A stretch of 64,000 nt of DNA from the NCBI GenBank assembly GCA_964575755.1, contig CAZNRH010000002.1, positions 70,351 through 134,350 of the forward strand, read 5' to 3'. The position numbers were made by a program, and so were the translations under genes. Positions 1 to 64,000 of this stretch are shown here, piece by piece. Positions within the stretch are counted from its first letter, which is position 1, and every line of letters begins with the position of its first letter. This stretch comes from an uncultured Candidatus Saccharibacteria bacterium (GTDB taxonomy: Bacteria; Patescibacteriota; Minisyncoccia; Phycocordibacterales; JABMNX01). The notes under the pieces were generated by a model. It saw nothing but the letters and a program-made list of their open reading frames with translations. It had not been told where the DNA came from and searched no databases.

Positions 1-127
1 CTCAGCCGAGGTGCATAGAGCTTACACTGAAGCGGGTGCAGACGAGACGCAAATCGCAACTGGATTTATGGAATACGGATCAAAGATATTCCAGGACATT
101 CATATTGCGCTTGCTGAGGAAGATTAA
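1..127 (+). CDS. 3' end of an unidentified protein (partial; gene starts upstream of the window)
   Basis: Open frame ...SAEVHRAYTEAGADETQIATGFMEYGSKIFQDIHIALAEED ending at TAA 125-127. A hairpin plus T-run terminator follows immediately. Confidence 0.35.
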   Translation, partial: SAEVHRAYTEAGADETQIATGFMEYGSKIFQDIHIALAEED

Positions 128-143
128 TTCAAAATATTTTAAG

Positions 144-174
144 CCGTGCGGGTTTTTATCCGCACGGTCTTTTC
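144..174 (+). terminator. rho-independent terminator
   Basis: Stem ccgtgcgg/ccgcacgg followed by tcttttct. Confidence 0.6.
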
Positions 175-468
175 TATTAAAATCCTTTCTTAGTTGCCTT
201 TGGGAAAAAGGGTAACCTGCGAAGTGAATTTGAGATTCAGCTTTTTTATAAAAGTCCTTCGAGTGAACTAGTATATGTATTTATGAATGACGGAATTGCA
301 AACATAAGTCCTATAACAGGAAGTACGACTGCAATAACTGTAACCCAAATAATGACAAGAAAATATTTGCGTATTTTTTCTACTGAAGTAAAAATCTCAT
401 TGAATGTTTCATACTAAAATTATACATCAAAATTAACGGGCTGGCTGTCTGGGACGACGTTAGAACTT

Positions 469-1041
469 TTATTCAAAATGTCTATTCCACGGCAATATAA
501 AATCATCAACAGACTGTAGGCGTTCATCACGAGCATACCTTTGACTTAAGGTGTCTAAAATCTTTTCAAGCACCTTTTCAGAAGAAATTTTATTCATATC
601 TGTAAAAACCTCTACTTCGTCTACTGGTTCGTACCCTTTTGTGTTCTGAATGTGAATTCTATTTCTCTTTTTACGCAACGAATCCATCACATCATAAAAA
701 TTTGTGTTACTTGAATCAAATAAATCGTGCTTCTTTGCTTGCGCAATATAATGTTCAAACTGGTCAAATCTCTTTCCTCGAATAGCTCTGATTATTTCTT
801 GATTAAGATTCAATACACCTTCGTATACATTCGCTTTTATTCTTAATAAAAAATCATGCAGCAGCGCCTCGGAAATACTTACATTTATTAAAATTATAGG
901 TTTTATAAGTAAACATTGATTTTCAGTATTGTTTGCAAGTGCTCTATATTGCTCATAAAGAACTCCTTGCACACGTAGGTTGTAAACTATATTATCTCCA
1001 GTTTTAAATCGACAGATAAAATTTGCAGGTATAGTAAACAT
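469..1041 (-). CDS. hypothetical protein; possible HEPN-like Rx4-6H motif (LRKKRNRIHI) near C-terminus
   Basis: 190-aa ORF, last gene of a three-gene minus-strand operon. No recognisable family beyond the R..H motif. Confidence 0.5.
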   Translation of the reverse strand: MFTIPANFICRFKTGDNIVYNLRVQGVLYEQYRALANNTENQCLLIKPIILINVSISEALLHDFLLRIKANVYEGVLNLNQEIIRAIRGKRFDQFEHYIAQAKKHDLFDSSNTNFYDVMDSLRKKRNRIHIQNTKGYEPVDEVEVFTDMNKISSEKVLEKILDTLSQRYARDERLQSVDDFILPWNRHFE

Positions 1042-1048
1042 AAACTTT

Positions 1049-1906
1049 TTATTTTGTTTGTTCCCCTTCTATCTGAATAGATAAATCATCCATCACGTAG
1101 TGTACAAATTGAGAACCAAGTTCGGTTAAGATATACGGATCAGTACGATCAAAGGCAGATTTACCTTTTCCTTTTGATGTAGATTCTTGTCTTATTACAC
1201 CTCCTGTACTTAAGTCTCTAATTAGTAATCTAAATAAATCAGCTTCTGCAGAACGTTCTTCTGGAATTTCTCCTCTAAGATTTTGCCATATTTCACCTCT
1301 TGTAATCCTTGGGTGATTATATATCTTTGAAATAACTTGAAAATGGAATTCGTGATATTTTTCAATCCAGTCCAGAAAAAATCTAACCCAATCATCTTGA
1401 ACTATACTTATTCCTCCAGCGTTAGTGATCAGCTTCCTTAACATATTTCTTTTTTCAAGCGTCTCTGCTTGATCCCATTTTGAAAAAGTCGCTTTAACTA
1501 ATGCTATATACTCTTCTGATTCGATCCTTTTATTTATTCTATCACCAAACTCTTTAAATCTCCCAAAAATCTGGTTTAAGTCTACTGACAATTGCTTTAA
1601 TTTCTCCTCATGTTCCTTTACCCAGAGATAAATAAATTTATTCATATCTTGCTGGTCATTTTCAGAAGAAAGAGCTGCTGCAGCACTTATTACAGAACCT
1701 ACCCAAGGGAGGCTGCTTAGAGCAGCCATTGAAACTCTGGTGTATTTTAGAGATTCACTACCTAGAAGTCTTTCTAAAATTTCTCTTTCATTTCCAGATA
1801 ATATTTCTATATCTCTTCTTATTACACCCTTAGTTTCACTGACACCTTTTGTGGTACTTTGTGTCTCATCTATCTTTTCTTTACCTTTTTTGCCTTTATC
1901 GTCCAT
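1049..1906 (-). CDS. hypothetical protein
   Basis: 285-aa ORF separated by 8 nt from the downstream gene and 5 nt from the upstream gene in the same operon. No recognisable motifs. Confidence 0.5.
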   Translation of the reverse strand: MDDKGKKGKEKIDETQSTTKGVSETKGVIRRDIEILSGNEREILERLLGSESLKYTRVSMAALSSLPWVGSVISAAAALSSENDQQDMNKFIYLWVKEHEEKLKQLSVDLNQIFGRFKEFGDRINKRIESEEYIALVKATFSKWDQAETLEKRNMLRKLITNAGGISIVQDDWVRFFLDWIEKYHEFHFQVISKIYNHPRITRGEIWQNLRGEIPEERSAEADLFRLLIRDLSTGGVIRQESTSKGKGKSAFDRTDPYILTELGSQFVHYVMDDLSIQIEGEQTK

Positions 1907-1910
1907 TAAT

Positions 1911-2516
1911 TTAAGAATTGAGTTCAGATAAAAGATCTGAATCTTTTTTATGGTTTTCTTTTGACTGCTTAACGAAGCCAGTTATTTTCTGGTTGAGAGT
2001 TTCATTGTAACCATCAACTTGTTGATTAATGTTATCAAGTCGTTGCTGAATCTTCCCTACAATATCGTCTCTTTCTTTTTTTAGTGAATCAGCATCATCT
2101 GAAAAGACAATAATCTCAAATACAATACAATTATCTTCAACCGACACTTCTTCACTCCAAAGCATAAAAGTTGACGGCTTTGATTCAAGTAGTTCTTTGT
2201 CGCCTGAAAATGGAACAGAAAATACCGCGATCTTTTTTTCATATTCCTCACCTCGATCTACACCGAAAGAACTTGGAAAATATTTTGCTGGAATCATTGC
2301 TTTTGTAAGGTCAACTTTTATTTTTGATGGATCCAAGACAACTCTTGCAATTGACTTTTCTTCAACAAGGTTTTGAATGTACTTTTCTTCATCTTTTAAA
2401 TTTACAACAGAAGAATCAGCAAGAACTTCTTCTTCTATTTTTTTTGTTTGTGCTTCAAGGACTGCACCTAAGTCAAACTTTGCAAACAATCTGAAGCCAC
2501 TTCTAGTAAAAAGCAT
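1911..2516 (-). CDS. hypothetical protein
   Basis: 201-aa ORF, first gene of the three-gene operon. No recognisable motifs. Confidence 0.5.
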   Translation of the reverse strand: MLFTRSGFRLFAKFDLGAVLEAQTKKIEEEVLADSSVVNLKDEEKYIQNLVEEKSIARVVLDPSKIKVDLTKAMIPAKYFPSSFGVDRGEEYEKKIAVFSVPFSGDKELLESKPSTFMLWSEEVSVEDNCIVFEIIVFSDDADSLKKERDDIVGKIQQRLDNINQQVDGYNETLNQKITGFVKQSKENHKKDSDLLSELNS

Positions 2517-2742
2517 ATATTTGTGTTTCTAGTAGTCTAGTAATGTTAAATCCAGTATACTCCTAATATTTATATGTCCAACGACTTAATTATTGAGCAA
2601 CAATTTTTATTATCGCTTTTACAATAGAGCCTACTTTTCAGGAATAATCGAAGATGGTAAACGCAACGTTCTAAATCCGTCCAAATCTGAATAATGGTCT
2701 CTTTCAAAATCAGATGTAATTTGTCTTATATTTACAGCCATA

Positions 2743-2773
2743 AATAAACAGCCAGAGTACTCTGGCTGTTTAT
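2743..2773 (-). terminator. hairpin terminator downstream of tRNA-Gln
   Basis: Perfect palindrome aaacagccagagtactctggctgttt flanked by T-rich runs on both strands. Confidence 0.5.
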
Positions 2774-2794
2774 TTTGTGTGTCATTTCGTTCAA

Positions 2795-2865
2795 AGCTGC
2801 CGGACTAGGACTCGAACCTAGATAGCTAGCACCAAAAGCTAGTGTCCTGCCATTAGACGATCCGG
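2795..2865 (-). tRNA. tRNA-Gln (anticodon UUG)
   Basis: Manual cloverleaf: acceptor TGCCGGA/TCCGGCA with U1-A72. Three-bp D-stem GTC/GAC. Anticodon stem CTAGC/GCTAG with loop TTTTGGT. T-arm CTAGG-TTCGAGT-CCTAG. Discriminator G. Confidence 0.8.
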
Positions 2866-3011
2866 CAGCTTTGAAAACAATGTCGTTTTATTATATTAAA
2901 TTTTAAAGTACCAAAAACCTACCCTATCGCCTGTTTCGTTAGACTCAACAACGGCGATTTTCTGTTCCGCAGAAATCGGATGAAATATAAAGCAGTTTAT
3001 ATTTCATTCCC

Positions 3012-3029
3012 ACCACTTAGACGATCCGG
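3012..3029. repeat. 15-17 nt direct copy of the tRNA-Gln 5' end (ttagacgatccggca)
   Basis: Exact 15-nt match to 2851-2865, about 150 bp from the tRNA gene. Confidence 0.6.
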
Positions 3030-3101
3030 CAATTATTCTATTGTCTACTACAATATTAAATTACTACGTAATATTGCCTTAATTAAAGTATGTAATCAAG
3101 T

Positions 3102-4157
3102 CTATTTAAGTAACTTCACAAGAGCGAGCTCTACTGGAAGTTGAGGAATATATGAACGAGATATTGCATCATATGCTCCAAGGAGCTCATATAGTACAAC
3201 TGAATTAATATGAGACTCCTTGCCCTCACTTAATTTTTTAAGAAATTCAAAATCTTCTTTTACAAACTGCTCTTTAAACCCTTTTTCCATTTCTTTTGCA
3301 TATTTAAGGAGCAAGACCACACGTACTTTATGGAGTACTAGCTTCATAAATGTTTTTATATCAAGGTTCTGTGCCACTACGTCCCCTACAACCTCAAGTG
3401 CATTTTCAAGCTTTTTCTCTGCAATAGCTTCGATAAAATTATTAATAAGCTTCCCTTTTGGCGCCCCTGTTACAAGCTCTACTTCTTCTATGCTTACTTT
3501 ATTGTATTTTGAAGATGAAAGTATCTTTTGCAAAACTCCATGTGCATCACGAAACGAACCCTCTGCAAGCATCGCTATTAAATCCGCTGAAGCTGGCTCT
3601 AGTGAGAATTTTTCCTTCTTCGCGATATCCGTTATCATTTTTGCTAAAATTTGTCTGCTTGGTTTTTTAAATGTAAAACTCTGACATCGCGATATTATCG
3701 TCTCTGGTAACTTCCCTTCTTCTGTTGTTGCCAGCATAAACACAACATGCTTTGGTGGCTCTTCAAGTGTCTTTAAGAGTGCATTAAAAGCTTCTTTAGT
3801 TAGCATGTGTACCTCGTCAATAATATAAACTTTGTACGGAGACTCAAATGGAAGTGTGTGTACTGACTCACGAAGTGCTCGTATGTCATCAATACCACGA
3901 TTTGAAGCAGCATCGATTTCATACATATCATTCTGTGATGCTCCTATCGCTCGCGCCAGTATACGCGCAATACTTGTCTTCCCTGTTCCTCGAGAACCAG
4001 AGAAAAGATATGCGTGTGATATATTTCCCTGCTCTATTGCACCCTCAAGCACAGAGACAATATGCTCCTGCCCGAGCACATCTTTAAACTCCTCAGGACG
4101 ATATTTCCTATAGAGCGCTGTTTGTCTATTTTGGCTGGCATTAGAATCTGCTGACAT
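3102..4157 (-). CDS. dnaX: DNA polymerase III subunit gamma/tau (short form)
   Basis: AAA+ Walker A GSRGTGKTS. DEVH box IIDEVHML. Sensor region TIISRCQSFTFKKP. Confidence 0.9.
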   Translation of the reverse strand: MSADSNASQNRQTALYRKYRPEEFKDVLGQEHIVSVLEGAIEQGNISHAYLFSGSRGTGKTSIARILARAIGASQNDMYEIDAASNRGIDDIRALRESVHTLPFESPYKVYIIDEVHMLTKEAFNALLKTLEEPPKHVVFMLATTEEGKLPETIISRCQSFTFKKPSRQILAKMITDIAKKEKFSLEPASADLIAMLAEGSFRDAHGVLQKILSSSKYNKVSIEEVELVTGAPKGKLINNFIEAIAEKKLENALEVVGDVVAQNLDIKTFMKLVLHKVRVVLLLKYAKEMEKGFKEQFVKEDFEFLKKLSEGKESHINSVVLYELLGAYDAISRSYIPQLPVELALVKLLK

Positions 4158-4238
4158 GAAAAGATTATACCACCCTAAACTAATAATTTGTAAACGAAAA
4201 AGCCGCCATACGTAATACGCAGGCGGCTTATGTTGAGG

Positions 4239-4523
4239 TTATGCTGTTACGGCCAAACCTCCTTTAAATTCTGATGAAATGGATAAAGTTTTTTCCATCC
4301 ACTGTTTCCAGTAGCTTGAGATGTCTATAGACTTTATAAACAAAAAAGCATCCAAAAACAACTCAAGTAATTGACCAGATACTGTCCTGATCTTGATTAA
4401 TGGTAGTATTCCCTCCCTTTCTGTAACTTTTACAACTTTAACTGGCATCCCAACATCTTGCTTGTTCGCAAATGTTAGGTCGGCAAAAGAGTTTTTAACC
4501 AGTACTTCACTTCCCTCAGTCAT
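4239..4523 (-). CDS. hypothetical protein
   Basis: 94-aa non-overlapping ORF between dnaX and dus. Confidence 0.35.
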   Translation of the reverse strand: MTEGSEVLVKNSFADLTFANKQDVGMPVKVVKVTEREGILPLIKIRTVSGQLLELFLDAFLFIKSIDISSYWKQWMEKTLSISSEFKGGLAVTA

Positions 4524-4596
4524 TCTTTATTTATTCCTTTAAATCATTTTTTAGTGGACAATTCCATAAATACTTTAACAGGAAGCGCTATATAAG

Positions 4597-5625
4597 TCAA
4601 GTTTTAAGGTATTTTGAGACTACATTTTCAACCTCAGATGCATCTTTAGCTTCCATAAGTTTTATGCGAAGCTCTTTTGCGCCATCCCACCCACTTACAT
4701 ACGCCTTATAGTGTTTCTTCATTACATTAAAACTTTTTACATCTCCAAGAAGCTCTTCGTAAAGTTTGGTGTGCTCAACTAAAACAGTGAGACGCTCTTC
4801 TATTGAAACCTCTCCTTTATCTCGATCAAATAACCATGGGTTACCGAAAACTGCACGCCCAAGCATCACTCCATCACACCCTGTCTCATCTACCTTTCTT
4901 TGGGCATCTTCTAGATCGACGACATCTCCATTACCAATTATAAATGTACCGCTTCCTAACTCGTCTCGTATTTCAACCGCTCTTTTTATCTGACCCCAAT
5001 CAGCGGGGACTTTCGACATCTCTTTACGTGTTCGCCCATGAACCGTAATTACGGCTGGTTTTGCTTTAAGTAGCGCAGGCAGCCACTCCTCTAGAATATT
5101 TGTACTGTAACCAATGCGAGTCTTTACAGAGACTGGAATATATTTACCACCTTCTTTTATAACCTCATCTACTCCGTCTTTCGCAGCTTGTATTAGTTCT
5201 TGAGCTAATTCAGGAGTCTTCATTAAAGAAGCACCTGAACCCTGTTTTTCAATACTTCTATCTGGGCACCCCATATTTATATCAAACCCATCAAATCCAC
5301 ACTCAACAGCATATTTTGCAGCTTTTTTCATGATGTCTGAACTTGAAGTAAAAAATTGTACAACAATCGGACGCTCTCCATCAGAGTAATTCATGTCTCT
5401 TTTTATCTTTTTTTGTCCTTTTTCATCTGCTAAAAATAACCCATCGGCAGAAATAAATTCCGTCCACATAACATCTGGCTTGCCATACTTCGCTATAACA
5501 CGCCTAAAAGCGACATCAGTGACATCTGCCATTGGTGCTAATACAAAAAATGGTTTTTTTAATTCCCCCCAGAACCCTATCTCATTTCCTTGTAACATGT
5601 TGACAAATATACCACACCATGACAT
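4597..5625 (-). CDS. dus: tRNA-dihydrouridine synthase
   Basis: FVLAPMADVTDVAFRR and INMGCPD motifs of the Dus TIM-barrel family. Confidence 0.85.
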   Translation of the reverse strand: MSWCGIFVNMLQGNEIGFWGELKKPFFVLAPMADVTDVAFRRVIAKYGKPDVMWTEFISADGLFLADEKGQKKIKRDMNYSDGERPIVVQFFTSSSDIMKKAAKYAVECGFDGFDINMGCPDRSIEKQGSGASLMKTPELAQELIQAAKDGVDEVIKEGGKYIPVSVKTRIGYSTNILEEWLPALLKAKPAVITVHGRTRKEMSKVPADWGQIKRAVEIRDELGSGTFIIGNGDVVDLEDAQRKVDETGCDGVMLGRAVFGNPWLFDRDKGEVSIEERLTVLVEHTKLYEELLGDVKSFNVMKKHYKAYVSGWDGAKELRIKLMEAKDASEVENVVSKYLKT

Positions 5626-5936
5626 ATATACTACTAGACAGAAAAAACTTGTATGAATTGGAGATCGAGATGACTGTAATAGCAGAAGTAATCAAAGAGG
5701 AGAAGAAATGTGTAGATGAGATCTTGCGATTACTTGGCAGTGTTTTAAAAAATAGTTTAAATACGGAGAGTAGAGAAATTATAAAGCTAGTAATTATGCT
5801 TCTCTGTAAAAAACCAACCAAATACGCCGACCAAATCAAAAAATTAGCAGAGGTACTGGCGCATAGCCTTGCCTCTGGAGACAAAGAATGGATTAAAGAG
5901 TTTGTTCCCGCACATATTTATAAATTGCCAGATTGA
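5619..5936 (+). CDS. hypothetical protein
   Basis: 105-aa ORF divergent from dus, followed by a terminator at 5960-5994. Confidence 0.4.
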   Translation: MTYILLDRKNLYELEIEMTVIAEVIKEEKKCVDEILRLLGSVLKNSLNTESREIIKLVIMLLCKKPTKYADQIKKLAEVLAHSLASGDKEWIKEFVPAHIYKLPD

Positions 5937-5959
5937 CGACCTGTTACATGAAAGATAAT

Positions 5960-5994
5960 AACGACCGCCTTAAAAAAGCGGTCGTTTTTATTTT
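5960..5994 (+). terminator. rho-independent terminator
   Basis: Stem aacgaccgc/gcggtcgtt followed by tttttatttt. Confidence 0.65.
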
Positions 5995-6084
5995 ATATAA
6001 GCTTAATATGCCTTTTGTGTTATATTAATGTAAGTAGCACTTTAAAAGCATCATTTTTTAACTAACACAGGAAAGGCTCAAACT

Positions 6085-6267
6085 ATGACACCAGTGGATA
6101 ATGACAGTAAGATTAAAGTATTTTTACCTGGATTGAATAGTCCGTCACAAATTGCCGGATCGCTGCAAAGAATGGAAGTTGAAGAAAAGAAACATGGTGG
6201 GCGTGTACCAAATGCTCTCTTTCCAAGATTTGTAGCGTCTTTAAAAAGACTCTTACGAAGGAATTGA
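6085..6267 (+). CDS. small hypothetical protein
   Basis: 60-aa ORF with AGGAAAGG Shine-Dalgarno 10 nt upstream. Its own terminator lies at 6321-6352. Confidence 0.35.
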   Translation: MTPVDNDSKIKVFLPGLNSPSQIAGSLQRMEVEEKKHGGRVPNALFPRFVASLKRLLRRN

Positions 6268-6320
6268 TGAAAGTCTACATAAAAGATTTACCGGTCAATC
6301 CACACCACCTCGCAAAACTC

Positions 6321-6352
6321 CCCCGTCACAGTAGCTACGTGACGGGTTTTTT
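6321..6352 (+). terminator. rho-independent terminator
   Basis: Stem cccgtcac/gtgacggg followed by tttttt. Confidence 0.6.
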
Positions 6353-7187
6353 ATTTCAACTTAAAATATACCTTATTACCAAAACGTAGATCTATGTATT
6401 CTATGTCTTCTGTATTCTTTTCTCTAAATGTTTCTGAATCGAGAACGACAGTAAGGTTATCGAGCACCTCAGACGATCCTTGTTTTCTTGTGAAGATAAT
6501 CTTACTCTCACCTTCTAGATAAAGCTCCATATTTGAGACACCTACTGTGTGTAATTCGATAGGTATAACCTCTAACTTTTTAAGTGAATCAATAAGAGTG
6601 TTCATTTTATTAAATTCGTCGTTTATTTTTAAATAATACTTACCTACATAATCTGGACCTATTAAATCTCCATAAAAACGCATGAAGACATTACCCGTAA
6701 AGTTGGGTGCTTTCGAGAATACAAACCCTTCCGTATTAATGAAATAACAATCCTCTGTTAATTCACTACTTTTATCAGTACACCAAAGAGCATACGGCTT
6801 CTGCTCCTCTATTTCCATGGATAAAGTTTGAAGGTCAGTACGCACGATATCAACTGACTCAATTTGCTTAAATGTGGTTAAGATAGAAGACTCTATCTCT
6901 TCTTCTGGAAAAATTAAACTGTTTGTACGCGGAAATAATAAAAAATATTTTCCACCCTCAAGAACCTCTTCTGTAACATCTTTTATTCTTGAGTCTGAAA
7001 TAACACTACTTCCATTTATAACAATATTGTTTATCTGCAAGTATGGACGATACGATACCCACGAACCTAAACCTATTAAAAGTATAATGACGACCACGCT
7101 ACCAACAATTTTCCATAAAAAAGATCTACGCCTACGTTTAGCAAGTCTTTCTGGTCGTGCTACTTTACATCTCCTAAACCACTTCAT
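6351..7187 (-). CDS. ftsQ: cell division protein FtsQ/DivIB-like
   Basis: Basic cytoplasmic N-terminus, one TM helix, POTRA-like region (VDIVRTDLQTLSMEIEEQKPYALW). Confidence 0.7.
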   Translation of the reverse strand: MKWFRRCKVARPERLAKRRRRSFLWKIVGSVVVIILLIGLGSWVSYRPYLQINNIVINGSSVISDSRIKDVTEEVLEGGKYFLLFPRTNSLIFPEEEIESSILTTFKQIESVDIVRTDLQTLSMEIEEQKPYALWCTDKSSELTEDCYFINTEGFVFSKAPNFTGNVFMRFYGDLIGPDYVGKYYLKINDEFNKMNTLIDSLKKLEVIPIELHTVGVSNMELYLEGESKIIFTRKQGSSEVLDNLTVVLDSETFREKNTEDIEYIDLRFGNKVYFKLK

Positions 7188-7299
7188 CCCGTACGAAATA
7201 GGACACGGACTAATGTTGCCATTGTCCTAAAGTTAAATCCTCTGTTAATTATCGACTTATTTTCCATATATTATGTTTGTATCCATGATTTCGTACGGG
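7188..7299 (-). repeat. start-codon-abutting inverted-repeat element (copy a, upstream of ftsQ) with internal 27-aa micro-ORF
   Basis: Arms cccgtacgaaataggacacgga and tccatgatttcgtacggg are complementary. The element ends exactly at the ftsQ ATG. Internal ORF MENKSIINRGFNFRTMATLVRVLFRTG spans 7184-7267 on the minus strand. Its TGA overlaps the ftsQ ATG as ATGA. Confidence 0.75.
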
Positions 7300-7306
7300 A
7301 TTTATA

Positions 7307-8572
7307 TTATTTTGATATTATGTCCTTCCCTAAATATTTTTGCAACACTTCTGGAACTTTAATAGATCCATCTTCCTGTTGGAAATTTTCTACAAGCGAT
7401 ACTAGGATTCTTGGTGTTGGTATCGCGGTGCAGTTAAGAGAGTGGACATATTTAGCTTTTCCATTCTTGTCTCTATATTTAATATTAAACCGTCGTGTTT
7501 GGAAATCATGGAAATACGACGCTGAACTTATCTCGCGATATTTTTCTTCAAGTGGCACCCAAAGCTCAATGTCATACTTCTTAACCTGACCTTGTCCTAA
7601 ATCTCCACCACAATTAAGTACTGTGTGATACGGAATATTAAGTGATTCAATAAACTCTTCTGTATTTCTATTTATCCATTCATGTAGTCGCACAGACTCT
7701 TCATGATTAGCTTCGCATAAAACAACCTGTTCAAGCTTAAAAAACTCATGCACTCTAATGAGTCCTTTTGTATCCTTTCCATGACTTCCTGCTTCCCTCC
7801 TATAACACGGGGAGAACGACAAGAATTTTACTGGAAAAATCTTCTCATCTAGAATCTCATCGGCATAATATCCCATTGTTGATATCTCTGACGTACCAGC
7901 AAGATAATCATCGTCTTGCGTCTTATATATATCATCAACTTCGTTTGGTAAATGTCCTGTGCCGTATAAATTACTCTTACGAACTATCGAGGGAACAATC
8001 ATTGGGGTAAACTCTTTTTTAAGGAAAAAGTCCATTGCGTAATTCCAAATAGCCCATGACAAAAGTGCGCCATCATTTTTAAGAAAGTACCCACGGAACC
8101 CATGCACCTTTGTACCACGCTCAAAATCAACCATGTCCAGCGCTGTCATTATATCTACATGATTTTTTGGCTCAAACGAAAACTGAGTTTTCTCTCCCCA
8201 CACCTTTATTTCTTTATTATCTTCATCATCTTTTCCCTCTGGCACTGACATGTCTGGAACATTTGGAACTTGTAGCATAAGCGTATGCCACTTTTCCATA
8301 ACACCCTTCAACTCTTCTTCTTCTTTTTGTAATACTGCCTTAAGTTCTTTCATTTCAGAAATAGCCTGATAGCGAACATTCTGGTCTTCTGACTTTGCTA
8401 TCTCTTCATTTGCTTTATTTTGTCTTGCGCGTTTTTCTTCCACTGATTTCAATATCTCTCGCCTTTTATCATCAAGAGTAATAAGACTATCAATATCAAA
8501 ATCCATATGCTTTTTTCGAGCACCTTCCTTAACAAGATCTTTGTTTTCTCTAATGAAGTTAATATCTAACAT
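7307..8572 (-). CDS. serS: seryl-tRNA synthetase
   Basis: N-terminal coiled-coil arm and class II core. Typical SerRS sequence and length of 421 aa. Confidence 0.9.
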   Translation of the reverse strand: MLDINFIRENKDLVKEGARKKHMDFDIDSLITLDDKRREILKSVEEKRARQNKANEEIAKSEDQNVRYQAISEMKELKAVLQKEEEELKGVMEKWHTLMLQVPNVPDMSVPEGKDDEDNKEIKVWGEKTQFSFEPKNHVDIMTALDMVDFERGTKVHGFRGYFLKNDGALLSWAIWNYAMDFFLKKEFTPMIVPSIVRKSNLYGTGHLPNEVDDIYKTQDDDYLAGTSEISTMGYYADEILDEKIFPVKFLSFSPCYRREAGSHGKDTKGLIRVHEFFKLEQVVLCEANHEESVRLHEWINRNTEEFIESLNIPYHTVLNCGGDLGQGQVKKYDIELWVPLEEKYREISSASYFHDFQTRRFNIKYRDKNGKAKYVHSLNCTAIPTPRILVSLVENFQQEDGSIKVPEVLQKYLGKDIISK

Positions 8573-8609
8573 AATTACTGTTTATATACGTGATACGATA
8601 CATATTACT

Positions 8610-9476
8610 ATGGAGACACATGTTAAACAACTTAAATCCTCTGAATTTCCACACCTATTAAAAGAAACATCTGACCCACCAAAAGAGCTGTACGTACGTG
8701 GTAAACTCCCACAACAGGACACTAAACTACTATGCGTTGTTGGTTCACGAAGACACTCTCCGTATGGGAAAGATGTGTGCGAGACACTTATTAAAGGGCT
8801 TAAGGGATTTAATATCGCAATCGTATCTGGACTTGCACTGGGCATGGATGCGACTGCACACAAAACTGCCCTTGATGTAGGTCTACCAACTATTGCCGTC
8901 CCTGGTTCTGGTTTAGATGATTCTGTCTTATATCCAAGAACAAATAAACTACTCGCACAAGATATCCTTGACGCTGGAGGAGCGCTTCTTTCAGAATTTA
9001 AACCCATGTTTCGAGCTACACCATATAGCTTTCCACAAAGGAATCGAATAATGGCCGGCATGTCTCACGCAACGCTGATAATAGAGGCTGGGGAAAGATC
9101 AGGGACTCTTATAACAGCAAGACTTGCGATGGAATACAACCGTGACGTACTCACAGTCCCAAGTTCAATATTCTCACGTCTTTCATACGGGCCGCACATG
9201 CTTATTAAAAACGGTGCTACTCCAATCACAGAGAGTGATGATATTCTCGAAGTGTTTGGACTAGAAAGAGAAGAAGCAAACCAGTCTACTGAAAAGAACA
9301 CAGAAGACCTTGGAGATGATGAAAAAAAAGTATTACATCTACTTGCACACCCTATGAAGAGAGATACTTTATTAGACGCACTCGACTTACCTATTAGAGA
9401 TATAAATATACTACTTTCTAGTATGGAATTAAAAGGTTTAATTATCGAAAGACTTGGAGAATTACGACAAACTTAA
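8610..9476 (+). CDS. dprA: DNA processing protein DprA (Smf)
   Basis: Rossmann-like DprA core LCVVGSRRHSPYG...IVSGLALGMDATAHKTAL...IAVPGSGLD. Internal Met at 8610 chosen to avoid overlap with serS. Confidence 0.8.
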   Translation: METHVKQLKSSEFPHLLKETSDPPKELYVRGKLPQQDTKLLCVVGSRRHSPYGKDVCETLIKGLKGFNIAIVSGLALGMDATAHKTALDVGLPTIAVPGSGLDDSVLYPRTNKLLAQDILDAGGALLSEFKPMFRATPYSFPQRNRIMAGMSHATLIIEAGERSGTLITARLAMEYNRDVLTVPSSIFSRLSYGPHMLIKNGATPITESDDILEVFGLEREEANQSTEKNTEDLGDDEKKVLHLLAHPMKRDTLLDALDLPIRDINILLSSMELKGLIIERLGELRQT

Positions 9477-9524
9477 CTGTCTTAACATTTGACAGATGGT
9501 TATACTTACTGTAAATATATATTC

Positions 9525-9662
9525 CTATGAATCCCGTTAGAGATAAGTCCTCCAGAGGAGACTGTCGGACACTGGGACGATATATACAACAATATAAAAT
9601 ATTATTAACACATTTAATTTTAGGACAAAGGTTGTTTACATCGGTGTCCTATCTCTAACAGG
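9525..9662 (+). repeat. start-codon-abutting inverted-repeat element (copy upstream of topA, no micro-ORF)
   Basis: 5' motif ctatgaatcccgttagagataag. 3' arm ggtgtcctatctctaacagg is immediately followed by the topA ATG. Arms pair (cccgttagagata / tatctctaacagg). Confidence 0.7.
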
Positions 9663-11870
9663 ATGAAACTATTAATTGTAGAATCGCCAGCAAAAGCAAA
9701 AACTATTTCAAAATATCTTGATGATAAATACACAGTACGCGCATCTGTGGGGCATGTTCGTGATTTACCAAAAAGTAACAAAAATGCTATCGATATAGAT
9801 GCAGGTTTTGTCCCCAACTATGAAATATCAAAAGGTAAAGAAGACATCATAAATGAACTTAAAAAACTAGCTAAAAAATCTGATGAAGTGCTCCTTGCAA
9901 CTGACCCCGACCGAGAAGGTGAAGCAATCGCATGGCACTTGAAAGAAATACTAAAACTTAAAGACCCTAAACGAGTTGTGTTTAACGAAATTACAAAAGA
10001 AGCTGTGCAAGAAGCTGTTGCACAGCCAAGATTGATAGATGACAATCTGCGTAAAGCTCAAGAAGCTAGACGCATACTAGATAGACTTGTTGGTTATGAC
10101 CTTTCTGGATTGATATGGAAAAAGCTACGCTATGGACTATCTGCAGGACGCGTTCAGTCACCCGCACTTCGAATCATAATGGAGCGTGAGCGTGAGATAC
10201 GTGCGTTTATACCTGAAGATTTTTGGGTACTAACTGCCGACGTAACAACTGCAAAAAAAGTAGCTTTTCAGCTTACGTGTACTAAAGAACCAAAAACAGA
10301 AGAAGAGGCAAAAAGGATCTGTAAAGTTGGAAAGAAGGGGGCTTGGGTGATTAAGGACGTTATAGAAACGAAAGCCAAACGCTCGCCGAAACCACCATTT
10401 ATAACATCAACACTGCAACAAGTTGCGAGCACTCGGCTAGGTTTTGCGCCAAGTCGTACTATGGGTATTGCACAGAAGTTATACGAATCTGGACATATAA
10501 CATATATGCGTACTGATAGTACCAATCTAAGCAATCAAGCACTTACCCATATTGAAGAAGTTGTTAAAGATAAGTATGGAGCTAAGTTCAGTAACAAAAA
10601 TGTATTTAAAGCCAAGAGCAAAGGTGCACAAGAAGCACATGAAGCTATTCGACCTTCAAACTTCCTTAAAGAAAGTGCTGGTAATAACGAAGACCAAAAG
10701 AGTCTCTATACTTTAATTTGGGAAAGGACTGTTGCTTCTCAGATGTCAGATGCAGAAATACTGCGCACTAAAATAACTGCCAATATAATAAATGAAACAG
10801 AAAGTAATGCTATTCCAAATTTTGCTACCAATGGATCACGAGTTATGTTTGAAGGATGGCTCAAGGCAGATCCACGAGCACGCGGTGAAGATGTTGAACT
10901 TCCCAAAGTAATGAAAGATGAACCTATAACGCTTAAAGATATGGGGTCAGAAGGTAAACAAACCCAGCCACCTTTCCGTTATACAGAGGCTGGTCTTATT
11001 AAAAAACTTGAAGAACGTGGCATTGGACGCCCCTCCACATATGCATCTATCATGAGGACACTCCAAGACCGTGAATATGTAATAAAAGAAGGACGAACTC
11101 TCTTCCCCACTGACACTGGAGATGTGGTGAGCTCATTTCTTGAGAAGAATTTTGAAAAATATATCAGTGATTCGTTTACAGCAGAGATGGAAAATGAGCT
11201 TGATGAAATAGCACAAGGAGAACGCAAATATGAAAAAACATTAAAAGATTTCTATACTCCATTTAGTAAAGATGTTAAATCAAAAGAGAGTATGGACAAG
11301 ATAACAAATCTTGGCGACGCCCCAGATGAATTTGACTGTCCTAAGTGTAAAAGCAAAATGATTATCAAGCTTGGACGAGGTGGTAAGTTTATGAGTTGCG
11401 ACAAGTTTCCAGAATGTATAGGCGCTCGGACAATAGAAGGAAAGATTATAGAACCAGACAAACCAATTGGAAAACATTCCGAAACAGGAGAGGATGTATA
11501 TCTGCTCACAGGGCGTTTTGGTCCATATGTTCAAATGGGAGCAAGTCCAGCAAAAGGAGAGAAAAAAAAAGAAAAGCCACGCCGAGCGAGCGTGCCAAAA
11601 GAAAAAGATATCGACGAAGTCACAATGATAGACGCAGAGAAATATTTGAGCCTACCTCGCATACTCGGAAAGCATCCTGAGACAAACGAAGACATCACAG
11701 CAAGCATAGGACGCTTTGGACCATTTATCGTGCATGATGGAGATTTTCGCTCACTGAAAACAGATGATGTGTACGCTATAAAATTAGATCGGGCTCTTGA
11801 AATACTAGCAGAAGAAAAAAAGACTCGAGGTAAGAAAAAGGCGGTAAAAAAGAAGGCGGTAAAAAAGTAG
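9663..11870 (+). CDS. topA: DNA topoisomerase I
   Basis: TOPRIM start MKLLIVESPAKAKTI. C-terminal zinc ribbon CPKCKS...C and a lysine-rich tail. Confidence 0.95.
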   Translation: MKLLIVESPAKAKTISKYLDDKYTVRASVGHVRDLPKSNKNAIDIDAGFVPNYEISKGKEDIINELKKLAKKSDEVLLATDPDREGEAIAWHLKEILKLKDPKRVVFNEITKEAVQEAVAQPRLIDDNLRKAQEARRILDRLVGYDLSGLIWKKLRYGLSAGRVQSPALRIIMEREREIRAFIPEDFWVLTADVTTAKKVAFQLTCTKEPKTEEEAKRICKVGKKGAWVIKDVIETKAKRSPKPPFITSTLQQVASTRLGFAPSRTMGIAQKLYESGHITYMRTDSTNLSNQALTHIEEVVKDKYGAKFSNKNVFKAKSKGAQEAHEAIRPSNFLKESAGNNEDQKSLYTLIWERTVASQMSDAEILRTKITANIINETESNAIPNFATNGSRVMFEGWLKADPRARGEDVELPKVMKDEPITLKDMGSEGKQTQPPFRYTEAGLIKKLEERGIGRPSTYASIMRTLQDREYVIKEGRTLFPTDTGDVVSSFLEKNFEKYISDSFTAEMENELDEIAQGERKYEKTLKDFYTPFSKDVKSKESMDKITNLGDAPDEFDCPKCKSKMIIKLGRGGKFMSCDKFPECIGARTIEGKIIEPDKPIGKHSETGEDVYLLTGRFGPYVQMGASPAKGEKKKEKPRRASVPKEKDIDEVTMIDAEKYLSLPRILGKHPETNEDITASIGRFGPFIVHDGDFRSLKTDDVYAIKLDRALEILAEEKKTRGKKKAVKKKAVKK

Positions 11871-11881
11871 TATCGAAAAAA

Positions 11882-11913
11882 GCCGTCGTGTTTTAGGCGA
11901 CGGCCTTTTGTTT
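11882..11913 (+). terminator. rho-independent terminator of topA
   Basis: Stem gccgtcg/cgacggc followed by ccttttgtttg. Confidence 0.65.
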
Positions 11914-11919
11914 GCTTTG

Positions 11920-12204
11920 TCATATCCCCTTCAGAAATCCTGTTGATTTTGTTCCGAATACATGAGCACCGGAAGAAGGTTCACTGGAATGACGCTTCTG
12001 CTTAGAGCGTTCTTTTTCGAACGCAATCACCTCATCTAATGAAGCACCAGGTGGAAGTTTCTTCTCCTGGTCAGTGTCGGACTTAAGTCGCTCCTGCCCA
12101 TAAGGACAATCATGGGAGTCTTCTTCGGCTCTACAGGGTCTGTCGACAACTTGCGAACAGTAGCGACACCGAGTTTTCTCAGTAGTACGATTCTTATTGC
12201 ACAT
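11920..12204 (-). CDS. hypothetical Cys-rich small protein (possible zinc ribbon)
   Basis: 94-aa ORF with CxxC...C...C spacing. Sits between topA and rel. Confidence 0.3.
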   Translation of the reverse strand: MCNKNRTTEKTRCRYCSQVVDRPCRAEEDSHDCPYGQERLKSDTDQEKKLPPGASLDEVIAFEKERSKQKRHSSEPSSGAHVFGTKSTGFLKGI

Positions 12205-12248
12205 TTTCTGTCCCTCCTAAATTTGCACAATTCTAATAAAGCAGTATA

Positions 12249-13775
12249 ATGACGATTATGATAACTGTCAAGGAAATAATTAGTCAACTTGATTCCCCAA
12301 ATGAAAAGGACATCGCCCTTATAACAAAAGCATATAATCTCTCAGAAGAGGCTCATAAAAATCAGAAACGTAAATCTGGCGAACCTTACATGACTCATGC
12401 GGCAGCAATTGGTCTAAATCTAGCGGAGATGACCATGAGTCCACGCACCATAGCCGCAGGCTTACTTCACGACACAATAGAGGACACGACCGTTACAGCT
12501 GACGACATTAAAAAGCAATTCGGTGAGGAAATTCTTTTCCTTGTTGAAGGAGTTACTAAACTAAGTTCTGTTCGATACCATGGCGCTGATCGACATAATG
12601 AAAGCCTGCGTAAGTTATTCGTTGCCACAAGTCAGGATATAAGGGTATTAATTATTAAACTTGTTGATCGATTGCACAATATGAAGACGCTGCAGTATGT
12701 GTCAAAAGAAAAACAGTTGCGCATCGCTCACGAAACACTCGAAATATATGTACCAATAGCGCACCGTCTTGGAATGGGTAGTATTCGTAAAGATTTAGAG
12801 GACTTGGCTTTTCCATATGTGTATCCAAAAGAAAGCAAACATATTTATAAACTACTTAAAGAAAGAAGTAGTGGCAAAGAAAAGCATTTACAAAAAACTC
12901 TTAAAACCATTAAAAAAGCTCTTGGCAAGGAAGGTTTTACTAATTTTAGAAGTGAGGAACGTATTAAAGGACACTATAGTTTGCATCGGAAACTTGAAAG
13001 AAAAAACTTTGATATATCAAAAATACATGACGTCTCAGCACTCCGTATTATTGTACCTACAGTAAGTGACTGTTACAAAGTCCTTGGGGTAGTTCATGGT
13101 ATATGGAGACCTCTTCCAGGTAAAATTAAAGACTATATTGCATTTCCTAAACCAAACGGATATCAAAGTATTCATACCACTGTATTTACAGGAACAGAAG
13201 GAACTATTGAGATTCAGATTCGTACAGAACAAATGCATCACGAGGCACAATTTGGAATAGCTTCGCACATTTCATATAAAGCGAAAAGTCGCGGTGAAAA
13301 AAACATTGGCATAGATTGGATACGTCAATTTATTCCTAGTATAAACATTAGGACAAAAAAATATGGCGATACTTTAAAGGCTAAACAAAAAGCTAAAGAG
13401 GATATACCAAAATGGATTAAACAGGTTGCTGAAGAAGACATAAGTTCAACAGAATTAGAAAAAGAAGAGTACTTAAAAGAAATCAAAACTGACTTTTTCA
13501 GTCATCGTGTTTTTAGTTTTACGCCAAAAGGAGATGTGATTGATCTGCCCATAGATTCAAGTCCAATTGATTTTGCTTATGCTATACACTCCGATATAGG
13601 TAACCATGTTTCTGGGGCCCTAGTAAACGGTAAAATGGCGTCTCTTGATACTAAACTTCATAATGGCGATATAGTTGAAATACAGACAAAAGAAAAAAGT
13701 AAGCCTACAAGGAAGTGGTTAGACTTTGTGAAGACTACTCTGGCGAAACGCCATATTAGAGCAACTCTCACTTAA
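12249..13775 (+). CDS. rel: bifunctional (p)ppGpp synthetase/hydrolase, RelA/SpoT family
   Basis: HD hydrolase domain. RelA_SpoT synthetase region. C-terminal TGS-like domain (FTPKGDVIDLP...NGDIVEI). Confidence 0.9.
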   Translation: MTIMITVKEIISQLDSPNEKDIALITKAYNLSEEAHKNQKRKSGEPYMTHAAAIGLNLAEMTMSPRTIAAGLLHDTIEDTTVTADDIKKQFGEEILFLVEGVTKLSSVRYHGADRHNESLRKLFVATSQDIRVLIIKLVDRLHNMKTLQYVSKEKQLRIAHETLEIYVPIAHRLGMGSIRKDLEDLAFPYVYPKESKHIYKLLKERSSGKEKHLQKTLKTIKKALGKEGFTNFRSEERIKGHYSLHRKLERKNFDISKIHDVSALRIIVPTVSDCYKVLGVVHGIWRPLPGKIKDYIAFPKPNGYQSIHTTVFTGTEGTIEIQIRTEQMHHEAQFGIASHISYKAKSRGEKNIGIDWIRQFIPSINIRTKKYGDTLKAKQKAKEDIPKWIKQVAEEDISSTELEKEEYLKEIKTDFFSHRVFSFTPKGDVIDLPIDSSPIDFAYAIHSDIGNHVSGALVNGKMASLDTKLHNGDIVEIQTKEKSKPTRKWLDFVKTTLAKRHIRATLT

Positions 13776-13792
13776 AACCATATAGAATAGAT

Positions 13793-14911
13793 CTAAATAG
13801 AAAAATTCTTTACAGAATAAAGGTCTTCGTCATTCCCGTCGTCCTCTTTCTCGTTTTCTGAACGGTCGTCTAATGGCACATCTTCTATGGAATCAGTTTT
13901 TACTGTGTCAGTGGATAATATTTCTTTAGGTGTGTCAGAACTGTCTTGTGTTCCTTGGCCTTCGGGCACGATTCCTTCTCCGGAAGGAATCGTAAATGAA
14001 ACAAGTCTTTCAATAAATTCTTCTTCTTTCTTTTCTTCAGTTTTTTCATCTTCACTAACAGTGCCATCGTGTGTTTTCGTAACTATTTCTCTATTTATTC
14101 TTTCAAGAATGCTGTGAAGATCATCCATAGTAAAGTAGTCAATGTGCACCTTTCCACCATCGTCACGTTGTTCTATCTGAACACGTGTACCAAGAGTATC
14201 TGTTAGTTGCTTTTCGAGCTCTATTACTTCTGGGTCAATTGCATATTTCTTTTTACGGACTCTGTCTTGCGCTATACGTTGTGCAATACTCTCTGCTTCT
14301 CGTACAGTAAGTTTCTTATACAAAATCTCTTTGAAGAGTGTGTGTTGTTCTTCATCTCTTCCTGTAAGCATTAAGATTGGCCTTGCATGACCTTCGGACA
14401 TCTTTCCATCTAAAATAGCCTGCTGTACCTCGTCAGGCATATTAAGTAGTCTTATGGTATTTGAAACATATTCACGACTCTTTCCTACTTTCTTACCAAC
14501 TTCTCCATGCTTTAAGCCAAACTTATCTACAAGCTGTTTAAATGCACGTGCTCTATCAATTGGATTGAGATCCTCTCGTTGAAGATTCTCAATAATTGCT
14601 AGTTCCAGCTTCATTTTGTCAGTCTCATTACTCGTCCTGATTATGACGGGGACTTGAGGAAGTCCTGCGATACAAGAAGCTCGCAAGCGTCGTTCTCCTG
14701 CTATAAGCTCGTACTCAGTAGATAGTCCACCGTCTTCCTTCTGAATCTCGTGGCGAGTAACGACAAGAGGTTGGAGTATTCCATATTGACGAATAGAGTC
14801 AGCAAGTTCTTCTAACTTACCAGCGTTAAACTCTTTACGTGGTTGAAATGGATTTGGTCGAACCTTTCCAACTTCTACCCAAAATATTGAATTGTTATAA
14901 AATTCTTCCAT
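13793..14911 (-). CDS. parB: ParB/Spo0J family partition protein with long acidic C-terminal tail
   Basis: ParB N-terminal box (PNPFQPRKEF...GILQPLVV) and HTH region. No parA adjacent in this window. Confidence 0.8.
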   Translation of the reverse strand: MEEFYNNSIFWVEVGKVRPNPFQPRKEFNAGKLEELADSIRQYGILQPLVVTRHEIQKEDGGLSTEYELIAGERRLRASCIAGLPQVPVIIRTSNETDKMKLELAIIENLQREDLNPIDRARAFKQLVDKFGLKHGEVGKKVGKSREYVSNTIRLLNMPDEVQQAILDGKMSEGHARPILMLTGRDEEQHTLFKEILYKKLTVREAESIAQRIAQDRVRKKKYAIDPEVIELEKQLTDTLGTRVQIEQRDDGGKVHIDYFTMDDLHSILERINREIVTKTHDGTVSEDEKTEEKKEEEFIERLVSFTIPSGEGIVPEGQGTQDSSDTPKEILSTDTVKTDSIEDVPLDDRSENEKEDDGNDEDLYSVKNFSI

Positions 14912-14974
14912 AATTAATTACCATTGTAACATTAAATTGTCTCTGGAATAAAATTACTGTACACTCTATTCATC

Positions 14975-15056
14975 GCTGGAGTGGTGGAATTGGTATACAC
15001 GTACGACTCAAAATCGTATGCCGCAAGGCTTGAGGGTTCAAGTCCCTCCTCCAGCA
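14975..15056 (+). tRNA. tRNA-Leu (anticodon CAA)
   Basis: Acceptor GCTGGAG/CTCCAGC. Anticodon stem TACGA/TCGTA with loop CTCAAAA. Long variable arm. Discriminator A. Confidence 0.8.
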
Positions 15057-15078
15057 CTTTGTATAGAAAACTAAATAT

Positions 15079-15115
15079 GGACTCAAAATCGTGTCTCGCA
15101 AGGGATGAGGGTTCG
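15079..15115 (+). pseudogene. partial degenerate copy of the tRNA-Leu(CAA) anticodon-to-T-arm region
   Basis: gactcaaaatcgt and tgagggttc are identical to the tRNA 22 nt upstream. The rest has diverged. Confidence 0.55.
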
Positions 15116-15299
15116 TCGAAGAAACTGTAAAAGCTGCTTTTTCAGGTTCAGGTTCAATTGCTGTAAATTCATCTTCTGGAGTTACAGAGGCAAGCCAAGA
15201 AGATGATTATGTAGAAGCCTCCGCCCAAGAAGCCAAAAAACTGCGCGACCAAATGCGTGAAGCGGGCGGTAATTGCTAATTATTTTTATGCAACGTCAA

Positions 15300-15335
15300 A
15301 CGGCGACCCTCGCAGGTCGCCGTTTTTTCTTTTTT
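15300..15335 (+). terminator. rho-independent terminator
   Basis: Stem acggcgacc/ggtcgccgt followed by tttttctttttt. Confidence 0.7.
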
Positions 15336-15349
15336 GATTAACTTCCCTC

Positions 15350-15895
15350 TTACTGTTGTTCTTTAAGATAATTAACCATTGTGTTTGCATCACTCACTTC
15401 AAAAGGATCTTCTTCATAATTGTCTGAGAGACCTTCTTCTATAAACATCTTTTTAATGACACTGTCGTCTACGAACATGCTGTATCTCCAAGAACGATCT
15501 CCAAATCCAAGATTGTCTTTCTTTACCATCATCTCCATACCACGAGTGAAATCACCATTGCCATCTGGGATTAATTTTACGTTTTCTACACCTTGAGCTA
15601 TTCCCCACTGAAACATTACAAATGCATCATTTACTGAAAGACAATATACTTCATCCACCCCAAGTTCTTTGAGTTCATCATATAAAGTCTCGTATCCTGG
15701 CAAGTGAGTAGAAGAACACGTAGGAGTAAATGCTCCTGGAAGTGCAAACACTACAATTTTTTTACCTTTAAATAAGTCGTCACTTGAAACATCTTGCCAC
15801 CTGAAAGGATTGCTTCCTTCGACACTCTCATCACGCACACGTGTCTTAAATACTACATCTGGGACCTTGTTCCCCTCCATTTTGCGATTATCCAT
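15350..15895 (-). CDS. peroxiredoxin (Prx5-like, AhpC/TSA family)
   Basis: PGAFTPTCS peroxidatic cysteine motif. Confidence 0.8.
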   Translation of the reverse strand: MDNRKMEGNKVPDVVFKTRVRDESVEGSNPFRWQDVSSDDLFKGKKIVVFALPGAFTPTCSSTHLPGYETLYDELKELGVDEVYCLSVNDAFVMFQWGIAQGVENVKLIPDGNGDFTRGMEMMVKKDNLGFGDRSWRYSMFVDDSVIKKMFIEEGLSDNYEEDPFEVSDANTMVNYLKEQQ

Positions 15896-15960
15896 GATAT
15901 GTTATCTTTGATTATATTAATTATGTGCCATATTATACCATACAGTATTGACCACAAAGA

Positions 15961-16857
15961 ATGACTATCAAAAAACCTAAAATAATAACGGTCGTAGGAC
16001 CAACGTCTTCTGGAAAGAGCGACCTAGCTGTAGAAATAGCTAAAAAATTTAATGGCGAGGTTATTTCTGTTGACTCAAGGCAGGTATACAAAGGACTCAA
16101 TATCGGTACTGGTAAAATCACAAAAACAGAAATGAAAAGAATCCCCCACCATCTACTTGATGTAGCAAATCCAAAAAAAGTATTTACAGCTTCTGATTTC
16201 GTCAAAGTTGGAAATAAGGCAATATTGGATATTTTAAAAAGAGACAAGGTTCCAGTTCTTGCTGGCGGAACAGGGTTTTATTTAAGTGCACTTTTAGGAG
16301 AGATTTCTCTTCCAAATGTACCACCAAATAAAAAACTAAGGACTTCCTTAGAAAAACTTTCAAACAAAGAACTGTTAGCTAAACTTAAAAAACTTGATCC
16401 AGAGCGTGCACAAGTAATAGACCAATACAATATTCCACAAATAATTCGCTCTATCGAAATAGCTAATGCTATAGGAAAAACTCCGAAAAGTACGTCTAAG
16501 TCTCCATATAAAGTCCTTAAAATCAGTATAGATGTAGATAAAATAGTTCTTGAAGAAAGAATTAATAAACGACTTATGTCTCGATTACGAAAAGGAATGT
16601 TAGCTGAAGCTACGCGACTTCATAAAAATGGTCTATCGTGGAAACGAATGGAGTCACTTGGACTTGAATATAGATACATGGCACGTCATCTTAAAGGAGA
16701 AATAACCAAAGATGAAATGATAGAAAGTCTAAAAATAAAAATTCGACAATACGCAAAACGTCAACGAACATGGTTCAAGAGAGGTAAAAAAATTAAATGG
16801 TTTAAACTGACTGAAATTAAGAAAATAGAGAAAGAAGTTTCAAAGTTCTTACATTAA
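15961..16857 (+). CDS. miaA: tRNA dimethylallyltransferase
   Basis: P-loop GPTSSGKS followed by VISVDSRQVYKGLNIGTGK. Confidence 0.9.
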   Translation: MTIKKPKIITVVGPTSSGKSDLAVEIAKKFNGEVISVDSRQVYKGLNIGTGKITKTEMKRIPHHLLDVANPKKVFTASDFVKVGNKAILDILKRDKVPVLAGGTGFYLSALLGEISLPNVPPNKKLRTSLEKLSNKELLAKLKKLDPERAQVIDQYNIPQIIRSIEIANAIGKTPKSTSKSPYKVLKISIDVDKIVLEERINKRLMSRLRKGMLAEATRLHKNGLSWKRMESLGLEYRYMARHLKGEITKDEMIESLKIKIRQYAKRQRTWFKRGKKIKWFKLTEIKKIEKEVSKFLH

Positions 16858-16875
16858 TAATGGCTTAAAAAAGGA

Positions 16876-16901
16876 AGCCCAGTCGCAATGCGACTGGGCT
16901 T
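16876..16901. terminator. bidirectional terminator between convergent miaA and the downstream minus-strand ORF
   Basis: Stem aagcccagtcgc/gcgactgggctt with T-runs on both strands. Confidence 0.65.
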
Positions 16902-16908
16902 AATTTAT

Positions 16909-17787
16909 TTAAAGTACTGTTGCAAAATGGACTTTGACACAATATCTTCCTTTTTTTGAGAAGTCTATTGTAAAACGTTCTTCATCCGTATAATACATAT
17001 TCACGTGTGCGTCTCGTGAAGTACTGAAAACTACATAACCAGGATCAACTAACTGTGTTTGCATTGAGTATTTGTAAAACAAGTACCCAAGTGCATTAGG
17101 AAACTCTTGAATTTCCCAAACTTTCCCAAGCATGAAATCTTTATTTGCATCACCGTTAACAGCATGGAATCTTGTTTTCATGATCACAACACTTCGCACA
17201 TTCTCAGGGTCAGACTTCCTAAGTGAGGATAGCTCATCCCAGATAATTCGTGCCAGCTTACTTGAACAATCATTGAGATCTCGCATCTCTTTGGGTGAAT
17301 AGTCGTCTTCAGTCTTGTCACCCATGAGTTGGTTCAGTAGTTCTTGTTCGAGTACTTTAAAGGAAGGAGGTATGAGCTGAGTAAATTCAGTGAACGGAAA
17401 GACGCTATAGATGTCGAGTCCTCCAGTATAACGGTTACATTGCACAAGAGATTTGCCGTTGCCAAGGTCAGGTCTTGCAACACCAAGATTAAATTCTGCT
17501 TCTGAAATCATGCTTTCACCATGCTTGCGAGCTCTTACGTAAACGTCTTTAATTTTTTTGTTCAACTTAATTGCAAGTGCAAAAACATCTGGGTCAAAAT
17601 GATATAAACTGTCGTCGCTTGAACGATGGTCGTACAAAAAGAAGCGGCTTTCTTTCATAAGATCAAGAACTACTTGTAAAGCGTGCTCAGCTTGTGCTTC
17701 AGTAAATTCAAAATTGGTCATTGTGGTGTTCCTTTCATGGAGTACCAGTTTTTCAAAGATCAAAGGTGTCGCATTATGCGGTACCAA
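16909..17787 (-). CDS. hypothetical protein (true start may be the internal Met at about 17721)
   Basis: 292-aa ORF with no recognisable motifs. Confidence 0.45.
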   Translation of the reverse strand: MVPHNATPLIFEKLVLHERNTTMTNFEFTEAQAEHALQVVLDLMKESRFFLYDHRSSDDSLYHFDPDVFALAIKLNKKIKDVYVRARKHGESMISEAEFNLGVARPDLGNGKSLVQCNRYTGGLDIYSVFPFTEFTQLIPPSFKVLEQELLNQLMGDKTEDDYSPKEMRDLNDCSSKLARIIWDELSSLRKSDPENVRSVVIMKTRFHAVNGDANKDFMLGKVWEIQEFPNALGYLFYKYSMQTQLVDPGYVVFSTSRDAHVNMYYTDEERFTIDFSKKGRYCVKVHFATVL

Positions 17788-17853
17788 GTCTACCTTAACA
17801 AAAAATATTGAAAAGCACCATTTTAATGAAATAATGTTGGGAATCTGTTATTG

Positions 17854-17924
17854 CGGGCCCACGAGGGCTCGAACCTCGGTCGACGGTTTTGGAAACCGTT
17901 ATTCTACCACTGAACTATAGGCCC
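17854..17924 (-). tRNA. tRNA-Trp (anticodon CCA)
   Basis: Acceptor GGGCCTA/TGGGCCC. Anticodon stem ACGGT/ACCGT with loop TTCCAAA. Discriminator G. Confidence 0.8.
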
Positions 17925-17965
17925 AATATTTTACTAATAAACTACAAGTCACATTACTATAACGC

Positions 17966-17996
17966 AAAAACCACTTGTGAGCCAAGTGGTTTTTTA
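17966..17996 (-). terminator. terminator downstream of rpmG
   Basis: Stem aaaaaccacttg/caagtggttttt. Confidence 0.6.
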
Positions 17997-18016
17997 TAGT
18001 AAAAATATGAAGTTTT

Positions 18017-18175
18017 TTACTTCTTGGCTTCTTTGTGAACCACCTGCTTTCTACACCACTTACAAAACTTCTTGAGCTCAATCTTTCGCTCAACTAGTTT
18101 CTTGTTTTTACTTGTCCAGTAATTAACTCTTTTGCAGTCCTGGCAATTCAGTTTTAATAGTCTATCTTGTGACAT
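18017..18175 (-). CDS. rpmG: 50S ribosomal protein L33
   Basis: 52-aa ORF below the ORF-track cutoff. MSQDRLLKLNCQDCKRVNYWTSKNKK...LKKFCKWCRKQVVHKEAKK carries the L33 CxxC...CxxC zinc ribbon. rpmG-tRNA-Trp synteny. Confidence 0.75.
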   Translation of the reverse strand: MSQDRLLKLNCQDCKRVNYWTSKNKKLVERKIELKKFCKWCRKQVVHKEAKK

Positions 18176-18263
18176 ATGTTTTACTTATATATTCAATTTA
18201 ACTCACACACTATATGCGATAATCTATACTAAGTCAATGAATTAAGGCTGTTTATATAAGATA

Positions 18264-18773
18264 TTAAAAGGATGGCCCATATTCTTGTACACTACTATTT
18301 ACTTTCACTGGTGATGTGTCCTTTATTAGAGTATTGGACTGTGTTGATGTTTGGGATGATGAAGTATTACAGTTAACGCCCTTGAGTACATCAGTAATCT
18401 TACCTACACCGTCTCCAGTTAAGGTTGTAAGTAGAACGTTTACCACTAACCATCCCGTAAGAATAATTATAATTCCTATAAATGCATTAGTGAATATACT
18501 CTTAGCGTTAGATATTCTCCCCGGATCACTCCCTCCAGTGAAATAAAGAAATCCTGCATATGCAAACAAAAGTGCAACAACCGCAAAGGATACTTTTATT
18601 ATAAAATTGATAACGTTTTCAGCTAGTAATGCTAAGTGACACATATTACACTCTGGTCCATCGCACGGAACAAGTCCCCCTTGGGCATAGGAAATCTCTG
18701 GAGAGATAAAAAACACACCAAGCCCAGTAACCAATATAAAGGCGATAACGAGTATTATGGTTATGTTTTTCAT
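18264..18773 (-). CDS. secreted/membrane pilin-like protein (TrbC/VirB2-like fold)
   Basis: Signal peptide, then two TM helices (FAVVALLFAYAGFLYF and FIGIIIILTGWLVVNVLL) and a Ser/Thr-rich tail. Confidence 0.5.
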   Translation of the reverse strand: MKNITIILVIAFILVTGLGVFFISPEISYAQGGLVPCDGPECNMCHLALLAENVINFIIKVSFAVVALLFAYAGFLYFTGGSDPGRISNAKSIFTNAFIGIIIILTGWLVVNVLLTTLTGDGVGKITDVLKGVNCNTSSSQTSTQSNTLIKDTSPVKVNSSVQEYGPSF

Positions 18774-19017
18774 AATGCATTTAATGATATATGTAAAATG
18801 TGGTGGTTACAAGGTGGATGAAGTGGTTAATATTTTCAAATCCTGCCTGGCGTGACAAACAAAATCACCCCATGCTTTCACATTGGGTGATTTTGTATTA
18901 TTTATTTGGCGCAGGTTTCTAAGCTCACTGCGTTCACTAAGAACCTCCTGCCCTAGCTCGCGGTAACAATTTTTAAGGAAAAAGAAAAATCGTTACATCG
19001 CTCCGCTTCACAGAAAC

Positions 19018-19048
19018 GTAAAAAACGAGGAACCAACCTCGTTTTTTT
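19018..19048 (-). terminator. terminator downstream of tRNA-Tyr
   Basis: Stem aaaaaacgagg/cctcgtttttt. Confidence 0.6.
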
Positions 19049-19057
19049 ACATTTCTG

Positions 19058-19141
19058 TGCGCCGGGCAGGATTTGAACCTGCGTAGGGCTATGCCCGTCA
19101 GATTTACAGTCTGATGCGATTGACCACTCCGCCACCGACGC
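19058..19141 (-). tRNA. tRNA-Tyr (anticodon GUA)
   Basis: Acceptor GCGTCGG/CCGGCGC. Anticodon stem TCAGA/TCTGA with loop CTGTAAA. Long variable arm. Discriminator A. Confidence 0.8.
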
Positions 19142-19170
19142 ATTTGCACTCACTAGTCATTGAGTAGCAA

Positions 19171-21909
19171 TTATACTACTACTTTTTGCTTCTTCGCGCG
19201 AGTACGCACAGGCGTACGTCGTGCTTTTGTTTGTTTTTTCTTTATATTAAATACAAATTCTCTTTCTGAAGGAAGGATTTCTTTAGTTTCATTTGTCTCT
19301 GTGTCCTTAAGATTTACTGAAATAGTTCCACCACCCATAACACCTCTAGAAACCATCATCCCCGCAATAGGAGTTAATATCTTTGATTGTATAAGTCGCT
19401 TAAGTGGTCGCGCACCGTACTGTGGGTTATATCCCTCTTTTGCTAGATATGAGAGTACCTCAGAGGATACATTTAGTTTGATTTCTTTATTAAGTAATCG
19501 CTCTTTTACAATATCTACTTGAATTTTTACGATGTCTTCTATTGCTTCTGGAGACAAAATATCGAATACTAAAATCTCATCGAGTCGGTTTAAGAACTCT
19601 GGCCTGAAATGATCTTTTAATTCTCGCAATACCTTTCCTTTGGTATCATCGTATTCTGTCTCATCTGTATCTCCGCTATTACTAAAACCAAACTTAGTCA
19701 TATTATCAATATGTCGCGCGCCTATGTTTGATGTAAGTACAATAACTGTGTTTTTAAAGTTTACTTTGCGTCCCTTTGCGTCAGTTAAATGACCACTATC
19801 AAGAACTTGAAGTAAAATGTTAAACACTTCAGGATGTGCTTTCTCAATCTCATCGAAAAGTAATACGGAATATGGTCGATGTCGAACAAGCTCAGTTAGA
19901 CTTCCCCCCTCTTCATGTCCAACATATCCTGGAGGAGCACCAATCATCTTTGATACCGAATGATTCTCCATATATTCAGACATATCAACTCGTATAAGAG
20001 CACTGTCGTCGTCAAAAAGGAATTGTGTTAAAGCTTTTGTTAATTCTGTCTTTCCTACCCCTGTTGGTCCAAGAAAAAGAAAAGAGCCAATAGGTCGATT
20101 AGGGTCTGAAATGCCAGCACGTGAGCGTTTTACTGCATCAGAAATAAGCTTAACGGCATTGTCTTGCCCAACTATGCGCTTTTTAAGCTCTTCTTCCATT
20201 CTACTCAATTTTTCTGCTTCTTCTTCTAACATCCTCTTCACTGGTATATGTGTCCACCTTGCTACCACGTCCGCAATATCTTCTTCTGAGACTTCTTCTT
20301 TTATTATTCTTCGTGAGCTTTGAAGCTTCTTGAGTCTCTTTGCTTTGGTAGCTAAGTCTTTTTTATGTCGTGGAATCTTCACATAACGAATCTCAGCAGC
20401 ATGAGAAAGGTCAGCAACAGCTTCCGCGCTGTCTGCCTCTACTTTTAACTCATCGAGTTCTGTCTTTAGTATTTTTATATCATTTAAAACCTCTTTCTCA
20501 TTTGTCCATTTTAGCTCTAACTCAGAAGTCTTTTCTTTTAAATTAGAAATTTCTTTTTCTATTTTCTTTGTTCGTTCCTTTGCTTTTTTATTTCCTGAGG
20601 CAGTTTCTTTCTTTAATGCTTCCTTCTCTATCTCAAGTCGTAATATTCTACGGTGAGCTTCCTCAAGCACTGGTGGTTTATTCTCAAGAGAAATACGAAG
20701 AGCAGAAGCAGCTTCGTCTATAAGGTCAACAGCTTTGTCCGGCAAAAACCTGTCAGAGATATATCTTGAACTTAAAGAAACTGCGGCGATAAGTGCATCG
20801 TCAGTAATACTAACTCCGTGGAATAGCTCATATCTTTCTTTTAATCCACGCAGTATCGCGATAGCATCTTCTTCCGAAGGCTCATTAACGTGCACAGGCT
20901 GAAAACGTCGAGTCAGCGCAGGGTCTCGCTCGATATGTTTTTGATATTCTTTAAGGGTCGTAGCACCGATAACACGTAAATCTCCACGTGCTAGGGCTGG
21001 TTTTAACATATTTGAGGCATCCATAGATCCTTCTGCTGCACCTGCTCCAACAAGGGTATGTATTTCATCTATAAAAAGAATTATGTCACCTTGGGCACGC
21101 TCTACTTCTTTCATAATATTTTTAAGGCGCTCTTCAAACTCTCCGCGATATTTTGTTCCAGCAATAAGCATGCCTAGATCAAGAGTGACTAACTCTTTTC
21201 CCTTTAGAGATTCTGGTACGTCCCCGCATGCCATTCGTTGTGCCAACCCTTCTGCAATAGCTGTCTTACCTACACCAGCTTCACCAATTAAGATAGGATT
21301 GTTTTTAGTTCTTCGTGAGAGAATCTGAATAACACGTGTGATTTCATTATCTCTCCCAATAACAGGGTCTAGTTTATTTTCTGACGCAAGCTTTGTGAGA
21401 CTTCTTGTGTAGCGAGCAATAGCTCTATTTTGTTTTGGCGCCGTGGCATCGGTGTCGTCACTCTCTCGTAATTCATTAAAAATATTAAGTACTGAGTTTC
21501 TGTTGATTTGGAATTGTCCAAGTATGTTTTTTGTCTGTCCTGGATTGTCTATTATAGCTATTAATAGATGCTCAGTTGAAACAAACGAATCATTAAAACT
21601 CTCTGCGACTTTGTTTGCATCTTCAAGTACAGTGGCGAGCTCTGGCGTTAAATACAATTGATATGATGGGGACGAAAGTACTCCTCCTCCTTCACTGCCC
21701 TCAATAGCCTCTAAGAGTGCGTCTGTAAGTAAAATAGTATCTACCTCCATTCTCTCAAGAATAGAAAGGACCATGCTCTCTTCTTGAAACACGAGAGCAG
21801 TAAGAAGATGTAGTGGATTGATATGGTTTTGCCCACGCTCAATAGCCAGCTCATGAGCCTTTTTTATTGCATCTTTTGCTTTAGCTGTAAAATTATTAAA
21901 TGGGGTCAT
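19171..21909 (-). CDS. clpB: ATP-dependent chaperone ClpB
   Basis: Clp N-domain. Two AAA+ modules (GEAGVGKT and GPTGVGKT). Long middle coiled-coil. Confidence 0.95.
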
Positions 21910-21962
21910 AAAATTATTTATTAGAAAATATAGACGTAGTAGATTATACAGTAATTACTACC

Positions 21963-22841
21963 CTATTCTACCCCAACTACATTTGCTGCAAGCTCTATGA
22001 TTTGAGACCGCACTGTTTGGATTGGAGTAAAGTCACCGACTCCATGTATGCGACTTTCTCTTGTACTTATACCAACAACTTCTCCAAATATATTAAGTAT
22101 TACTCCCCCTTTTTCTATCTTACTACTACTTATATTTGTTTCTATTGCTGTAAGGACTGATATTGTTTTAGGCTCTTCTGTCGAACCTTCTGCTACCTCT
22201 AGAACCTCCTCCTTCTCATCAAGACCAGAGATTATTCCTAGTGCGATACTTGTCCTTTTAACACCACTAAGAGTAAGTGCTGTCTGTCCAAGTTTAAGAT
22301 TATTTATGTTTCCGTATTTTATACTCCCAGGTACAACACCGTATTCTTTGGTAAAGGTGAGTTGTAGTAGTGCAGTTGATTTACTTAACGTACCCGCAAC
22401 AACATCTCCAGATATTTCTTTACCGCTTGATAGCGTTACAGAATATAACCTATCTTGATTTAAGATTGAACTGTCTGTTGCCACTGCAACCACTCCATCT
22501 TTTGAAACAATCACTCCTACTCCAACATACACAGGGTCGTTTGCAGTTTTTTGGTAAATCTTTACAATCTTGTCTTTATTTTTCTCAATAGCTTGGATAA
22601 CAAGGTCTTCCTCATTTACCACGATAGTTTTCTCAGTCTCTATTACTGTTGCTGTCTGAGTCTCGCCTGGAACAACCCTCTCGATAGTTCTTTCAACTAC
22701 TCGATTTATTGTTTGAGTAACAACAGGTGAAGCTTCTTCAAGGAGAGTTACTGTCACTATACCAGTTGCGATTGACGTAACAAAACTCACAAGCAAAACA
22801 AGTAGTACAGTCTGTGATTTTGTAAGTCTTTCAATATCCAT
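21963..22841 (-). CDS. membrane-anchored trypsin/HtrA-like domain protein, apparently catalytically inactive
   Basis: HtrA-like beta-barrel pattern (GVGVIVSKDGVVAVATDS...ALLQL...GGVILNIFGEVVGI). The His, Asp and Ser triad positions are all substituted. Confidence 0.5.
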   Translation of the reverse strand: MDIERLTKSQTVLLVLLVSFVTSIATGIVTVTLLEEASPVVTQTINRVVERTIERVVPGETQTATVIETEKTIVVNEEDLVIQAIEKNKDKIVKIYQKTANDPVYVGVGVIVSKDGVVAVATDSSILNQDRLYSVTLSSGKEISGDVVAGTLSKSTALLQLTFTKEYGVVPGSIKYGNINNLKLGQTALTLSGVKRTSIALGIISGLDEKEEVLEVAEGSTEEPKTISVLTAIETNISSSKIEKGGVILNIFGEVVGISTRESRIHGVGDFTPIQTVRSQIIELAANVVGVE

Positions 22842-22931
22842 ATGAGACTATGATACATAACCTTTTAGAACATGTCTATGTAAGTTTTTTACACAATATA
22901 AATAATCTATTACTCTAATTAAAGATTACCA

Positions 22932-24182
22932 CTATAATCCAGCTTTGTCAAACTTATTCACTTCATCCACGAGTACCGAGATAACGTAATCAATATCTTT
23001 CTTTTTAACTCCCCTTCCAAAAGAAAACCTTATGGAACTTTTTGCCATTTTTATACCAAAACCTTCGTCTTTATAAAGGGAAGCTACTACGTATGAGTAT
23101 TTTCCATTTCCATGTCCTAGACATGCGCTTTTAGTTGCCACAGCAATACCGTGCTCGTCCAGTGCAATCATTAAGTACTCATTATCAATTCCCGGAATTG
23201 ATATATTTACATTATTTGGTGAGCGGAGTTTTGAGTCACCATTAAGTACAGCTTTTGGAATATGTTGTTTTAACTTCTCTAAAAAATATTTTTGTAATTC
23301 TGATATTTCTCTTACTTCCTTTTCTATATGTAGCACAGCTTCAACAAATGACTCTTTCATGCCAACAATAAGTGGTATATTCTCTGTACCAGGACGTAGT
23401 CCATGTTCCTGGTTTCCTCCTTTCATTATCGATTCAAGGTTTACACCTTTTCGTCTATATAAAAAACCGACACCCTTCGGTCCATAAACTTTCTGTCCAT
23501 CTATTGTCATCAAATCAACATCTATATTCTTTGGTATACAGTCAAAATAAAGTGGGGCTTGACTAGCATCAGTGTGGAAAATTATCTTAGTGCCCATTTC
23601 TTTTTCGTGTGCTCGTATTTCTTTAGCTATTTCTTTAATTGGCTGAACTGTGCCTATTTCATTATTCACATACGATATAGAAACAAACAGCGTCTTTTTT
23701 CTCAAAATTGCTCGCACTGCTTTAGGGTCAATAACTCCATTCTCCTCAAAATCAACCATGTCCACCGACACGCCCTTGTCTCTAAAAAAAGTGAAGCAGT
23801 CAAGTACTGACGGATGCTCCGCTGAGCTTGTAACGATATGAATATCTTTTAACTCTCCACCTTCTTCAATCAATGCACTTATATGCCCTATAATAGCTAA
23901 ATTATTTCCCTCTGTTCCACTTGATGTAAAAATTATTTCTTCTGGTGTGGTCTGGATTGAATCTGCAATACCTTTCCTACATTCATTTAGTACCCGCTTA
24001 GATATTTCCCCTTCTTTATGTAGCGCCCCTGCATTTCCAAAATGTATACTAAAGTACGGTTCCATTTTTTTAAGAAAACGTGGCTCAAGAGGTGTTGAAG
24101 CTGAATAATCTAAATATATTCTTCTCTCTTTAGAAGATGTCCAAGAAAAATAGTGTCGTAATTTGCTTATTAGGTTTTTCAT
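22932..24182 (-). CDS. cysteine desulfurase (aminotransferase class V, NifS/IscS family)
   Basis: YLDYSASTP N-terminal motif and PLP-enzyme architecture. Confidence 0.85.
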   Translation of the reverse strand: MKNLISKLRHYFSWTSSKERRIYLDYSASTPLEPRFLKKMEPYFSIHFGNAGALHKEGEISKRVLNECRKGIADSIQTTPEEIIFTSSGTEGNNLAIIGHISALIEEGGELKDIHIVTSSAEHPSVLDCFTFFRDKGVSVDMVDFEENGVIDPKAVRAILRKKTLFVSISYVNNEIGTVQPIKEIAKEIRAHEKEMGTKIIFHTDASQAPLYFDCIPKNIDVDLMTIDGQKVYGPKGVGFLYRRKGVNLESIMKGGNQEHGLRPGTENIPLIVGMKESFVEAVLHIEKEVREISELQKYFLEKLKQHIPKAVLNGDSKLRSPNNVNISIPGIDNEYLMIALDEHGIAVATKSACLGHGNGKYSYVVASLYKDEGFGIKMAKSSIRFSFGRGVKKKDIDYVISVLVDEVNKFDKAGL

Positions 24183-24347
24183 TCACACTATTGTATACCC
24201 ACACACTAGTATTGTCATGGTTCTAATGTGTGAGTACCTTTTGCAAAACAGTATGTAGAGTGTATAATGCCTATTTATAAAGCCTTTTGTGGCTTTGGGT
24301 CTTTAGTACATTAAAAGCGCCCCCACGTATAACCTCGATAATTTCAC

Positions 24348-24848
24348 ATGACAGCATTACTCTCAAATAATACTGAAATAGTAATATATGCGCTTATTGC
24401 AATTGCGCTTATATCTATCATATGGAATATTCGTATCGAGATTAAATTACGTCGACTTCTATCTGGTAGAGATGCTCGTAGCCTAGAAGACACCATAGTA
24501 CATATAAAAGAAGGTCATGATGAGCTACACCAATTTAGAAAGGAGATAGGTCAATACCTTGAGCTTGTTGAGAAACGACTAACGCGAAGCGTTCAGGGTA
24601 TAGAGACTATCCGATTTAATCCTTTTAAAGGTATGGGCTCTGGAGGCAACCAAAGCTTTTCTACAGTATTTTTAGATGAGTCAGGTAATGGTGTTGTGCT
24701 GTCAACATTACACGCGAGAGACAGAATGAGCTTCTTCTCAAAACCAATCGTTAATTTTACTTCTACACACGAGTTGACTGATGAAGAAAAAGAATCAATA
24801 GAAAAGGTGCGCTCTTCTATGAAAATTACGAACGTAAAGAAAAAATAG
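24348..24848 (+). CDS. membrane protein, DUF4446-like
   Basis: N-terminal TM helix, then ...RFNPFKGMGSGGNQSFSTVFLDESGNGVV.... Confidence 0.4.
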   Translation: MTALLSNNTEIVIYALIAIALISIIWNIRIEIKLRRLLSGRDARSLEDTIVHIKEGHDELHQFRKEIGQYLELVEKRLTRSVQGIETIRFNPFKGMGSGGNQSFSTVFLDESGNGVVLSTLHARDRMSFFSKPIVNFTSTHELTDEEKESIEKVRSSMKITNVKKK

Positions 24849-24883
24849 TGAGTGATAAAAAGTAAGAATGTATACAGACTTAT

Positions 24884-24978
24884 GCGATTCCTCGCAAGGA
24901 ATCGTGTCCGGAGACCGATCATCCTCGCAAGGAATCGTGTCTGATATCTCTCAAGATATCATGTCCGGAGATCGGAGA
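24884..24978 (+). promoter_or_regulatory. structured leader upstream of infB with tandem hairpins and a direct repeat
   Basis: Hairpin cgattcctcgcaaggaatcg. Direct repeat tcctcgcaaggaatcgtgtc occurs twice. Hairpin tgatatctctcaagatatca. The gtgtc.tatctctcaaga segment resembles the 3' arm of the element family at topA and ftsQ. Confidence 0.35.
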
Positions 24979-24995
24979 CTAAAAAATATAATAAT

Positions 24996-26507
24996 ATGGA
25001 TAAAGAAAACAAAACTAAGAGGGCTCCAGTTATTGTGGTTATGGGACATGTTGATCATGGGAAATCAGCGCTTCTTGACTATATCCGAAAGACCAATGTA
25101 GTAGAGGGTGAAGCTGGAGGTATAACGCAACACATTTCAGCATACGAAGTTGAACATAAAGACAAAGAAGGCACAGTGCAGAAAATTACTTTCCTTGATA
25201 CCCCTGGACACGAATCATTCTCAAAGATGCGAGCACGTGGTAGCAAGGTTGCTGATATAGCAGTGTTAGTAGTTTCAGCAGAAGATGGAGTGAAGACTCA
25301 AACACTAGAAGCGTATAAAACTATTAAAGATAATGGTATTCCATTTATAATTGCTATCAATAAAATCGACAAACCAGAAGCAAATATTGAACGTACAAAG
25401 ACGAGCTTACTTGGACATGAGATTTATCTTGAGGGGGCTGGTGGCGATATACCATGGGTAGCTATATCAGCAAAAGTAGGCACGGGTGTGGATGACCTCC
25501 TCGATATGATGCTCCTTGTGTCAGACATGGCAGAGCTTACTGGGGACATAAATAAAAAAGCAGAAGGTGTTGTACTAGAGTCTCACCGTGACAACAAAAA
25601 AGGAATATCTGCCACGCTACTTATTAAAGATGGATACATAAAGAAAGGAGATTTCATTCAATCAGGAGAAAGTGTGTCACCTGTTCGAATAATGGAAGAC
25701 TTTACAGGTAAAAGCATTGCAGAGGCGCAGTTCTCTACCCCAATTAATATAATAGGGTTCAATGTCACACCAAAAGTTGGGGAATTATTTAATACTTATA
25801 ATTCTAAAAAGGAAGCTGAGAAAGTAGCTCTGGCGTATAAAGAAGAAAACAAAAAGACTGAGAAGCAATCTGCACCAGTAACAATAGCTCGCGACAGCGA
25901 AATAAAATTAATACCAATAGCGCTCCGCGCAGATGTGCTTGGGTCAATTGAAGCAATAGAACATGAAATTAATAAAATATCACACGAGCGCGTAGAGATA
26001 AAGATAATACAAAGAAACGTTGGTACAGTAACAGAAGGAGATATAAAACTAGCTCTTGGTAGCCCCGACTTATTGATAATCGCTTTTAATGTAGGTACAG
26101 ATAAAGCTGCTCTAGATCTCGCCACAAGAAACGGTATCAAAATACATTCGTTTGATATTATCTATAAGCTGGCTAAGTGGCTTGAAGAAGAAATAAAACA
26201 ACAAGCCCCTAAAATAAACACTGAGGAGACAACTGGAAGTGCTACTCTTCTAAAAATATTTAGCAAAAACAAAGATAAGCAAGTAGTAGGCGGTAAGGTA
26301 AATACAGGATCCATTAAAGTTGGTAGTGTTGTTAATATAACCAGACGCGACAACCGCATAGGCACTGGAACTGTTATTGGACTACAACAACAAAAAGCCG
26401 CAACTAAGGAAGTTGAAGAAGGAAGCGAGTTTGGAGCACAAATAGATTCACGTATTGAATTAGCTCCAAACGACACCATTGAAAGCTTTATTATCGTTAA
26501 AAAGTAA
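24996..26507 (+). CDS. infB: translation initiation factor IF-2 (short form)
   Basis: G-domain [10 protein letters not shown]...DTPGHE...NKID followed by the IF-2 C-terminal domains. Confidence 0.9.
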
Positions 26508-26643
26508 GTTACTATTATGACTTACTACACTCGGATGCAGTTTGAGACACAAGTGAAAAATGGAAAAAGGCATATTATACATATGGCGTCTGACATTTTT
26601 CATGAAGTGACGAAGAAATGCGCCGAGTGCATAAGTCATAATT

Positions 26644-26973
26644 ATGTCCGATAGAACTTTAAAGGTATCATTACTTGTTAAAGAAGCTGCTGCCGATTTT
26701 CTTAACAGGGAATCTAATCACACGTCACTTATTACCGTGACTAACGCAACAATTTCAAAAGACTTCAGTAATGCTACTGTATTTTTTACAGTTTTTCCTG
26801 ATGATCAACAAGAACAAGTTCTTCATTTCACACGCAGGAAAAGAGCTGACTTTAAATCATATTTAAAGTCTCGCCTTCATTTAAGGAGAATACCCTTCGT
26901 TGATTTCAAAATAGACGAAGGAGAAAAACATCGCCAAAGAATCGATGAGATTTCACAGGAAGTAGAAGAATAA
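26644..26973 (+). CDS. rbfA: ribosome-binding factor A
   Basis: KH-like RbfA fold pattern and conserved position directly after infB. Confidence 0.7.
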   Translation: MSDRTLKVSLLVKEAAADFLNRESNHTSLITVTNATISKDFSNATVFFTVFPDDQQEQVLHFTRRKRADFKSYLKSRLHLRRIPFVDFKIDEGEKHRQRIDEISQEVEE

Positions 26974-27001
26974 TGTAGAAAGTTTAGTATAATAGAATAC
27001 T

Positions 27002-27074
27002 GACCACGTGGCGAAGTAGTTAACGCAGCGGTTTGCAAAACCGCCATACGCGGGTGCAGATCCCGCCGTGGTCT
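27002..27074 (+). tRNA. tRNA-Cys (anticodon GCA)
   Basis: Acceptor GACCACG/CGTGGTC. Anticodon stem GCGGT/ACCGC with loop TTGCAAA. Discriminator U. The T-loop TGCAGAT is atypical. Confidence 0.7.
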
Positions 27075-27125
27075 CAAGTTAAAATATCTTGTCTTCAAAC
27101 GACAAAAATATTTTTACGTAAATAT

Positions 27126-27209
27126 GCCGGGATGGTGGAATTGGTATACACGCAACACTTAAAATGTTGTGGGCGTAAGCCCATGCGGGTTCAACTCCCG
27201 CTCCCGGCA
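27126..27209 (+). tRNA. tRNA-Leu (anticodon UAA)
   Basis: Acceptor GCCGGGA/TCCCGGC. Anticodon stem CAACA/TGTTG with loop CTTAAAA. Long variable arm. Discriminator A. Confidence 0.8.
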
Positions 27210-27222
27210 CAAAGAGAAATGA

Positions 27223-27256
27223 ACCTCGTCTGAGAAGACGAGGTGATTTTCTTTTG
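27223..27256 (+). terminator. terminator after tRNA-Leu(UAA)
   Basis: Stem acctcgtct/agacgaggt followed by gattttctttt. Confidence 0.6.
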
Positions 27257-27258
27257 TA

Positions 27259-27388
27259 GCCGGGAGCGGGAGTTGAAAGACGGAAGCGGTATACAAGATG
27301 CGTAGTGAAACGGAGCAGGCTTGTCGCTGAGTCGGGGTCGAGAGTACTTAGTGCATAGCACTTAGTAACTCGTGACCAACTCCCGCTT
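27259..27388 (+). repeat. tRNA-linked AGACGGAAGC element (unit A)
   Basis: Starts with the reverse complement of the tRNA-Leu(UAA) 3' end (gccgggagcgggagttgaa). Then aagacggaagc. Core gctgagtcggggtcgaga. Ends ttagtaactcgtgacc plus a copy of the tRNA T-arm 3' strand (caactcccgct). Confidence 0.6.
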
Positions 27389-27457
27389 CTAATAGAAAAA
27401 CAAATTTGTTTTGTAACCTTTTTCTGTTACTATAACTCTTGTTATATTACACAACAT

Positions 27458-27530
27458 CCGCCTATAGCTCAGTTGGTAGAGCAACCGCCTCTTAAGCGGT
27501 GGGTCGCAGGTTCGAGTCCTGCTGGGCGGA
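27458..27530 (+). tRNA. tRNA-Lys (anticodon CUU)
   Basis: Acceptor CCGCCTA/TGGGCGG. D-arm GCTC-AGTTGGTA-GAGC. Anticodon loop CTCTTAA. T-arm GCAGG-TTCGAGT-CCTGC. Discriminator A. Confidence 0.85.
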
Positions 27531-27534
27531 CAAT

Positions 27535-27580
27535 GAAATAAAATACTCCCATTTTTGTGGGAGTATTTTATTTCATTTCT
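27535..27580 (+). terminator. long hairpin terminator after tRNA-Lys
   Basis: 17-bp stem gaaataaaatactccca/tgggagtattttatttc followed by atttcttc. Confidence 0.55.
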
Positions 27581-27588
27581 TCTACACT

Positions 27589-27720
27589 GGACTCGAAAGA
27601 CGGAAGCCCGCGTGCCAAAGCACGAGAGAGGGCTGAGTCGGGGTCGAGAACACTTAATATTTCAGGAATACCTGGACTAAAATATTTAGTGATTCGTGAC
27701 CGAGTCCTGCTGGGCGGACA
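27589..27720 (+). repeat. tRNA-linked AGACGGAAGC element (unit B)
   Basis: Starts ggactcgaa, the reverse complement of the tRNA-Lys T-loop/stem. Then agacggaagc. Core gctgagtcggggtcgaga. Ends tttagtgattcgtgacc plus an exact 20-nt copy of the tRNA-Lys 3' end (cgagtcctgctgggcggaca). Confidence 0.65.
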
Positions 27721-27796
27721 CGCGCAAAACAAAATACGCTATACCTATGGCGTATTTTGCTTTAACAAGCAAACTGCTTTGCTTGTGGAGCTTGTC

Positions 27797-27973
27797 CGAG
27801 ACGGAGCAATGTTTTGTTGCCTGTTTTTCCTAAGACAACAAAACCGCGAGCCCAGACCAAAAGCACTTAGTAGATTTCAAGCGAAGCGAAAAAATCTATT
27901 TAGTGACTTGTGGTGACTAAGTGATAAAATAAGGTTTGCGAATTTAGAAACCTGCGCCGAGTCCTTTAAATTA
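27797..27973 (+). repeat. GAGACGGAGC-motif element X1
   Basis: gagacggagcaatgttttgttgcc...aacaaaaccgcgag hairpin, then ...tttagtgacttgtggtgac...gcgaatttagaaacctg. Ends gcgccgagtcct, resembling the tRNA-Lys T-arm. Homologous to 46433-46532. Confidence 0.55.
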
Positions 27974-28021
27974 ACAACTTGTGATGACGAGGTACACTGC
28001 TTTTTGTATGTACTCGTGTCT

Positions 28022-28060
28022 GAGACGGAGTGATATTTTGGTACGATGCATCGCTCGGAA
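28022..28060 (+). repeat. GAGACGGAG-motif element X2 (short or partial)
   Basis: gagacggagtgatattttggtacgatgcatcgctc. Confidence 0.4.
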
Positions 28061-28125
28061 TAAATCAAACAAACACCACTTGAAACAAAATCAATACTAA
28101 ACTATACTAGTGGACACATATTAAT

Positions 28126-28189
28126 GTGCGAGTGGTGAAATTGGTAGGACAAACAGTGTTTAAACACTGTTTGTCCCCGTCGAGTGAGG
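28126..28189 (+). pseudogene. tRNA-like pseudogene (tRNA-Leu-derived 5' half, no T-arm or acceptor 3' strand)
   Basis: GTGCGAGTGGTGAAATTGGTAGGAC closely matches the 5' half of the adjacent tRNA-Leu (GCGCGAGTGGCGAAATTGGTAGAC). Followed by an aberrant anticodon hairpin with a 6-nt loop and no T-arm. Confidence 0.5.
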
Positions 28190-28218
28190 AAATGTTCGTT
28201 ATAAAAAATTGATAGTGT

Positions 28219-28300
28219 GCGCGAGTGGCGAAATTGGTAGACGCGCTAGTCTTAGGAACTAGTGGGGCAACCCATGGAGGTTCAAGTCCTCTCTCGCGCA
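28219..28300 (+). tRNA. tRNA-Leu (anticodon UAG)
   Basis: Acceptor GCGCGAG/CTCGCGC. Anticodon stem CTAGT/ACTAG with loop CTTAGGA. Long variable arm. Discriminator A. Confidence 0.85.
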
Positions 28301-28345
28301 CAGTGTCTATTTTTTATAGAACATAGTAAAAGGTATCGCAAGATG

Positions 28346-28373
28346 TGGAGGTTCAAGTCCTCTCTCGCGCACA
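28346..28373 (+). repeat. exact 28-nt direct copy of the tRNA-Leu(UAG) 3' end
   Basis: tggaggttcaagtcctctctcgcgcaca is identical to 28275-28302, with a 43-nt spacer. Confidence 0.8.
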
Positions 28374-28379
28374 TAAAAC

Positions 28380-28412
28380 AAAAAACACCTAGCTTACACT
28401 AGGTGTTTTTTG
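28380..28412 (+). terminator. rho-independent terminator
   Basis: Stem cacctag/ctaggtg followed by ttttttg. Confidence 0.6.
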
Positions 28413-28422
28413 TTTCACGAAC

Positions 28423-28812
28423 TTAAAAAGAAACATTATCATTATAATGAGAATAAAAGTTACCACCTCCACTTCCTCTCCTCTCTATCACACCTGGTAT
28501 AATCACATTTTGATCCTGTACACTAAAAGTAGATTGGAGCATTCTAATCAATCCCCAAATTGAAACCATTACAAAAAGAGCAATAATTCCATATATCATA
28601 ATGTCTCGCCCTTCGGATTTTTTATCCTCACTTCCTTGATTAAATATGAACTGAGCCAACCCCCAGAAGAAATAAAGCACTGCAAGAGCTAGTACCAACG
28701 GAATTGCCGTATTTATTAAGCTAGAAAAAGTACCCATCACAGCTTCCAAACTTTGAGCACTAGCCACTAGTGGCATAATAAGCAATCCTAACGCCACAAA
28801 AAATGTTTTCAT
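28423..28812 (-). CDS. TrbC/VirB2-like pilin-type small membrane protein
   Basis: Signal peptide MKTFFVALGLLIMPLVASA followed by two TM helices (AIPLVLALAVLYFFWGLAQ and IMIYGIIALFVMVSIWGLIRML). Confidence 0.6.
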   Translation of the reverse strand: MKTFFVALGLLIMPLVASAQSLEAVMGTFSSLINTAIPLVLALAVLYFFWGLAQFIFNQGSEDKKSEGRDIMIYGIIALFVMVSIWGLIRMLQSTFSVQDQNVIIPGVIERRGSGGGNFYSHYNDNVSF

Positions 28813-28837
28813 ATAATTTAATACTACAACACTATTA

Positions 28838-29086
28838 CTATATTGGCAAGTCGAACATATTTTCCATAAGTCTGACGATACCGAGTGCAGCGATCATAAC
28901 AAACATACCAATCACACCCCACAACATATGTACCTTTCCCTCTTTTCTGTCGTCTTCACTATCTGCCTTCCAGATAAAGACCGTCATACCCCACAGGAAA
29001 TACAAGAAAGCAGTTGCAAATAAAAGCAGTATAAGCGGGTTTATAATAACCGTATTTATGTTATCGATAAGCCTGTCTGTCGTCAT
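28838..29086 (-). CDS. TrbC/VirB2-like small membrane protein (no signal peptide)
   Basis: Two TM helices with the same ...FLWG...MLWGVIGMFVMIAALGIVRLM pattern as its neighbours. Confidence 0.45.
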   Translation of the reverse strand: MTTDRLIDNINTVIINPLILLLFATAFLYFLWGMTVFIWKADSEDDRKEGKVHMLWGVIGMFVMIAALGIVRLMENMFDLPI

Positions 29087-29095
29087 ACCTTACTA

Positions 29096-29431
29096 TTACC
29101 TCTTTACTTCCTTAGGAATAATAACAGTCTGATCTGTTACACTAAAAGTAGATTGGAGCATTCTAATCAATCCCCAAATTGAAACCATTACAAAAAGAGC
29201 AATAATTCCATATATCATAATGTCTCGCCCTTCGGATTTTTTATCCTCACTTCCTTGATTAAATATGAACTGAGCCAACCCCCAGAAGAAATAAAGCACT
29301 GCAAGAGCTAGTACCAACGGAATTGCCGTATTTATTAAGCTAGAAAAAGTACCCATCACAGCTTCCAAACTTTGAGCACTAGCCACTAGTGGCATAATAA
29401 GCAATCCTAACGCTACAAAAAATGTTTTCAT
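29096..29431 (-). CDS. TrbC/VirB2-like pilin, near-identical paralog of 28423-28812
   Basis: Start set at MKTFFVALG. The first ~100 codons are ~99 percent identical at DNA level to the paralog. The C-terminus differs. Confidence 0.6.
   Translation of the reverse strand: MKTFFVALGLLIMPLVASAQSLEAVMGTFSSLINTAIPLVLALAVLYFFWGLAQFIFNQGSEDKKSEGRDIMIYGIIALFVMVSIWGLIRMLQSTFSVTDQTVIIPKEVKR
29131..29431. repeat. ~300-bp segmental duplication (partner 28510-28812)
   Basis: Near-identical DNA over about 300 bp. Only isolated single-base differences were seen. It covers the 5' parts of two pilin genes. Confidence 0.8.
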
Positions 29432-29567
29432 ATAAAATTTATTTAATATTTCTTTTAATAGAAACCTTCTACTAATAATCAATTATAATTATAGAGTAAT
29501 AATAGCCGATAATTGCACTAAAGAGCAATCCAGCAGTGTGGATATAGTAAACCACACTAAAATTCAG

Positions 29568-29930
29568 CTAAATTCTTATAGTCTCACCTGGAGTATACTG
29601 CTGTTGCGTGGAACCACCAGAACCTAAAAAAGTATTACTTAAAAGACGTAAAATACCCCAAATAGATACCATAACAAAAAGTGCAATAATACCGTAAATC
29701 ATAAGCTTTCTGCCATCTTCTATCTTAGAAGTATCTCCAGCTGAAAATATATATTGAGAAACTCCCCAAAAGAACCCAAGAACTGCTAACGCAATTATTA
29801 TAGGAACCGCTAAATTAATAAAACCTACCAACAACCCAACAAGCTCAGGAAAAGTCTGCGGAGCAGCGAAAGTAACCATTGGAATAAATAGAAGTGCTGA
29901 TAATGTTAATATTGTAAGTCTTTTTAACAT
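29568..29930 (-). CDS. TrbC/VirB2-like pilin-type small membrane protein
   Basis: Signal peptide MLKRLTILTLSALLFIPMVTFA. TM helices AVPIIIALAVLGFFWG and LMIYGIIALFVMVSIWGILRLL. Confidence 0.6.
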   Translation of the reverse strand: MLKRLTILTLSALLFIPMVTFAAPQTFPELVGLLVGFINLAVPIIIALAVLGFFWGVSQYIFSAGDTSKIEDGRKLMIYGIIALFVMVSIWGILRLLSNTFLGSGGSTQQQYTPGETIRI

Positions 29931-29933
29931 AAT

Positions 29934-30350
29934 TTATCCAGTTAAAAGTCCGATAGTGTTTCTTACAATAATTGCCAATGTCCAAGAACCAAGGAATAAG
30001 GCTACCCCAATAATTGTATAGTAAAAAGTCTTCTTAGCTTCTTCAATCTTTGTTACATTACCCTGTGCTGTAACAAAAAGGAATCCAGAATACACAATAG
30101 ACAACACCGCTATTGGAAGTCCTATATTAATAACTGCCTTTAGAAGCAACTCAACAAATTTTTCAAAGCTATAGATACCGCTATTTTCTAATGGGTTTTC
30201 TAAACCAGCTGCAAGTGCATATGGTACTGTAACCATAAAAAAGAAAATAAATGTTGTTAATGTTTTTTGAATCCCATACGAAATAGGACACGGACTTATA
30301 GTATTTTTATCCACAAGTATAGATTTTATATTAATTGTCAACTTTTTCAT
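29934..30350 (-). CDS. TrbC/VirB2-like small membrane protein (start uncertain; N-terminus reads through a repeat element)
   Basis: Two TM helices (INIGLPIAVLSIVYSGFLF and IIGVALFLGSWTLAIIV). The ATG at 30350 lies in the loop of element copy b. An alternative ATG lies at 30236. Confidence 0.5.
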   Translation of the reverse strand: MKKLTINIKSILVDKNTISPCPISYGIQKTLTTFIFFFMVTVPYALAAGLENPLENSGIYSFEKFVELLLKAVINIGLPIAVLSIVYSGFLFVTAQGNVTKIEEAKKTFYYTIIGVALFLGSWTLAIIVRNTIGLLTG

Positions 30351-30393
30351 TTTTATTATAATTTTAATGTCCGTGATTTCGTACGGGACTAAT
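30272..30393 (-). repeat. inverted-repeat element (copy b) between the SBP-like gene and the pilin gene
   Basis: Arms atcccatacgaaataggacacggac and gtccgtgatttcgtacggga. An in-frame ATG in the internal loop (MKKLTINIKS...) is homologous to the micro-ORF of copies a and c. Confidence 0.7.
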
Positions 30394-30395
30394 AC

Positions 30396-31703
30396 TTATC
30401 TTAGCAAATTTTGTAACTCTTTATGGGCAGTACTTACTGACTCACTCGTCCTCAGTCTACCAGAAACAACTGACTCTATCATTAGTTTAAATATTTCATC
30501 TGTCTTGCTTACACTGGGGTCGAGCCAAGCACGAGACTGAAGCGCTGCGTCGGCAAAAATAACTTTAAATGGATCCGATGGCCTGTTGGCTAACAATGAC
30601 CTTGATACTGGAGATAGGCCTGTCTTTTCTGACATATCCTGCAAGACCGAGTCAGACGTAAGTGCAAAAGCTATCTGCATTGCTCCTGCAATATTCTTTG
30701 ATGTTCTTGGAATCGCTAAGCCTGTAATATTTCCAAAGGTAATATTATTGTTACTACTTCGAACCTGCGGAACAAGAGCGACATCGAAATTTAAGTTGGC
30801 GTTTTTTTCTCTTATAGATGAAAGCTCGCTCGCAAAACCTACGTAGTTAGAAAGTATTCCGGATACAAAGGCTTGTTTTGATTCTGGTAATGCACGGTTC
30901 CATGTATAAATGGTCTTTGTGGGGTTTGCAAAATCTGTATAAAAACGGAGAGCATTCTCAGCAGGCACCTGTCCATCACTTAATTGACGAACTAGCCCCG
31001 AAGACAAAGAACCGTTACTTCCAACTAATACTAAATCACCCCCTGCCTGCAGTATCAACATCGAGAGTAACTCTTTTGCATGTGCAATGTTTTGATACTC
31101 TCCAATTGACAAAGCGCTTTTAAATATTTCCCCACTGTCACCACGTGTTGTTAATGAACCATTAAGAGCAAACGACACTATCTCATCCCAAAACCGTGGC
31201 GGTCGAGATATTCCAGCTTGAGAATAATGATCCCTGTTCCAATAAAGAACCAACGGGTCAACAGTGAAAGGAAGGGCGGTAATACCATTCCCACTTAAAA
31301 ACAATTCTGCTTCTTGAATAAAAGCATCTTTAAACTCACGCTGTGACATAACGTCATATGAAATTGGATAAATCTTATCCCCGTGCCTTAAAATAGTGTC
31401 TTGGCTTAAGAAAAACAAATCAGGACCTCTCTGAGACGCAAGGGCTTCTACTAATTCCTCATCAAAAAAACGTACATCTTTTTCAATATATGTAACTTGG
31501 TCAAAACGGTCATCGTTAAATGAAGCCTCTCTTATGAGTGCCTCCATAACCTTGTCGTCATACGTACCCCAAATCACTACCTCGCCTACATTAGCGCCGC
31601 CACCTCCAAACCCGCCAACACCAGCAAAGAGCATCACTCCAACCACTGTAAAAAATATAAAGGCTCCAGTAACAACTATTTTAAATACGCTTAATTTATT
31701 CAT
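30396..31703 (-). CDS. membrane-anchored extracellular solute-binding-protein-like protein
   Basis: N-terminal TM/signal anchor, Gly-rich linker, then a periplasmic-binding-protein-like pattern (VVIWGTYDDKVMEALI...). Weak assignment. Confidence 0.4.
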   Translation of the reverse strand: MNKLSVFKIVVTGAFIFFTVVGVMLFAGVGGFGGGGANVGEVVIWGTYDDKVMEALIREASFNDDRFDQVTYIEKDVRFFDEELVEALASQRGPDLFFLSQDTILRHGDKIYPISYDVMSQREFKDAFIQEAELFLSGNGITALPFTVDPLVLYWNRDHYSQAGISRPPRFWDEIVSFALNGSLTTRGDSGEIFKSALSIGEYQNIAHAKELLSMLILQAGGDLVLVGSNGSLSSGLVRQLSDGQVPAENALRFYTDFANPTKTIYTWNRALPESKQAFVSGILSNYVGFASELSSIREKNANLNFDVALVPQVRSSNNNITFGNITGLAIPRTSKNIAGAMQIAFALTSDSVLQDMSEKTGLSPVSRSLLANRPSDPFKVIFADAALQSRAWLDPSVSKTDEIFKLMIESVVSGRLRTSESVSTAHKELQNLLR

Positions 31704-31823
31704 CCCGTACGAAATAGGACACGGACTTAAACAGCCCTTGTCTCTATGTTTAATATTCTATTAATTATCGACTTATTTATCATATATTGTTTCTGTGTCC
31801 GTGATTTCGTACGGGATTCATAG
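31704..31823 (-). repeat. start-codon-abutting inverted-repeat element (copy c) with an 18-aa micro-ORF
   Basis: Arms cccgtacgaaataggacacggac and gtccgtgatttcgtacggg with an outer attcatag motif. Micro-ORF MINKSIINRILNIETRAV spans 31727-31783 on the minus strand. The element ends exactly at the ATG of the 30396-31703 gene. Confidence 0.75.
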
Positions 31824-31843
31824 TATTTTATATAGCATTTGTT

Positions 31844-32392
31844 CTATCTTTTAAACACTGCTCCATAATGATGTGCACCAGCCTGTATCTTAAATAGTAG
31901 ACTAAAACCTTCTTCTTTAAATAAATCTTTTACAAAACTTAGTGGCACTATATTTTCGCTTTTAGGGCCTAGCCCGCCGAAGGAATCTTTCCAGTCAACT
32001 ACTAATACTTTACCATTTTGTTTGAGTACTCGGGATACTTCTTTTGTAAAACTTTTTTTATCTTCTACTGAAAAAAATATATTGGAAGCGATTACTGCAT
32101 CAATAGTACCTTCTAACAAACCACTCCCACCCTCTTTCTCAATATCTCCCCATACAACTTCGACGTTCTCTAACCCTTCTTTGTTTGCTGTGTTTTTAAT
32201 ACGGCTTAATAAATCTTGTTGTATATCAATAGCGTACACAACTCCTCGTCTACCAACAGCTCGAGCAGAAGCAATGGTGTAACCTCCCATACCAGCACCA
32301 AAGTCAGCGACCAGAGAACCAGTTTCTAGCTTAAATTGCTTAATATTCGACTCAGGATCAGAAAACTTCATTAACCTATTATACCCGCACAC
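31844..32392 (-). CDS. class I SAM-dependent methyltransferase
   Basis: Motif I VADFGAGMGGYT and motif II-like VVYAIDI. Confidence 0.75.
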   Translation of the reverse strand: MCGYNRLMKFSDPESNIKQFKLETGSLVADFGAGMGGYTIASARAVGRRGVVYAIDIQQDLLSRIKNTANKEGLENVEVVWGDIEKEGGSGLLEGTIDAVIASNIFFSVEDKKSFTKEVSRVLKQNGKVLVVDWKDSFGGLGPKSENIVPLSFVKDLFKEEGFSLLFKIQAGAHHYGAVFKR

Positions 32393-32553
32393 TATATAAA
32401 ACAGCTAACTGTGTTATACACGCATGTATAACAAACTTGGCGGTCGAACCGCCAAGTGCGGCTGGAATTGTGTAAAAAGAAAAACCACCCCTCGTCGAAA
32501 CGAAGTTTGGTTCTCTTTCGTTTCACCCGAAGTGGCGGTTATTGTTGGATATG

Positions 32554-32940
32554 TCATCCCATTAATTCATTTCGTTCGTATCCTAACTGTAGAAGGGCTT
32601 CAAAAAGAGGAATCATTTCTATGTGAGCTTCTTCTCTTAGAATATTTGCTTCTTTTTCAAGTTTGTCAGCTTCAGGAAGTTCTTCAGGGTAGTCAGCTTC
32701 TTTATAAAGAGTGATTACTTCCATTACCAAACGGTGACCACGCATCATTTTATCGTAAATCTCACCTGTGTTAATCCCTAATTTAGCTGCTATAATATCT
32801 ATATCATCAGATAATTTTTGCTTTTTTCCTAACTTGGGATTACGATACAAACCTCCAGGTAAATAACAATAAAAGTTATTGAAATGAACAAGCGGCTTTT
32901 TTGTGTCTTCTTTGGTACAACTAGTCATACAGTCCTCCAT
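32554..32940 (-). CDS. hypothetical protein
   Basis: 128-aa ORF with no recognisable motifs. Confidence 0.4.
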   Translation of the reverse strand: MEDCMTSCTKEDTKKPLVHFNNFYCYLPGGLYRNPKLGKKQKLSDDIDIIAAKLGINTGEIYDKMMRGHRLVMEVITLYKEADYPEELPEADKLEKEANILREEAHIEMIPLFEALLQLGYERNELMG

Positions 32941-33436
32941 ATTGATTAGTGTTTTAACTTTAAAACTACGCGTAAAGTTAAGATCTGGTGCGAGAACTTA
33001 CTCTGACAAGAAATTAACATTATAAGATTAACATGTCAAGTGTACCGTAATATATCATGACATTTGCATCACTATATAATTCAATGCCGTGGCGCGGCTA
33101 TAAGTGGTTTACCACAAGGGCACTTCTTGTTTTCTAGCTCGTAAACTCACAAGAAAACAAAGTCGAAAGCCCTCGATTGCTTCGCAACCTGGGGCTTTAT
33201 TTTAGGTATTTTGATAGTTTTTGGAGACCTGGTCTCCAAAAATGCATTTTAAAATATTGAAAACCCAATAGAATTCCTAGGCTTGGATAAAGTTCGAGGA
33301 AGTCGTAAATTTAGAAATTCTGGACTTCCAAAAGGATTTCAAAATTTCTAGGAAAATTACATTAAAAATTACGAAGCATATCGGGCATATGCTGAATAAT
33401 CTTTAATGCGATTTTACCGAAATTTGGGAATTCTCT

Positions 33437-35935
33437 CTATAGGCAGACCATCGATGCGACTTTATCGCCCGCTCGCAATTTCATAACCCTAACCCCCTGC
33501 GTCTGTCTTGAAAGTGACGGTATCTCTTCAATACCAGTTCTTATAACCTGCCCTTTTTGTGACACAGCAACTATCTCCCCTTCTGAATCTTTAACACTAT
33601 CTACAACAGCCATTGCTATTACATTGCCCGTCTTTGCGGTCACTTTTGCGGTCTTGATACCAGACCCTCCTCTGTTTTGTATTTTATATTCTTTAAGTGA
33701 TGTCTTTTTACCATACCCAAAAGCAGTCAAAACTAACAATTCTGGATTCTCATATTCGGAGTGTACAACCTCTGCACCTATGACCACATCGTCTTTGCCA
33801 AGTTTTATTGCTCTTACTCCCGCGGCACCACGCCCCATCTCACGGATATCTGACTCGTTGAACCGAATCGACTGACCTCCACGTGTTGCCACAGACGCAT
33901 TCTCACCTTTCTTTACAAATGAAGCAGTGATGAGTGTGTCGTCTCCCTTTAGTGTAATAGCTATCAAACCACTCCTTCGTACATCATGGAAATTATCTGC
34001 AGAAACTTTCTTCGCGATACCGTTTTTGGTCACCATCATAAGAGATAGTTCATCTTTCTTTATTTCCTTTGGCATAGCGAGGATAGATGTCACCTGTTCG
34101 TCTTGTGAAATAGATAAGAAGTTCATAATTGATTTACCACGTGTTGCTCGCTTACCCTCTGGGATATCAAACATTCGTATCTGGTACACCTTTCCCTTGT
34201 CAGTGAAAAAGAGTAAGTCGCTATGCGTGCTTGTGGTAAGGAATTTTGTCACAACATCTTCTTCTTTTGTATTTAAATCTACAACACCAACCCCTCCACG
34301 CTTTTGCCGTTTGTACTCGCTTGGATTTGTTCTCTTTATATACCCACCTTTTGTAAAGACAAGTATGCTCTCTTCGTCTGCTATCAAATCCTCAGGCGCA
34401 AGTGTCTTCGCACCATGCTTTACTATTTTTGTCCTTCTCTCATCACCGTATACTTTAATAAGCTCAGTTAACTCGTCTTTAATAATTCCAAATATCTTTT
34501 TATCGCTTGCTAGAATCACGCCGAGTGACTTTATCAAAGCTTGTATATCTTTTAGTTCGTCTTCTATCTTTTTACGCTCTAGCCCAGCAAGTTTTTGCAG
34601 TCTCATCTCAAGAATCGCGGTCGCCTGAAGGTCAGAGAACTTAAATTCTTTTCTAATAGCTACGTGTGCAGCTGGAGCGTCTTTTGATTTCTTAATAGTC
34701 TTGATAATCGCATCGATATGATCAAGCGCTTTCTTAAGTCCAAGTAATATATGCTCGCGTGCTTTTGCTTTCCTTAATTCAAACTCTGTCCTGCGAGTAA
34801 CTATTTCTTTTCTGTGTGCAATAAATGAAACAAGGATAGATTTTAGAGAAAGTGTTTGTGGAATACCATCAACAATAGCCACCATGTTGTAGTGGAAGGT
34901 GTCTTCTATCTGTGTGTGCTTGTAAAGGTAGTTAAGTACTGTCTGTGGGTTAGCGGTGCTTTTTAGGTCAATAACCACACGAGTTTCTTTTGTTGACTCG
35001 TCTCGCACATCTTTAATACCCTCAAGCCTTTTGTCTCGCACAAGGTCAGCAATTTTGATAAGTAAATCAGATTTGTTAACACGATACGGAACAGAAGAAA
35101 TTATAATCTGGAAATTCCCTTTAGAGTCTTCTACTACTTCTGTAGTACTCCGCACCACAACACCACCCTTGCCGTGAACATATGCGTTATGTATATCCTT
35201 TTCATTATATGCAATACACCCACTTGGGAAATCAGGCCCTTTAACAAACTTCATCAAGTCTTCTGTGGTTGCTTTAGGGTTATCAATAAGGTGGATAGTT
35301 GCTTCCGATACCTCAGTAAGGTTGTGTGGCGGTATATTTGTCGCCATACCAACAGCAATACCAAGTGGTCCAGTAAGAAGTAGGTTAGGTGCAGCAGACG
35401 GAAGAACTTCTGGTTCTTTTCTTGTACTGTCGTAGTTGGCACGCCACTTAACTGTGTCTTTTTCTAAGTCCTTTAAGAGCTCTCCAGAGAGTTTTGACAT
35501 TTTTGCTTCGGTATAACGCATCGCAGCTGGAGCATCTCCGTCAACAGAACCGAAGTTACCTTGTCCAATAACTAGTGGGTACCTGTAGGTAAAGTCTTGC
35601 GCCATTTTTGCCATAGCGTCATAGATAGCAGAGTCACCGTGTGGATGGTATTTACCCATGACGTCTCCAACTACAGCAGCAGACTTACGGAATCGCCCCG
35701 AAGCAGAAAGACCCATTTGGTGCATGGTAAAGAGGATCCTCCTGTGAACAGGTTTGAGTCCGTCACGCACGTCAGGAAGTGCACGCGATGTAATTACTGT
35801 CATAGCATAATCAAGATATGCCTGTTGCATTTCAGCGCTTATACCCTGTTTGATAATTCTACCAACTGCTTTATTTGAATTTTCTCCACCATCTGATGAA
35901 TTATTTTTTGATTTTTTTTCAGAGTCTTTTGCCAT
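33437..35935 (-). CDS. gyrA: DNA gyrase subunit A
   Basis: Active-site region [23 protein letters not shown] and C-terminal beta-pinwheel repeats. Confidence 0.95.
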
Positions 35936-36034
35936 AAATAAATTTTAATTGTCATCCATTATACCATATTCACGCCTTAACTTAAAGGCATATAAGCCTT
36001 CTACACTAACTAAGGTCCAGCCTTAGATAGTTAA

Positions 36035-36460
36035 TTATTCAACTAAAATAATCTCAACTCCTGATGGAGTAATTTCATTTTCTTGCTTCTTTTCCTTTAT
36101 TATTACTTGCGTAGAGGCTTGTTTTTCTTCTGGAGTAGTAGATATTTTATCTTCTATGATAGTGCTTCCAGTAAACTCAGTGTCATCTAACTGCACCGCA
36201 GTATTTTCTATTTGTTCCTTAATAATACCAACACCCTCTTTAAACGTATCACTGGCTTCATTAAACGAGGTAGTAAATGCATCAAAACTAAAAGTACTAT
36301 TAGATTTTACAGATACATCTTGACCTTTTTGTAATGAAGCGAAAAACGATACTACCCAAAGTAAAAATATTAGCCCTGTTATAACACCAGCGACACTAAA
36401 AGCTATCGCTTGTCGCTGTCTACGTGGCTTTTCTCGAATTCGTTCCAATGTATCAAACAT
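36035..36460 (-). CDS. hypothetical membrane-anchored protein
   Basis: N-terminal TM helix followed by a Ser/Thr-rich extracellular region. Confidence 0.4.
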   Translation of the reverse strand: MFDTLERIREKPRRQRQAIAFSVAGVITGLIFLLWVVSFFASLQKGQDVSVKSNSTFSFDAFTTSFNEASDTFKEGVGIIKEQIENTAVQLDDTEFTGSTIIEDKISTTPEEKQASTQVIIKEKKQENEITPSGVEIILVE

Positions 36461-36634
36461 GTTTTATAACTCGCGCACTTGGCGCACTTCTTCGTTACTT
36501 CGTTAAAAATATCAGTCGTCATATGTTCATATGACTTCTTTTATTTTTAACTTGCGCCTCGAACCGCATCAAAGTGCGCAAGTTCTAATATCAGAATCAA
36601 TTATTATTTCTCATAAACTCAACTAAAAATTGCT

Positions 36635-37267
36635 TTAAGAAGAAATCACAACAATATCCCCTATCTTGCCCTCGACATCTTTCTTCTTTATTGTGAGTTT
36701 CTCAACAGGATTCGCTTTATCTGCACCACCCTCCTTCAAAAATGCTTTCAGTGAATCCTTCTTACCAATACCATCGTAATGTATAGGGATTATTATATTC
36801 GCCTCAAGCTTAACACCAACTCCATGAGCTTCCGAAGGATTAAGAACTCCCTCACCACCAATTGGTACGAAAAGTATATCTATACCATCTACATCTTCAA
36901 AAATCTTTGGGTCAATCTTGCTTTCAGATAAAGCTCCAAGGAAGCAAAGGTTCATTCCCTCAAGTGTGACTATGTAAATAGTATTGGGGCGCTCTGACCC
37001 TCCGTACCCCGAAACTGACGGGAATCCTTTTATAAAAATTCTTTCAACCTCATATTCTCCAGGACCTTGAATAACAAACGGCTCATTGTCTCCACGTGTC
37101 ACACTCTTAACTCCATTGAAATCTTTGTCTGCTGTTGTTATGAGAACAATATCCGCACCAAACTTAGGCCTAGCAAGTTTAGACTCTTTAGAAATAGGGT
37201 TAAACACGATAGTTGTGTCACCTCTTGTAACTTTTATACATTCTCCTCCATGGTGTGTGATTATCAT
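36635..37267 (-). CDS. MBL-fold metallo-hydrolase
   Basis: Start set at MIITHHGGECIKV (beta-lactamase-fold HxHxDH-like region). The ORF-track version extends 30 codons upstream into a hairpin. Confidence 0.65.
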   Translation of the reverse strand: MIITHHGGECIKVTRGDTTIVFNPISKESKLARPKFGADIVLITTADKDFNGVKSVTRGDNEPFVIQGPGEYEVERIFIKGFPSVSGYGGSERPNTIYIVTLEGMNLCFLGALSESKIDPKIFEDVDGIDILFVPIGGEGVLNPSEAHGVGVKLEANIIIPIHYDGIGKKDSLKAFLKEGGADKANPVEKLTIKKKDVEGKIGDIVVISS

Positions 37268-37317
37268 GAGAATAGTATACAACCTGTTTGTCCAAGAGTG
37301 AAGCGATTGGCTACAAA

Positions 37318-37360
37318 CAGCAGTGCCCCAAACAATGTGCGAAGCTAAGCTTCGCACATT
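37318..37360. other. perfect 17-bp inverted repeat with 3-nt loop
   Basis: aaacaatgtgcgaagc-taa-gcttcgcacattgttt, with no adjacent T-run. Confidence 0.5.
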
Positions 37361-37492
37361 GTTTACGTGAACGTGACTCCTAAAAACTACAAGCTAACAC
37401 CTACAAGCTGTGATATTAAGTCATAGAAATAGTAACTTGACAAGTATTTTAAGTGTGCTAGTATATCTACATCCTGTTGTCATATTCGAAGC

Positions 37493-37960
37493 AGGATTAT
37501 ATTGTCCTTTGAAAGGGAGCACCAAAAAATGAATCGGCTTAATAGCTCGCAGAGCAGTTTGTATAAAAGTGAAAACATCACCGGCCTGATCGACGATCGC
37601 AACGGCGCCAGTCCCGGCAAATCCGCCGACCATTCAGCCATTACCGGTAAAGCTTTTTTGAACATGTCTCCCCAGGCCGCCGGCGCCGTCACGACCTGAC
37701 CGGCCGGTTACGTCAGTAGCAGTAAGATTACCGCCTAAGGATTGTCCTTTGTGCGTACAACAATCTTCTGTTGCGAAACTGAGCGTCACATGACGCTCCA
37801 CCCCCTACCGGTCACACGACCGGTGCAAGGAGCCCCCTCGGCGCTACCACGCCAACACGGCCCCAAGCCGGTCCTACGATCGGCACATGACTTAGGTCCA
37901 CCCATAAACCTGAGCCAGCCCCCCTTAGCTTCACAGCTTCGGGGGGTTTTTCTTTTTCCT
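37493..37960 (+). other. GC-rich compositional island; its left-boundary 14-nt repeat attgtcctttg recurs inside the island
   Basis: Strongly GC-rich against an AT-rich genome. The repeat aggatt(at)attgtcctttg is at 37491-37505 and 37735-37749. Small GC hairpins (ccggtcacacgaccgg, gagcgtcacatgacgctc). Ends with a cccccc...gggggg hairpin plus T-run near 37920-37955. Confidence 0.5.
37529..37699 (+). CDS. possible small ORF with host-like AT-rich 5' part and GC3-biased 3' part
   Basis: AGGGAG Shine-Dalgarno 9 nt upstream of the ATG. Third codon positions in the C-terminal half are nearly all G or C. 56 aa. Confidence 0.25.
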   Translation: MNRLNSSQSSLYKSENITGLIDDRNGASPGKSADHSAITGKAFLNMSPQAAGAVTT

Positions 37961-38293
37961 ACCTTCTCTCGAAACTACACCTACTTAACCCTTGTTAAAC
38001 TCCTAATTTTCCGATATAGTACTACAACTCATTTAGAGTATTATCAATTAACCATATGCGCGTTGCTAACCCTACTTATAGAGAACGGAGTAGGTTCAAA
38101 GATTTGCTTTTGGGTATATATTATTTGATTTTGAGCGAGACGAAGTAAAAAAGTTTGAAGCATATCAACAGATACGCTGAGAAATTTTTAACGAGTTCGT
38201 AGCCAAAATATAAGGATATAGAACCAGAATGAAATTTTTGAACATGCTTTCACTGAGTAAACAGCTAGTAGTACAACGCACATCACATACACA

Positions 38294-39496
38294 ATGTTAG
38301 GATTTGGAAAAAAGACTGACCATGAGGGGTCAGAATCAAAAAAAGATATTGAAGAAATTAAAACTGTTGTAGAAACGACACCAACTGAAGTAAAAGAAGT
38401 TAAAAAAATAAAGTCACCACTAGACACAAAGTCTAAGATGGATGACTTTTTAGAAGCGTCTGAGAACCCACCACAAATAGGTGACCTTATAGAAGGACCA
38501 GTACTTGCTATCGAACGCTCACATATCTATATCGACCTGCCTCCGTTTGGAACAGGTATTATTTATGGTCGTGAGTTTATGAACGCACGAGATATCTTAC
38601 GTAAAGTAAATGTTGGAGACAGTATCGCGGCAAAGGTTGTTGATACAGAGGGCATGGACGGATACATCGAGCTTTCACTTAAAGAAGCTAGGCAGGCACT
38701 TATCTGGGCAGAAGCGGAAGACGCAATAGCAAACAAAACAATACTAGAGCTTCCAATTAAAGACGCAAACAAAGGAGGTCTTATTATCGAATGGCAAGGA
38801 ATTCAAGGGTTCTTACCAGCTTCACAACTTAAGACTGAAAACTACCCCCGCGTTGAAGATGGAGACAAAGACCGTATCTTAGAAGAATTACGTAAACTAG
38901 TCGGAACAAAACTCGCAGTTACAGTAATCACCGCTGATCCAAAAGAAAACAAGATGATCTTCTCAGAGAAGAGCTCTAGCGAAATAGACAAGAAGGCTCT
39001 TACTGAAGAGTATAAGATTGGTGACGAGATTGAAGGAGTAATAACTGGCGCAGTCGAGTTTGGCGTATTCGTAAAACTTCGAGAAGGTCTTGAAGGGTTA
39101 GTACATATATCTGAAATAGACTGGGCACTTGTTGAAGATCCACGAACTATCTTTGAAATCGGAGAAAAGATGAAGGTGAAAGTAATAGACATAAACGAAG
39201 GTAAGATTTCACTATCCATCAAAGCGCTTAAAGATAATCCGTGGAAAGAAGCTGCTAAGAAATACAAGAAAGGAGATAGGGTTAACGGAGTCATCATCAA
39301 ATACAACAAGCACGGCGCTCTTGCCTCAATCGAGGAAGGTGTCGCAGGTCTTGTTCATATCTCTGAGTTTGAAACAGAAGAAAGCCTACACACAACTCTT
39401 GAACTAGGTAAAACATACGAGTTTACTATTACCCTCTTTGAGTCAGAGGAACAACGTATGACTCTTTCATTTAAGGATGAAAAGAAAGAAGAGTAA
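38294..39496 (+). CDS. rpsA: 30S ribosomal protein S1 (four S1 domains)
   Basis: Repeated S1 OB-fold motifs (GDLIEGPV..., GEIEGVITGAVEFGVFVKL, GDRVNGVIIKY...). Confidence 0.85.
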   Translation: MLGFGKKTDHEGSESKKDIEEIKTVVETTPTEVKEVKKIKSPLDTKSKMDDFLEASENPPQIGDLIEGPVLAIERSHIYIDLPPFGTGIIYGREFMNARDILRKVNVGDSIAAKVVDTEGMDGYIELSLKEARQALIWAEAEDAIANKTILELPIKDANKGGLIIEWQGIQGFLPASQLKTENYPRVEDGDKDRILEELRKLVGTKLAVTVITADPKENKMIFSEKSSSEIDKKALTEEYKIGDEIEGVITGAVEFGVFVKLREGLEGLVHISEIDWALVEDPRTIFEIGEKMKVKVIDINEGKISLSIKALKDNPWKEAAKKYKKGDRVNGVIIKYNKHGALASIEEGVAGLVHISEFETEESLHTTLELGKTYEFTITLFESEEQRMTLSFKDEKKEE

Positions 39497-39617
39497 TAAC
39501 CTATAAAATATTAAGCGTCCCAACTAGTGAAAAGTAAAACTTGTGGTTAAAGATGAGAATAGAGTAAATTAGACAAATGTTATTGCGGTTTTATCTTATC
39601 TCGGTTATATTTGATGT

Positions 39618-39959
39618 ATGAATACACCTAAAAAAGGTAAGTATAGATGGTTAATTTTTAAAGACGGCAAAGATTGGCTTGGCGTGGTTTTGGAATTTAA
39701 CATCGTTATCTCTGGTTCGGATCCACAGGTTGTTGAAGTTGAACTGCAAGAAGCTGCGGTCGGGCACATTGAATCCGCTAAAAAATTAAAGGGTTTTAGA
39801 TCTACTCAAGTAAATAATATCCTTAACCAAGTCTCTGAAGATGAGTTCGAAGGACTTTGGTCTCACACAATGACCCAAAAATCCAGCGAAAATATTCTGT
39901 CTCCATTCTCTAGAAAAGATGTCTACAAAGCTGGTGTAGCAGACCTTAGCTTTGCTTAG
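39618..39959 (+). CDS. hicB: HicB-like antitoxin (UPF0150 / RNase H-like fold)
   Basis: YRWLIFKDGKDWLGVVLEFNIVISGSDPQVVEVELQEAAVGHIE matches the HicB N-domain pattern. Sits 3 nt upstream of hicA. Confidence 0.5.
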   Translation: MNTPKKGKYRWLIFKDGKDWLGVVLEFNIVISGSDPQVVEVELQEAAVGHIESAKKLKGFRSTQVNNILNQVSEDEFEGLWSHTMTQKSSENILSPFSRKDVYKAGVADLSFA

Positions 39960-39962
39960 TCT

Positions 39963-40196
39963 ATGTCTCGTAATAAATCTAATTGGACATTTAGAGAAGT
40001 ACGAAAATTTTTAACTAAACACGGATTCATACTTCACCATGTTCGAGGAAGCCACCATTTCTTTAGAGGATCCCAATCAGGCGAAATTCGTATGGTTCAT
40101 TGTCAATTTCACGGAAAAGATTCTATCCATCCTAAAACATTAAATTCTGTTATTAAACAATCCGGAATTTCAGAAGAAGAGTGGTTAAATAGATAA
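39963..40196 (+). CDS. hicA: HicA-family mRNA interferase toxin
   Basis: LTKHGFILHHVRGSHHFF...IKQSGI shows the YcfA/HicA dsRBD-like signature. Confidence 0.65.
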   Translation: MSRNKSNWTFREVRKFLTKHGFILHHVRGSHHFFRGSQSGEIRMVHCQFHGKDSIHPKTLNSVIKQSGISEEEWLNR

Positions 40197-40250
40197 ATCT
40201 TTATCATTACCGTCGAAATTAAAAACAACGCTCAAAACTGAGTGTTGTTT

Positions 40251-40853
40251 TTAATTGTGAGTATTCATGGCGGACACCCTCCCCTCTTCTATAATTGTTT
40301 CTAGTATTTTATTAATAGTATGGGCAATCTTAGGAATAGTTTCCATTTCTTTCTTTCTATAATCCCCTAGTAAGAAATCGAGGACTTTCTTCTCACCCTT
40401 AGGCTTTCGTAATTTACCGCTTGGAGTTGTTGGCGCGACTCCAACCCGTATCCGTATAAAATCTTTTGTTTTTATTGCGCGGATGACTGACTCCAATCCA
40501 TTATGTCCTCCACTCCCTCTACTAAATGCAATCTTTGTACTACCAAACGGCAAATCAATATCGTCGTAAATCACAACAAGTTTCTCTGCCTTTTTTTTAC
40601 TAGTTACTAAAGCTTTAAGAGTAACGCCTGATTTATTCATAAACAGCTCTGGAAGTACAAGAGTCACTGAGTGCTTACCTATTTTACCTTTTGATACTAA
40701 GTATGATTTTTTCTTTGTATCTTTTGAATTTACTTCCCAATCTGAAAAACCATTTTTTTTAGCAAACTTCTCAACCAAAATACGTCCAGTATTGTGTCGA
40801 GACATTTCATATTCTTCTCCAGGATTTCCTAGACCTACAATTATGTATGACAT
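40251..40853 (-). CDS. pth: peptidyl-tRNA hydrolase
   Basis: IVGLGNPGEEY...HNTG N-terminal signature. Confidence 0.9.
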   Translation of the reverse strand: MSYIIVGLGNPGEEYEMSRHNTGRILVEKFAKKNGFSDWEVNSKDTKKKSYLVSKGKIGKHSVTLVLPELFMNKSGVTLKALVTSKKKAEKLVVIYDDIDLPFGSTKIAFSRGSGGHNGLESVIRAIKTKDFIRIRVGVAPTTPSGKLRKPKGEKKVLDFLLGDYRKKEMETIPKIAHTINKILETIIEEGRVSAMNTHN

Positions 40854-41040
40854 TACTCAGAATAATATCACGAAGTGCGAGATTTTATACCAAACCTTAA
40901 CAACACGAAATCAATTATTGTGTCAAACGATTCTTTGTAATACAATAGCTTCATCATGTTCATTAATATTGTGTTTAAAAAATATTTGTACGAGCCTAGC
41001 TTATTGTTATCAGATAACTACCTAGTACTTTAAAAACACA

Positions 41041-41736
41041 ATGATTGAACCCAACAAAAACAACCCAAATGCAGAAGATAATCTAGCAATATCAAGTGCT
41101 CGTTCTAATAACACTGAGAAAGACGCTGTAATTGTTGAGTCTCATTCAAAAGAAAAAAGCTCCCCCACACCACCAGGCATGCATGGTGATCAGCAAGAAA
41201 AGAGTGAGAACTTTGGTCTTGAAATACTTAAGATAGTTGTCCTAGCGATTATTATAGTTACTCCTGTGCGCTTATTTATAGCCCAGCCATTTATTGTTGA
41301 GGGAGCATCAATGGATTACACATTTGCGAGTGGTGAGTATCTTATTGTAGACCAGTTAAGTTATCGGTTTACTGAACCTGAACGTAATGATGTTATTGTA
41401 TTTCGCTTTCCACTAGAACCTTCTAAGTTTTTCATTAAAAGAATTATTGGATTACCGAATGATAAAATAGTTATGCAGGGAAACACAACGACGATTATCA
41501 ATGAAGAAAATCCAGAAGGCTTTATCATAGACGAAAGCTATCTGTCTCCCGAAAATGTCGAACACAGCCCTTTCACTATCACACTCGAAGATGATGAATA
41601 TTTCGTATTGGGTGACAACAGGAGGAAAAGCTACGACTCTAGAGCATGGGGTACACTCGATAGAGACAGTATCACTGGGCGAGTGTTTATCAGACTATTC
41701 CCTATTACCAAGCTAAACCTATTCCCAGGTAAATAA
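41041..41736 (+). CDS. lepB: signal peptidase I
   Basis: Box B GASMDYTF. Box D RIIGLPNDKI. Box E YFVLGDNRRKSYDSRAWG. Confidence 0.85.
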   Translation: MIEPNKNNPNAEDNLAISSARSNNTEKDAVIVESHSKEKSSPTPPGMHGDQQEKSENFGLEILKIVVLAIIIVTPVRLFIAQPFIVEGASMDYTFASGEYLIVDQLSYRFTEPERNDVIVFRFPLEPSKFFIKRIIGLPNDKIVMQGNTTTIINEENPEGFIIDESYLSPENVEHSPFTITLEDDEYFVLGDNRRKSYDSRAWGTLDRDSITGRVFIRLFPITKLNLFPGK

Positions 41737-41740
41737 AAAT

Positions 41741-42910
41741 ATGATACCAACTGCACAAACATCACATAAAACTACTGACAAGGCTATTAAAAATGCTACG
41801 GGTATAGCTGAGTACTATGGCTTCTTACCAACAGACCTGATCATGCCAGAGTATAACACCAAGAAGCGTTCTAAACTACCTCAACATACAAGCTATTCAA
41901 ATACTTTTGATAACGATTTAGCTTCTATCATACGTTCACATATTGAACACGGCCATACTAAACTTACGCAACCAACTCTTTTACATAACATCAACACTAA
42001 TCCTAAAGACTCAAATAAGGTTAATTTTGAGCTTCACATACTTGGCACATCGAGCAGTATCGCAGAAGCTACACTTATAAAGACAGCTCTTTCAATACTA
42101 GAGGACCTTGGTATATCTAATCACCGTGTATATATAAACAGTATCGGCGACAGAGATTCGACCACACGATTTACAAAAGAGCTTACTGACTACCTACGTA
42201 AAAACATGGGTGAAATGCCGTCTAGCTCGCGACAGGCAATGAAAAAAGATACCTTTACTGCATATGGCCAACTTCTTAAGAAAGGGCATGAACTATGCTC
42301 TAGCGCACCAAGTACTGTTGAGTTTCTTACCGAGGCAAGTCGGGCACATCTACAAGAAGTACTCGAATATCTAGAGATAACTGAAGTTGATTATGAACTT
42401 GACCCATCTATTATTGGACACTGTGACTGTTATTCAAAAACTATGTTCGAGATACGTGGAGTGCCAGACAACGAAGAAGACGAATTTATAGTATTTGCTC
42501 GTGGAGGCAGATATGACGAACTGTCTAAAAAAGCTTTCCGTAGGAGTGTCCCAGCCACAAGTATCGTATTTGAATATGAGAAAAAGGGACGTGTGTTGAA
42601 AACACCTAAAGCACCTAAAAATAAAAAACCAAAGTTTTACTTCATCCAGTTAGGCTCAGAAGCACAAATAAGAAGCTTCGCAGTTGTTGAAATGCTCCGT
42701 AAAACGAAGATGCCAATATATCAATCTCTGGGCAGAGACCAGTTGTCATCACAGCTTGAACTCGCTGGTGAGCTTGCGATACCCTACTGCATCATTATGG
42801 GACACAAAGAAGCTCTCGAAGGTACTGTTATTGTGCGTAATATAGATACAAGAGCACAAAATATAATCCCCTTGGAAGAACTCCCTAAATACCTTAAAAC
42901 AATCAAGTAA
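41741..42910 (+). CDS. histidyl-tRNA synthetase-like class II aaRS paralog (divergent catalytic motifs)
   Basis: GGRYD motif-3 signature and a C-terminal anticodon-binding-like domain. The N-terminal motifs are degenerate. Confidence 0.5.
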   Translation: MIPTAQTSHKTTDKAIKNATGIAEYYGFLPTDLIMPEYNTKKRSKLPQHTSYSNTFDNDLASIIRSHIEHGHTKLTQPTLLHNINTNPKDSNKVNFELHILGTSSSIAEATLIKTALSILEDLGISNHRVYINSIGDRDSTTRFTKELTDYLRKNMGEMPSSSRQAMKKDTFTAYGQLLKKGHELCSSAPSTVEFLTEASRAHLQEVLEYLEITEVDYELDPSIIGHCDCYSKTMFEIRGVPDNEEDEFIVFARGGRYDELSKKAFRRSVPATSIVFEYEKKGRVLKTPKAPKNKKPKFYFIQLGSEAQIRSFAVVEMLRKTKMPIYQSLGRDQLSSQLELAGELAIPYCIIMGHKEALEGTVIVRNIDTRAQNIIPLEELPKYLKTIK

Positions 42911-42965
42911 TTAACGCTTTTACTGGCTTGATAACTTTTAACTCACATGTTACAGTACTCTGACA

Positions 42966-43214
42966 ATGATTAATGTAGAAGTAACAAAAAACAATAACGA
43001 AAACACCACAAGCCTCATCCGTCGCTTCACTAAGCGAGTGCAAGGTTCTGGTGTCTTACCAAAGGTTCGTAAAATACGCTATGCTCAGAGGAAACCTTCT
43101 GATTTTAAAAAGAAAGAAGGAACACTACGAAAGATCGAACGTAAGGCAAAATTTGAAGAACTATACAAACAAGGAAAGGTAGAACTACGAAGAGGTCGTG
43201 GACGAAAGCGCTAA
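42966..43214 (+). CDS. rpsU: 30S ribosomal protein S21
   Basis: Basic S21 pattern ...RYAQRKPSDFKKKEGTLRKIERKAK... Confidence 0.8.
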   Translation: MINVEVTKNNNENTTSLIRRFTKRVQGSGVLPKVRKIRYAQRKPSDFKKKEGTLRKIERKAKFEELYKQGKVELRRGRGRKR

Positions 43215-43223
43215 ACCATACCA

Positions 43224-43610
43224 ATGAAAAATTCTAATTTTTCAATAACTAAGACAGTTAAAGGCAAGCTTCCAAGCTTGCCTTTTGCTGATATGAAAGA
43301 CTCTGTTTTAGGGAAAGACTATGAGTTAAGCCTTGTATTTATTGGTGACAAACGCTCTCAAACACTAAACAAAAAATACCGAAACAAAGACTACGTGCCA
43401 GATATTCTTTCATTTCCCTATGATAAAAAAGAAGGAGAAATTTTCATAAACCCAAACAAAGCGCGAAAGCGCGCTAAAGATTTCGACATGACTGAGAAAA
43501 GATTTATAGGATATTTGTTTATCCACGGATTGCTTCATTTGAAAGGACTCCGTCATGGTAGTACAATGGATAAAACGGAGCTTGCGTATTTACAACGTTT
43601 TCACACTTAA
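43224..43610 (+). CDS. ybeY: rRNA maturation endoribonuclease YbeY
   Basis: HGLLHLKGLRHG matches the HxxxHxxxxxH zinc motif. Follows rpsU. Confidence 0.65.
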   Translation: MKNSNFSITKTVKGKLPSLPFADMKDSVLGKDYELSLVFIGDKRSQTLNKKYRNKDYVPDILSFPYDKKEGEIFINPNKARKRAKDFDMTEKRFIGYLFIHGLLHLKGLRHGSTMDKTELAYLQRFHT

Positions 43611-43710
43611 CGTTTTAATTAACATTTGTTAATTATATCCTTCACTGGCTTGCTCTACTTTTCAAGAAATAGAGCCTTTTTTATTATAGAGACGAGAAAT
43701 CAATATATTT

Positions 43711-44877
43711 ATGTCACGAAACATCATCACAGGTATAGACATCGGAACCTATCAGGTGAAGATTATCATTGCTGAATACAGTAAGGATAATCAGCTACCT
43801 CGTATTATAGGCACTGGATTTGCTGAATCAAAAGGCCTTCGACATGGATATATAATCAATTCTAACGATATTGTGAAAAGTATTCACAGTGCAGTAGAGC
43901 AAGCAGAGAAGAAAGCACGAGTACACATAAAGCACGCTTATCTTTCAATAGGAGGTATCGGACTTGAAGAAATTAAATCAAAAGGAGAGATAGTCATAAC
44001 GCGAGCAGACGGTGAGATTACAGACCTTGATATAAAGAAGGCGTTGGAAGTGAGTGAAGACAAAATCTCTCCCAAAATAGCTAATAGGAAAATAATCCAT
44101 GCTATACCGGTGAAGTTTAAAATAGACGGAGAGACAGTACTCGGGCGCCCTGTTGGCATGAATGGTTCACAGCTAGAAGTAGAGACCCTCTTCATAACTT
44201 GCCTTGAGCAACACCTTAATGATCTTATACAGGCAGTTGAAGACGCTGGTGTTGAAGTAGACGACGTAATGGCTTCCCCTATCGCGGCAAGCCTTGTCAC
44301 TTTGACAAAAACACAAAAGATAGCAGGTTGTGTCTTAGCAAACATTGGTTCTGAGACAGTCTCTATTGTGGTGTTTGAAGATAACATCCCTATCTCACTT
44401 AAAGTATTTCCTATCGGCTCAACAGACATAACGAACGATATCGCACTCGGACTTAAGGTATCTCTTGAGGAAGCAGAACAAATAAAAAAAGGTGCCATAA
44501 CAGGAGCCGACTATCCTAAAAAGAAACTTGATGAAATAATTGTTGCACGACTTTCTGATATCTTTGAACTTATCGAAAACCATCTCAAGAAAATTGGTAA
44601 AAACGGACTGCTTCCAGCTGGCATAATAATGACAGGTGGCGGTTCGGGTATTACAACCATAGAAGACTTAGCGCGCGCAGCATTAAAACTCCCATCCAAG
44701 CTAGCGGACCCACACTTTGGAGAGAACGCAAAAATAAAAGACGCCTCTTGGGCAGTGTCATATGGGCTTTGTATTTGGGGACTAACAGCTGATAAAAGCG
44801 ACGGCCCTATTGGAATAGATCTCGCCCGAAAGACTGGTAACAACCTCCTTTACTGGGTTAAGCAATTTCTACCTTAA
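43711..44877 (+). CDS. ftsA: cell division protein FtsA
   Basis: Actin-like ATPase start ITGIDIGTYQVKIII and the conserved ftsA-ftsZ order. Confidence 0.85.
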   Translation: MSRNIITGIDIGTYQVKIIIAEYSKDNQLPRIIGTGFAESKGLRHGYIINSNDIVKSIHSAVEQAEKKARVHIKHAYLSIGGIGLEEIKSKGEIVITRADGEITDLDIKKALEVSEDKISPKIANRKIIHAIPVKFKIDGETVLGRPVGMNGSQLEVETLFITCLEQHLNDLIQAVEDAGVEVDDVMASPIAASLVTLTKTQKIAGCVLANIGSETVSIVVFEDNIPISLKVFPIGSTDITNDIALGLKVSLEEAEQIKKGAITGADYPKKKLDEIIVARLSDIFELIENHLKKIGKNGLLPAGIIMTGGGSGITTIEDLARAALKLPSKLADPHFGENAKIKDASWAVSYGLCIWGLTADKSDGPIGIDLARKTGNNLLYWVKQFLP

Positions 44878-45027
44878 AGCGTAAGCAAGATGTGTATTTT
44901 ACATACTCTTCATTTAAGCCCGTAACAAAGCCGTCAATACCAGAACAAAACAAAAAAATGTCAACGGGTTCACTTTTTTCTTTTGTCTGTGTATGATTGT
45001 GCTACTTTATATACTTAAGGAGAATAT

Positions 45028-45148
45028 GAATCCCGTTAGAGACCGCGGTCGCGAAACAGGAAAAAATAGTTATGAGTAATAGTCGAATTTATATTTATAA
45101 AACATTAACAACACAGGCAGCGAAAACCGCGACCTGTCTCTAAACGGG
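45028..45148 (+). repeat. start-codon-abutting inverted-repeat element (copy upstream of ftsZ) with a 23-aa micro-ORF
   Basis: 5' motif atatgaatcccgttagagaccgcggtcgcg. 3' arm cgcgacctgtctctaaacggg is immediately followed by the ftsZ ATG. Micro-[26 protein letters not shown] spans 45072-45143. Its TAA stop ends 5 nt before the ftsZ ATG. Confidence 0.7.
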
Positions 45149-46342
45149 ATGAAAAAAATACAACCAGACGTTGAAGCATTTGCACGAATACGAGTAGTTG
45201 GAGTAGGAGGTTCAGGAAACAACGCTGTTAATCACATGATTAACACGAAAGTAACCGGTGTCGATTTTGTATCAATAAACACTGACGCACAAGCACTACA
45301 TGGCTCAACCGCAAAGAAGAAGATTCACATCGGTAAAAATCTTACACGAGGTCTTGGAACAGGCATGAACCCAGAAATGGGAAAGCAGGCAGCAGAAGAA
45401 ACGAAAGAAGAAATCCAAGAAGCTGTTAAAGGTTCTGACATGGTTTTCGTAACCTATGGAGCTGGTGGAGGAACTGGTACAGGAGCAGCTCCTGTGGTAG
45501 CTAAGATAGCGCGAGATTCAGGAGCACTGACCGTAGCTGTTGTTACTAAGCCTTTTTCTTTTGAAGGACAACAGAGAATGCGCTTAGCAGAACTTGGACT
45601 TGAAGAAATCAAAAAAGAAGTAGATGCGCTTATAGTTATCCCTAACGACCGACTACTTGCTGTTGTACAGCGTGAGACCTCTGTCAAAAATGCATTTGCA
45701 ATGTGTGACGACATACTAAAGCAAGCTGTTGAAGGTATTTCAGACCTTATTACCATGCCAGGAATAATTAATGTCGACTTCGCAGACGTTCGCGCTGTTA
45801 TGGACAATGCTGGTTCGGCTCTTATGGGTATCGGAACAGCTACAGGTGAGAAACGAACTGAAGATGCTGCTAAAGCAGCTATCAGCTCACCTCTTCTTGA
45901 AGTTTCAATAGCAGGAGCTAAAGGAGTATTGTTCTCAGTTGCAGGTGGTGATGACCTCTCAATGCTTGAAATTCAAGACGCAGCTAAGGTAATTACAGAA
46001 TCAATTGATCCAAACGCAAAGGTTATCTTTGGAACAGTACAAGATGACAAACTTAAGAAGAATGAAGTAAAGGTGACCGTTATCGCAACAGGATTCCCTG
46101 AAAATTCAATGCCGTCAGGAAAAAGCTCTTCCCTATTCCAGCTTCCAAAGAAGGATGCAGAAAAAACAGAAGAAAAAAAAGAAAGTAAAATTTATAATTC
46201 AGTAGCAAAGTTAACAAACGACCCTAAAAAAACAGACAAGAAAGATGATGCAAAGAAAGACGGAGATGTAAAAAAAGATGATACAGATGATGACGACTGG
46301 GGCGCAGTTCCAGCATTTTTGCGACGGTCGAAGTTAAAGTAA
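45149..46342 (+). CDS. ftsZ: cell division GTPase FtsZ
   Basis: [10 protein letters not shown] tubulin signature. Acidic linker. C-terminal AVPAFLRR peptide. Confidence 0.95.
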
Positions 46343-46390
46343 ACTTCGATTCGCAAAAATGCGAACTGCGCCCCAGTGGGGCACAAAAAT

Positions 46391-46428
46391 GTAAAAAAAT
46401 GAAGCCAATGCTTCATTTTTTTACATTT
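46391..46428 (+). terminator. rho-independent terminator of ftsZ
   Basis: Stem gtaaaaaaatgaagc/cttcatttttttac followed by atttttg. Confidence 0.65.
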
Positions 46429-46432
46429 TTGT

Positions 46433-46532
46433 GAGACGGAGCGATGTTTTGTTTTCCATTTTTACTAGAAAACAAAACCGCGAGTCCGGAGAGGAAGTTC
46501 TTAACAAGCGTAGCGAGTTTAGAAACTTGACC
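46433..46532 (+). repeat. GAGACGGAGC-motif element X3 (homolog of X1), bracketed by two terminators
   Basis: gagacggagcgatgttttgttttcc...aaaacaaaaccgcgagtcc...caagcgtagcgagtttagaaacttgacc shares blocks with 27797-27973. Confidence 0.55.
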
Positions 46533-46560
46533 TCAGTTCCAGCTTTCCTACATTGTAAGC

Positions 46561-46592
46561 AAAAAACACCTCACTTTGTGAGGTGTTTTTGT
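46561..46592 (+). terminator. rho-independent terminator
   Basis: Stem aaaaaacacctca/tgaggtgttttt. Confidence 0.6.
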
Positions 46593-46650
46593 GTTATTAT
46601 ATATTTTACTTACATTCGTAATTCATTATTCTTAATTCATAATTCTTAAC

Positions 46651-47694
46651 ATGTACGATTTAGCAATTATTGGAGGAGGACCAGGAGGAACAGCAGCAGG
46701 AGTATACGCTTCTCGTAAACACCTTAAAACAGTATTTATAACCAAAGAATGGGGTGGACAAAGTGTCGTATCAACTGATATACAAAACTGGATAGGTACC
46801 ACTTCTATCTCAGGAACAGACCTCGCAAAGAACCTCCAAACTCACCTAGAAACATACGCGAACGAAATAGTAGACATAGTTTCAAACACGTGTGTGACGT
46901 CCGTAGAGAAAATCGACGGAGGTTACAAAGTATCTCTCGATAATAACGAATCACACGAAGCAAAGACACTCCTCGTAACAGCAGGGGCCCATAGACGCAA
47001 GCTAAAAGTGCTAGGAGCAAAAGAGTTTGACCAAAAAGGTCTCACTTATTGTGCGTCTTGCGATGGCCCCCTGTTTTCTGGACAAGATGTGGTAGTTATA
47101 GGAGGAGGGAACGCAGGCTTTGAGACTGCAGCACAGCTTCTCGCTTATGCTAAGAGTGTCACCTTACTCAACAGAAGTGATGCCTTTAAAGCAGACCCAG
47201 TGACAGTAAAGAAAGTGCTCGCTAATGAAAAAATGACCGCTCTCTTAAACGCTGACATTTCAGAAGTAGTCGGTGACAAGTTCGTAACAGCAGTTAAATA
47301 TAAAGACACGAAGACAAGTGAAGAAAAAGAGTTATTAGTCACAGGAGTATTTGTAGAGATAGGGCTAGTACCAAACACCGATTTCCTTGGAGGCCTCGTA
47401 GAGCTCGACAATATCAAACGCATTAAGGTAGACCCAAAGACACAAAAAACCATCCTTACAAACCAAACACTAAAAATGACGTCAGGTGCAAGGCATGGAG
47501 AAAGCGAGGGCGGAGACGAAGCTGGTGCTTCGGCGACTGAGGAGCAGAGGCTCCATAACGAAGCAGATGATGTTATTTCTGGTATTTGGGCTGCTGGAGA
47601 TTGTGCAGATGGTTTATACCAGCAAAACAATATCGCCGTCGGCGACTCTATTAAGGCTTTAGAAGACATCTACAACCACCTTCATACTAAGTAA
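46651..47694 (+). CDS. trxB: thioredoxin-disulfide reductase (with a ~30-aa GC-rich internal insertion)
   Basis: FAD motif IIGGGPGGTAAG. Redox-active CASCDG. NAD(P) motif VVIGGGNAGFETA. Confidence 0.85.
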   Translation: MYDLAIIGGGPGGTAAGVYASRKHLKTVFITKEWGGQSVVSTDIQNWIGTTSISGTDLAKNLQTHLETYANEIVDIVSNTCVTSVEKIDGGYKVSLDNNESHEAKTLLVTAGAHRRKLKVLGAKEFDQKGLTYCASCDGPLFSGQDVVVIGGGNAGFETAAQLLAYAKSVTLLNRSDAFKADPVTVKKVLANEKMTALLNADISEVVGDKFVTAVKYKDTKTSEEKELLVTGVFVEIGLVPNTDFLGGLVELDNIKRIKVDPKTQKTILTNQTLKMTSGARHGESEGGDEAGASATEEQRLHNEADDVISGIWAAGDCADGLYQQNNIAVGDSIKALEDIYNHLHTK

Positions 47695-47707
47695 GTTTAA
47701 AATACCA

Positions 47708-47742
47708 AAAAGCCCACAATTCTTGTAGAATTGTGGGCTTTT
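47708..47742. terminator. bidirectional terminator between trxB and the MFS gene
   Basis: Stem aaaagcccacaattc/aattgtgggctttt. Confidence 0.65.
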
Positions 47743-47750
47743 ACAGCTTA

Positions 47751-48932
47751 TTACTTTATCGCCTCTTGCTTATTCACAAGAGTTACCAGAAGTGAAGAAA
47801 CTGCTGCGAGTACAAAAGCAATTTTAAGACTAAAGAAAAGTACCATAACAGATATAAGTGCAAGCATGAGCACGTACCCTATCATTACAGATATCTCTTT
47901 CAAGACAGTAAATTCGTCTACGTAATGCCCATTATCTGCTGCTACGTCATATGTAGTAGCATCAACTGATAAACGATTCACAGCTCGTCCCATCTTATGA
48001 TATGTATCAAACAAGAACACCTGAAAACTCGACTCTATAAATAATTTAATAATCCACCCTGTCGTATTTAATATAGAGCCAATAGTAACCACTCGTTTTT
48101 TATTCCAACGGTCTAGTAAATCTCCTATAAAGAAACGTACAACAACAATCAAAAATATTGTGATTGACGACACAACACCTACAGCTAAGAATTTTCCCTT
48201 TAAAAGAAGGAAAATAAATATTGGCCAAATAATTACAGTCACACCAGACTGAGCACCATCAGCGGTATACCCTATTAGAAGCGAACGGTTTTCTTTACTA
48301 AAGAGCCTCCTAAATGTCTCGAAATATCCAAAAGAGAACTTTTCATATTGTTCACGAAGGAAGAATAGTGGAATAACCGCAAAGAGAAGAATGCCAAGAG
48401 ATATAATGAAAAGATTATTAAATCCATAAGTAGCAATAATAAATCCACCAAACAGTGGCACCATTATCCCAATAGTCTGAAAGACAGCAAGAAGTATCGA
48501 CATCTGGCGACCACGTGTTTTCTTGTCAGTAAACTTAGCGAAATCAACATGGTACGGTACCCAATAAAGAGCTTTAAATAACGCTATACTAAAAATAAAC
48601 CCAGTGAGTGCATATAAAGGATTACGGTCCCAAAGAAGCATAGAGAGAACTTCACCGAAAAGAAACGGCATTGCAAACATCATCATCCTCTTCATACCAA
48701 GTACAGATATAAGACGAGCACTTAATGGAGTGAGTATTATAGTAAGTGCAAATATCGCAATAAATATTATAACCACCTTTGATACAGACTGGTTAAACTT
48801 ACCAAAAAGAAAGATAATCTCAAAAAGTCCAATGATTCCAATTCCAAGAAGAATGAGAATCCTGTTTAGATATAGCGCAAGAATATTAAAAGAGAAGTGC
48901 ACTCCTTGATAATCTTTAAGACCGAGTTTCAT
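47751..48932 (-). CDS. MFS transporter
   Basis: About 12 predicted TM helices and an MFS-like GxxxDRxxRR-type loop (LLDRWNKKRVV). Confidence 0.75.
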   Translation of the reverse strand: MKLGLKDYQGVHFSFNILALYLNRILILLGIGIIGLFEIIFLFGKFNQSVSKVVIIFIAIFALTIILTPLSARLISVLGMKRMMMFAMPFLFGEVLSMLLWDRNPLYALTGFIFSIALFKALYWVPYHVDFAKFTDKKTRGRQMSILLAVFQTIGIMVPLFGGFIIATYGFNNLFIISLGILLFAVIPLFFLREQYEKFSFGYFETFRRLFSKENRSLLIGYTADGAQSGVTVIIWPIFIFLLLKGKFLAVGVVSSITIFLIVVVRFFIGDLLDRWNKKRVVTIGSILNTTGWIIKLFIESSFQVFLFDTYHKMGRAVNRLSVDATTYDVAADNGHYVDEFTVLKEISVMIGYVLMLALISVMVLFFSLKIAFVLAAVSSLLVTLVNKQEAIK

Positions 48933-48982
48933 ACTTAATACAAAATTTATGTTTTTATAAGAATAACACAGTCTAATCTGCG

Positions 48983-49429
48983 CTATTCATCAAATCCATA
49001 TCCCCACCCCCACGGTACAAGTGGATTAGGAAAACCAAAAGCTCTAACACCAATATACATAATATCTCCCATAAGTGGCACCCGTTCATTCACCCGCTCA
49101 CGGAGTTCATCATCGGCTTGTTTCCTTTCTTCAAGACTCCCACCTCTCCAGTATTTAATATCGTGCTCAATACATATGTCCGTAAAGTCTTTATTAAAAA
49201 AACCATTGATCCACAAACTACATCCATCTGTATGAAATTCTTCTGTAGGCACCGCTTCGGTTTTACTATTAGCTATTTCTACAAGTTCATCAACATCCTC
49301 TGGTTCAAATTGCTGGTCAAAATAAACAAAAGATACCAAGATCAGTATCAGACCTGCCCATATAATTATTTTACTTTTTATAATCTTTTTCCACGACTGT
49401 GGTCGGGATTTCGATTGTGATCTCAACAT
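48983..49429 (-). CDS. membrane-anchored protein with prokaryotic phospholipase A2-like motif (GCS...CxEHDxxY)
   Basis: N-terminal TM helix. FHTDGCSLWINGFFNKDFTDICIEHDIKYW resembles the PLA2 catalytic His/Asp pair framed by cysteines. Confidence 0.4.
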   Translation of the reverse strand: MLRSQSKSRPQSWKKIIKSKIIIWAGLILILVSFVYFDQQFEPEDVDELVEIANSKTEAVPTEEFHTDGCSLWINGFFNKDFTDICIEHDIKYWRGGSLEERKQADDELRERVNERVPLMGDIMYIGVRAFGFPNPLVPWGWGYGFDE

Positions 49430-49552
49430 ATTTTTATATTTTCTTGTATTTTACTCTTTCTGGGGGTATACTTACTTTATCTAGTGGTTTATTCATGAAA
49501 CTGTTAGGGTTCTACATCTTAGGGTCGCCTTCTTCACGGAGGGCGATTTTGT

Positions 49553-50149
49553 TTATGTATCAGACTTCCTGTCACTATTTTCTTCTCTATGTTTAAGCTC
49601 ACGACCCCATATATCCGCATTTACTTTTAAAACATCCGTGTATCCATCGGCGCCAGTCCGTAATTCTTGTGAAATATTATTTCTTGAAGAATATATAAAT
49701 ACCTTTTTCCCAGCATTTCTTATGTATCTAATGAGACCAAGAAAATCTGAATCACCAGTAAAAAATATCGCTATATCATAATTATTTTTGTTATGTATAG
49801 CGTCAATAGTTATCTCAACGTCCATATCACCTTTTTCTTGTATTACACCACCCTCTTCTGTTGAAATGTTTATCCTTTTTAATTGTTTTTTGCGTACATT
49901 AAAATTAAGACCTTTTTTAAGATATGTATAAAATTTATGCTTACCATCTAAACTATAATCTCTGGTTCCTTTTGCTGGGTATGCTGTATAATAGAAAACT
50001 TCCAAATGTTTTGTCTTATGTTCATCTCTTAAATAACTCTTTAACTTCTCATAATCAAAAGTCATACCTTTAGCTTTTTGGGCTTGCCATATATTAGAAG
50101 CATCTATAAAAACATACGCAGTATTCGTTTGTTTATCTTTTCTAAACAT
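49553..50149 (-). CDS. NYN/LabA-like (PIN-like) domain protein
   Basis: AYVFIDASN...GDMDVEITIDAI...IAIFFTGDSDFLGLIRYIRNAGKKV. Confidence 0.7.
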   Translation of the reverse strand: MFRKDKQTNTAYVFIDASNIWQAQKAKGMTFDYEKLKSYLRDEHKTKHLEVFYYTAYPAKGTRDYSLDGKHKFYTYLKKGLNFNVRKKQLKRINISTEEGGVIQEKGDMDVEITIDAIHNKNNYDIAIFFTGDSDFLGLIRYIRNAGKKVFIYSSRNNISQELRTGADGYTDVLKVNADIWGRELKHREENSDRKSDT

Positions 50150-50159
50150 AACTTAGATG

Positions 50160-50414
50160 TTATTTTACATGAACGTATATAACATTCCACCAATGCTTAC
50201 CCTTCTTAAAACCAATCCATGCCCCAGCCATCATCAAAACTACCGCACCAGTGTTGTGAATCATTTCCCAAGTTTCCCATGACAGCCCCATACCCCATCG
50301 TTCAAAATCAGACACCAGTAAAGCTATTATAGGGATCTCCAACACAGCATGTAAAAGAAAGCTGACCAAGACTCCAAGGAGTGTAAACAATAGTATGTAA
50401 ATAGGTTTCTTCAT
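50160..50414 (-). CDS. small membrane protein
   Basis: 84-aa ORF with two hydrophobic helices. Confidence 0.4.
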   Translation of the reverse strand: MKKPIYILLFTLLGVLVSFLLHAVLEIPIIALLVSDFERWGMGLSWETWEMIHNTGAVVLMMAGAWIGFKKGKHWWNVIYVHVK

Positions 50415-50418
50415 ATTT

Positions 50419-51027
50419 TTATCTCACAATTTTTATACTATCATCAGTTACTACAAGCGCCTCACTATCGGTCAATGGTAAAATTTCGCAGTCAGCTTTG
50501 TCGCTCCATTCCTTAACCATCTCCTCTTCTTCTTTACAGTAATGTGGTGATATTGCTACTTTTACCAAGTTAAGTCCAGTTGTGTCTTGTAAATTTATAT
50601 CATTTTCATCTGGAGTAGCAGTTAGTCCTATGTCTGGTCCTAAAATCATACTTCCGGCACTCGCTCCTACATAAACTACTCCTTTGTTTATTAATTTTAT
50701 TAAAATCTCATCGAATCCTGATTCTCGGACTTTGTGTAATAAATAAAAAGTATTCCCTCCACAAACATAAACCACATCAATATCTTTCAGTTCCTCGTCT
50801 GTAAGTTTTCTGTCTAAATCAAAACTAATTATATTTTTATCTAGTATTCCTACAGAAATTAATTCTTCTCTAGACTTACCAGTATAAAACAATTGTTCCT
50901 CGTCTATGGCGGCGGTTGGAATAAATAGCACTTTGATTTCTGAAGCTGGTTTATCAACCAATTCCAAAAAAATTTCACCAATTTTTGGATTCTCAAACCC
51001 CCCCGAAGTTAAAAGTATTTTCTTCAT
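50419..51027 (-). CDS. peptidase E-like (S51 family, class I glutamine amidotransferase-like fold)
   Basis: ILLTSGGF...VYVCGGNTFYLL...VYVGASAGS nucleophile region. Confidence 0.7.
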   Translation of the reverse strand: MKKILLTSGGFENPKIGEIFLELVDKPASEIKVLFIPTAAIDEEQLFYTGKSREELISVGILDKNIISFDLDRKLTDEELKDIDVVYVCGGNTFYLLHKVRESGFDEILIKLINKGVVYVGASAGSMILGPDIGLTATPDENDINLQDTTGLNLVKVAISPHYCKEEEEMVKEWSDKADCEILPLTDSEALVVTDDSIKIVR

Positions 51028-51031
51028 ATCT

Positions 51032-51814
51032 TTATTTTAACATTACAGATACAAGCCAATCTCTAATATATCTCTTACATGCTTCCTGCTCCTTTACCTC
51101 ATAATAAGAATGGGGAGCACCTTTAATAATTTTAATTTCTTTATTTTCCTCTGGTAGTGCATTATAGAGAACTTCTGTTTGTTCAAAACAAGAGGTGTCC
51201 TCACTTCCTATAATAAGAAGGACTGGCATGGTAACTTTGGTGATATTTGGAAATAGATCATGCTGGAGTCTTTCTTCAAACTGAAACCAGTAATTCCTTT
51301 TTATATTACCGTCTTTTCCAATTTTTTCTATAACACCTTTTTCTTTCAGTTCTTTAAATTTTTCAGGATGATATCTTTTTTGAGCTTCAAAAGACATTTT
51401 TCCAGATGCTACAGGAGCAACGGGGACGACATAACTCACTTCTTCTGGGTGTTCTTCCGCATACCTTATTGCAGAATATCCACCTTTTGAATGACCTGTT
51501 AGAGCGAGTGGTCCAACAAACCAGTCTTGTTTTTGAGCCCATTTTGTTACATCTTCAAAATCTTCCCAGTGTAATCCCAATGTAGATTTTTCATAGTCCC
51601 CATCACTTTCACCAAATGAGTTTGTGGTATCAAAATTGAATGTTTGAAATCCTGATTCTAGAAAGGCACCTTTCATTGCTTGTACAGTAGGTTTATTTCT
51701 ATTTCCACCCCAGCCATGCTGAACAATACAGGTACCTTTTATTTCTCCTTTAGGTATTTCTAGAACCCCTACTATTTTTTGACCTTTTCTGTTTTTTAGT
51801 TCTATTTTCTCCAT
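51032..51814 (-). CDS. alpha/beta hydrolase
   Basis: Nucleophile elbow LTGHSKGG. C-terminal GAPHSYY is consistent with the catalytic His. Confidence 0.75.
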   Translation of the reverse strand: MEKIELKNRKGQKIVGVLEIPKGEIKGTCIVQHGWGGNRNKPTVQAMKGAFLESGFQTFNFDTTNSFGESDGDYEKSTLGLHWEDFEDVTKWAQKQDWFVGPLALTGHSKGGYSAIRYAEEHPEEVSYVVPVAPVASGKMSFEAQKRYHPEKFKELKEKGVIEKIGKDGNIKRNYWFQFEERLQHDLFPNITKVTMPVLLIIGSEDTSCFEQTEVLYNALPEENKEIKIIKGAPHSYYEVKEQEACKRYIRDWLVSVMLK

Positions 51815-51833
51815 GTTTTTATCTTATCACAAT

Positions 51834-53318
51834 CTAAAGTTCTTTTAATTTCTTGTAGATTTCTACCATAGCAAGAGTATCTAGCTCACAATACTTTAAC
51901 AGGTTTTCTCGTGTCTTTTCAATATCTCCTTGTTGCATGTCCCTTTTTATCATCTTCTCCCACTCACTGAGTGCCATTGTACCATCTTGAATATCCAAAC
52001 TCTTATATGAAAGCTCTGGCAGAAGTACTGGTAGAACTTTTTTAATAGAAGCACTTCCCTTAAACTCTGGGTCCAAGTAATCTTTCTTAAATACCTTCAT
52101 CAAGTCAAACACCCTGCTATTTATATCCTCCAAAAAGCTCCTGTCTTCAGGATGAAGCTCCATAAGCTCCATATTTCTAGCCTTCTCAAAGCTCTCATAC
52201 CACACCACAACACTGCCCACGGGGCCTATATGAGCCTTGAGAGTGTCTACTAAGCTTTTTGTAGCGCCTGCGAGTTTATCAGCTAAATACTCAAAATGCT
52301 CAAGTTTACCATCTTCACTTAGTTTATGTATAGAGACCTGAAATACAAGCTGTTGATTCGTCTTGTATCGATCAAGTAGAGGTATCGGTGAGCCGTACGT
52401 CTCATAATCTAAGAAATATATAGGGAATACTAATTCAGACAGTGTCTTTTCAATAGCCTCCTTATTAATTCGAGGTCTTCCAGAAACCTGCAAGCTTACT
52501 TTGTCATTTTGAATATCAGTTAAGTCAAAACCCTCTGGAATATCTTTAATATTCACAATTCCATCTGCTAAAAGTAATCGGAGTTTATTACCCGCTACAA
52601 TATGGTGCACCGAGTATTCAGGTACTTGAGGGTTAAATTTAAAGAAAGAGTCGCATCTCTGGCCATGTGTTTTGTAGAGGCACTCACATCCCTCAAGCAA
52701 TATGTCGTCTTTGTCTAAAGTTTCGAGAGCGACTTTGATTTCATCTCGCACCACATCCTTTTGTTCTGTTACTGTATCTGTTATATTTTCAATTACAAAA
52801 AGCTGTTTAATGTCCACCTCCCCACTCCTCCTATATTTCTTATTAATATATACGATGTAGCTGTCGCCGACTTCGACTCCAGCATCCTCCACCACAATAG
52901 TCTGAAAGACGACGTCTTTAATATGATTGTGTTTTAAATCTGTTTTTATTTCAGAGCTCGCTTTGATCTCGTACAAGTCCCACTTGGAAGTTTCCTTATT
53001 AAAATTAAGCATATCAACTTTAGCGAAAAGCCCCTGCTTTGTTTCAAATGTAGCTTGAAAAATTGGCTTCTTATCATTTTCTTTGTCCTTAAGAAGCTCT
53101 TTTGTCTTCGACAAAAGAGCTTCCTTGTCTCCAGACACGAAAACACCATCAGGAAAAAGCTTCTGCACATACGACTCAACCTCGTATCCATCTTTTATAA
53201 GTTTCTTAAGGAAAAGAGAAAACTCCCCCGCCACATACTCCTCCGGACGTTTCTTCTTCAACCACAAGCTCTTCCCACACAACAACCACTCCTTAAATTC
53301 TGTCTTAGTCAGTTTCAT
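51834..53318 (-). CDS. DUF2779-like nuclease: N-terminal Cas4/RecB-type PD-(D/E)xK domain with Cys cluster plus C-terminal DEDD-like 3'-5' exonuclease domain
   Basis: DLYEIKAS...CECLYKTHGQRCDSFF (nuclease with Fe-S-like cysteines). YFLDYETYGSPIP (Exo I-like) and YCELD (Exo III-like). Confidence 0.6.
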   Translation of the reverse strand: MKLTKTEFKEWLLCGKSLWLKKKRPEEYVAGEFSLFLKKLIKDGYEVESYVQKLFPDGVFVSGDKEALLSKTKELLKDKENDKKPIFQATFETKQGLFAKVDMLNFNKETSKWDLYEIKASSEIKTDLKHNHIKDVVFQTIVVEDAGVEVGDSYIVYINKKYRRSGEVDIKQLFVIENITDTVTEQKDVVRDEIKVALETLDKDDILLEGCECLYKTHGQRCDSFFKFNPQVPEYSVHHIVAGNKLRLLLADGIVNIKDIPEGFDLTDIQNDKVSLQVSGRPRINKEAIEKTLSELVFPIYFLDYETYGSPIPLLDRYKTNQQLVFQVSIHKLSEDGKLEHFEYLADKLAGATKSLVDTLKAHIGPVGSVVVWYESFEKARNMELMELHPEDRSFLEDINSRVFDLMKVFKKDYLDPEFKGSASIKKVLPVLLPELSYKSLDIQDGTMALSEWEKMIKRDMQQGDIEKTRENLLKYCELDTLAMVEIYKKLKEL

Positions 53319-53364
53319 TTTGTTAGTTTACCACACAGCCTAAAAACCGCTCTCCCAAGCCCAA

Positions 53365-53396
53365 CCCGCCTCGCAAGCGAGAGCGTTGCAGGCAGG
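53365..53396. repeat. left copy of a perfect 32-bp direct repeat bracketing the R-M cassette
   Basis: cccgcctcgcaagcgagagcgttgcaggcagg is identical to 57768-57799. Confidence 0.85.
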
Positions 53397-53675
53397 CAAA
53401 TTAAATGCCCCAACCCATGTGGGGCATTTAATTCTTATCTTTCCCCCGTTTCTCTTCCCTCTGTCTTGAAACTAAGTCTTCTACACTCTTACGACTCGTA
53501 AAATACGCCCCAAGCGCAGCACCCACAACAGCAACAATAATTAAAATAAGGATATTCATGGTTTTATTTTAGCATGACACCACAAAAACCTCCCCCGCAA
53601 TAGAAGGTGTTGTGGACAGGCAAAATAAACAGCCAGAGTACTCATGCTATTTAATTTTTATATTCTGGCAAAAAA

Positions 53676-54359
53676 TTATTTTTCTATATCTGATATGATC
53701 TGCCTTCTAAAAGCAGTCAGTCTTTTACCTCCCATTTTTTCATATACACTTAGTTCCACATGATGTTTTTTACACAAAAAACAAAGACTATTTTTCTTTG
53801 AATGTAGATGTATGTACTGTAATAATATTTTATATACGTCGTATTTCTCTGTACCAGAAATGTATCCGTGGTCACATGCTATCTTCAAATTATCCGGTCT
53901 ACTTTTTTGAAGGTGTACTGTATCTAAATCATTCCTATTGCACTCTGGGAACTGACAAGTTGTCACAATCTTCTTTAATGGACTAAAAAAACTTTGAGTT
54001 ATATTGCGGACTTCACCTGACAACATAGTAAGCACCTTTAAATCTGAGTTTGTAACAATATAAATGTCTCTATATTTCTCAAAAAACTTTGGCTTAGTAG
54101 ACTTAAAAATAATATCAACTTTTTTTCTATCTTGAGCGACCATAATACCTTTAATAATCGCCAAGCTCTCTTGTTTACGAAAACAAAATAGCTTATTTTT
54201 GTCTTTATCTTGAATATTATATTTTTTAAGTATTTTCCACGACTTGAATCCTTTACTATTTACTGAATCATGTCCAAGCATATTATCAAGCTGCCTAGTT
54301 GACAGGCCTGATTTCAAGAAATGTAGCAAAACATCTTTATCTTTAGTATTAAATTTCAT
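53676..54359 (-). CDS. HNH-type endonuclease-like protein
   Basis: CQFPEC...LDTVHLQKSRPDNLKIACDHGY...CFLCKKHH has an HNH-like H/N/H arrangement with flanking Cys pairs. Start set at the internal Met (MKFNTKD). Confidence 0.5.
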   Translation of the reverse strand: MKFNTKDKDVLLHFLKSGLSTRQLDNMLGHDSVNSKGFKSWKILKKYNIQDKDKNKLFCFRKQESLAIIKGIMVAQDRKKVDIIFKSTKPKFFEKYRDIYIVTNSDLKVLTMLSGEVRNITQSFFSPLKKIVTTCQFPECNRNDLDTVHLQKSRPDNLKIACDHGYISGTEKYDVYKILLQYIHLHSKKNSLCFLCKKHHVELSVYEKMGGKRLTAFRRQIISDIEK

Positions 54360-54581
54360 AGTATTAATATACTCGTTTACCAAGTAAAACAAAACCAACT
54401 AGTGATACATAGGTTGCCATTACCTCACTTGTCAAGTTTTATAACAAGCCAACAGAGTAATAAGTACGAGTTGTAGAAGAAAAAAGCGTGTTTAATACAA
54501 AAAAACGAGCAATTACCGTGTTATCATTTATGGTATATCAAAAAGAGAAAATTGATATAATCAATTATATAAAATAACTTT

Positions 54582-56435
54582 ATGCAAAAAGATTTAGAGA
54601 AAACTTTAAATAATTATAGTCCTTTTATTATTGAAACAGCTCTTGTTCAATTATTTATTGACTCTAATAATTTAACTGTAAAAAAAAATGAACTTATTAG
54701 ATCTCTACTAGAAAATAAAAGTGAAGAAATTCTGAAAGCTAAGGAGTTTCTAATAAACAAGATAGAAACAAAAAATATAATCGACTTTGTAAATATATTT
54801 GAATTACTAATTCCTTTAGATGATAAAAAAAATAACGGAGCCTTCTTTACTCCGTCAAATATTACTGATTTTATAGTTTCTGAAACAATAGACTCAAGAT
54901 CTCAGAGAATTCTAGACCCTAGTTGCGGGTGTGGCGCTTTCCTTATCTCTGCCACAGACTTTATTGCAAAAAAATATAATAAGAGTGTCACGAAAACAAT
55001 TGAAGAAAATATATTTGGAGTGGACATAGCAAAATACAGCATAAAAAGAGCTAAAATTCTTCTTTCGCTTCTCGCTCTTAAAAATAATGAGGATAAAAAA
55101 GAAATAAAATTCAATCTTAAAACAAAAGACAGTTTGACGACTGACTGGAAAAAATTATTTCCAGAAATAAAAAATGGGTTCGACGTGGTTATAGGTAATC
55201 CTCCTTATGTTAAATTCCAAGACCTTAACGAAGACCTAAGGAAAAGTCTGTCTAAAAATTGGCAAACCCTAAATACTGGAAATTATAATCTTTATTTTGC
55301 CTTCTTTGAGTTAGGAATTAGTGTTATGAAAAATACTGGAGTACTTGGTTATATTACACCTAACAACTATTTTACTTCCTTAGCGGGAATTCATCTCAGA
55401 GAATTCCTAGAATCTAATAGGTTAATAGAAAAAATTATTGATTTCAACCACTTTAAAGTTTTTGATGCTCAAACATATACAAGTATAAGTTTTTTAAGTA
55501 AAGGTAATAACGTATCTTTCGATTATGAAAAAATCGATGACTGTGCGAAATTAAATTCATTAAAAAAATTACAATACTCGAAAATAAATTTTAGTGATTT
55601 AAATAATAAAAAATGGCGACTTCTACGTCATGGTGATCAAGAGAATATAAAAAAAATTGAAAATATAGGTAGAAAACTAGGAGATATAGTAAAAATTAGA
55701 GTTGGAGTAGCTACATGCAAAGATTCTGTGTACTTTGTGGACGGTTCAACTTTTGATGGAAAATATTTACATAAATCATACAACGGGAAGGATTATTTTA
55801 TTGAAAAAGACATTACTCAATCAATAGCAAAAATTTCTGACTTTAAAGCACAAGATGACCTAGGCGAAAACAATCGAAGAATAATTTTCCCTTATAGAAA
55901 AAAAAATAGAAACGTAGAAATCATTGAGGAAGATAAGTTAAAAAAAAAATACCCTTATTGTTATAAGTATCTTATGGCTGCTAAGTCAGAACTGGCATCA
56001 AGAGACAAGGGAGCTGTTAATTATCCAGAATGGTACGCCTACGCAAGAACCCAAGGACTTAATTTTTTAGGGAAAAAGCTACTTACTCCAACATTCAGCT
56101 CTAAGCCAAGGTTTCTGCTTGAAAAGAATGAAAATACACTATTCTGTAACGGATATGCTATTTACTTAGACAATAGACCGTCTTTATTTTACAAAACTGA
56201 ACAAAAATTAAATCTGTCCATTCTTAGCAAAATACTCAATTCGTCTATAATGGAATACTACATTAAACAAACTAGCGTATCTATTGATGGTGGGTACCCA
56301 TGCTATCAAAAGAATTTTATTGAACTGTTAGGAATTCCGGACTTCACCTCAAACGAACTAGGTTACTTAAACAGGGAAAAAGATGGAAAATTAATTAATG
56401 ATTTTTTAACAGGTAAATACGGTGTGCAAATCTAG
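54582..56435 (+). CDS. N6-adenine DNA methyltransferase, Eco57I-like (gamma-class) with C-terminal target-recognition region
   Basis: Motif I ILDPSCGCGAFL. Motif IV VIGNPPYV. Preceded by FFTPSNITDFIV. Confidence 0.85.
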   Translation: MQKDLEKTLNNYSPFIIETALVQLFIDSNNLTVKKNELIRSLLENKSEEILKAKEFLINKIETKNIIDFVNIFELLIPLDDKKNNGAFFTPSNITDFIVSETIDSRSQRILDPSCGCGAFLISATDFIAKKYNKSVTKTIEENIFGVDIAKYSIKRAKILLSLLALKNNEDKKEIKFNLKTKDSLTTDWKKLFPEIKNGFDVVIGNPPYVKFQDLNEDLRKSLSKNWQTLNTGNYNLYFAFFELGISVMKNTGVLGYITPNNYFTSLAGIHLREFLESNRLIEKIIDFNHFKVFDAQTYTSISFLSKGNNVSFDYEKIDDCAKLNSLKKLQYSKINFSDLNNKKWRLLRHGDQENIKKIENIGRKLGDIVKIRVGVATCKDSVYFVDGSTFDGKYLHKSYNGKDYFIEKDITQSIAKISDFKAQDDLGENNRRIIFPYRKKNRNVEIIEEDKLKKKYPYCYKYLMAAKSELASRDKGAVNYPEWYAYARTQGLNFLGKKLLTPTFSSKPRFLLEKNENTLFCNGYAIYLDNRPSLFYKTEQKLNLSILSKILNSSIMEYYIKQTSVSIDGGYPCYQKNFIELLGIPDFTSNELGYLNREKDGKLINDFLTGKYGVQI

Positions 56436-57235
56436 AAAATATCTTTACTCCCGAATCTTTTAGTATAAATATCTAACATATCTTTTGTAAATCCACTTAT
56501 TGTAAGATTTTTCAAGTTGACTTTTGTGTTTTTAGAAACCAACCCATCCATCTTCAACTCTTTAATTGAAGAATAAAGTTTAGGGCTTTTTTTTCTGAAA
56601 TCAACAATTAAAAGACAGACTCTTTCATATTTATACTCGTTTCCTTTTATAGAATGTCTGTTATTAATGGCTTGAAACATTCGTATGTATTCTTCTATAT
56701 TTGAAACTGACTTGAATTCTACTTTATTTTGCAACATTGCTTTATCATCATATTCGTGAGTAGGTATTAAGTATACTTCTCCCATACACTGTTTAGGATG
56801 ATTTAAATGTAAGTTTAAAGCTTCTGCAAACGTTCTCTCATATAAAGTGTCAATGTTTTTCTTTAAGCTACTTAATTGACTACGTACATTAACGCTAATA
56901 ATCCTTTTTATTCTAGGATCATCAGTATTAGTTATAGGTATCAACTCAATATTAGGAATAATGACGATGTCTTGGTTTTTTGACTTTAAAAACCCTTTGA
57001 TTTTAATCTCAGGACTAGATTCTCCAACTGGTGGAAAAATCTTTTGTGATTGAACTTTATTTTCTACAAAATCTCTTTTTATAAAATCATGAATAATATT
57101 TATTATTTTTTGGGAACGAATTAAAGCTTCTTTGGCTTTATGTCCATTTTCATATGTATTACCATTAAACTTCGAAGTGGTAATTGCTTCGTCATAATCT
57201 TTCTTTATTTTTTTGAGAACCTGTTGTATTGTCAT
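56432..57235 (-). CDS. candidate restriction endonuclease partner (unclassified)
   Basis: 267-aa ORF convergent with and overlapping the methyltransferase stop. Possible PD-D/ExK-like D...E(V)K segments. No firm family assignment. Confidence 0.35.
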   Translation of the reverse strand: MTIQQVLKKIKKDYDEAITTSKFNGNTYENGHKAKEALIRSQKIINIIHDFIKRDFVENKVQSQKIFPPVGESSPEIKIKGFLKSKNQDIVIIPNIELIPITNTDDPRIKRIISVNVRSQLSSLKKNIDTLYERTFAEALNLHLNHPKQCMGEVYLIPTHEYDDKAMLQNKVEFKSVSNIEEYIRMFQAINNRHSIKGNEYKYERVCLLIVDFRKKSPKLYSSIKELKMDGLVSKNTKVNLKNLTISGFTKDMLDIYTKRFGSKDIF

Positions 57236-57346
57236 AATTATCTTAAAACTACGTTAAAAGGTATACTCCCACAAAATATAGCTAAAATCAATGAAAAAAC
57301 AAATCTCCCCGAGGTTAAACCTCGGGGAGTATACAAGTATTCTTGA

Positions 57347-57685
57347 CTAAGATCTGGGAGTATTATTTTTTAAATAACCGTCCATAATTCTAGTTAACCG
57401 AAGTGCTTTGCGACGCAATCTTTTTGTTTTTATACGTGAGAGAGCATCTAAAAACTCTATAAGAGAACTATCTATTTTTTTGACGGCAATTTCTAAAGAT
57501 TCATTTACGCTTATGAAATCTGTTACTTCATTTAGAAGAATCTTCCTTCTAGCTATTATTTCATTCACCACCAACTTCGAACAGTTAATAGGGGTTGACG
57601 TGGAGATGAGACCACGAGTTGATCCTCTACTAAAGTTCACCTTAAGAACACTGCTACTTGTTCTCATGACAGGTTTCCTTTCCAT
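57347..57685 (-). CDS. hypothetical protein
   Basis: 112-aa ORF inside the DR-bracketed cassette. Confidence 0.35.
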   Translation of the reverse strand: MERKPVMRTSSSVLKVNFSRGSTRGLISTSTPINCSKLVVNEIIARRKILLNEVTDFISVNESLEIAVKKIDSSLIEFLDALSRIKTKRLRRKALRLTRIMDGYLKNNTPRS

Positions 57686-57767
57686 TACTGTTTATTATTC
57701 CAGTCTCTCTAATCTAAAAGTACCACGTTTAATCATTTAATCAATGAAATTAAATAGTAGTACCCCG

Positions 57768-57799
57768 CCCGCCTCGCAAGCGAGAGCGTTGCAGGCAGG
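57768..57799. repeat. right copy of the 32-bp direct repeat bracketing the R-M cassette
   Basis: Identical to 53365-53396. Confidence 0.85.
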
Positions 57800-58372
57800 T
57801 CTGGTTGTTTAATTTTTGTGTAATTTGAGTAGTTTTAAGCGTTTTTGTATCAACTGAATGTCGTCGGACGACCCTCAGCACAAACCTTGATATTTCTATC
57901 TGTAATATAAACCTATTACGCCAAACAAAGGAGCTAACTCACTCAATCTTTGATCTAAATACCCATCTAGAGACGAATTGCATGATAACCTCCCTTTATA
58001 TCACCACGTGACAACACTATCTGCCAAAGACTGAATAATCGATACTACATCAATATTTATTTTTGCAAGAGAAAGCCAGTCTTTTTGAATCTGTTCATGG
58101 GTTGTGCCAGTCAACTCTTCGAGTTCGGAGAACAATGAGTCTAAAGAAATCTTTCCAACATCAGCTGGTTGTAGGTACTCATCTTTCAGTCTGTATGCTT
58201 TTTCTTTCGGAAAAAACCTTTAAAACTAAATTGGTACAACTTCAGAACAAATAACACCGAAGAAGTCGAAGGCAATATTTTTTTATTAATGCTCATATGT
58301 TTAATTTTAACGCAACCAACACAAGTGTGATACTCGCTTGTCAACAAGCTACCTCGTGCTAGCTCTAAGTTG

Positions 58373-58459
58373 CGGAGATGAGAGGATTCGAACCCCTGAT
58401 ACGGTTTCCCGTATGCCACTTTTCGAAAGCGGTGCCTTCAACCACTCAGCCACATCTCC
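58373..58459 (-). tRNA. tRNA-Ser (anticodon CGA)
   Basis: Acceptor GGAGATG/CATCTCC. D-arm GCTG-AGTGGTTGAA. Anticodon loop TTCGAAA. Long variable arm. Discriminator G. Confidence 0.8.
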
Positions 58460-58558
58460 CATTACACCTATATGGTTAACAGCGTAGCATTTTTGCACAA
58501 ATACTAAAAGTATTGTATTATTCTCAAACGACTCATATATGTGAGTCGTTTAAAATAT

Positions 58559-58633
58559 GGCCCTATCGTCTAACGGTTAGGACATCAGGTTTTCAATCTG
58601 GTAATCAGAGTTCGATTCTCTGTAGGGTCACCA
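58559..58633 (+). tRNA. tRNA-Glu (anticodon UUC), CCA encoded
   Basis: Acceptor GGCCCTA/TAGGGTC. TC-GTCT...GGAC D-arm as in E. coli tRNA-Glu. Anticodon loop TTTTCAA. T-arm CAGAG-TTCGATT-CTCTG. Confidence 0.7.
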
Positions 58634-58776
58634 ATTTTTAAACTATATATACCAACGTATTTTTAATGTACCTAAAGGGACGTTGGAACCTTATATTTCT
58701 AATAAAATAGAAAAGATAAACTGAAATTTGAACTAAAGAGAACCAACATTGAAGTGCAACACTTCGCATATTTTGA

Positions 58777-59109
58777 TTAAAAACTTCTAATGGTGTTTTC
58801 CAACCCAAACGCTTCCTTGGGCGTGTATTCTACCATAGCTAATTCTTCCTCTGACACTTTGGTGAAGTCCGTACCTTTTGGATGGTAATCTCTCAGTAAT
58901 CCATTGGTATTTTCATCACTACCTCTCTCACTAGAGCAGTAGGGATGACAGAAGTATGTATTTGTATTGAGTTGAGTCTCAATATCGCGCCATCCTGCAT
59001 TTTCACTACCGTTATCAAACGTAATAGTATGTGTAGGGAGTGATTGTAGACGTTTCACAATAGCTTCTGTAGTCGCGGTACTCCCTTGTTCGTAAAGTTT
59101 AGTAATGGT
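58777..59109 (-). pseudogene. IS30-family transposase remnant (C-terminal ~110 aa only)
   Basis: ITFDNGSENAGW...YFCHPYCSSERGSDENTNGLLRDYHPKGTDF matches the IS30 DDE C-terminal block. No N-terminal HTH or DD region. The ORF-track version is fused to unrelated opposite-strand sequence. Confidence 0.6.
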
Positions 59110-59329
59110 AGAGCTTGGTAACGAAAATAGAACTCTTGTATACGAAGTAACAGTAGGAACACAAGAAGTCAAAGTAGATGCAGGCAATGGGTCTGTGCTA
59201 CACATTGGTAACGATGACAATGAAAAAGAATCCGCAGAGTCAGAAGAATCTGAATCTGAAAAAGGTGGAGACTTTGACAAAAATGGCATCGATCACCAGT
59301 TTGAAGGAGAGGAAGAGCATACTGATTAA
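59105..59329 (+). pseudogene. PepSY-like domain fragment with acidic tail (truncated gene remnant)
   Basis: LVYEVTVGTQEVKVDAGNGSVL resembles a PepSY repeat. No upstream coding continuation; it abuts the IS30 remnant. Confidence 0.35.
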
Positions 59330-59376
59330 ACCACATCTTCTTTTCTGCTCAAAAACCTCTTTATAGAAAGGGGTCT

Positions 59377-61500
59377 TTGATTTATAATAGATACATTATG
59401 GATTATTTTATATATTTACTATCAACACTTAAAGACTTTCCTGTACTTAGTTATTCAATAGTGGCAGTATTGGCATTTGCAGAGTCACTCGCTTTTGTGG
59501 GATTACTCGTTCCTGGGAGTATAGCTGTTGTTATTGGTGGGTTCTTGGCTGCACAGGGAATTATACATGTTGGATATCTTTTTGTAATAGTTGCAATTGC
59601 TGCTTTTTTTGGAGATAGCGTTAGTTATTATCTCGGCAGTAAAGGATACATTACTTTTCGTAAAGAAAATAAGATATTCAAGCCTGTTTTCTTAGAAAAA
59701 GGAGAAGTATATTTTAAAAAGCATGGAGGTAAAAGTGTTTTCTTCGGGCGTTTTATCGGTTGGATACGTCCCATTATTCCTTTTATTGCTGGGGTATTTA
59801 AGTTAGACAAAAAGATTTTTATAGTTTGGAATATATTAAGTGGAGTCTTGTGGGCAACTGCACATATCGCACTCGGCTATTTCTTCGGACAAGCATGGAA
59901 TGTTATCGTTCTATGGTCAACACGAGCAAGCATATTTATAGTTACTTTTTTGGGTATTATTTTTATTTTCTACATACTAAAATGGTTACTCATCAAAACA
60001 GGTAACCAACTTTTTTCTTTCCTACATTCAATATCACAGTCAATAAAAGTGGCAATAGCAAACAATGCAGATGTTAAAGAGTTCACAGTAAAGCACTCTG
60101 TATTTCTTAAATTTATAAAAGCACGTCTTAATAAAAAGAAGTTCTGGGGCTTGCCAACAACACTGCTTATTTTGAGTTTTGTATACACGCTTTCTCTTTT
60201 AGGAGGTACTGTTGAGGATGTCATCACTTCGGATATTATTGTTTCAGTAGATACGCGTGTAATGAATCTACTTGCATTGTTTAGGAATGCCGACCTCACA
60301 CAATTTTTCTTATGGATAACACTTCTTGGTAAATGGCAGATTGTACTTGGTTTTGTTGTGGCAGTGATAGGTATTTTATGGATGTGGCGCAAAAGATTAT
60401 ATATTCTTCCATTATTACTCACTATCGCAGGTGCTGAAATTTTTACTGCGATAAGTAAAATTATTTTCCACCGCCCACGACCAGAGTTGGCGATTTACGC
60501 GGAGCATTCTTTCTCCTTCCCAAGTGGACATGCCACAATTGCAGTTGTTTTTTATGGTTTTCTTACATACATACTCATCCGTCATTTTTCAAAATGGAAA
60601 ACAAAGGTAAATCTTTTTTTTGCAGGATTCGTAATAATTTTACTTATTGGATTTAGCCGTTTGTATCTTGGAGTTCATTATGTAAGTGATGTTTGGGGTG
60701 GGTACCTTGTAGGAGCAACTTGGCTAATTATTGGTGTAAGTATTTCGGAGTGGATTCATTCGTGGAAGAAAGACAAAATCAAACCAATCTCACAAACAAA
60801 AATTAAAATCGTATCTATTATTTTCATTTTATTATCACTCGGTTCGTATGTTTTGTTTGCCATTCAATATAATCCACAATTAAAACAACAAGTGACTAGA
60901 GAGGAGTTGTTTGTACAAAATCCAATTGATATTTTTATCGATGAGCAAATGAAATATACAGAAACATTGCTAGGAAAAAAACAAGAACCTCTTAGTTTTA
61001 TTATTCTTGCCAATAATGATAGCGAATTTATCAAAATTCTTGAGAACTCAGGCTGGCAGATGGCAGAAGATGTAAATATACGTTCATTTGCAAAAATCAC
61101 GGAAGCTGTGATTTTGAAAAGAGAGTATCTAAATGCTCCAATGACACCATCATTTTGGAATAAGCAGACACATGATTTTGGCTTTGAAAAACCAACAAAT
61201 ACAAACAACGTAAGGCAACGACATCATGCACGATTTTGGAAAACAAATTACAAAACTCTAAATGGAAAAAGAATGTATGTTGGTACTGCAAGTTTAGATA
61301 GTGGTATAAAATGGGGAGTGACACATAAAATAGACCCTAGTATAGATACAGAACGGGAGTTTTTGTTTGTGGATATTCAAAACACTGGAATATTACAATC
61401 ATCCCAAAAAGAACAATTTGTAAGACCCTCTATCGGTGAGAATTTCTCTGGAGATCAATTCTTTACAGATGGCAAAATATACATTTTATTTTTTAAGTAA
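59377..61500 (+). CDS. bifunctional DedA-family / PAP2 phosphatase membrane protein with C-terminal LssY-like domain
   Basis: DedA region (LVPGS...GYFFG). PAP2 motifs KIIFHRPRP, PSGH, SRLYLGVHYVSD. Soluble C-terminal domain. Confidence 0.75.
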   Translation: MIYNRYIMDYFIYLLSTLKDFPVLSYSIVAVLAFAESLAFVGLLVPGSIAVVIGGFLAAQGIIHVGYLFVIVAIAAFFGDSVSYYLGSKGYITFRKENKIFKPVFLEKGEVYFKKHGGKSVFFGRFIGWIRPIIPFIAGVFKLDKKIFIVWNILSGVLWATAHIALGYFFGQAWNVIVLWSTRASIFIVTFLGIIFIFYILKWLLIKTGNQLFSFLHSISQSIKVAIANNADVKEFTVKHSVFLKFIKARLNKKKFWGLPTTLLILSFVYTLSLLGGTVEDVITSDIIVSVDTRVMNLLALFRNADLTQFFLWITLLGKWQIVLGFVVAVIGILWMWRKRLYILPLLLTIAGAEIFTAISKIIFHRPRPELAIYAEHSFSFPSGHATIAVVFYGFLTYILIRHFSKWKTKVNLFFAGFVIILLIGFSRLYLGVHYVSDVWGGYLVGATWLIIGVSISEWIHSWKKDKIKPISQTKIKIVSIIFILLSLGSYVLFAIQYNPQLKQQVTREELFVQNPIDIFIDEQMKYTETLLGKKQEPLSFIILANNDSEFIKILENSGWQMAEDVNIRSFAKITEAVILKREYLNAPMTPSFWNKQTHDFGFEKPTNTNNVRQRHHARFWKTNYKTLNGKRMYVGTASLDSGIKWGVTHKIDPSIDTEREFLFVDIQNTGILQSSQKEQFVRPSIGENFSGDQFFTDGKIYILFFK

Positions 61501-61669
61501 AATGTACTAGTAAAAAGGGAGCCTCGCTTGCGCGCGCATTGGGTGGGTGGGGCAAGCACAATATGATTTGCTTGTGCGTTTAGCACAATCCTTATACGAT
61601 AGCAGACTACCTACAGGACAGGCGGGGCGAGAAGTGATAAAACTATCATGATAGAGTATAGTTACTCCT

Positions 61670-62827
61670 ATGAAAATTTTAAGTATTGAGACGAGTTGTG
61701 ACGAAACGGCTATTTGTATAGTTGAAGCTCACGGTGAACTTGAAAATATTTCTTTCAAGGTTCTTGCTGATTCCCTACTATCTCAAGCGCTACTTCATAG
61801 AGAATATGGTGGAGTATTTCCAACTCTTGCAAAGCGTGAACATGCTCGAAATCTTTCACCACTCCTCCAGAAGACTTTAGATAAAGCGGGTATGTTTGAA
61901 AAAATTAACTCACCCTTAACACGAGATCAAATCAGTGAACTAAAAGAGCTTCTCATGCGAGAGCCTGAATTATTTGTGTTACTCATTGCATTTTTAGGTA
62001 ATACTAAGAAGCCAGACTTAGACGCAATCGTTGTGACGGTAGGTCCAGGCCTTGAGCCTACGCTATGGGTTGGGATTAACTTCGCAAAAGCGCTTACGCT
62101 GGCGTGGGACATACCACTTGTACCAGTAAACCACATGGAGGGTCATGTACTTTCTTCTCTTATTAAGAACGATGCAATTACTTCTATTGGGTTCCCTGCT
62201 CTCGCTCTACTCATCTCTGGTGGACACACTCAGCTTGTGGTTATGAGGGACTGGTCACGCTATGAAATTATCGGTAACACAAGAGATGATGCTGTTGGCG
62301 AAGCGTTTGATAAGGTTGCTCGCATGCTTGGTCTCGAATACCCTGGTGGTCCAGAAATCTCAAAGCTTGCGCAATCTGCACGAGAAGAGAATCTTGAAAA
62401 ACCGTATTCCCTACCACGACCTATGATAGACACAGACAACTTCGACTTCTCTTTCTCTGGACTCAAGACAGCTGTAATGTATCTTATTCGCGACAAGGGG
62501 TCTTTAAGCGAAATTGATAAAAAACAAATTGCGCGTGAGTTTGAAGATTCTGTGTCTGAAGTACTTCTTGAAAAAACAAAACGTGCAATAGCAAAGTATG
62601 ATATTAAAACATTTATACTTGGCGGCGGAGTATCTGCTAATAAGCACATACGCTACACACTTGAGACACATCTACCTCAAGATGTTGAGAAGTTTACCCC
62701 ACCACTTGAGCTTACAGGAGACAACGCGGTTATGATTGCTGCTAGTGGTTACTTAACTATCGCATCAGGAAAAGAGATTCCGAAACTAGACGACATCAGT
62801 GCAAACGGTAATTTGGCTTTGCGATAA
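61670..62827 (+). CDS. tsaD: tRNA N6-adenosine threonylcarbamoyltransferase TsaD (with ~45-aa insertion)
   Basis: MKILSIETSCDETA start. HMEGH metal site. GGGVSAN C-terminal motif. Confidence 0.85.
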   Translation: MKILSIETSCDETAICIVEAHGELENISFKVLADSLLSQALLHREYGGVFPTLAKREHARNLSPLLQKTLDKAGMFEKINSPLTRDQISELKELLMREPELFVLLIAFLGNTKKPDLDAIVVTVGPGLEPTLWVGINFAKALTLAWDIPLVPVNHMEGHVLSSLIKNDAITSIGFPALALLISGGHTQLVVMRDWSRYEIIGNTRDDAVGEAFDKVARMLGLEYPGGPEISKLAQSAREENLEKPYSLPRPMIDTDNFDFSFSGLKTAVMYLIRDKGSLSEIDKKQIAREFEDSVSEVLLEKTKRAIAKYDIKTFILGGGVSANKHIRYTLETHLPQDVEKFTPPLELTGDNAVMIAASGYLTIASGKEIPKLDDISANGNLALR

Positions 62828-62850
62828 ATAACAAATTAATTATGAAAAGA

Positions 62851-62882
62851 AAAAAGCCACCGGGAGTATTTGTGGCTTTTGT
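62851..62882 (+). terminator. rho-independent terminator of tsaD
   Basis: Stem aaaaagccac/gtggctttt followed by gtac. Confidence 0.6.
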
Positions 62883-63459
62883 ACAAGGAGTATTATCTTT
62901 GTTTTTATATCCTCCACAACCCGGTGACAACCTATATCAGCGTCCATCTTAATGGTTTACTTAATTAAGATAAGTGGTAAGTCGGTTACACTACAACCAC
63001 TGATGCATTAATATTACTATCTTAAATAATGCACGTCAATAAAACTGAAACGATCCAATTTTGCAAGCAAAATTGGATCGTGTTCCGTATTGTCACGGAT
63101 GTGCATCGCGCGGATGTCTAGCGAGAACATCTCCAGAAACCAACATGTGGTTTACCTCATCCGGCACACAACAGCACAAGCAGTCAGGATCTATTTTTGG
63201 CCCTTTCAGCACCTTACCATTCAAAACCCTGTTGATTGGAATATAGTAGTGTGACCTGCTGTTACAAACAAGAACACTATGCTCAAACTCGGACAAAACA
63301 GTGCATTGAACGTTATCAGTCATAACATTATCCTCCAGTTAAAATCTACCATCTTTATAACGTATTCTTCAACCTGCGTCAAACGTGTACAGGCATACTT
63401 GTTAATACCATTGATATAACATGGTATTTTGCTATTATCTCCATATAAAGAATAAAGCC

Positions 63460-64000
63460 ATGGATGAAATATTTCTAAAACCATATGATTCAAAGTCTCA
63501 CGAAGATAATATATACAAGCGCTGGGAAGACAGTGGTTTCTTTAACCCTGATAACTTACCTGAAATATCTTCTGGAGAGCGTAAAGAACCATACTCTATA
63601 GTACTCCCTCCTCCAAATGTAACTGGAACGCTTCATATGGGGCACGCCGCAATGCTTGCAATTCAAGACATACTTATACGTTTTAATCGAATGTCTGGGA
63701 AAAAAACCCTCTGGGTTCCTGGTACTGACCACGCAGCTATTGCAACGCAATCTAAGGTAGAAAAAGAAATATATAAAAAAGAAAAAAAGACCCGACATGA
63801 CCTCGGCCGAGACGAATTTTTGAAACGTGTTGAAGAATTTGCACAAGAGAGTCACAACACTATCGTAACCCAAATAAAGAAAATGGGGTCTTCTGTCGAT
63901 TGGAGTCGTGAGGCATTTACGCTTGATGAAGCTCGAACAAAAGCCGTAAATACTGCCTTCAAAAATATGCATGAAGCTGGACTTATCTATCGTGGTGCAC
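63460..64000 (+). CDS. valS: valyl-tRNA synthetase (5' partial, runs off window end)
   Basis: PPPNVTGTLHMGHA HIGH-region and a ValRS-like N-terminus. Absent from the ORF track because no stop codon falls in the window. Confidence 0.85.
   Translation, partial: MDEIFLKPYDSKSHEDNIYKRWEDSGFFNPDNLPEISSGERKEPYSIVLPPPNVTGTLHMGHAAMLAIQDILIRFNRMSGKKTLWVPGTDHAAIATQSKVEKEIYKKEKKTRHDLGRDEFLKRVEEFAQESHNTIVTQIKKMGSSVDWSREAFTLDEARTKAVNTAFKNMHEAGLIYRGA

Follow-up and report, generated by a model that had tools for sequence, protein, structure and literature searches.

Two units of about 130 nt that follow tRNA-Leu(UAA) and tRNA-Lys(CUU) in the window (the whole stretch of 64,000 nucleotides analysed here) are members of a gene-less insertion family that is widespread in Patescibacteria and has apparently not been described before. 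Members of the family share a conserved fold on the tRNA-sense strand, lie behind tRNA or tmRNA genes, carry arms that match the gene they follow and occur as direct-repeat-flanked insertions and in arrays. That each carries the tRNA tail in both an antisense and a sense copy points to a mobile element, one that would locate its target by base pairing. The explanation that we favour, while granting it slightly less than an even chance, is that the units are uncatalogued, ORF-less Patescibacteria cassettes which enter tRNA and tmRNA genes between the T-loop and the 3' end, that is, non-autonomous, target-mimicking or guide-bearing integrative micro-elements.

Organisation of the two units

Each unit consists of an antisense copy of part of the upstream tRNA (T'), a structured core and a direct copy of the tRNA tail (T_right; Table 1). 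An earlier note on this DNA had reported the tRNA and terminator in front of each unit, the reverse complement at the 5' end, the direct copy at the 3' end and two sequence blocks common to both units. All of these were recovered in place, and the terminator scan agrees. The blocks, GAAAGACGGAAGC and GCTGAGTCGGGGTCGAGA (13 and 18 nt), are identical between the units, and the 18-mer has two matches in the window against 0.02 expected. A single three-way junction fold is common to both (z = -5.4 and -4.0 for units 1 and 2), with the core of unit 1 running in the order A, P2 (GAC[G-GA]AGC..GCU[GA]GUC), GG and P3 (GGUCGA..GUGAC). The T_right of unit 1 stops abruptly after its last listed position. 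That of unit 2 is read as the displaced old 3' end of tRNA-Lys and is followed by a terminator-like hairpin (27730-27759). By analogy with a cassette at another locus (L028, below), the terminator between tRNA-Leu and unit 1 would belong to the inserted cassette.

Table 1. Features of the two units and of further copies in the window
Feature	Position	Strand	Basis or description
tRNA-Leu(UAA)	27126-27210	+	ARAGORN and Rfam tRNA model
T_left, target of unit 1			3' third (positions 54-76) of tRNA-Leu(UAA)
Intrinsic terminator hairpin, gap between tRNA-Leu and unit 1	27223-27244	+	Terminator scan
Unit 1 T', GCCGGGAGCGGGAGTTGAA	27259-27277	+	Exact 19-nt reverse complement of tRNA-Leu positions 54-72
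Unit 1 core, type A	27278-27376	+	Fold; covariance model R1, 99.5 bits, E = 7e-32
Unit 1 T_right, CAACTCCCGCT	27377-27387	+	11-nt direct copy of tRNA-Leu starting at C56
tRNA-Lys(CUU), target of unit 2	27458-27531	+	ARAGORN and Rfam tRNA model
20-bp terminator hairpin, gap between tRNA-Lys and unit 2	27533-27576	+	Terminator scan
Unit 2 T', GGACTCGAA	27589-27597	+	9-nt reverse complement of tRNA-Lys positions 54-62
Unit 2 core, type A	27598-27700	+	Fold; R1, 114.3 bits, E = 6e-37
Unit 2 T_right	27701-27720	+	Exact 20-nt copy of tRNA-Lys positions 56-76
Third, degraded unit	27764-27917	+	R1 partial match at 27857-27913, E = 1e-9; P0 match
Fragments beyond the third unit	27920-28068	+	Read from sequence; direct match at +427
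Variant-B unit behind tRNA-Tyr (19057-19141, -)	18908-19016	-	
Orphan 18-nt inverted copy of the tRNA-Tyr 3' end, CGCCAGGCAGGATTTGAA, no core after it	18835-18852	-	
Variant-B core, no tRNA-derived arms, 3' of ftsZ terminator	46419-46545	+	R1, 18.1 bits, E = 6e-4

A structured family in Patescibacteria

The earlier note had proposed a search of other genomes for homologues, and this search yielded many, next to other tRNAs. Together, a pattern scan and a covariance model brought the number of additional copies to about 140, from Patescibacteria genomes and metagenomes. The genome pattern scan turned up 50 loci, of which about 44 are genuine in the sense that the core is followed by GTGAC; six matches outside Patescibacteria had no GTGAC after the core. 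The metagenome scan added at least 120 loci, and the covariance model R1 gave 69 and 88 hits. The helices covary strongly: paired cells make up 92-93%, against about 35% in slid controls, and cells with a double change number 121 and 293, against 37 and 93 in shuffles. Helix P2a, for instance, alternates between GAC/GUC, GGC/GCC and ACC/GGU. Within the core, the purines at the junction and the tandem G.A loops are conserved, the internal loop of P2 being a tandem G.A pair with a 1-nt bulge. P1, the helix formed by the two ends of the element, covaries across copies, as expected from the earlier suggestion that these ends can pair. In the only full-length unit that was folded (unit 2 of L121), the minimum free energy structure has T'1 base-paired to the acceptor 3' strand of T_right. 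The arms of complete copies rebuild an acceptor/T-stem minihelix, in keeping with the mimicry of a tRNA 3' terminus that had been proposed.

Linkage to tRNA genes and matching arms

A tRNA or tmRNA gene lies on the same strand within 200 nt upstream in 74 of the 140 elements; one on the opposite strand lies within 200 nt of none of the 140. The targets comprise 17 tRNA identities and tmRNA, and the distance from tRNA end to core has a median of 73 nt with a tight peak at about 65-90 nt. The earlier note had conceded that the terminal mimicry would be a local accident if homologous elements elsewhere bore no relationship to their neighbouring tRNA. In dozens of genomes, T' and T_right of each element instead agree with its own tRNA. 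Compared over 52 elements, T' matched the real tRNA better than T_right in 20, worse in one and equally well in 31. T_right reaches 20-24 nt in 22 of these 52, the direct tRNA-tail copies that flank units measure 7-24 nt, and in about a third of copies T_right is truncated while T' is intact. Where the architecture is complete, T' falls into two parts, and the acceptor 3' strand and the terminator lie together in perfect palindromes of 22-29 bp. Most loci have a terminator after T_right. Carrier tRNAs are only some of those in each genome, and the set differs between related genomes. In interspersed copies from Saccharibacteria, P1 is not derived from a tRNA.

Perfect hairpins that take in the acceptor 3' strand might be expected of a host device acting in cis on tRNA 3'-end formation, in which T' would extend the terminator hairpin and read-through transcripts would be trapped or cut, for example by RNase III. 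The position on the same strand directly behind the tRNA also counts in favour of such a device. However, neither the conserved core of 100 nt nor the T_right copy would be needed for this purpose, copies away from tRNAs exist, and so restricted and variable a set of carrier tRNAs sits poorly with a host function. We regard this explanation as very improbable, and the least credible of those considered here.

Insertion, polymorphism and arrays

The clearest evidence for insertion comes from two near-identical loci, L028 and L048, of which the former has an additional cassette of 161 nt with a 22-nt direct repeat on either side. The cassette runs in the order tRNA positions 53-76, trailer and terminator, T', core, and the left copy of the repeat has a new discriminator, trailer and terminator. 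This difference could equally reflect loss of the cassette through recombination between the direct repeats. Tandem arrays comprise four units behind a tmRNA and five identical units at L077, and one genome holds three 191-nt copies that are 100% identical. At L121, three sister cores follow a tRNA-Ile, a tRNA-Ser and a 3' end that, on inspection of the sequence, resembles that of a tmRNA; each core has its own matching arms. It is on the polymorphism, the arrays and the sister copies behind different tRNAs that the description of the units as direct-repeat-flanked insertion cassettes rests, and of the identities that the earlier note had offered, 'integrative micro-element' is the one that fits.

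The same note had set simple att-site scars aside. That exclusion stands for the inverted copy and the folded core, which scars fail to explain, but the direct copy is the displaced old tRNA 3' end in the classical manner. A related possibility is that T' and the core constitute the right end (attP arm) of integrase-driven islands whose body was deleted, so that the small units would be passive remnants. Large islands do end in T', core and T_right: L110 has a tRNA-Glu, a large serine recombinase and an island of about 9.6 kb before the element, and L009 has a tRNA-Ser, a large serine recombinase and about 6 kb, while at L024 a STAND NTPase is encoded upstream of the element and a Shedu gene lies downstream. 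Direct repeats of a tRNA tail are moreover the classical att signature, and a core-less duplication of 27 nt behind tRNA-Leu(UAG) in the window points the same way. Yet a double-stranded protein-binding arm would lack helix covariation with variable hairpin sequences, and random deletions would spread the distance between tRNA and core rather than concentrate it. In the recombinase islands no cassette terminator separates the tRNA from the recombinase gene, which lies immediately next to it; in ELA268 such islands seem to have entered units that were already present; and recombinase genes occur at only five of 164 loci. As the inverted copy T' also goes unexplained, we consider an origin as remnants improbable.

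Strand preference and working form

The top (tRNA-sense) strand folds better than the bottom strand in 47 of 51 elements, by a mean of 7.4 kcal/mol, and contains 107 G.U pairs against 47. In the model-aligned helices the ratio of G.U to A.C pairs (30 to 22) is only weakly informative, and the folding of whole elements gives the clearer indication. Frequent G.U pairs favour RNA as the working form, as do the conserved unpaired purines and tandem G.A motifs, which look like an RNA tertiary or protein-binding motif. Against RNA stand the lack, in a search of the window, of any promoter between a unit and the terminator that precedes it, the loops, which include GNA triloops and neither GNRA nor UUCG, and the perfection of the long palindromes. 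We give DNA about an even chance of being the working form and RNA a somewhat smaller one, with little left for anything else.

On the RNA side, the units could be genes for a structured non-coding RNA, of the form T'(1)-P0-T'(2)-core-T_right, that merely reside at tRNA 3' ends. The ends of this RNA could rebuild an acceptor and T-stem minihelix in which P0, a hairpin within T', replaces the D and anticodon arms and the core replaces the T-loop, and excision by RNase P and RNase Z followed by CCA addition could release a tRNA mimic or decoy, or an antisense RNA to the tRNA 3' third. The terminal arms are indeed acceptor and T-stem strands, in agreement with the fold of the L121 unit; the fold belongs to the tRNA-sense strand and has many G.U pairs; conservation extends to the purines at the junction and to the tandem G.A loops; most loci have the terminator after T_right; and in ELA268 an AT-rich, promoter-like stretch precedes T'. 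However, no promoter was found in the window ahead of T', GNRA and UUCG loops are absent, and the minihelix is often incomplete because of the truncation of T_right. The sporadic distribution over tRNA identities and variable copy number are those of selfish DNA, and direct-repeat-flanked cassettes and tandem arrays are not explained by this reading alone. We judge a resident RNA gene unlikely, but the likeliest of the rivals. The more specific proposals of the earlier note, a tRNA-templated small RNA with CCA addition and a SINE-like (retroposed) element, found no support: no reverse transcriptase is encoded nearby, the promoter is missing, and the loop types do not look RNA-like.

A three-way junction with invariant junction nucleotides, present in multiple copies and tandem arrays as many self-cleaving ribozymes are, also raises the possibility of a new small ribozyme. 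T' would then guide cleavage or ligation of RNA at the base of P1 (GUGAC|C56), and it would set the tRNA 55/56 bond exactly where the GUGAC|C56 junction sits in cis. The substrate of such a ribozyme would be either the transcript that contains it or the tRNA T-loop, and its role could be in tRNA tail exchange or in the processing of read-through transcripts. But no known ribozyme family or core motif matches, the CUGANGA, GAAA and UH geometry of the hammerhead is absent, and the decay of T_right argues against a function as spare tail, leaving this explanation with a very small probability.

Comparison with known elements

Across 26900-28400, cmscan with Rfam 15 (E <= 10), whose families cover among others the hammerhead, twister, pistol, hatchet, hairpin and HDV ribozymes, group I and II introns, tmRNA, tRNA-like structures and STAXI, returned only tRNAs and noise, and at the gathering threshold 12 element-rich loci gave only tRNA and tmRNA. 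These results, together with the missing hammerhead core motifs, uphold the earlier view that the units are neither group I introns nor hammerheads. Nor are the units a product of chance. A group I intron has a P3-P9 core of at least ~200 nt inside its host gene and an IGS that pairs to the 5' exon, whereas the core here measures 60-110 nt, is preceded by an intact tRNA and a terminator, and matches no intron family in Rfam. For the hammerhead, CUGANGA does not occur, the junction strands are A(AA), GG and none, and the candidate 'GAAA-GAC..GUC-G' would set A opposite G. On manual inspection, no hairpin or other ribozyme core fits, and the P2 loop is not a standard k-turn. A search of the literature found no description of these elements; the closest paper concerns group I introns at position 35/36 of Patescibacteria tRNA genes and is unrelated (PMC13011429).

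Integron attC sites (CALINs included) and the CTXphi attP(+) provide a structural parallel. In both, one strand of the inverted arms, together with the structured spacer between them (about 60-140 nt), folds to imitate a duplex partner site, ORF-less or small units pile up in tandem arrays, and integration leaves an inverted arm, a spacer and a hybrid site beside the junction. Unlike these sites, the elements here fold on the top (gene-sense) strand rather than, as attC does, on the bottom strand with extrahelical bases. Their arms copy the targeted tRNA and not RYYYAAC/GTTRRRY or dif: the R''/R' boxes (RYYYAAC...GTTRRRY) are missing, GTTCGAA deviates from GTTRRRY, and arms of the 3'-end type (CACA.., CGCCAC..) are unrelated to it. 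The spacer is a three-way junction conserved in sequence across classes of Patescibacteria, the targets are tRNA and tmRNA genes, and the recurrent proteins encoded around 164 loci include neither IntI nor Xer.

The IS200/IS605 elements and the ORF-less PATEs and REP/BIME sequences derived from them are likewise strand-specific, single-strand elements made of hairpins. The guide bases that IS200/IS605 elements carry beside a protein-bound hairpin read the target much as T'1-P0-T'2 might, with the target upstream, and their non-autonomous derivatives are mobilised in trans. Their guides, however, are 4 nt long as against 10-23 nt here; they insert 3' of a 4-5 nt target with no duplication and no carried copy of the target, whereas tRNA-tail copies flank the present units, whose ends are not similar hairpins.

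With integrase-driven islands and cis-mobilisable elements (CIMEs) of tRNA and tmRNA genes, the units share insertion between T-loop and 3' end, a replacement tail, a displaced tail that forms a direct repeat, tandem accretion and tmRNA among the targets. The L028/L048 pair has the arrangement of a tRNA-integrating island, in that the tRNA 3' direct repeat flanks the insert and the tRNA is restored by the element's copy. The units differ in measuring 130-190 nt, in having no integrase of their own (a large serine recombinase occurs only in the large islands L009 and L110), in their inverted copy of the target and in a conserved end that is a covarying single-strand fold rather than a set of double-stranded protein-binding arm sites.

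Segments complementary to the insertion site, whose pairing with the flank is still visible after insertion, are also known from the IS110 bridge RNA and from the guides (IGS, EBS) of group I and II introns. In contrast to IS110, whose bridge RNA is encoded beside a DEDD/Tnp recombinase, there is no adjacent recombinase gene, and T'1 and T'2 complement one contiguous target strand rather than forming two loops that read opposite strands; compared with introns, the element is far too small for the core and lies behind the tRNA, not inside it. Nor is it a MITE, having no constant terminal inverted repeats but arms that vary by copy and equal the local tRNA. A core placed in the T-loop of a duplicated T-arm was rejected because the 5' arm complements the 3' half of the arm and is not the T-stem 5' strand plus TT, and an origin as a primer-binding site (the complement of tRNA plus CCA) was rejected since no complement of CCA stands 5' of T'. 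Neither ARAGORN nor the Rfam models for tRNA and tmRNA detected the elements as tRNA-like. The paired ends nevertheless rebuild acceptor and T stems, with an authentic 3' strand and discriminator, as in the tRNA-like domain of tmRNA, viral TLS and minihelices. By contrast, pairing closes the T-loop, whose place is taken by a large junction, and in many copies the mimic is incomplete.

Partners and a model for integration

No ORFs were found in the units; the units of the window and most others are 130-190 nt long. Viral contigs, scanned twice, contained no true match, and blastn against phages and plasmids gave no matches. Clustering of ORFs around 44 and then 164 loci, in search of a recurrent partner protein, revealed only housekeeping synteny, the recurrent neighbours being MiaA, PilM, a LepA-like GTPase, a SpoU-type methylase, RecQ, ComF and SmpB. 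Among the protein clusters that recur within about 10 kb of the 164 loci there is no tyrosine recombinase family, and those near the loci do not include Y1 HUH TnpA or TnpB. A 220-aa HTH protein (9 loci) and the large serine recombinases are too rare to be the partner. With recombinases, transposases and reverse transcriptases all missing from the recurrent neighbours, a catalytic partner is hypothetical.

In the favoured explanation, a complete cassette comprises, 5' to 3' in tRNA sense, a replacement tRNA 3' part, its own terminator, T', the core and T_right. T' is an exact antisense of tRNA positions 54-76, either contiguous (17-19 nt) or split at 65/66 by the conserved hairpin P0, and the core, a conserved three-way junction (P2, P3), abuts the displaced old tRNA 3' end. 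The working form is envisaged as a folded tRNA-sense single strand, a putative intermediate, in which T' would pair with the tRNA-tail sequence, closing the junction (P1) and at once copying the target site as a duplex. The element would thereby carry its own target-matching 'guide' or att-mimic. An enzyme presumably encoded elsewhere would recognise the conserved core and P0, and top-strand exchange would take place at the base of P1, between GTGAC and C56. Comparable enzymes are the tyrosine recombinases that use folded attC or CTXphi attP as substrates and the IS200/IS605 HUH transposases, for which guide bases beside a hairpin read the target DNA. Insertion would be harmless to the host because the cassette supplies a new tRNA tail and terminator.

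Further points weigh against this explanation: the rewriting of T' on a move to another tRNA is left without account, circles of 130-190 nt would be very small, and the interspersed Saccharibacteria copies have a P1 of other than tRNA origin. The guide might be rewritten from the new target at each move, for example by hairpin-templated (quasipalindrome) correction. The narrower proposal, that of a gene-free mobile element whose T' guide of 12-23 nt, split round P0 beside a folded scaffold, directs strand exchange into a matching tRNA or tmRNA tail, is doubtful in our estimation, although it would make these elements a naturally programmable integration system in ultra-small bacteria.

Should the favoured explanation hold, Patescibacteria would harbour abundant miniature mobile cassettes that target nearly every kind of tRNA gene, leave it undamaged and mark the target with a built-in complementary segment. 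The decoy tRNA tails left behind would serve as landing sites for larger islands, as in the ELA268 serine-recombinase islands L009 and L025. Much unannotated sequence around the tRNA clusters of reduced genomes would be explained, a structured element absent from Rfam, of RNA or single-stranded DNA, would be added, and strain-level variation in uncultured lineages would gain markers. The cassettes would also offer a testable natural case of target choice by base pairing and could yield a new recombinase or transposase partner, possibly a programmable integration tool.

Degraded and variant copies in the window

Beyond the two units, the window contains several degraded or variant ones (Table 1). 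The third unit has a P0 hairpin at 27764-27786, within which 27767-27784 matches the consensus AAGCAAACTGCTTTGCTT exactly; its core is a variant of the form GAGACGGAGC..CGCGAGCCC..P3..GTGGTGAC. The fragments that follow include a P3-like end and then a copy of the tRNA-Lys T-loop, CGAGTCCT (27958-27965); a hairpin followed by GAGACGGAGTG occupies ~27990-28068. On the minus strand, the T' of the tRNA-Tyr unit, TTTCTGTG, is complementary to the last 4 nt of the tRNA and its trailer, so that the terminator hairpin reaches into the tRNA. tRNA-Leu(UAG) is followed by a plain duplication of 27 nt (28347-28373) with no core after it.

The ~130–190-nt gene-less inserts found behind tRNA and tmRNA genes are very probably insertion cassettes whose single-strand fold has been under selection. 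The window holds unit 1, behind tRNA-Leu(UAA), and unit 2, behind tRNA-Lys(CUU), each with a core between T′, a reverse complement of the cognate tRNA tail, and T_right, a direct copy of it (see table). The earlier note had described tRNA-linked elements with an inverted 5′ arm, a direct 3′ copy and shared blocks, and all of these are present in the window. The blocks GAAAGACGGAAGC and GCTGAGTCGGGGTCGAGA are identical in the two cores, and a shared 18-mer has two matches in the window against 0.02 expected. Folding predicts the same three-way junction for both cores (z = -5.4 and -4.0), in which P1 pairs T′ with T_right, P2 is GAC[G-GA]AGC-hairpin-GCU[GA]GUC and P3, joined to P2 by 'GG', is GGUCGA-hairpin-GUGAC.

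Features of the window and of related loci (locus names denote genome or metagenome loci outside the window)
Feature	Position	Strand	Remarks
tRNA-Cys	27002-27075	+	first of four-gene tRNA cluster
tRNA-Leu(UAA)	27126-27210	+	same cluster
Unit 1 terminator hairpin	27223-27244	+	3′ of tRNA-Leu(UAA)
Unit 1 T′	27259-27277	+	GCCGGGAGCGGGAGTTGAA; exact reverse complement of tRNA-Leu(UAA) positions 54-72
Unit 1 core	between T′ and T_right	+	99 nt
Unit 1 T_right	27377-27387	+	CAACTCCCGCT; direct copy of tRNA-Leu(UAA) from C56
tRNA-Lys(CUU)	27458-27531	+	same cluster
Unit 2 terminator	27533-27576	+	3′ of tRNA-Lys
Unit 2 T′	27589-27597	+	GGACTCGAA; inverted copy of tRNA-Lys segment
Unit 2 core	between T′ and T_right	+	103 nt
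Unit 2 T_right	27701-27720	+	exact 20-nt direct copy of tRNA-Lys tail
Weaker relative (model R1)	27857-27913
tRNA-Leu(UAG)	28219-28301	+	same cluster
Weaker relative (model R1)	46243-46375		doubtful
Extreme-3′-end sub-type			L020, L022, L023, L043, L077, L113, L123, unit behind tRNA-Tyr in window
Interspersed-repeat loci	e.g. L047 1240-1520		L001, L008, L014, L017, L027, L030, L031, L035, L036, L040, L041, L045, L047
Island L110	recombinase 86-1645		tRNA-Glu, large serine recombinase, 9.6 kb, T′-core-T_right
Island L009			tRNA-Ser, large serine recombinase, then 6 kb
Island L024	21-5428		1243-aa STAND-type NTPase upstream of element; Shedu (SduA_C) gene downstream
Large serine recombinase genes	L009 119-1801 and 6167-7891; L025 1872-3404; L081 11894-13537; L110 86-1645
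~220-aa protein family	L083 8298-9023; L112 5239-5904; L077 5028-5696		and six other loci

Linkage to tRNA and tmRNA genes

The link between elements and tRNAs is general and polar. Among the 140 type-A elements listed, 74 have a tRNA or tmRNA upstream on the same strand within 200 nt and none has one on the opposite strand within 200 nt; one lies downstream on the same strand in only eight of the 140, all within tRNA clusters. The targets comprise 17 tRNA identities and tmRNA, with a median distance of 73 nt from tRNA end to core. The earlier note had left room for homologues unrelated to their neighbouring tRNA; this is not the case, because the arms of each locus match its own tRNA. The 5′ arm reads as the reverse complement of that tRNA and, at the other end, an invariant GTGAC is followed in every case by a copy of it from C56 to the 3′ end, with 20-24 nt of tail copy in 22/52 non-redundant elements. 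It is at this boundary, GUGAC|C56, that a new ribozyme would act, a reading we consider very improbable. In one sub-type the arms are complementary to the tRNA's extreme 3′ end together with its trailer, and this is also where the duplication begins.

Several variants depart from this layout. Behind tRNA-Tyr (window 18835-19141, minus strand) a near-perfect palindrome takes in the last 4 nt and is followed by a variant core and a second terminator, beyond which lies an orphan, coreless 18-nt inverted copy of the tRNA-Tyr 3′ end. The tRNA-Leu(UAG) region (28219-28373) carries an exact 27-nt copy of the gene's own 3′ end at 28347-28373, 45 nt downstream, with neither inverted copy nor core; this resembles an ordinary att-type duplication or a minimal insert. 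A diverged core relative (46419-46545, a weaker match to the covariance model R1; GAGACGGAGC..CGCGAGUCCGG..) lies immediately behind the ftsZ terminator and has no tRNA-derived arms, and the core family is therefore not strictly tRNA-bound. In the metagenome-assembled genomes (MAGs) CAYZZT01 (labelled Saccharibacteria) and ELA362 the core forms an interspersed 125-280-nt repeat, joined to one or two more modules of type 'GACGGA..GAG'. The closing stem does not derive from a tRNA and shows covariation between copies more than 85-95% identical, and a T-loop-like hairpin, TTCAATCTGAT-GGGT-ATCAGATTGAA, lies inside.

Full-length architecture

The most complete copies (L083, L068, L121, L040 and L113) run in the order tRNA, terminator hairpin, T′1, P0, T′2, 'A', core, GTGAC, T_right. 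In these the terminator hairpin starts directly after the discriminator, T′1 is an exact 10-12-nt complement of the acceptor 3′ strand and discriminator that makes perfect 22-29-bp palindromes with the terminator, and T′2 is a 12-nt complement of the T-loop and T-stem 3′ strand. Because T′1 and T′2 flank P0, a conserved hairpin (consensus GnAAGCAAA-CTGC-TTTGCTTnC; exact in the window at 27767-27784, inside P0 of a third unit), T′ is antisense to positions 54-76 in two parts, with the break at 65/66. T′1 was detected (8 nt or more) in 15/53 elements, and T′ lengths peak at 11-13 nt (T′2 alone) and 17-19 nt (contiguous, as in unit 1).

When paired, the T′ arms and T_right reconstitute the acceptor and T stems of tRNA, with P0 standing in for the D and anticodon arms and the core for the T-loop. 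An element so built could be a self-standing tRNA-mimic or antisense RNA gene, which we regard as rather unlikely. In L121 unit 2, the sole full-length unit folded, the minimum free energy structure pairs T′1 with the acceptor 3′ strand of T_right (z = -6.1) and P0 forms, but T′2 pairs otherwise. T′ fits the real tRNA better than it fits T_right in 20/52 elements and worse in 1/52, and is therefore not retained merely for closing P1. A host device for the tRNA 3′ end is a further reading, which we consider very unlikely.

Distribution, covariation and strand of the fold

The pattern GACGGAA-N(8-38)-CTGAGTCGGGGTCGA matched 50 loci in species-representative genomes, ~44 of them genuine and almost all from Patescibacteria (Saccharibacteria, Paceibacterota, Wolfebacteria), with 7-9 copies in some MAGs; six matches outside Patescibacteria lack the remainder of the element and were rejected as chance-like. 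A looser pattern gave at least 120 loci in metagenomes. R1, built on 29 copies, matched 69 times across the genome loci; the first 80 of the at least 120 metagenome loci gave 88 matches. No Rfam family matched the elements, even at E ≤ 10, and searches of viral contigs and of phage and plasmid records found none. There are several core variants with one common layout, types A-D being related to each other and types E-H being unlike cores in the identical position.

Covariation is strong: paired cells reach 93% and 92% in two helix alignments against ~35% in slid registers, and double-change cells number 121 (a MAFFT alignment with the structure specified by the analyst) and 293 (an alignment fitted to R1) against 37 and 93 in shuffles. 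Most of the signal comes from P1 and P3, and P2a covaries in diverged copies (GAC/GUC, GGC/GCC, ACC/GGU).

In 47/51 elements the tRNA-sense strand gives a better fold than the complementary strand (mean difference 7.4 kcal/mol); it has 107 G.U pairs against 47, one P3a G.U being invariant, and the selected structure is therefore that of the top strand. Its working form may be RNA, as is suggested by the wobble pairs and by purine-rich conserved junctions with tandem G.A. It may also be single-stranded DNA: no promoter was found between upstream terminator and T′ in the window's units, the long palindromes are perfect and appear templated, not selected, the apical loops are GAA, GTA and GCA triloops, GAAG, AGCA and AACA, with GNRA and UUCG absent, and GCGNAGC occurs on the top strand in 8/52 elements and on the bottom strand in 0/52.

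Insertions, arrays and islands

The units are very probably insertions. Around tRNA-Ser, L028 and L048 have nearly the same sequence, except for 161 nt extra in L028, composed of [tRNA 53-76, new discriminator, trailer, terminator][T′][65-nt core of another type]. This segment lies directly 5′ of the old tail, with the old trailer and terminator retained, so that the cassette has a 22-nt direct repeat at its flanks and supplies a replacement tail; the difference may be either gain or repeat-mediated loss. At the tRNA-Glu of L040 (4894-5230) the functional gene has no encoded CCA and the displaced copy behind the element retains GGTCACCA; a CCA-encoding tail would therefore have been swapped for a CCA-less one by insertion.

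Tandem units number four behind tmRNA in L044 and two or three in L043, L040 and L002, and MAG ELA268 carries three copies of a 191-nt unit with 100% identity. L077 (4040-4705) has five 100%-identical head-to-tail 136-nt units [P0-GTG-T′-core-CAGTTAG] behind a tRNA 3′ end that is not annotated; these are due either to very recent amplification or to faulty assembly, and some of the tandem arrays in general could be assembly artefacts. In L121, three sister cores with nearly identical P3 follow a tmRNA-like 3′ end (identified by reading the sequence), tRNA-Ile and tRNA-Ser, and the arms match their own target in each. Elements at different tRNAs show shuffled combinations of P2 and P3 types; cores therefore move or recombine across tRNA types faster than their sequences diverge.

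Large islands can share the right end of the elements (T′-core-T_right), so placed that the elements might be passive island ends, which we judge improbable. Large serine recombinase C-termini read into tRNA 3′ ends; Resolvase, Recombinase and Zn-ribbon domains were confirmed in the second L009 reading frame (6167-7858), the others being its BLASTP homologues. Those of L009 and L025 read into the element-supplied T_right copy, and displaced tails therefore appear to be landing sites for other islands. The recombinase islands of ELA268 seem to have inserted into tails previously supplied by units. The L024 element, whose T_right resembles a tRNA-Glu tail, appears to mark a defence-island edge.

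Proposed mechanism and known systems

We tentatively favour the reading that the elements are non-autonomous integrative cassettes with the folded top strand as working form. T′ would pair with tail sequence, closing the junction and presenting a copy of the target in duplex form. The core and P0 would be recognised by an enzyme whose gene lies elsewhere, and this enzyme would carry out top-strand exchange at the base of P1. More speculatively, T′ might be rewritten after a move by hairpin-templated correction of the imperfect palindrome. A ~220-aa protein was rejected as partner, being too rare (9/164 loci listed); this family, with an N-terminal helix-turn-helix and a C-terminal part of no known type, recurs near tRNA clusters.

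The folded sites attC and CTXphi attP(+) are used by tyrosine recombinases, and IS200/IS605 elements recognise single-stranded target DNA through guide bases next to a hairpin; these are the closest analogues of the proposed mechanism. The elements have the wrong boxes and strand for attC, and differ from IS200/IS605 in making a duplication; TnpA was not seen among the recurrent protein clusters near 164 loci. Their terminal repeats are not constant, unlike those of MITEs, and they also lack the defining features of bridge RNAs, introns and every Rfam family. Like classical tRNA-integrating islands, they have the direct repeat and a restored tRNA, but they carry no integrase and add an inverted target copy and a covarying fold. 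We place the elements with site-specific mobile elements; no description of them was found in the literature searched, and it is possible, if doubtful, that they integrate in a new way, directed by a guide.

Adjoining the tRNA cluster, two small membrane proteins of pilin-like appearance (window 28423-28812 and 29096-29482, minus strand) are identical over 113 aa, which correspond to residues 1-113 in one protein and 18-130 in the other. The pair looks like a recent tandem duplication, and more paralogues lie at 29568-30350.

Follow-up and report, generated by a model that had tools for sequence, protein, structure and literature searches.

The question raised by this locus is why a hairpin-forming sequence recurs behind tRNA genes and behind ftsZ in the 64-kb stretch of DNA analysed here (hereafter the window), and whether its copies represent an RNA gene, a host function, or inserted DNA. 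The genomes of CPR bacteria (Patescibacteria) are tiny and have been regarded as poor in repeats. The original prediction, made from the sequence alone, had described three related elements starting at 27797, 28022 and 46433, had connected them to tRNA-linked units carrying the motif AGACGGA(A)GC, and had offered either an independently transcribed small RNA or a mobile insertion as the explanation.

The elements at 27797 and 46433 are indeed homologous (nhmmer E of 7e-9 and 2e-9), and a covariance model assigned 90.7 bits (E 2e-21) to the first (core copy B1, 27798-27917, plus strand) and 91.3 bits to the second (core copy B3, 46433-46536, plus strand, inserted between ftsZ and trxB), with E of ~1e-21 for both. 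The hairpin gttttgtt/aacaaaac, from which a structured element had been predicted, is present in B1 and B3 and corresponds to helix P2 of the fold described below; the blocks CCGCGAGY, GCGWAGCGA and TTTAGAAACYTG are also common to the two, as had been noted. The suggested kinship with the AGACGGA(A)GC units was borne out as well, since these units score as members of the same family at 55.6 bits (A1, 27277-27379, plus strand, downstream of tRNA-Leu(taa) at 27126-27210) and 71.9 bits (A2, 27597-27703, plus strand, downstream of tRNA-Lys(ctt) at 27458-27531). A fifth full copy, B4 (18905-19009, minus strand, 83 bits), lies downstream of tRNA-Tyr (19057-19141, minus strand). Together, the five matches range in E from 1e-12 to 1e-21; with the filters of the covariance model switched off, no other position in the window scored better than E 0.7, which excludes chance for the window copies. 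The copies are members of one unannotated family of folded elements of ~110 bases (core about 95-120 nt); five of them take up about 1.5 kb of the 64 kb, and only about 30% of the window tRNAs carry one.

Two of the stretches originally described turned out to be less complete, or more composite, than full elements. The third element, 28022-28060, is a 5' fragment only (B2, GAGACGGAGTGATATTTTGG; 28022-28041, with 83% identity over 24 nt and an nhmmer E of 9.4); it lacks the complementary hairpin arm and gave no covariance-model match even with filters off. Together with a CTGC-type-loop hairpin it makes up 27986-28041 (plus strand), a copy truncated on its 3' side that closes the array distally. 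Terminal 5' fragments that likewise end in P2 are found at loci L130, L089, L012 and L117. For the first element, which had been drawn from 27797 to 27973, the core holds as far as 27917; beyond it, 27934-27957 (plus strand; ..tttagaaacctgcgc / ..TTTAGAAACCTGCGC) is the 3' end of a second, older and 5'-truncated copy distinct from B1, directly followed by a remnant copy of tRNA-Lys positions 56-63 (27958-27965, plus strand; cgagtcct, CGAGTCCT). Other 5'-truncated copies that abut a tRNA copy starting at C56 are present in L011, L014, L015, L158 and L211.

The fold of the family comprises a helix P1 with a tandem-GA internal loop, helix P2, a GGG linker and a long hairpin, P3, with GUCGCGA / UUGUGAC at its base, and the core consensus reads 5'-NNC-G-GA-GCG-AUG-[P2 hairpin]-A-CCGC-GA-G-N'N'-GGG-[P3]-3'. 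RNAalifold detected compensatory changes in 21 of 24 pairs of the alignment and, among 76 distinct sequences, 95.1% of cells were paired, versus 70.7% in shuffles and 33-47% in slid controls, with double changes in 23 of the 24 pairs, the covariation alignment (A3) having been fitted to the model. The fold is strongly supported by covariation. Tandem G.A pairs lie between two Watson-Crick helices (5'-NNC-G-GA-GCG / CGC-GA-GN'N'), both of which co-vary; type A copies carry AGC/GCU in place of GCG/CGC, and P1 of B1 is degenerate (GA/CC). This arrangement resembles a kink-turn, unlike which the bulge beside the tandem GA is a single G, i.e., 1 nt versus the canonical 3 nt; a partner of the L7Ae type was not found. 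RNAfold predicted a closed three-way junction for A1 (z -5.4) and A2 (z -3.5), with a closing helix that mimics the acceptor/T stack, and the unpaired core nucleotides are deeply conserved across CPR classes. A protein-coding reading was rejected: the open reading frame at 27557-27916 (119 aa) spans two copies and is unconserved, and the region shows covariation of the RNA type.

The search of other genomes that had been suggested was productive. The covariance model found more than 120 copies (E from 1e-12 to 1e-28 overall), and wherever a source genome is named, it is a Patescibacteria MAG; the 15 genome matches comprise 13 Patescibacteria MAGs and 2 entries labelled only 'bacterium', and metagenomes contributed at least 120 matching stretches. 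The GC content of the elements is 0.45-0.7, versus 0.26-0.5 for their hosts. Rfam 15 yielded no family match, whether for the window at gathering score, for the surroundings of the window copies at E up to 10, or for eight further loci at E up to 0.1; these scans returned tRNA, tmRNA and chance hairpin matches and nothing else. Small self-cleaving ribozymes (hammerhead, twister, pistol, hatchet, HDV, hairpin) were among the families with zero Rfam matches, and by eye the junction sequences (AA / GGG / none) are unlike the hammerhead core. No transposase, integrase, reverse transcriptase or TnpB/IscB gene was found in the window or recurrently near copies, and clustering of neighbouring genes found no recurrent neighbouring protein, with serine recombinases near 3 loci only. 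No description of the element turned up in the literature, whether searched by topic or by sequence string. The family is new, and membership failed for every known family tested.

With regard to genomic context, a same-strand tRNA or tmRNA gene is found 40-90 nt upstream of most copies; among 84 metagenome copies, 53 are located <200 nt downstream of such a gene, and the genes represent 17 tRNA isotypes or tmRNA. Some protein genes, among them ftsZ and rplU, are followed by copies as well, and there the coding 3' end is duplicated. A direct copy of the upstream sequence abuts the 3' end of the core in 36 copies and begins exactly at C56 of the tRNA in 28 of these. Such abutting copies are 9-102 nt long and often reach far past the tRNA end, even into the core; several are 100% identical to their source, including some of 56-102 nt, which points to recent events. 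A second feature is a segment of 8-17 nt before the core, designated T'b, that is complementary to tRNA positions 56-65 and beyond; a 10-mer complementary to positions 56-65 stands 1 nt before the core in 32 of ~57 tRNA-linked copies. The four decisive cases show T'b to be complementary to the 3' strand of the tRNA and not a copy of its 5' strand, and T'b still matches the real tRNA where the right-hand copy, which decays and is absent in many members, has degenerated. The right-hand copy at L007 carries a T-arm allele of foreign type, which agrees with T'b and is incompatible with the T-stem of the tRNA itself. The type II copies B3 and B4 have no clear C56 junction.

These features can be followed at the tRNA-linked copies of the window. 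T'b of A2 (27587-27597, plus strand; ctggactcgaa) is complementary to the T-loop and T-stem 3' strand of tRNA-Lys over 9 contiguous pairs. The part of tRNA-Lys from C56 through the 3' end, with 1 nt more, is repeated directly at 27701-27720 (plus strand; CGAGTCCTGCTGGGCGGACA); this copy abuts the A2 3' end, GTGAC, and the sequence after it is orthologous to the region downstream of the native tRNA-Lys in L210. The 5' module of B1 follows (27726-27797, plus strand), consisting of a terminator-like hairpin (27726-27763), an aCTGCt-loop hairpin (27765-27786) and ttgtcc, a complement of the 3' end of tRNA-Lys and its flank. Similar CTGC-loop hairpins occur in other copies (e.g., L004, L009, L010, L124 and L153-155), and L210 retains a remnant of a B1-type 5' module. 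Ahead of A1, an 86-nt palindrome (27190-27277, plus strand) combines the 3' end of tRNA-Leu with a terminator hairpin (27223-27244) and with 19 nt of that 3' end in inverted orientation (27259-27277), and a short direct copy of tRNA-Leu(taa) from C56 (CAACTCCCGCT; 27377-27387, plus strand) lies at the other end. B4 has a hairpin immediately 5' of its core (19010-19058, minus strand); downstream of the core lie a terminator and, at 18835-18847, the tRNA-Tyr 3' end copied in inverted orientation. On scoring, the hairpins at 27223-27244, 27533-27576 and 19047-19020 passed as intrinsic terminators.

The ftsZ-trxB locus allows an occupied site to be compared with empty ones. B3 had been placed exactly between the ftsZ terminator and a second terminator. 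This geometry did not hold: the upstream hairpin belongs to the inserted DNA, and the downstream one (46562-46590, plus strand) is the native ftsZ terminator, which lies outside the element and is orthologous to the terminators right after ftsZ in L085 and L087, where the element is absent. The element-borne hairpin that precedes B3 (46382-46433, plus strand; CACAAAAATGTAAAAAAATGAAGC..) is perfect, has a T run like an intrinsic terminator, and is homologous, with compensatory changes, to the hairpins before B4, L008 2596 and L084. Upstream of it, the last ~35 nt of ftsZ, including the stop codon, pair with an inverted copy (46343-46374) in a long hairpin (46296-46377, plus strand; palindrome score 94). 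On the other side of the core, 46534-46559 (plus strand; cagttccagctttcctacattgtaag) is a displaced and decayed copy of the original ftsZ 3' coding end. The insertion site in ftsZ, CAGTTCCAGC, resembles the T-arm-like sequence C-R-A-N-T-C-C-N-G-C. The ftsZ-trxB spacer measures 308 nt in the window, 600 nt in L084, 108 nt in L085 and 42 nt in L087; the L084 spacer holds two extra copies of the FtsZ C-terminal coding end, and L002 has one intact extra copy. The duplicated and decayed ftsZ 3' end, the fifth copy, the C56 junction and the target-complementary segment all go beyond what had originally been described.

Comparison of relatives supports the mobile-insertion option of the original prediction, in that orthologous sites are empty in relatives not only at ftsZ-trxB but also at each tRNA of a Cys/Leu/Lys/Leu cluster, in which the number of cores is 0 in L210, 1 in L211, 2 in L212, 3 in the window and 5 in L209. 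Three different core variants are seen at one and the same tRNA-Lys C56 junction, core variants are swapped between loci when the window is compared with its closest relative, and one copy in L209, which also carries the ortholog of B1 (L209 4154-4273), sits downstream of the native terminator. Single loci hold several variants, tandem arrays and truncated copies. Presence/absence could also be explained by precise loss between direct repeats, variant swapping could reflect gene conversion between paralogous copies instead of transposition, and the local match of T'b to its tRNA could be kept by hairpin-templated correction instead of a guide function. The arrays in L130, L089 and L012 end in a partial 5' core ('1.3 units'), for which no simple insertion model accounts; L130 and L089 were searched downstream of the partial cores for the other half of an interrupted 'autonomous' copy, and none was found.

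Given the linkage to tRNA genes, the come-and-go between relatives and the complementarity to the T-arm, the family looks like a new small mobile RNA element. On balance, and with modest confidence, we lean towards regarding it as a family of gene-less, non-autonomous, site-specific mobile insertions of Patescibacteria that regenerate the 3' end of the gene they enter. Their sites would be the 3' ends of tRNA and tmRNA genes and, occasionally, T-arm-like sequences that end protein genes. A complete unit would bring, in this order, a copy of the target from the T-loop C56 to the gene end, so that the gene stays intact; a terminator-like hairpin, often with a CUGC loop; T'b, of 8-17 nt; and the core, with the gene's displaced original 3' end directly following ...GUGAC and then decaying. 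The core would act as an RNA, probably produced by read-through of the upstream gene, and conserved G.U pairs and strand polarity favour the sense strand; counted against the mobile reading are that none of the mobility genes listed above lies in the window or recurs near copies, that no promoter was found and that a terminator-like hairpin stands before each core. A recombinase or a reverse transcriptase encoded elsewhere may act on the RNA, and T'b may place the element on its target as a guide or as a closing helix. More tentatively, it is possible that core and T'b constitute a programmable guide RNA or ribozyme of an undescribed, CPR-confined bacterial mobile system that homes to position 55/56 of tRNA genes or to T-arm-like sites and rebuilds the gene 3' end with a trans-encoded reverse transcriptase or recombinase. 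If mobile, the element would represent a compact insertion that spares an essential target (tRNA, tmRNA, ftsZ) by means of a replacement 3' end and terminator, and the short segment matching the target would make it interesting for programmable insertion.

The alternative that survives best, although we consider it unlikely, is a vertically inherited, host-functional, tRNA-like trailer RNA in CPR tRNA transcription units, with presence/absence reflecting repeated loss. Equally doubtful is the role that such a trailer would have, i.e., a 5' segment that pairs with the tRNA 3' half or its duplicate and thereby controls folding, processing (RNase P, RNase Z or RNase III) or quality control. That copies keep strictly to the same strand, 40-90 nt behind tRNA genes (17 isotypes) and tmRNA, is what such a trailer would predict, as are a T'b that tracks the functional tRNA and not the decaying right copy, the conserved unpaired nucleotides, the three-way junctions of A1 and A2 with their tRNA-mimicking closing helix, and the occupation of the tRNA-Lys site in several lineages. 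However, a tRNA trailer would not be expected after ftsZ, rplU and other protein genes with a duplicated coding 3' end, nor at only ~30% of window tRNAs with none in the same cluster of the close relative L210; the several variants, tandem arrays and truncated copies at one locus, the recent 56-102 nt duplications of 100% identity, and an element GC content that is independent of host GC also argue against it. If the element is nonetheless a host RNA, it points to a hitherto undescribed level at which tRNAs are matured or quality-controlled in a major bacterial radiation.

The preferred reading of the family as small mobile insertions has to be set against known elements that target the T-loop (tyrosine-integrase islands, prophages and gene-less CIMEs). 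These also regenerate the 3' end, leave a T-loop-to-3'-end direct repeat, use tmRNA as a target and hit the same gene recurrently. Such a repeat in tRNA/tmRNA genes is said, in work attributed to Williams in 2002, to be the classical signature of tyrosine-integrase sites. We regard it as improbable that the copies are footprints of integrase-mobilised islands or prophages in the T-loop of tRNA/tmRNA genes, i.e., an attL/attR pair with an attP-adjacent non-coding region, and hold the accompanying supposition, that the cargo was deleted or that mobilisation occurred in trans as for CIMEs, to be just as hard to credit. The direct repeats themselves fit (28 of 36 abutting copies at C56; 27701-27720 and 27377-27387 in the window), the foreign T-arm allele at L007 matches T'b as expected from a crossover in the acceptor part, large serine recombinase genes adjoin copies in L103 and L125/L132, and the window holds further tRNA gene fragments. 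By contrast, no recombinase lies between the repeats or consistently beside them, the units of ~150-200 bp have no ORFs, and no recombinase gene lies in the window; covariation with conserved G.U pairs would not be expected of protein-binding attP arms, the target-complementary segment is inverted, the duplications are variable (up to 102 nt) and extend past the tRNA into the core, and the L209 copy lies beyond the native terminator. Of three pattern scans of viral contigs (IMG/VR), two were empty and the loosest returned 68 stretches with zero real copies by the model, these matches scoring 20 bits or less in GC-rich random sequence.

Somewhat less credible still is the small-RNA option of the original prediction, namely an independently transcribed gene for a trans-acting small regulatory RNA between two terminators. 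The copies are discrete structured units that are followed by a terminator, and their fold is strongly conserved, but no sigma-70-like promoter was found directly 5' of any core, multiple copies that vary between loci and include truncated and tandem forms are atypical of regulators, and target-like complementarity is limited to the adjacent tRNA. Finally, chance similarity or neutral decay of unstructured repeats, to which the decayed B2, several other fragments and the broken P1 of B1 might be attributed, is refuted by E-values between 1e-12 and 1e-28, by the compensatory changes at 23 of the 24 pairs and by conservation across distant CPR lineages.

Among other known systems, group II introns share with these elements an internal segment complementary to, and co-varying with, the flanking target site (EBS-IBS) and an association with terminator hairpins and gene 3' ends (class C inserting after terminator hairpins). 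The elements differ from these introns in lacking a GUGYG 5' end, domain V, a reverse transcriptase ORF and any Rfam intron match, in being about 100 nt long versus more than 600 nt, and in that the complementary target lies 3' of the junction, not 5'. For group I introns, no Intron_gpI match was obtained at E up to 10, the element ends in ..GUGAC and not in G, and the segment after T'b forms helix P1 and does not pair with ..GGUU, contrary to a group I internal guide. The OMEGA guide RNAs of IS200/IS605 elements (omega-RNAs of IscB/TnpB) and PATEs, which derive from these without the protein, also place a compact scaffold beside a short target-matching segment and exist as many protein-less copies, and the order of a 5' segment followed by a scaffold matches that of IscB/Cas9-type RNAs, with the target preceded by a fixed GGTT motif; unlike in those systems, an IscB/TnpB gene is absent from the window and from neighbouring genes, and the HEARO and IS605-orfB Rfam models gave no match. 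Insertions of IS605 make no target duplication, unlike the present elements, in which the target segment is duplicated. Eukaryotic tRNA-related SINEs and other target-primed elements are similarly non-autonomous, about 100-200 nt long, multi-copy and linked to tRNAs, with a precise 3' junction, target duplications of variable length (here 9-102 nt) and many 5'-truncated copies; the elements differ in having neither a 3' tail nor a reverse transcriptase gene that recurs near the copies, and in that 3'-truncated copies also occur (L130, L089, L012, B2). To our knowledge, no SINE-like target-primed retroelement is known in bacteria.

Several further candidates were considered and set aside. An intron in the T-loop with the right-hand copy as exon 2 is contradicted by the lack of intron cores and consensus ends and by the right-hand copy at L007, which clashes with the T-stem of the tRNA itself. 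If the unit were a decayed duplicate of a tRNA gene whose T-loop holds the core, T'b would be a copy of the tRNA 5' half, but T'b holds the reverse complement of the T-loop and, in cases informative through G.U pairs, follows the 3' strand. A TnpB-like 3' guide, for which the right-hand copy would serve, is weakened by the decay of that copy and its absence from many members. The L142 region between tRNA-Ser and a solo copy, considered as possible cargo, encodes ordinary membrane and secreted proteins, and the tRNA-Ser is a different one. Analogies with TIGR-Tas and with IS110 bridge RNAs were dropped, as the elements show neither 36-nt arrays nor a pair of programmable internal loops; the TIGR-Tas paper (PMC12045711) and a paper on group I introns in Patescibacteria tRNAs (PMC13011429) each describe something different from this element.

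Background on tRNA fragments can be found in PMC9897764. In CPR MAGs, the element explains tRNA gene fragments and inflated spacers in tRNA clusters, and the covariance model can be used for annotation. Within the window, other fragments of tRNA genes are also present.

The hairpin elements in the window belong to a multi-copy structured element that is restricted to the CPR, is linked to the 3' ends of genes through a fixed junction at T-loop position C56 of tRNAs, carries a target-complementary segment on its 5' side, and displays insertion polymorphism as well as variant turnover. Its folded core is present five times in the window (37.5% GC; ten tRNA genes), i.e., as A1 (27277-27379), A2 (27597-27703), B1 (27798-27917), B3 (46433-46536), and B4 (18905-19009, minus strand). 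The original prediction described three related elements; the first (starting at 27797) and the third (46433-46532) are homologous (nhmmer E-values of 7e-9 and 2e-9) and have in common GAGACGGAGC(A/G)ATG, a covarying hairpin, CCGCGAGY, GCG(A/T)AGCGA, and TTTAGAAACYTG. The proposed second element (28022-28060) matches over only ~20-24 nt at its 5' end, lacks the second hairpin arm, and is a fragment (B2, 28022-28041). The suggested kinship with the tRNA-linked units after tRNA-Leu(taa) and tRNA-Lys (A1 and A2, type A) was borne out by their full-length alignment to the type B elements, and nhmmer identified a further copy, B4, directly after tRNA-Tyr.

A pattern derived from three B copies was used to scan one genome per species and yielded 15 loci, including 13 with an informative title, which are all Patescibacteria MAGs (Saccharibacteria-labelled, Kaiser-, Wolfe-, and Paceibacteria), and two whose title says only "bacterium"; the nearest relatives of the window's FtsZ and IF-2 are likewise Kaiserbacteria/Paceibacteria proteins. 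Searching other genomes, as the prediction had recommended, recovered a family of many copies. An alignment of 19 cores served for RNAalifold and for a covariance model, which scored all five window copies at 56-91 bits and, with filters off, found nothing else in the 64 kb; types A and B therefore constitute one family. A single metagenome pattern scan matched at least 120 stretches, among which the model identified 86 copies in the 80 loci examined. No matching family was found in Rfam 15, even at E-values up to 10, and the element is undescribed in the literature searched. In viral contigs, two of three pattern scans gave zero matches, and none of the 68 stretches from the loosest scan scored as a real copy with the covariance model.

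RNAalifold predicted 24 pairs in the 19 cores, with compensatory changes in 21; over 76 distinct sequences, in an alignment fitted to the model, 23 of the 24 pairs showed double changes and 95.1% of cells were paired, versus 70.7% after column shuffling and 33-47% with slid partners. In the predicted fold, P1 consists of three base pairs (NNC/GN'N') with nearly every Watson-Crick combination at the two N pairs; the core further contains an internal loop with tandem G.A, a 3-bp helix (GCG/CGC, or AGC/GCU in type A, a fully compensated exchange), a variable hairpin (P2), and a GGG linker that precedes the long hairpin P3, whose base (GUCGCGA/UUGUGAC) includes conserved G.U pairs. Three subfamilies are distinguished by distal P3, namely ACUUA...UUAGU (the window's), a AAUUUUCCGUCAGGAAAAUU type, and a CCGAGGAGGCGGAAGCC type. 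A1 and A2 are predicted to form closed three-way junctions (z-scores of -5.4 and -3.5, respectively), and the same two arms are predicted in B3 and B4. P3 of B1, B3, and B4 (e.g., 27872-27910) contains a CUUAG/CUUAG that is invariant in the window's subfamily and has two-fold symmetry around a central U.U mismatch, and its apical loop is a GCGAAGC-type mini-hairpin with a GNA triloop and a covarying closing pair; symmetry and mini-hairpin hint at a dimeric binding partner or a hairpin stable in ssDNA. The ftsZ-linked copy of the closest relative (L084, 4303-4535) has ~160 nt of extra hairpins after P1 and in distal P3, and these positions thus tolerate large insertions.

Nearly all copies in the genome loci lie 40-90 nt downstream of a same-strand tRNA gene, and one follows tmRNA; 53 of 84 metagenome copies are located <200 nt downstream of a tRNA (17 isotypes) or tmRNA, and many of the others lie at contig ends. 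Of the 70 copies that have a tRNA upstream, 36 show a direct repeat of upstream sequence that abuts the 3' end of the core (...GUGAC), and 28 of these 36 repeats start exactly at C56, just after GGTT. This right-hand copy (9-102 nt; several 100% identical) reaches the tRNA 3' end and often farther, can span the terminator, and at three loci takes in another 5-33 nt of the core that follows. Arrays at L130 (6576-6672), L089 (2558-2662), and L012 (7080-7140) end in a perfect unit repeat ("1.3 units") that breaks off after 16-33 nt of the core, in either the loop or the 5' strand of P2. On the other side, 32 of ~57 tRNA-linked copies have, one nucleotide 5' of the core, a 10-mer whose sequence complements positions 56-65 of the neighbouring tRNA (≤2 mismatches; contiguous pairing of 8-17 nt). 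This segment, T'b, is not a copy of the tRNA 5' half, since in all four decisive cases of a T-stem with a G.U pair it follows the complement of the 3' strand. T'b still fits the functional tRNA in six loci where the right-hand copy has decayed (L101, L211, L209, L154, L136, and L148), with L007 as the exception. T'b is preceded by a hairpin bordered by runs of A and T; this hairpin is scored as a terminator and in many cases has a conserved CUGC loop. Its stem commonly continues into the end of the gene upstream, which results in near-perfect palindromes of 45-86 nt.

The window illustrates this organization at several genes. After tRNA-Leu(taa), an 86-nt palindrome (the tRNA 3' end, a terminator, and 19 nt of that end in inverted orientation) is followed by A1 and an 11-nt copy from C56. 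The tRNA-Lys array comprises, in order, a terminator, T'b (ctggactcgaa), A2, a perfect 20-nt repeat of tRNA sequence from C56 onwards, another terminator-like hairpin, a hairpin with a CTGC loop, ttgtcc, B1 with a broken P1, the 3' end of a further 5'-truncated copy, CGAGTCCT, another CTGC-type hairpin, and the fragment B2. In the case of ftsZ, an inverted copy of the final ~35 nt of the gene lies immediately behind the stop codon and pairs with them. Then come ggggcaca, a perfect hairpin of 52 nt, and B3, after which a decayed duplicate of the sequence encoding the FtsZ C terminus precedes a terminator; by our reading, the ftsZ junction sequence CAGTTCCAGC resembles the T-loop/T-stem consensus C-R-A-N-T-C-C-N-G-C.

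Comparison with relatives supported the mobile insertion that the prediction had offered as one reading, as some lack the element at the same sites and others carry differing variants at the same junction. Relatives with 83-85% identical FtsZ have a terminator directly after ftsZ, orthologous to window positions 46562-46590, and ftsZ-trxB spacers of 42 nt and 108 nt without the element. In the closest relative (MAG CAZVBS; 91% identical FtsZ), this spacer measures 600 nt and holds two further repeats of the FtsZ C-terminal coding end as well as a core of the variant found at tRNA-Tyr in the window, enlarged by extra hairpins; the window's ftsZ variant stands after tRNA-Gly in CAZVBS (L008). 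Copies are likewise present at ftsZ-trxB in a more distantly related MAG (L002), where an intact FtsZ-tail copy and its inverse lie between them. Four relatives share a syntenic infB-rbfA-tRNA(Cys, Leu, Lys, Leu) cluster with the window; it contains no core in L210 (which has a hairpin remnant after tRNA-Lys), one in L211 (plus a truncated older copy), two in L212 (with an HNH gene), three in the window (with fragments), and five in L209; B1 is common to the window and L209 and is therefore old. At the tRNA-Lys C56 junction, the window, L209, and L212 have three different core variants, each with a complementary segment that fits the T-stem of its own genome. Behind the right-hand copy that follows A2 lies sequence orthologous to the native region downstream of tRNA-Lys in L210. 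One L209 copy lies downstream of the native tRNA-Cys terminator, so that complement, core, and copy is another valid description of the inserted piece.

We favor, with moderate confidence, a non-autonomous, site-specific mobile element, which would bring a replacement 3' end and terminator and thereby preserve its essential target gene; T'b would be the guide or the closing helix in an RNA employed by a trans-encoded enzyme. The main rival, a tRNA-trailer RNA with a host function and a history of repeated loss, appears improbable. Integrase footprints are a less likely explanation, and so is an independent trans-acting sRNA; a promoter search 5' of the copies, also recommended by the prediction, found no sigma-70-like promoter directly 5' of the window cores. 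Chance similarity was excluded. No unit contains an ORF, the window has no reverse transcriptase, integrase, TnpB/IscB, or similar gene, and clustering of 391 neighbouring ORFs revealed no recurrent partner; both expression and mobilising activity are therefore inferred. Genes near copies include large serine recombinases (three loci), small GIY-YIG proteins (four loci), and the HNH gene of L212. The latter (5682-6203; Pfam HNH_3/HNH) encodes a free-standing endonuclease and is inserted between tRNA-Cys and tRNA-Leu(taa) in this one relative only. Serine recombinase genes with Resolvase, Recombinase, and Zn_ribbon domains (L103, 3122-4468; L125, 160-1719, also in L132) lie 430-660 nt from element copies; the L103 copy has a tRNA-like 3' half and no tRNA within 4.9 kb upstream.

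Movement of such a site-specific element could take three forms: (i) Campbell-type or double-crossover exchange inside the duplicated segment, perhaps helped by natural transformation; (ii) target-primed synthesis starting at a 55/56 nick, which would be consistent with the precise 3' junction, with duplications of variable length, and with copies truncated at the 5' end; or (iii) insertion of a tRNA-like complement-core-copy module downstream of terminators and its subsequent homogenisation with the tRNA next to it. Arrays ending in a partial 5' core are explained by none of the three. In its working, the element is closest to tRNA-integrating elements, which likewise regenerate the 3' end and leave a T-loop repeat, and it resembles guide-bearing mobile RNAs, such as OMEGA RNAs and group II introns with their EBS/IBS pairing. 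Since it does not pass the tests that define any of these families, it is classed as a new variant among gene-end-targeting mobile elements. That it represents a genuinely new mechanism directed by nucleic-acid pairing is conceivable, if doubtful.

Other tRNA fragments also occur in these regions. Upstream of tRNA-Leu(tag) (28219-28301), a 23-nt 5' fragment of this tRNA (28125-28147) precedes a perfect 30-nt palindrome, and downstream lies the relic of a tRNA-Leu(tag) 3' half (28322-28373). The variable arm of the relic (ggtatcgcaagat) is of the L210/L211 type and that of the functional gene of the L209 type; it looks as if most of the gene was replaced by incoming DNA. In L210 (5655-5745) and L212 (6283-6400), the first ~21 nt of tRNA-Lys (atatccgcctatagctcagtt) are duplicated upstream of the gene, around an insert of ~70-100 nt with a conserved GTCCGAGCAACC. 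This arrangement, which the window lacks, might represent another class of small insertion, one directed at the D-loop region and duplicating the 5' end of the tRNA. Upstream of the tRNA-Gln gene, 15 nt of its 5' end are repeated (3017-3031), and short anticodon and T-arm copies of tRNA-Leu(caa) (15080-15092 and 15106-15114) occur just downstream of that gene; none of these fragments has an adjacent core. Window genes include four tandem paralogous small membrane proteins (28423-30350, minus strand), two of them nearly identical over ~110 aa, whose orthologues in relatives match Pfam T4SS_pilin/TrbC as a group; a 617-aa ORF (54582-56435), judged by eye to be a putative N6-adenine methyltransferase-type restriction-modification protein, with a convergent 267-aa ORF (56432-57235); and, close to these and by Pfam match, a 494-aa DUF2779/RNase_H-like protein (51834-53318) and an NYN-domain protein (49553-50149).

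Follow-up and report, generated by a model that had tools for sequence, protein, structure and literature searches.

Integrative elements that use tRNA and tmRNA genes, including integrase-less, cis-mobilisable ones and the tycheposons of Prochlorococcus, target the 3′ parts of these genes and restore their 3′ end. The tRNA-linked modules described here resemble them in both respects, as well as in the displaced partial copy at the far end, the tandem arrays and the variable presence. They differ from these elements in being ~180 nt long and gene-free, in having their target copied in antisense and a three-way junction that covaries, in using one core family for all tRNA specificities and in having no linked integrase. 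IS200/IS605 elements, their miniature derivatives and REP/RAYT sequences may share with the modules a non-coding, hairpin-rich make-up, activity on one strand and extragenic positions by terminators. In these systems an internal guide pairs with the target and with the cleavage sites at the ends, and insertion takes place 3′ of the recognised sequence with no classical duplication; a GTAG-like motif past the first terminator of many module copies is a further likeness. However, the guide of the modules would be 9–19 nt instead of 4–5 nt, their core is a three-way junction instead of paired left and right hairpins, and no Y1 transposase was found (a phmmer search with an approximate IS200 TnpA query had no match in 2,932 ORFs of the loci analysed). 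Integron attC sites and the attP(+) site of CTX phage share with the modules a topology of target copy, cargo, inverse copy, structured region and target copy. In these systems, as would hold for the modules, the site is formed by one folded strand with extrahelical bases or mismatches, arrays form by repeated insertion and the recombinase comes from the host or acts in trans. The modules, on the other hand, show no linkage to IntI or Xer, their paired box is the T-loop region of a tRNA and not GTTRRRY or dif, and their only cargo is a terminator.

Sugahara et al. reportedly proposed, in 2012, a model for the disruption of archaeal tRNA genes by integrating elements. There, as in the modules, partial tRNA duplicates lie around inserted DNA, and the process bears on the origin of split and fragmented tRNA genes; it differs in being archaeal, mediated by an integrase and carried out by elements at the kilobase scale. 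In Patescibacteria, tRNA genes host self-splicing group I introns at position 35/36 of the anticodon loop (PMC13011429). These introns belong to the same phylum and likewise make tRNA genes a habitat of selfish structured nucleic acids, but the modules lie outside the intact gene, behind a terminator, and have no match to the introns in Rfam.

The window, which is the whole 64-kb stretch of DNA that was analysed, is a housekeeping region of a patescibacterial (CPR) genome with genes for DnaX, Dus, SerRS, DprA, TopA, RelA/SpoT, ParB, MiaA, ClpB, IscS, a short IF-2, RbfA, GyrA, FtsA/Z and others; the relatives of its IF-2 and RbfA are named Kaiserbacteria, Pacebacteria and Paceibacterota. A sequence-only reading of this DNA had described, on the two sides of an intact tRNA-Leu(UAG), a tRNA-like 5′ half and an exact 28-nt copy of the 3′ end followed by a terminator. 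The features identified at this locus were the following:

28080–28108, plus strand: candidate sigma-70-like promoter (TTGAAA-17-TATACT) upstream of the pseudo-half and of tRNA-Leu(UAG), by consensus match only
28126–28147, plus strand: 5′ fragment (positions 1–22) from an older allele of tRNA-Leu(UAG); its D-arm, GGTGAAATTGG, is old-type
28147–28176, plus strand: perfect 15+15-nt palindrome in the place of the anticodon arm, with one occurrence in the window
28177–28218, plus strand: leader conserved with relative L007, holding a second degenerate copy of the 5′ end, GTCGAGTGAGGAAAT
28219–28301, plus strand: intact tRNA-Leu(UAG) (28219–28301 by ARAGORN; 28219–28300 by Rfam, 58 bits)
28293–28318, plus strand: trailer half of an inverted repeat of 26 nt, whose other arm is leader 28200–28225; the two arms are 88% complementary
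28332–28373, plus strand: displaced 42-nt 3′ part of a tRNA-Leu(UAG), with variable arm, T arm, 3′ strand of the acceptor, discriminator and CA
28376–28415, plus strand: intrinsic-terminator-like hairpin, a 17-bp perfect stem followed by a T run

ARAGORN and Rfam agreed with the sequence-only reading on the intact gene, of whose CCA end C74 alone is encoded, and the perfect hairpin with its T run confirmed the terminator past the 3′ copy. The repeat is exact (28275–28302 is identical to 28346–28373) and far beyond chance (~4^-28 per position pair). Its length had been underestimated: the copy is 42 nt long and comes from another allele. Alignment with the genes of relatives assigned 28332–28373 to the allele type of tRNA-Leu(UAG) in L007, L006 and L208, with the variable arm GGTATCGCAAGATG, and its last 28 nt match the intact gene, which has an L003-type variable arm, GGGGCAACCC. 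On the 5′ side, the tRNA-like fragment is real (28125–28147 and the first 23 nt of the intact gene are 91% identical), and what had been taken for an aberrant anticodon hairpin is the palindrome. The inverted repeat of leader and trailer lengthens the acceptor stem by ~19 bp; such pairing was not general among the other tRNAs checked. The source is a metagenome assembly, in which repeats may be wrongly joined, and an assembly artefact or a chance repeat was weighed as an explanation. It can be given very little credence, as positions 25000–28619 are 100% identical over 3.6 kb to NCBI contig L001 (possibly the same assembly as the window), the same architecture recurs on more than 100 unrelated contigs, and both the exact 28-nt repeat and the covariation described below are far beyond chance.

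Six relatives (L003, L004, L006, L007, L008 and L208) have the same gene order, infB, rbfA, the tRNA genes Cys/Leu(UAA)/Lys/Leu(UAG) and pilin genes. A scan of genome contigs for IF-2 yielded only two close relatives, and others were obtained by exact-protein contig look-ups. The 3′ copy at a spacing of 43 nt from tRNA-Leu(UAG) was seen in none of five syntenic relatives, among them L003, L004, L006 and L208. The locus is therefore polymorphic, and the comparison of related genomes that the sequence-only reading had recommended came out in favour of mobility. Among the syntenic relatives the 5′ pseudo-half is common to the window and L007 only, and the pseudo-half together with the leader (28126–28218) is homologous to L007 4268–4373; it is thus an inherited structure, and this homology rules out random decay as its origin. 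Judging from the allele types of gene and fragments in the alignment with the relatives, the locus looks like an allelic patchwork, with old-type 5′ and 3′ fragments around a newer-type gene. The older allele would have been left as the fragments 28126–28147 and 28332–28373, and the ~180 nt between them would be an insert made of the hairpin, the leader, a complete newer-type tRNA-Leu(UAG) and its trailer. Both fragments may be a scar of the same traffic as the tRNA-linked insertion units described below.

For this locus only, homologous recombination or gene conversion between divergent alleles, for example at a double-strand break due to a free-standing homing endonuclease, or a partial tandem duplication followed by decay, was weighed as another origin. 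Two allele types are mixed at the locus, the intact gene is followed by 30 nt that correspond to the native trailer in L208, and an HNH_3-like ORF lies within the same tRNA cluster of L208. In addition, a covariance model of the module core (R1, see below) had no match to a three-way junction at this locus, including the interval between the gene and the 3′ copy; without a core, recombination or conversion between alleles could be enough to make the patchwork and no element would be needed. However, the tRNA cluster of the window contains no endonuclease gene, the same tRNA-Leu(UAG) bears a canonical unit instead in L208 and L007, and the pseudo-half with its hairpin is common with L007, similar 5′ copies elsewhere being always upstream. 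The recurrence of upstream-only 5′ copies and the sharing of the pseudo-half with L007 suggest a directed process instead of random duplication, and we consider an origin by allele recombination or duplication and decay improbable. Read as a scar of insertion, the Leu(UAG) repeat has its value as a pointer to an abundant family of tRNA-specific structured modules in Patescibacteria.

Five tRNAs of the window had been noted to have partial self-copies nearby. These copies exist, but they are not uniform: those at Leu(UAA) (11-nt sense and 22-nt antisense) and Lys (20-nt sense and 9-nt antisense) belong to one module family, and those at Gln and Leu(CAA) are different. Model R1 detected five copies of the core in the window, which are listed here with the remaining partial tRNA copies:

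27211–27387, plus strand: canonical unit of tRNA-Leu(UAA) (27126–27210), with a terminator hairpin at 27223–27244, an antisense copy of the tRNA 3′ end at 27256–27277 and a truncated sense copy at 27377–27387; model hit 27268–27384, 101 bits
27532–27720, plus strand: canonical unit of tRNA-Lys(CUU) (27458–27531), with a terminator at 27532–27577, an anti-T-loop at 27589–27597 and a full sense copy (C56 to 3′ end) at 27701–27720; model hit 27588–27708, 102.6 bits; the native terminator of the tRNA, 27726–27763, is 3′ of the unit
27766–27914, plus strand: small hairpin CAAGCAAACTGCTTTGCTTG (27766–27785) and a core without closing helix (27799–27914, 51 bits)
46432–46535, plus strand: core without closing helix, downstream of ftsZ, with a terminator on either side
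18907–19010, minus strand: core without closing helix, 47 nt behind the gene of tRNA-Tyr (19057–19141) and past its terminator
18835–18853, minus strand: orphan antisense copy of the T-loop/T-stem of tRNA-Tyr, GGCAGGATTTGAA, without a core
3017–3031, minus strand: 15-nt copy of the 5′ end of tRNA-Gln (2796–2867), located ~150 nt upstream of this gene; hairpins come after the copy
15080–15115, plus strand: degenerate fragment of tRNA-Leu(CAA) (14975–15057), from anticodon arm to T-loop, ~81% identical, with a different variable arm, starting 22 nt 3′ of the gene

A canonical unit has a size of ~150–215 nt (~180 nt for those in the window) and starts 1–4 nt past the discriminator base of a tRNA or tmRNA gene. 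Its 5′ end supplies a new trailer with a strong terminator hairpin (T1), by which proper termination of the tRNA is preserved. There follows an antisense copy, 9–19 nt in length, of the T-loop and T-stem of the unit's own tRNA, which sometimes includes the acceptor strand, and then a conserved, folded three-way-junction core of ~110–130 nt. The core features a helix of the form GAC-G-GA...GA-GUC, a hairpin marked by a CUUAG/CUUAG U-U mismatch and by a bulged A, and GCGNAGC-rich hairpin tips. Last comes a sense copy that reproduces the tRNA from position C56 up to its 3′ end; by pairing with the antisense segment it closes the junction. The native terminator of the tRNA comes after the unit. 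The copies at Leu(UAA) and Lys are thus no bare att scars; they proved to be the terminal helix of a folded core that carries an antisense T-loop. An ORF of 119 amino acids (27557–27916) was called over module sequence. The cores at 27268–27384 and 27588–27708 had no overlapping match in Rfam, with its hammerhead, twister, hatchet, pistol, HDV-like, T-box and Y RNA-like families, even at E≤10, and at the gathering score only tRNAs were found. A full-text search of the literature retrieved no description of the module. Apparently, this is a family of structured tRNA-linked modules that has been undescribed so far.

The two cores share one three-way-junction fold, with z-scores of -4.9 and -4.0. 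Covariation was measured on a MAFFT alignment for which the structure was drawn by hand. Pairing was found in 92.7% of the paired cells, compared to 75.1% in shuffles and ~35% with slid partners, and double-sided changes numbered 336, against 98 in shuffles. An R/Y pair left unconstrained by the search pattern was Watson-Crick in all 63 of 63 copies. The cells of the aligned helices that are not Watson-Crick are nearly all G-U and not A-C, which indicates that it is the tRNA-sense strand that folds, as RNA or as single-stranded DNA. Several known motifs were compared with the junction. Hammerhead, hairpin, twister-sister and k-turn consensus sequences, compared by eye only, did not appear to fit it; a kink-turn or box C/D-like RNA was discarded because the bulge of the P2 motif GAC-G-GA/GA-GUC is of 1 nt, where a kink-turn has three nt and then tandem sheared G-A pairs, and because a C box (RUGAUGA) is missing; and an integron attC was discarded because the paired box is T-loop sequence (GGRWTYG/CRAWYCC) instead of RYYYAAC...GTTRRRY, with no IntI context.

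A scan of metagenome contigs with a degenerate pattern located at least 120 loci. Among the 133 pattern matches listed, 85 have a same-strand tRNA ending at most 600 nt upstream, the 5′ arm is complementary to the upstream tRNA in 71, representing 29 anticodons, and the distance from the tRNA end to the core clusters at 61–66 nt; several seeming orphan copies adjoin upstream tmRNA genes. Model R1, built from 60 copies and used with a cut-off of E<1e-6, identified 141 copies in ~0.85 Mb of patescibacterial sequence. For 117 of them a tRNA or tmRNA on the same strand ends less than 700 nt upstream (94 within 100 nt), and 10 more lie at contig edges. The tRNA-linked copies span 20 amino-acid specificities and tmRNA. 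The antisense segment has at least 10 exact nucleotides to its own tRNA in 54/94 copies (57%), compared with 4.3% for other tRNAs. Without exception the sense copy begins at C56, and in most cases it stops at the exact tRNA end, with a length of 19–20 nt. Around 226 tRNAs, copies of the 3′ end were found downstream in 70 cases and upstream in none, and copies of the 5′ end upstream in 13 and downstream in none; this sample is biased to module loci, and pre-selection of the metagenome set by sequence pattern inflates both such end-copy statistics and the count of invariant positions. The modules account for the partial tRNA copies that crowd the neighbourhoods of CPR tRNA genes. Such copies can mislead tRNA annotation, the prediction of genomic islands (as false att sites) and ORF calling.

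Which tRNA bears an insert varies from genome to genome, in agreement with the proposal of the sequence-only reading that tRNA loci are hot spots of recombination and insertion. Units are present at Cys (two), Leu(UAA) and Lys in L003, at Tyr and Trp in L004, at Leu(UAA) and Trp in L006, at Leu(UAA) (two) and Leu(UAG) in L007, at Leu(UAA), Trp and Tyr in L008, and at Lys and Leu(UAG) in L208. Compared site by site, the window, L003 and L208 have a unit at Lys, which L004 and L006 lack; Cys, with its two units in L003, is unoccupied in the window and L004; at Tyr the unit of L004 is canonical and that of the window degenerate; and at Leu(UAG) canonical units occur in L208 and L007, with none in the window, L003, L004 and L006. 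The comparison of filled and empty sites also defined the boundaries. In the window, the sequence past the sense copy of the Lys unit is homologous to the terminator that lies directly 3′ of tRNA-Lys in L004, and the same homology to the native trailer or terminator was observed for Cys (L003 compared to L004 and L006) and Leu(UAG) (L208 compared to the window). These homologies place the unit between the tRNA end and the original trailer.

Further signs of movement came from nearly identical copies in different surroundings. In L188, the stretch that runs from the first base past the discriminator through to where the sense copy ends is ~100% identical between two copies. One of the two is away from any tRNA, abuts ...GACTCC...TCA and keeps its tRNA-Glu-specific ends; it is the only off-target copy, and its flank may be a decayed tRNA. 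Over 108 nt, the window's core near tRNA-Tyr has 99% identity with the core behind tRNA-Leu(GAG) in L124, a contig of assembly GCA_006243245.1, which also includes L001, and their flanks are unrelated. Neither of these two boundary pairs (L188; window/L124) has terminal inverted repeats or a target duplication. Two modes of spread are possible, as copies without a closing helix duplicate the core alone. Tandem arrays of units occur in L003, L007, L096, L136 and L153. No excised form or circular junction of a unit was seen, and neither viral contigs nor phage or plasmid records yielded a copy. Taken with the polymorphism, the nearly identical copies and the arrays point to non-autonomous mobile units whose insertion sites lie immediately 3′ of tRNA and tmRNA genes, a reading to which we give about an even chance.

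The units resemble single-strand systems, namely the guide pairing of IS200/IS605 and the folded attC and CTX sites, in topology and strand specificity. A tentative proposal, to which we attach limited confidence, is that they represent a new class of non-autonomous element in which a folded single strand carries a 9–19-nt antisense guide to the T-arm and 3′ end of a tRNA or tmRNA and, with no enzyme encoded by the element itself, is mobilised by a host or trans-acting protein. The unit would move as a folded single strand, most likely single-stranded DNA of the tRNA-sense strand. Base pairing would lead the antisense segment to the T-arm and 3′ end of the target; the terminal copy of the tRNA end would set the right boundary. 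We infer that a putative enzyme acting in trans would cut and join the DNA, following a logic like that of the guide-directed "peel and paste" of IS200/IS605 or that of folded attC/CTX-type sites. Mobile, target-guided units would represent a new and very small system of DNA insertion directed by base pairing, akin to the guides of IS200/IS605, bridge RNAs and omega RNAs. The mobile elements of Patescibacteria are poorly known, and a partner enzyme of such units would be worth finding. The modules also constitute a natural system for the study of fragmentation and replacement of tRNA genes.

The long-term compensatory covariation fits a functional RNA equally well. In this alternative the core is a non-coding RNA, expressed by read-through of the terminator or from an unrecognised promoter, with an antisense arm that works on the cognate tRNA, or on its pre-tRNA, as a guide, as a chaperone, in quality control, or as a scaffold with a mimic of the tRNA 3′ end for a tRNA enzyme; copies are kept because they are useful. 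The strength of the covariation and its specificity to the tRNA-sense strand agree with this, and so do the tandem G-A and U-U motifs, which are typical of protein-binding RNAs, the orientation of the unit, always the same as that of its tRNA, and the spread of the family over Patescibacteria classes. However, the spacer between tRNA and module is nearly always occupied by a strong A-tract/hairpin/U-tract terminator, T1, with no space for a promoter, which argues against co-transcription of the module with the tRNA. Modules are found at some tRNAs only, and orthologous tRNAs differ in both occupancy and core subtype (in the Leu(UAA) core, for example, the P2 insert differs between the window and L003, and subtypes vary at one tRNA among relatives). 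Many sense copies are truncated, many antisense arms stand as orphans, and tandem copies are frequent too; at L007 3775–3875 a simpler, unrelated core retains the antisense/sense helix only. A role as functional RNA is a minority reading, though one with some weight; if it holds, the modules would be an abundant new class of structured RNA tied to single tRNAs in minimal-genome organisms. The terminator between each tRNA and its module also speaks against the processing-related duplication that had been offered as a second explanation of the copies, and a duplication by 3′ processing at the RNA level was rejected for that reason. Other candidates set aside were template and variable repeats of the DGR type (the copies show no A-specific differences), a primer-binding site of the retroviral type (the sense copy is left unexplained) and replication template-switching around the terminator (which predicts that T2 equals T1, and this is not seen).

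Site-specific integration and excision at tRNA 3′ ends, the first-named proposal of the sequence-only reading, was only partly supported; neither an adjacent integrase nor five equivalent sites were found. The search for integrase genes that it had called for yielded none in the 64-kb window, where 40 ORFs were compared to Pfam and NCBIfam and no transposase was detected either. At the module loci, at least 120 in number, no recombinase is consistently next to the modules: 5 loci have a tyrosine recombinase and 4 a serine recombinase, at 0.7–12 kb and in no fixed arrangement. Clustering of 923 ORFs from the module loci produced housekeeping genes and no shared partner enzyme.

The modules could nevertheless be attL/attR scars of tyrosine-integrase elements that are mostly deleted, or miniature cis-mobilisable elements that use a distant integrase. 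Genes for tRNA and tmRNA are classic targets of such elements, the repeat from T-loop to 3′ end is a classic identity block, and a direct repeat of the tRNA 3′ part does flank the inserted DNA. Williams reportedly defined, in 2002, classes of sublocation for integration in tRNA genes. The inserted DNA brings a new 3′ end and a terminator, tandem arrays exist, a tyrosine recombinase gene is located 0.7 kb past a unit in L116, and the fragments at Leu(UAG) and Leu(CAA) begin in the anticodon or variable region, as is the case with anticodon-loop integrases. Against this, a duplex attP needs neither an antisense copy of the core nor compensatory changes within a strand, and att specificity read by a protein offers no explanation for one core that serves at least 29 anticodons. 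Moreover, no integrase gene lies in or beside the inserted DNA in the window or adjoins it elsewhere, and phage, plasmid and viral collections contained nothing comparable (a BLAST search with the Lys unit had no match in phage and plasmid records, and the pattern scan of viral contigs gave a single chance match, inside a coding region). We consider an origin as remnants of integrase elements unlikely. With regard to the fold of the mobile units proposed here, the heptamer d(GCGAAGC) is an unusually stable DNA mini-hairpin, and the likeness of the GCGNAGC-rich hairpin tips of the core to it is suggestive only.

A second family of elements, the mirror image of the modules that lie 3' of tRNA genes, is located upstream of tRNA genes. 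Its members are composed of a sense copy of tRNA nucleotides 1 to 15-17 followed by a conserved CCC-AAGGG-N-AAGGG-RTAGAGTCC... element. The copies listed here are found in relatives that are syntenic with the window.

L004 12159-12248, one copy
L208 5877-5986 and 6793-6902, two copies
L007 about 3187-3361, copies in tandem

Copies of tRNA 5' ends were found exclusively upstream, at 13 of 226 tRNAs in a sample biased toward module loci.

The syntenic relative L008 carries, at about 11860-12055, an extra and nearly complete copy of tRNA-Cys that is split just 3' of T54-T55 of the T-loop by a "simple-type" module, the core of which is that of L007 3775-3875. This interrupted copy is followed by an antisense tRNA-Cys segment and then by the intact tRNA-Cys. 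Here the T-loop itself may have been the site of insertion. The tRNA cluster of L208 that is syntenic with that of the window includes a reading frame.

L208 6182-6703, 173-aa ORF with a weak match to HNH_3 (homing-endonuclease-like), flanked by tRNA-Cys and tRNA-Leu(UAA)

The putative HNH_3-like product could drive gene conversion among adjacent tRNA alleles.

One canonical module was found behind the terminator of a protein gene, with a DUF3800 gene adjoining, in the 3,200-nt contig L135 (1-3200), and a tRNA-His-like 3' end is still matched by the antisense arm of this module. Because the contig ends in an exact terminal direct repeat of 127 nt, it may represent a 3,073-bp circle or else a repeat-bounded assembly.

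Two short motifs recur in flanking positions of the modules. In some of the units (13 loci), the hairpin GCAAACUGCUUUGC is placed between the antisense arm and T1, the terminator hairpin next to the tRNA. In many units, UUUUGUAG, which recalls the GTAG tag of REP elements, lies directly 3' of the T1 U-tract. Two features belong to the region of the module behind tRNA-Lys(CUU).

27557-27916, 119-aa ORF with a GTG start, also called in the identical NCBI contig L001 (2558-2917)
27766-27785, small hairpin, a module-flanking motif

The ORF lacks any family match, and its whole length falls on the Lys module, the core copy that comes next and a terminator. It almost certainly represents a spurious prediction produced by these elements. 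Elsewhere in the window, one reading frame, a possible small ORF, is open over 15116-15285, 3' of the tRNA-Leu(CAA) fragment, until the terminator at about 15290-15330.

Nine of the 10 tRNA genes in the window encode just the first C after the discriminator instead of the full CCA, which is encoded only by tRNA-Glu (58559-58633). The stretch at 54000-57300 has a GC content of 0.285-0.32 vs. about 0.38 elsewhere and includes two reading frames.

54582-56435, Eco57I/MmeI-type N6 DNA methylase
56432-57235, unannotated 267-aa ORF

This stretch is probably an acquired, small restriction-modification island. The genes for tRNA-Ser(CGA) and tRNA-Glu adjoin it.
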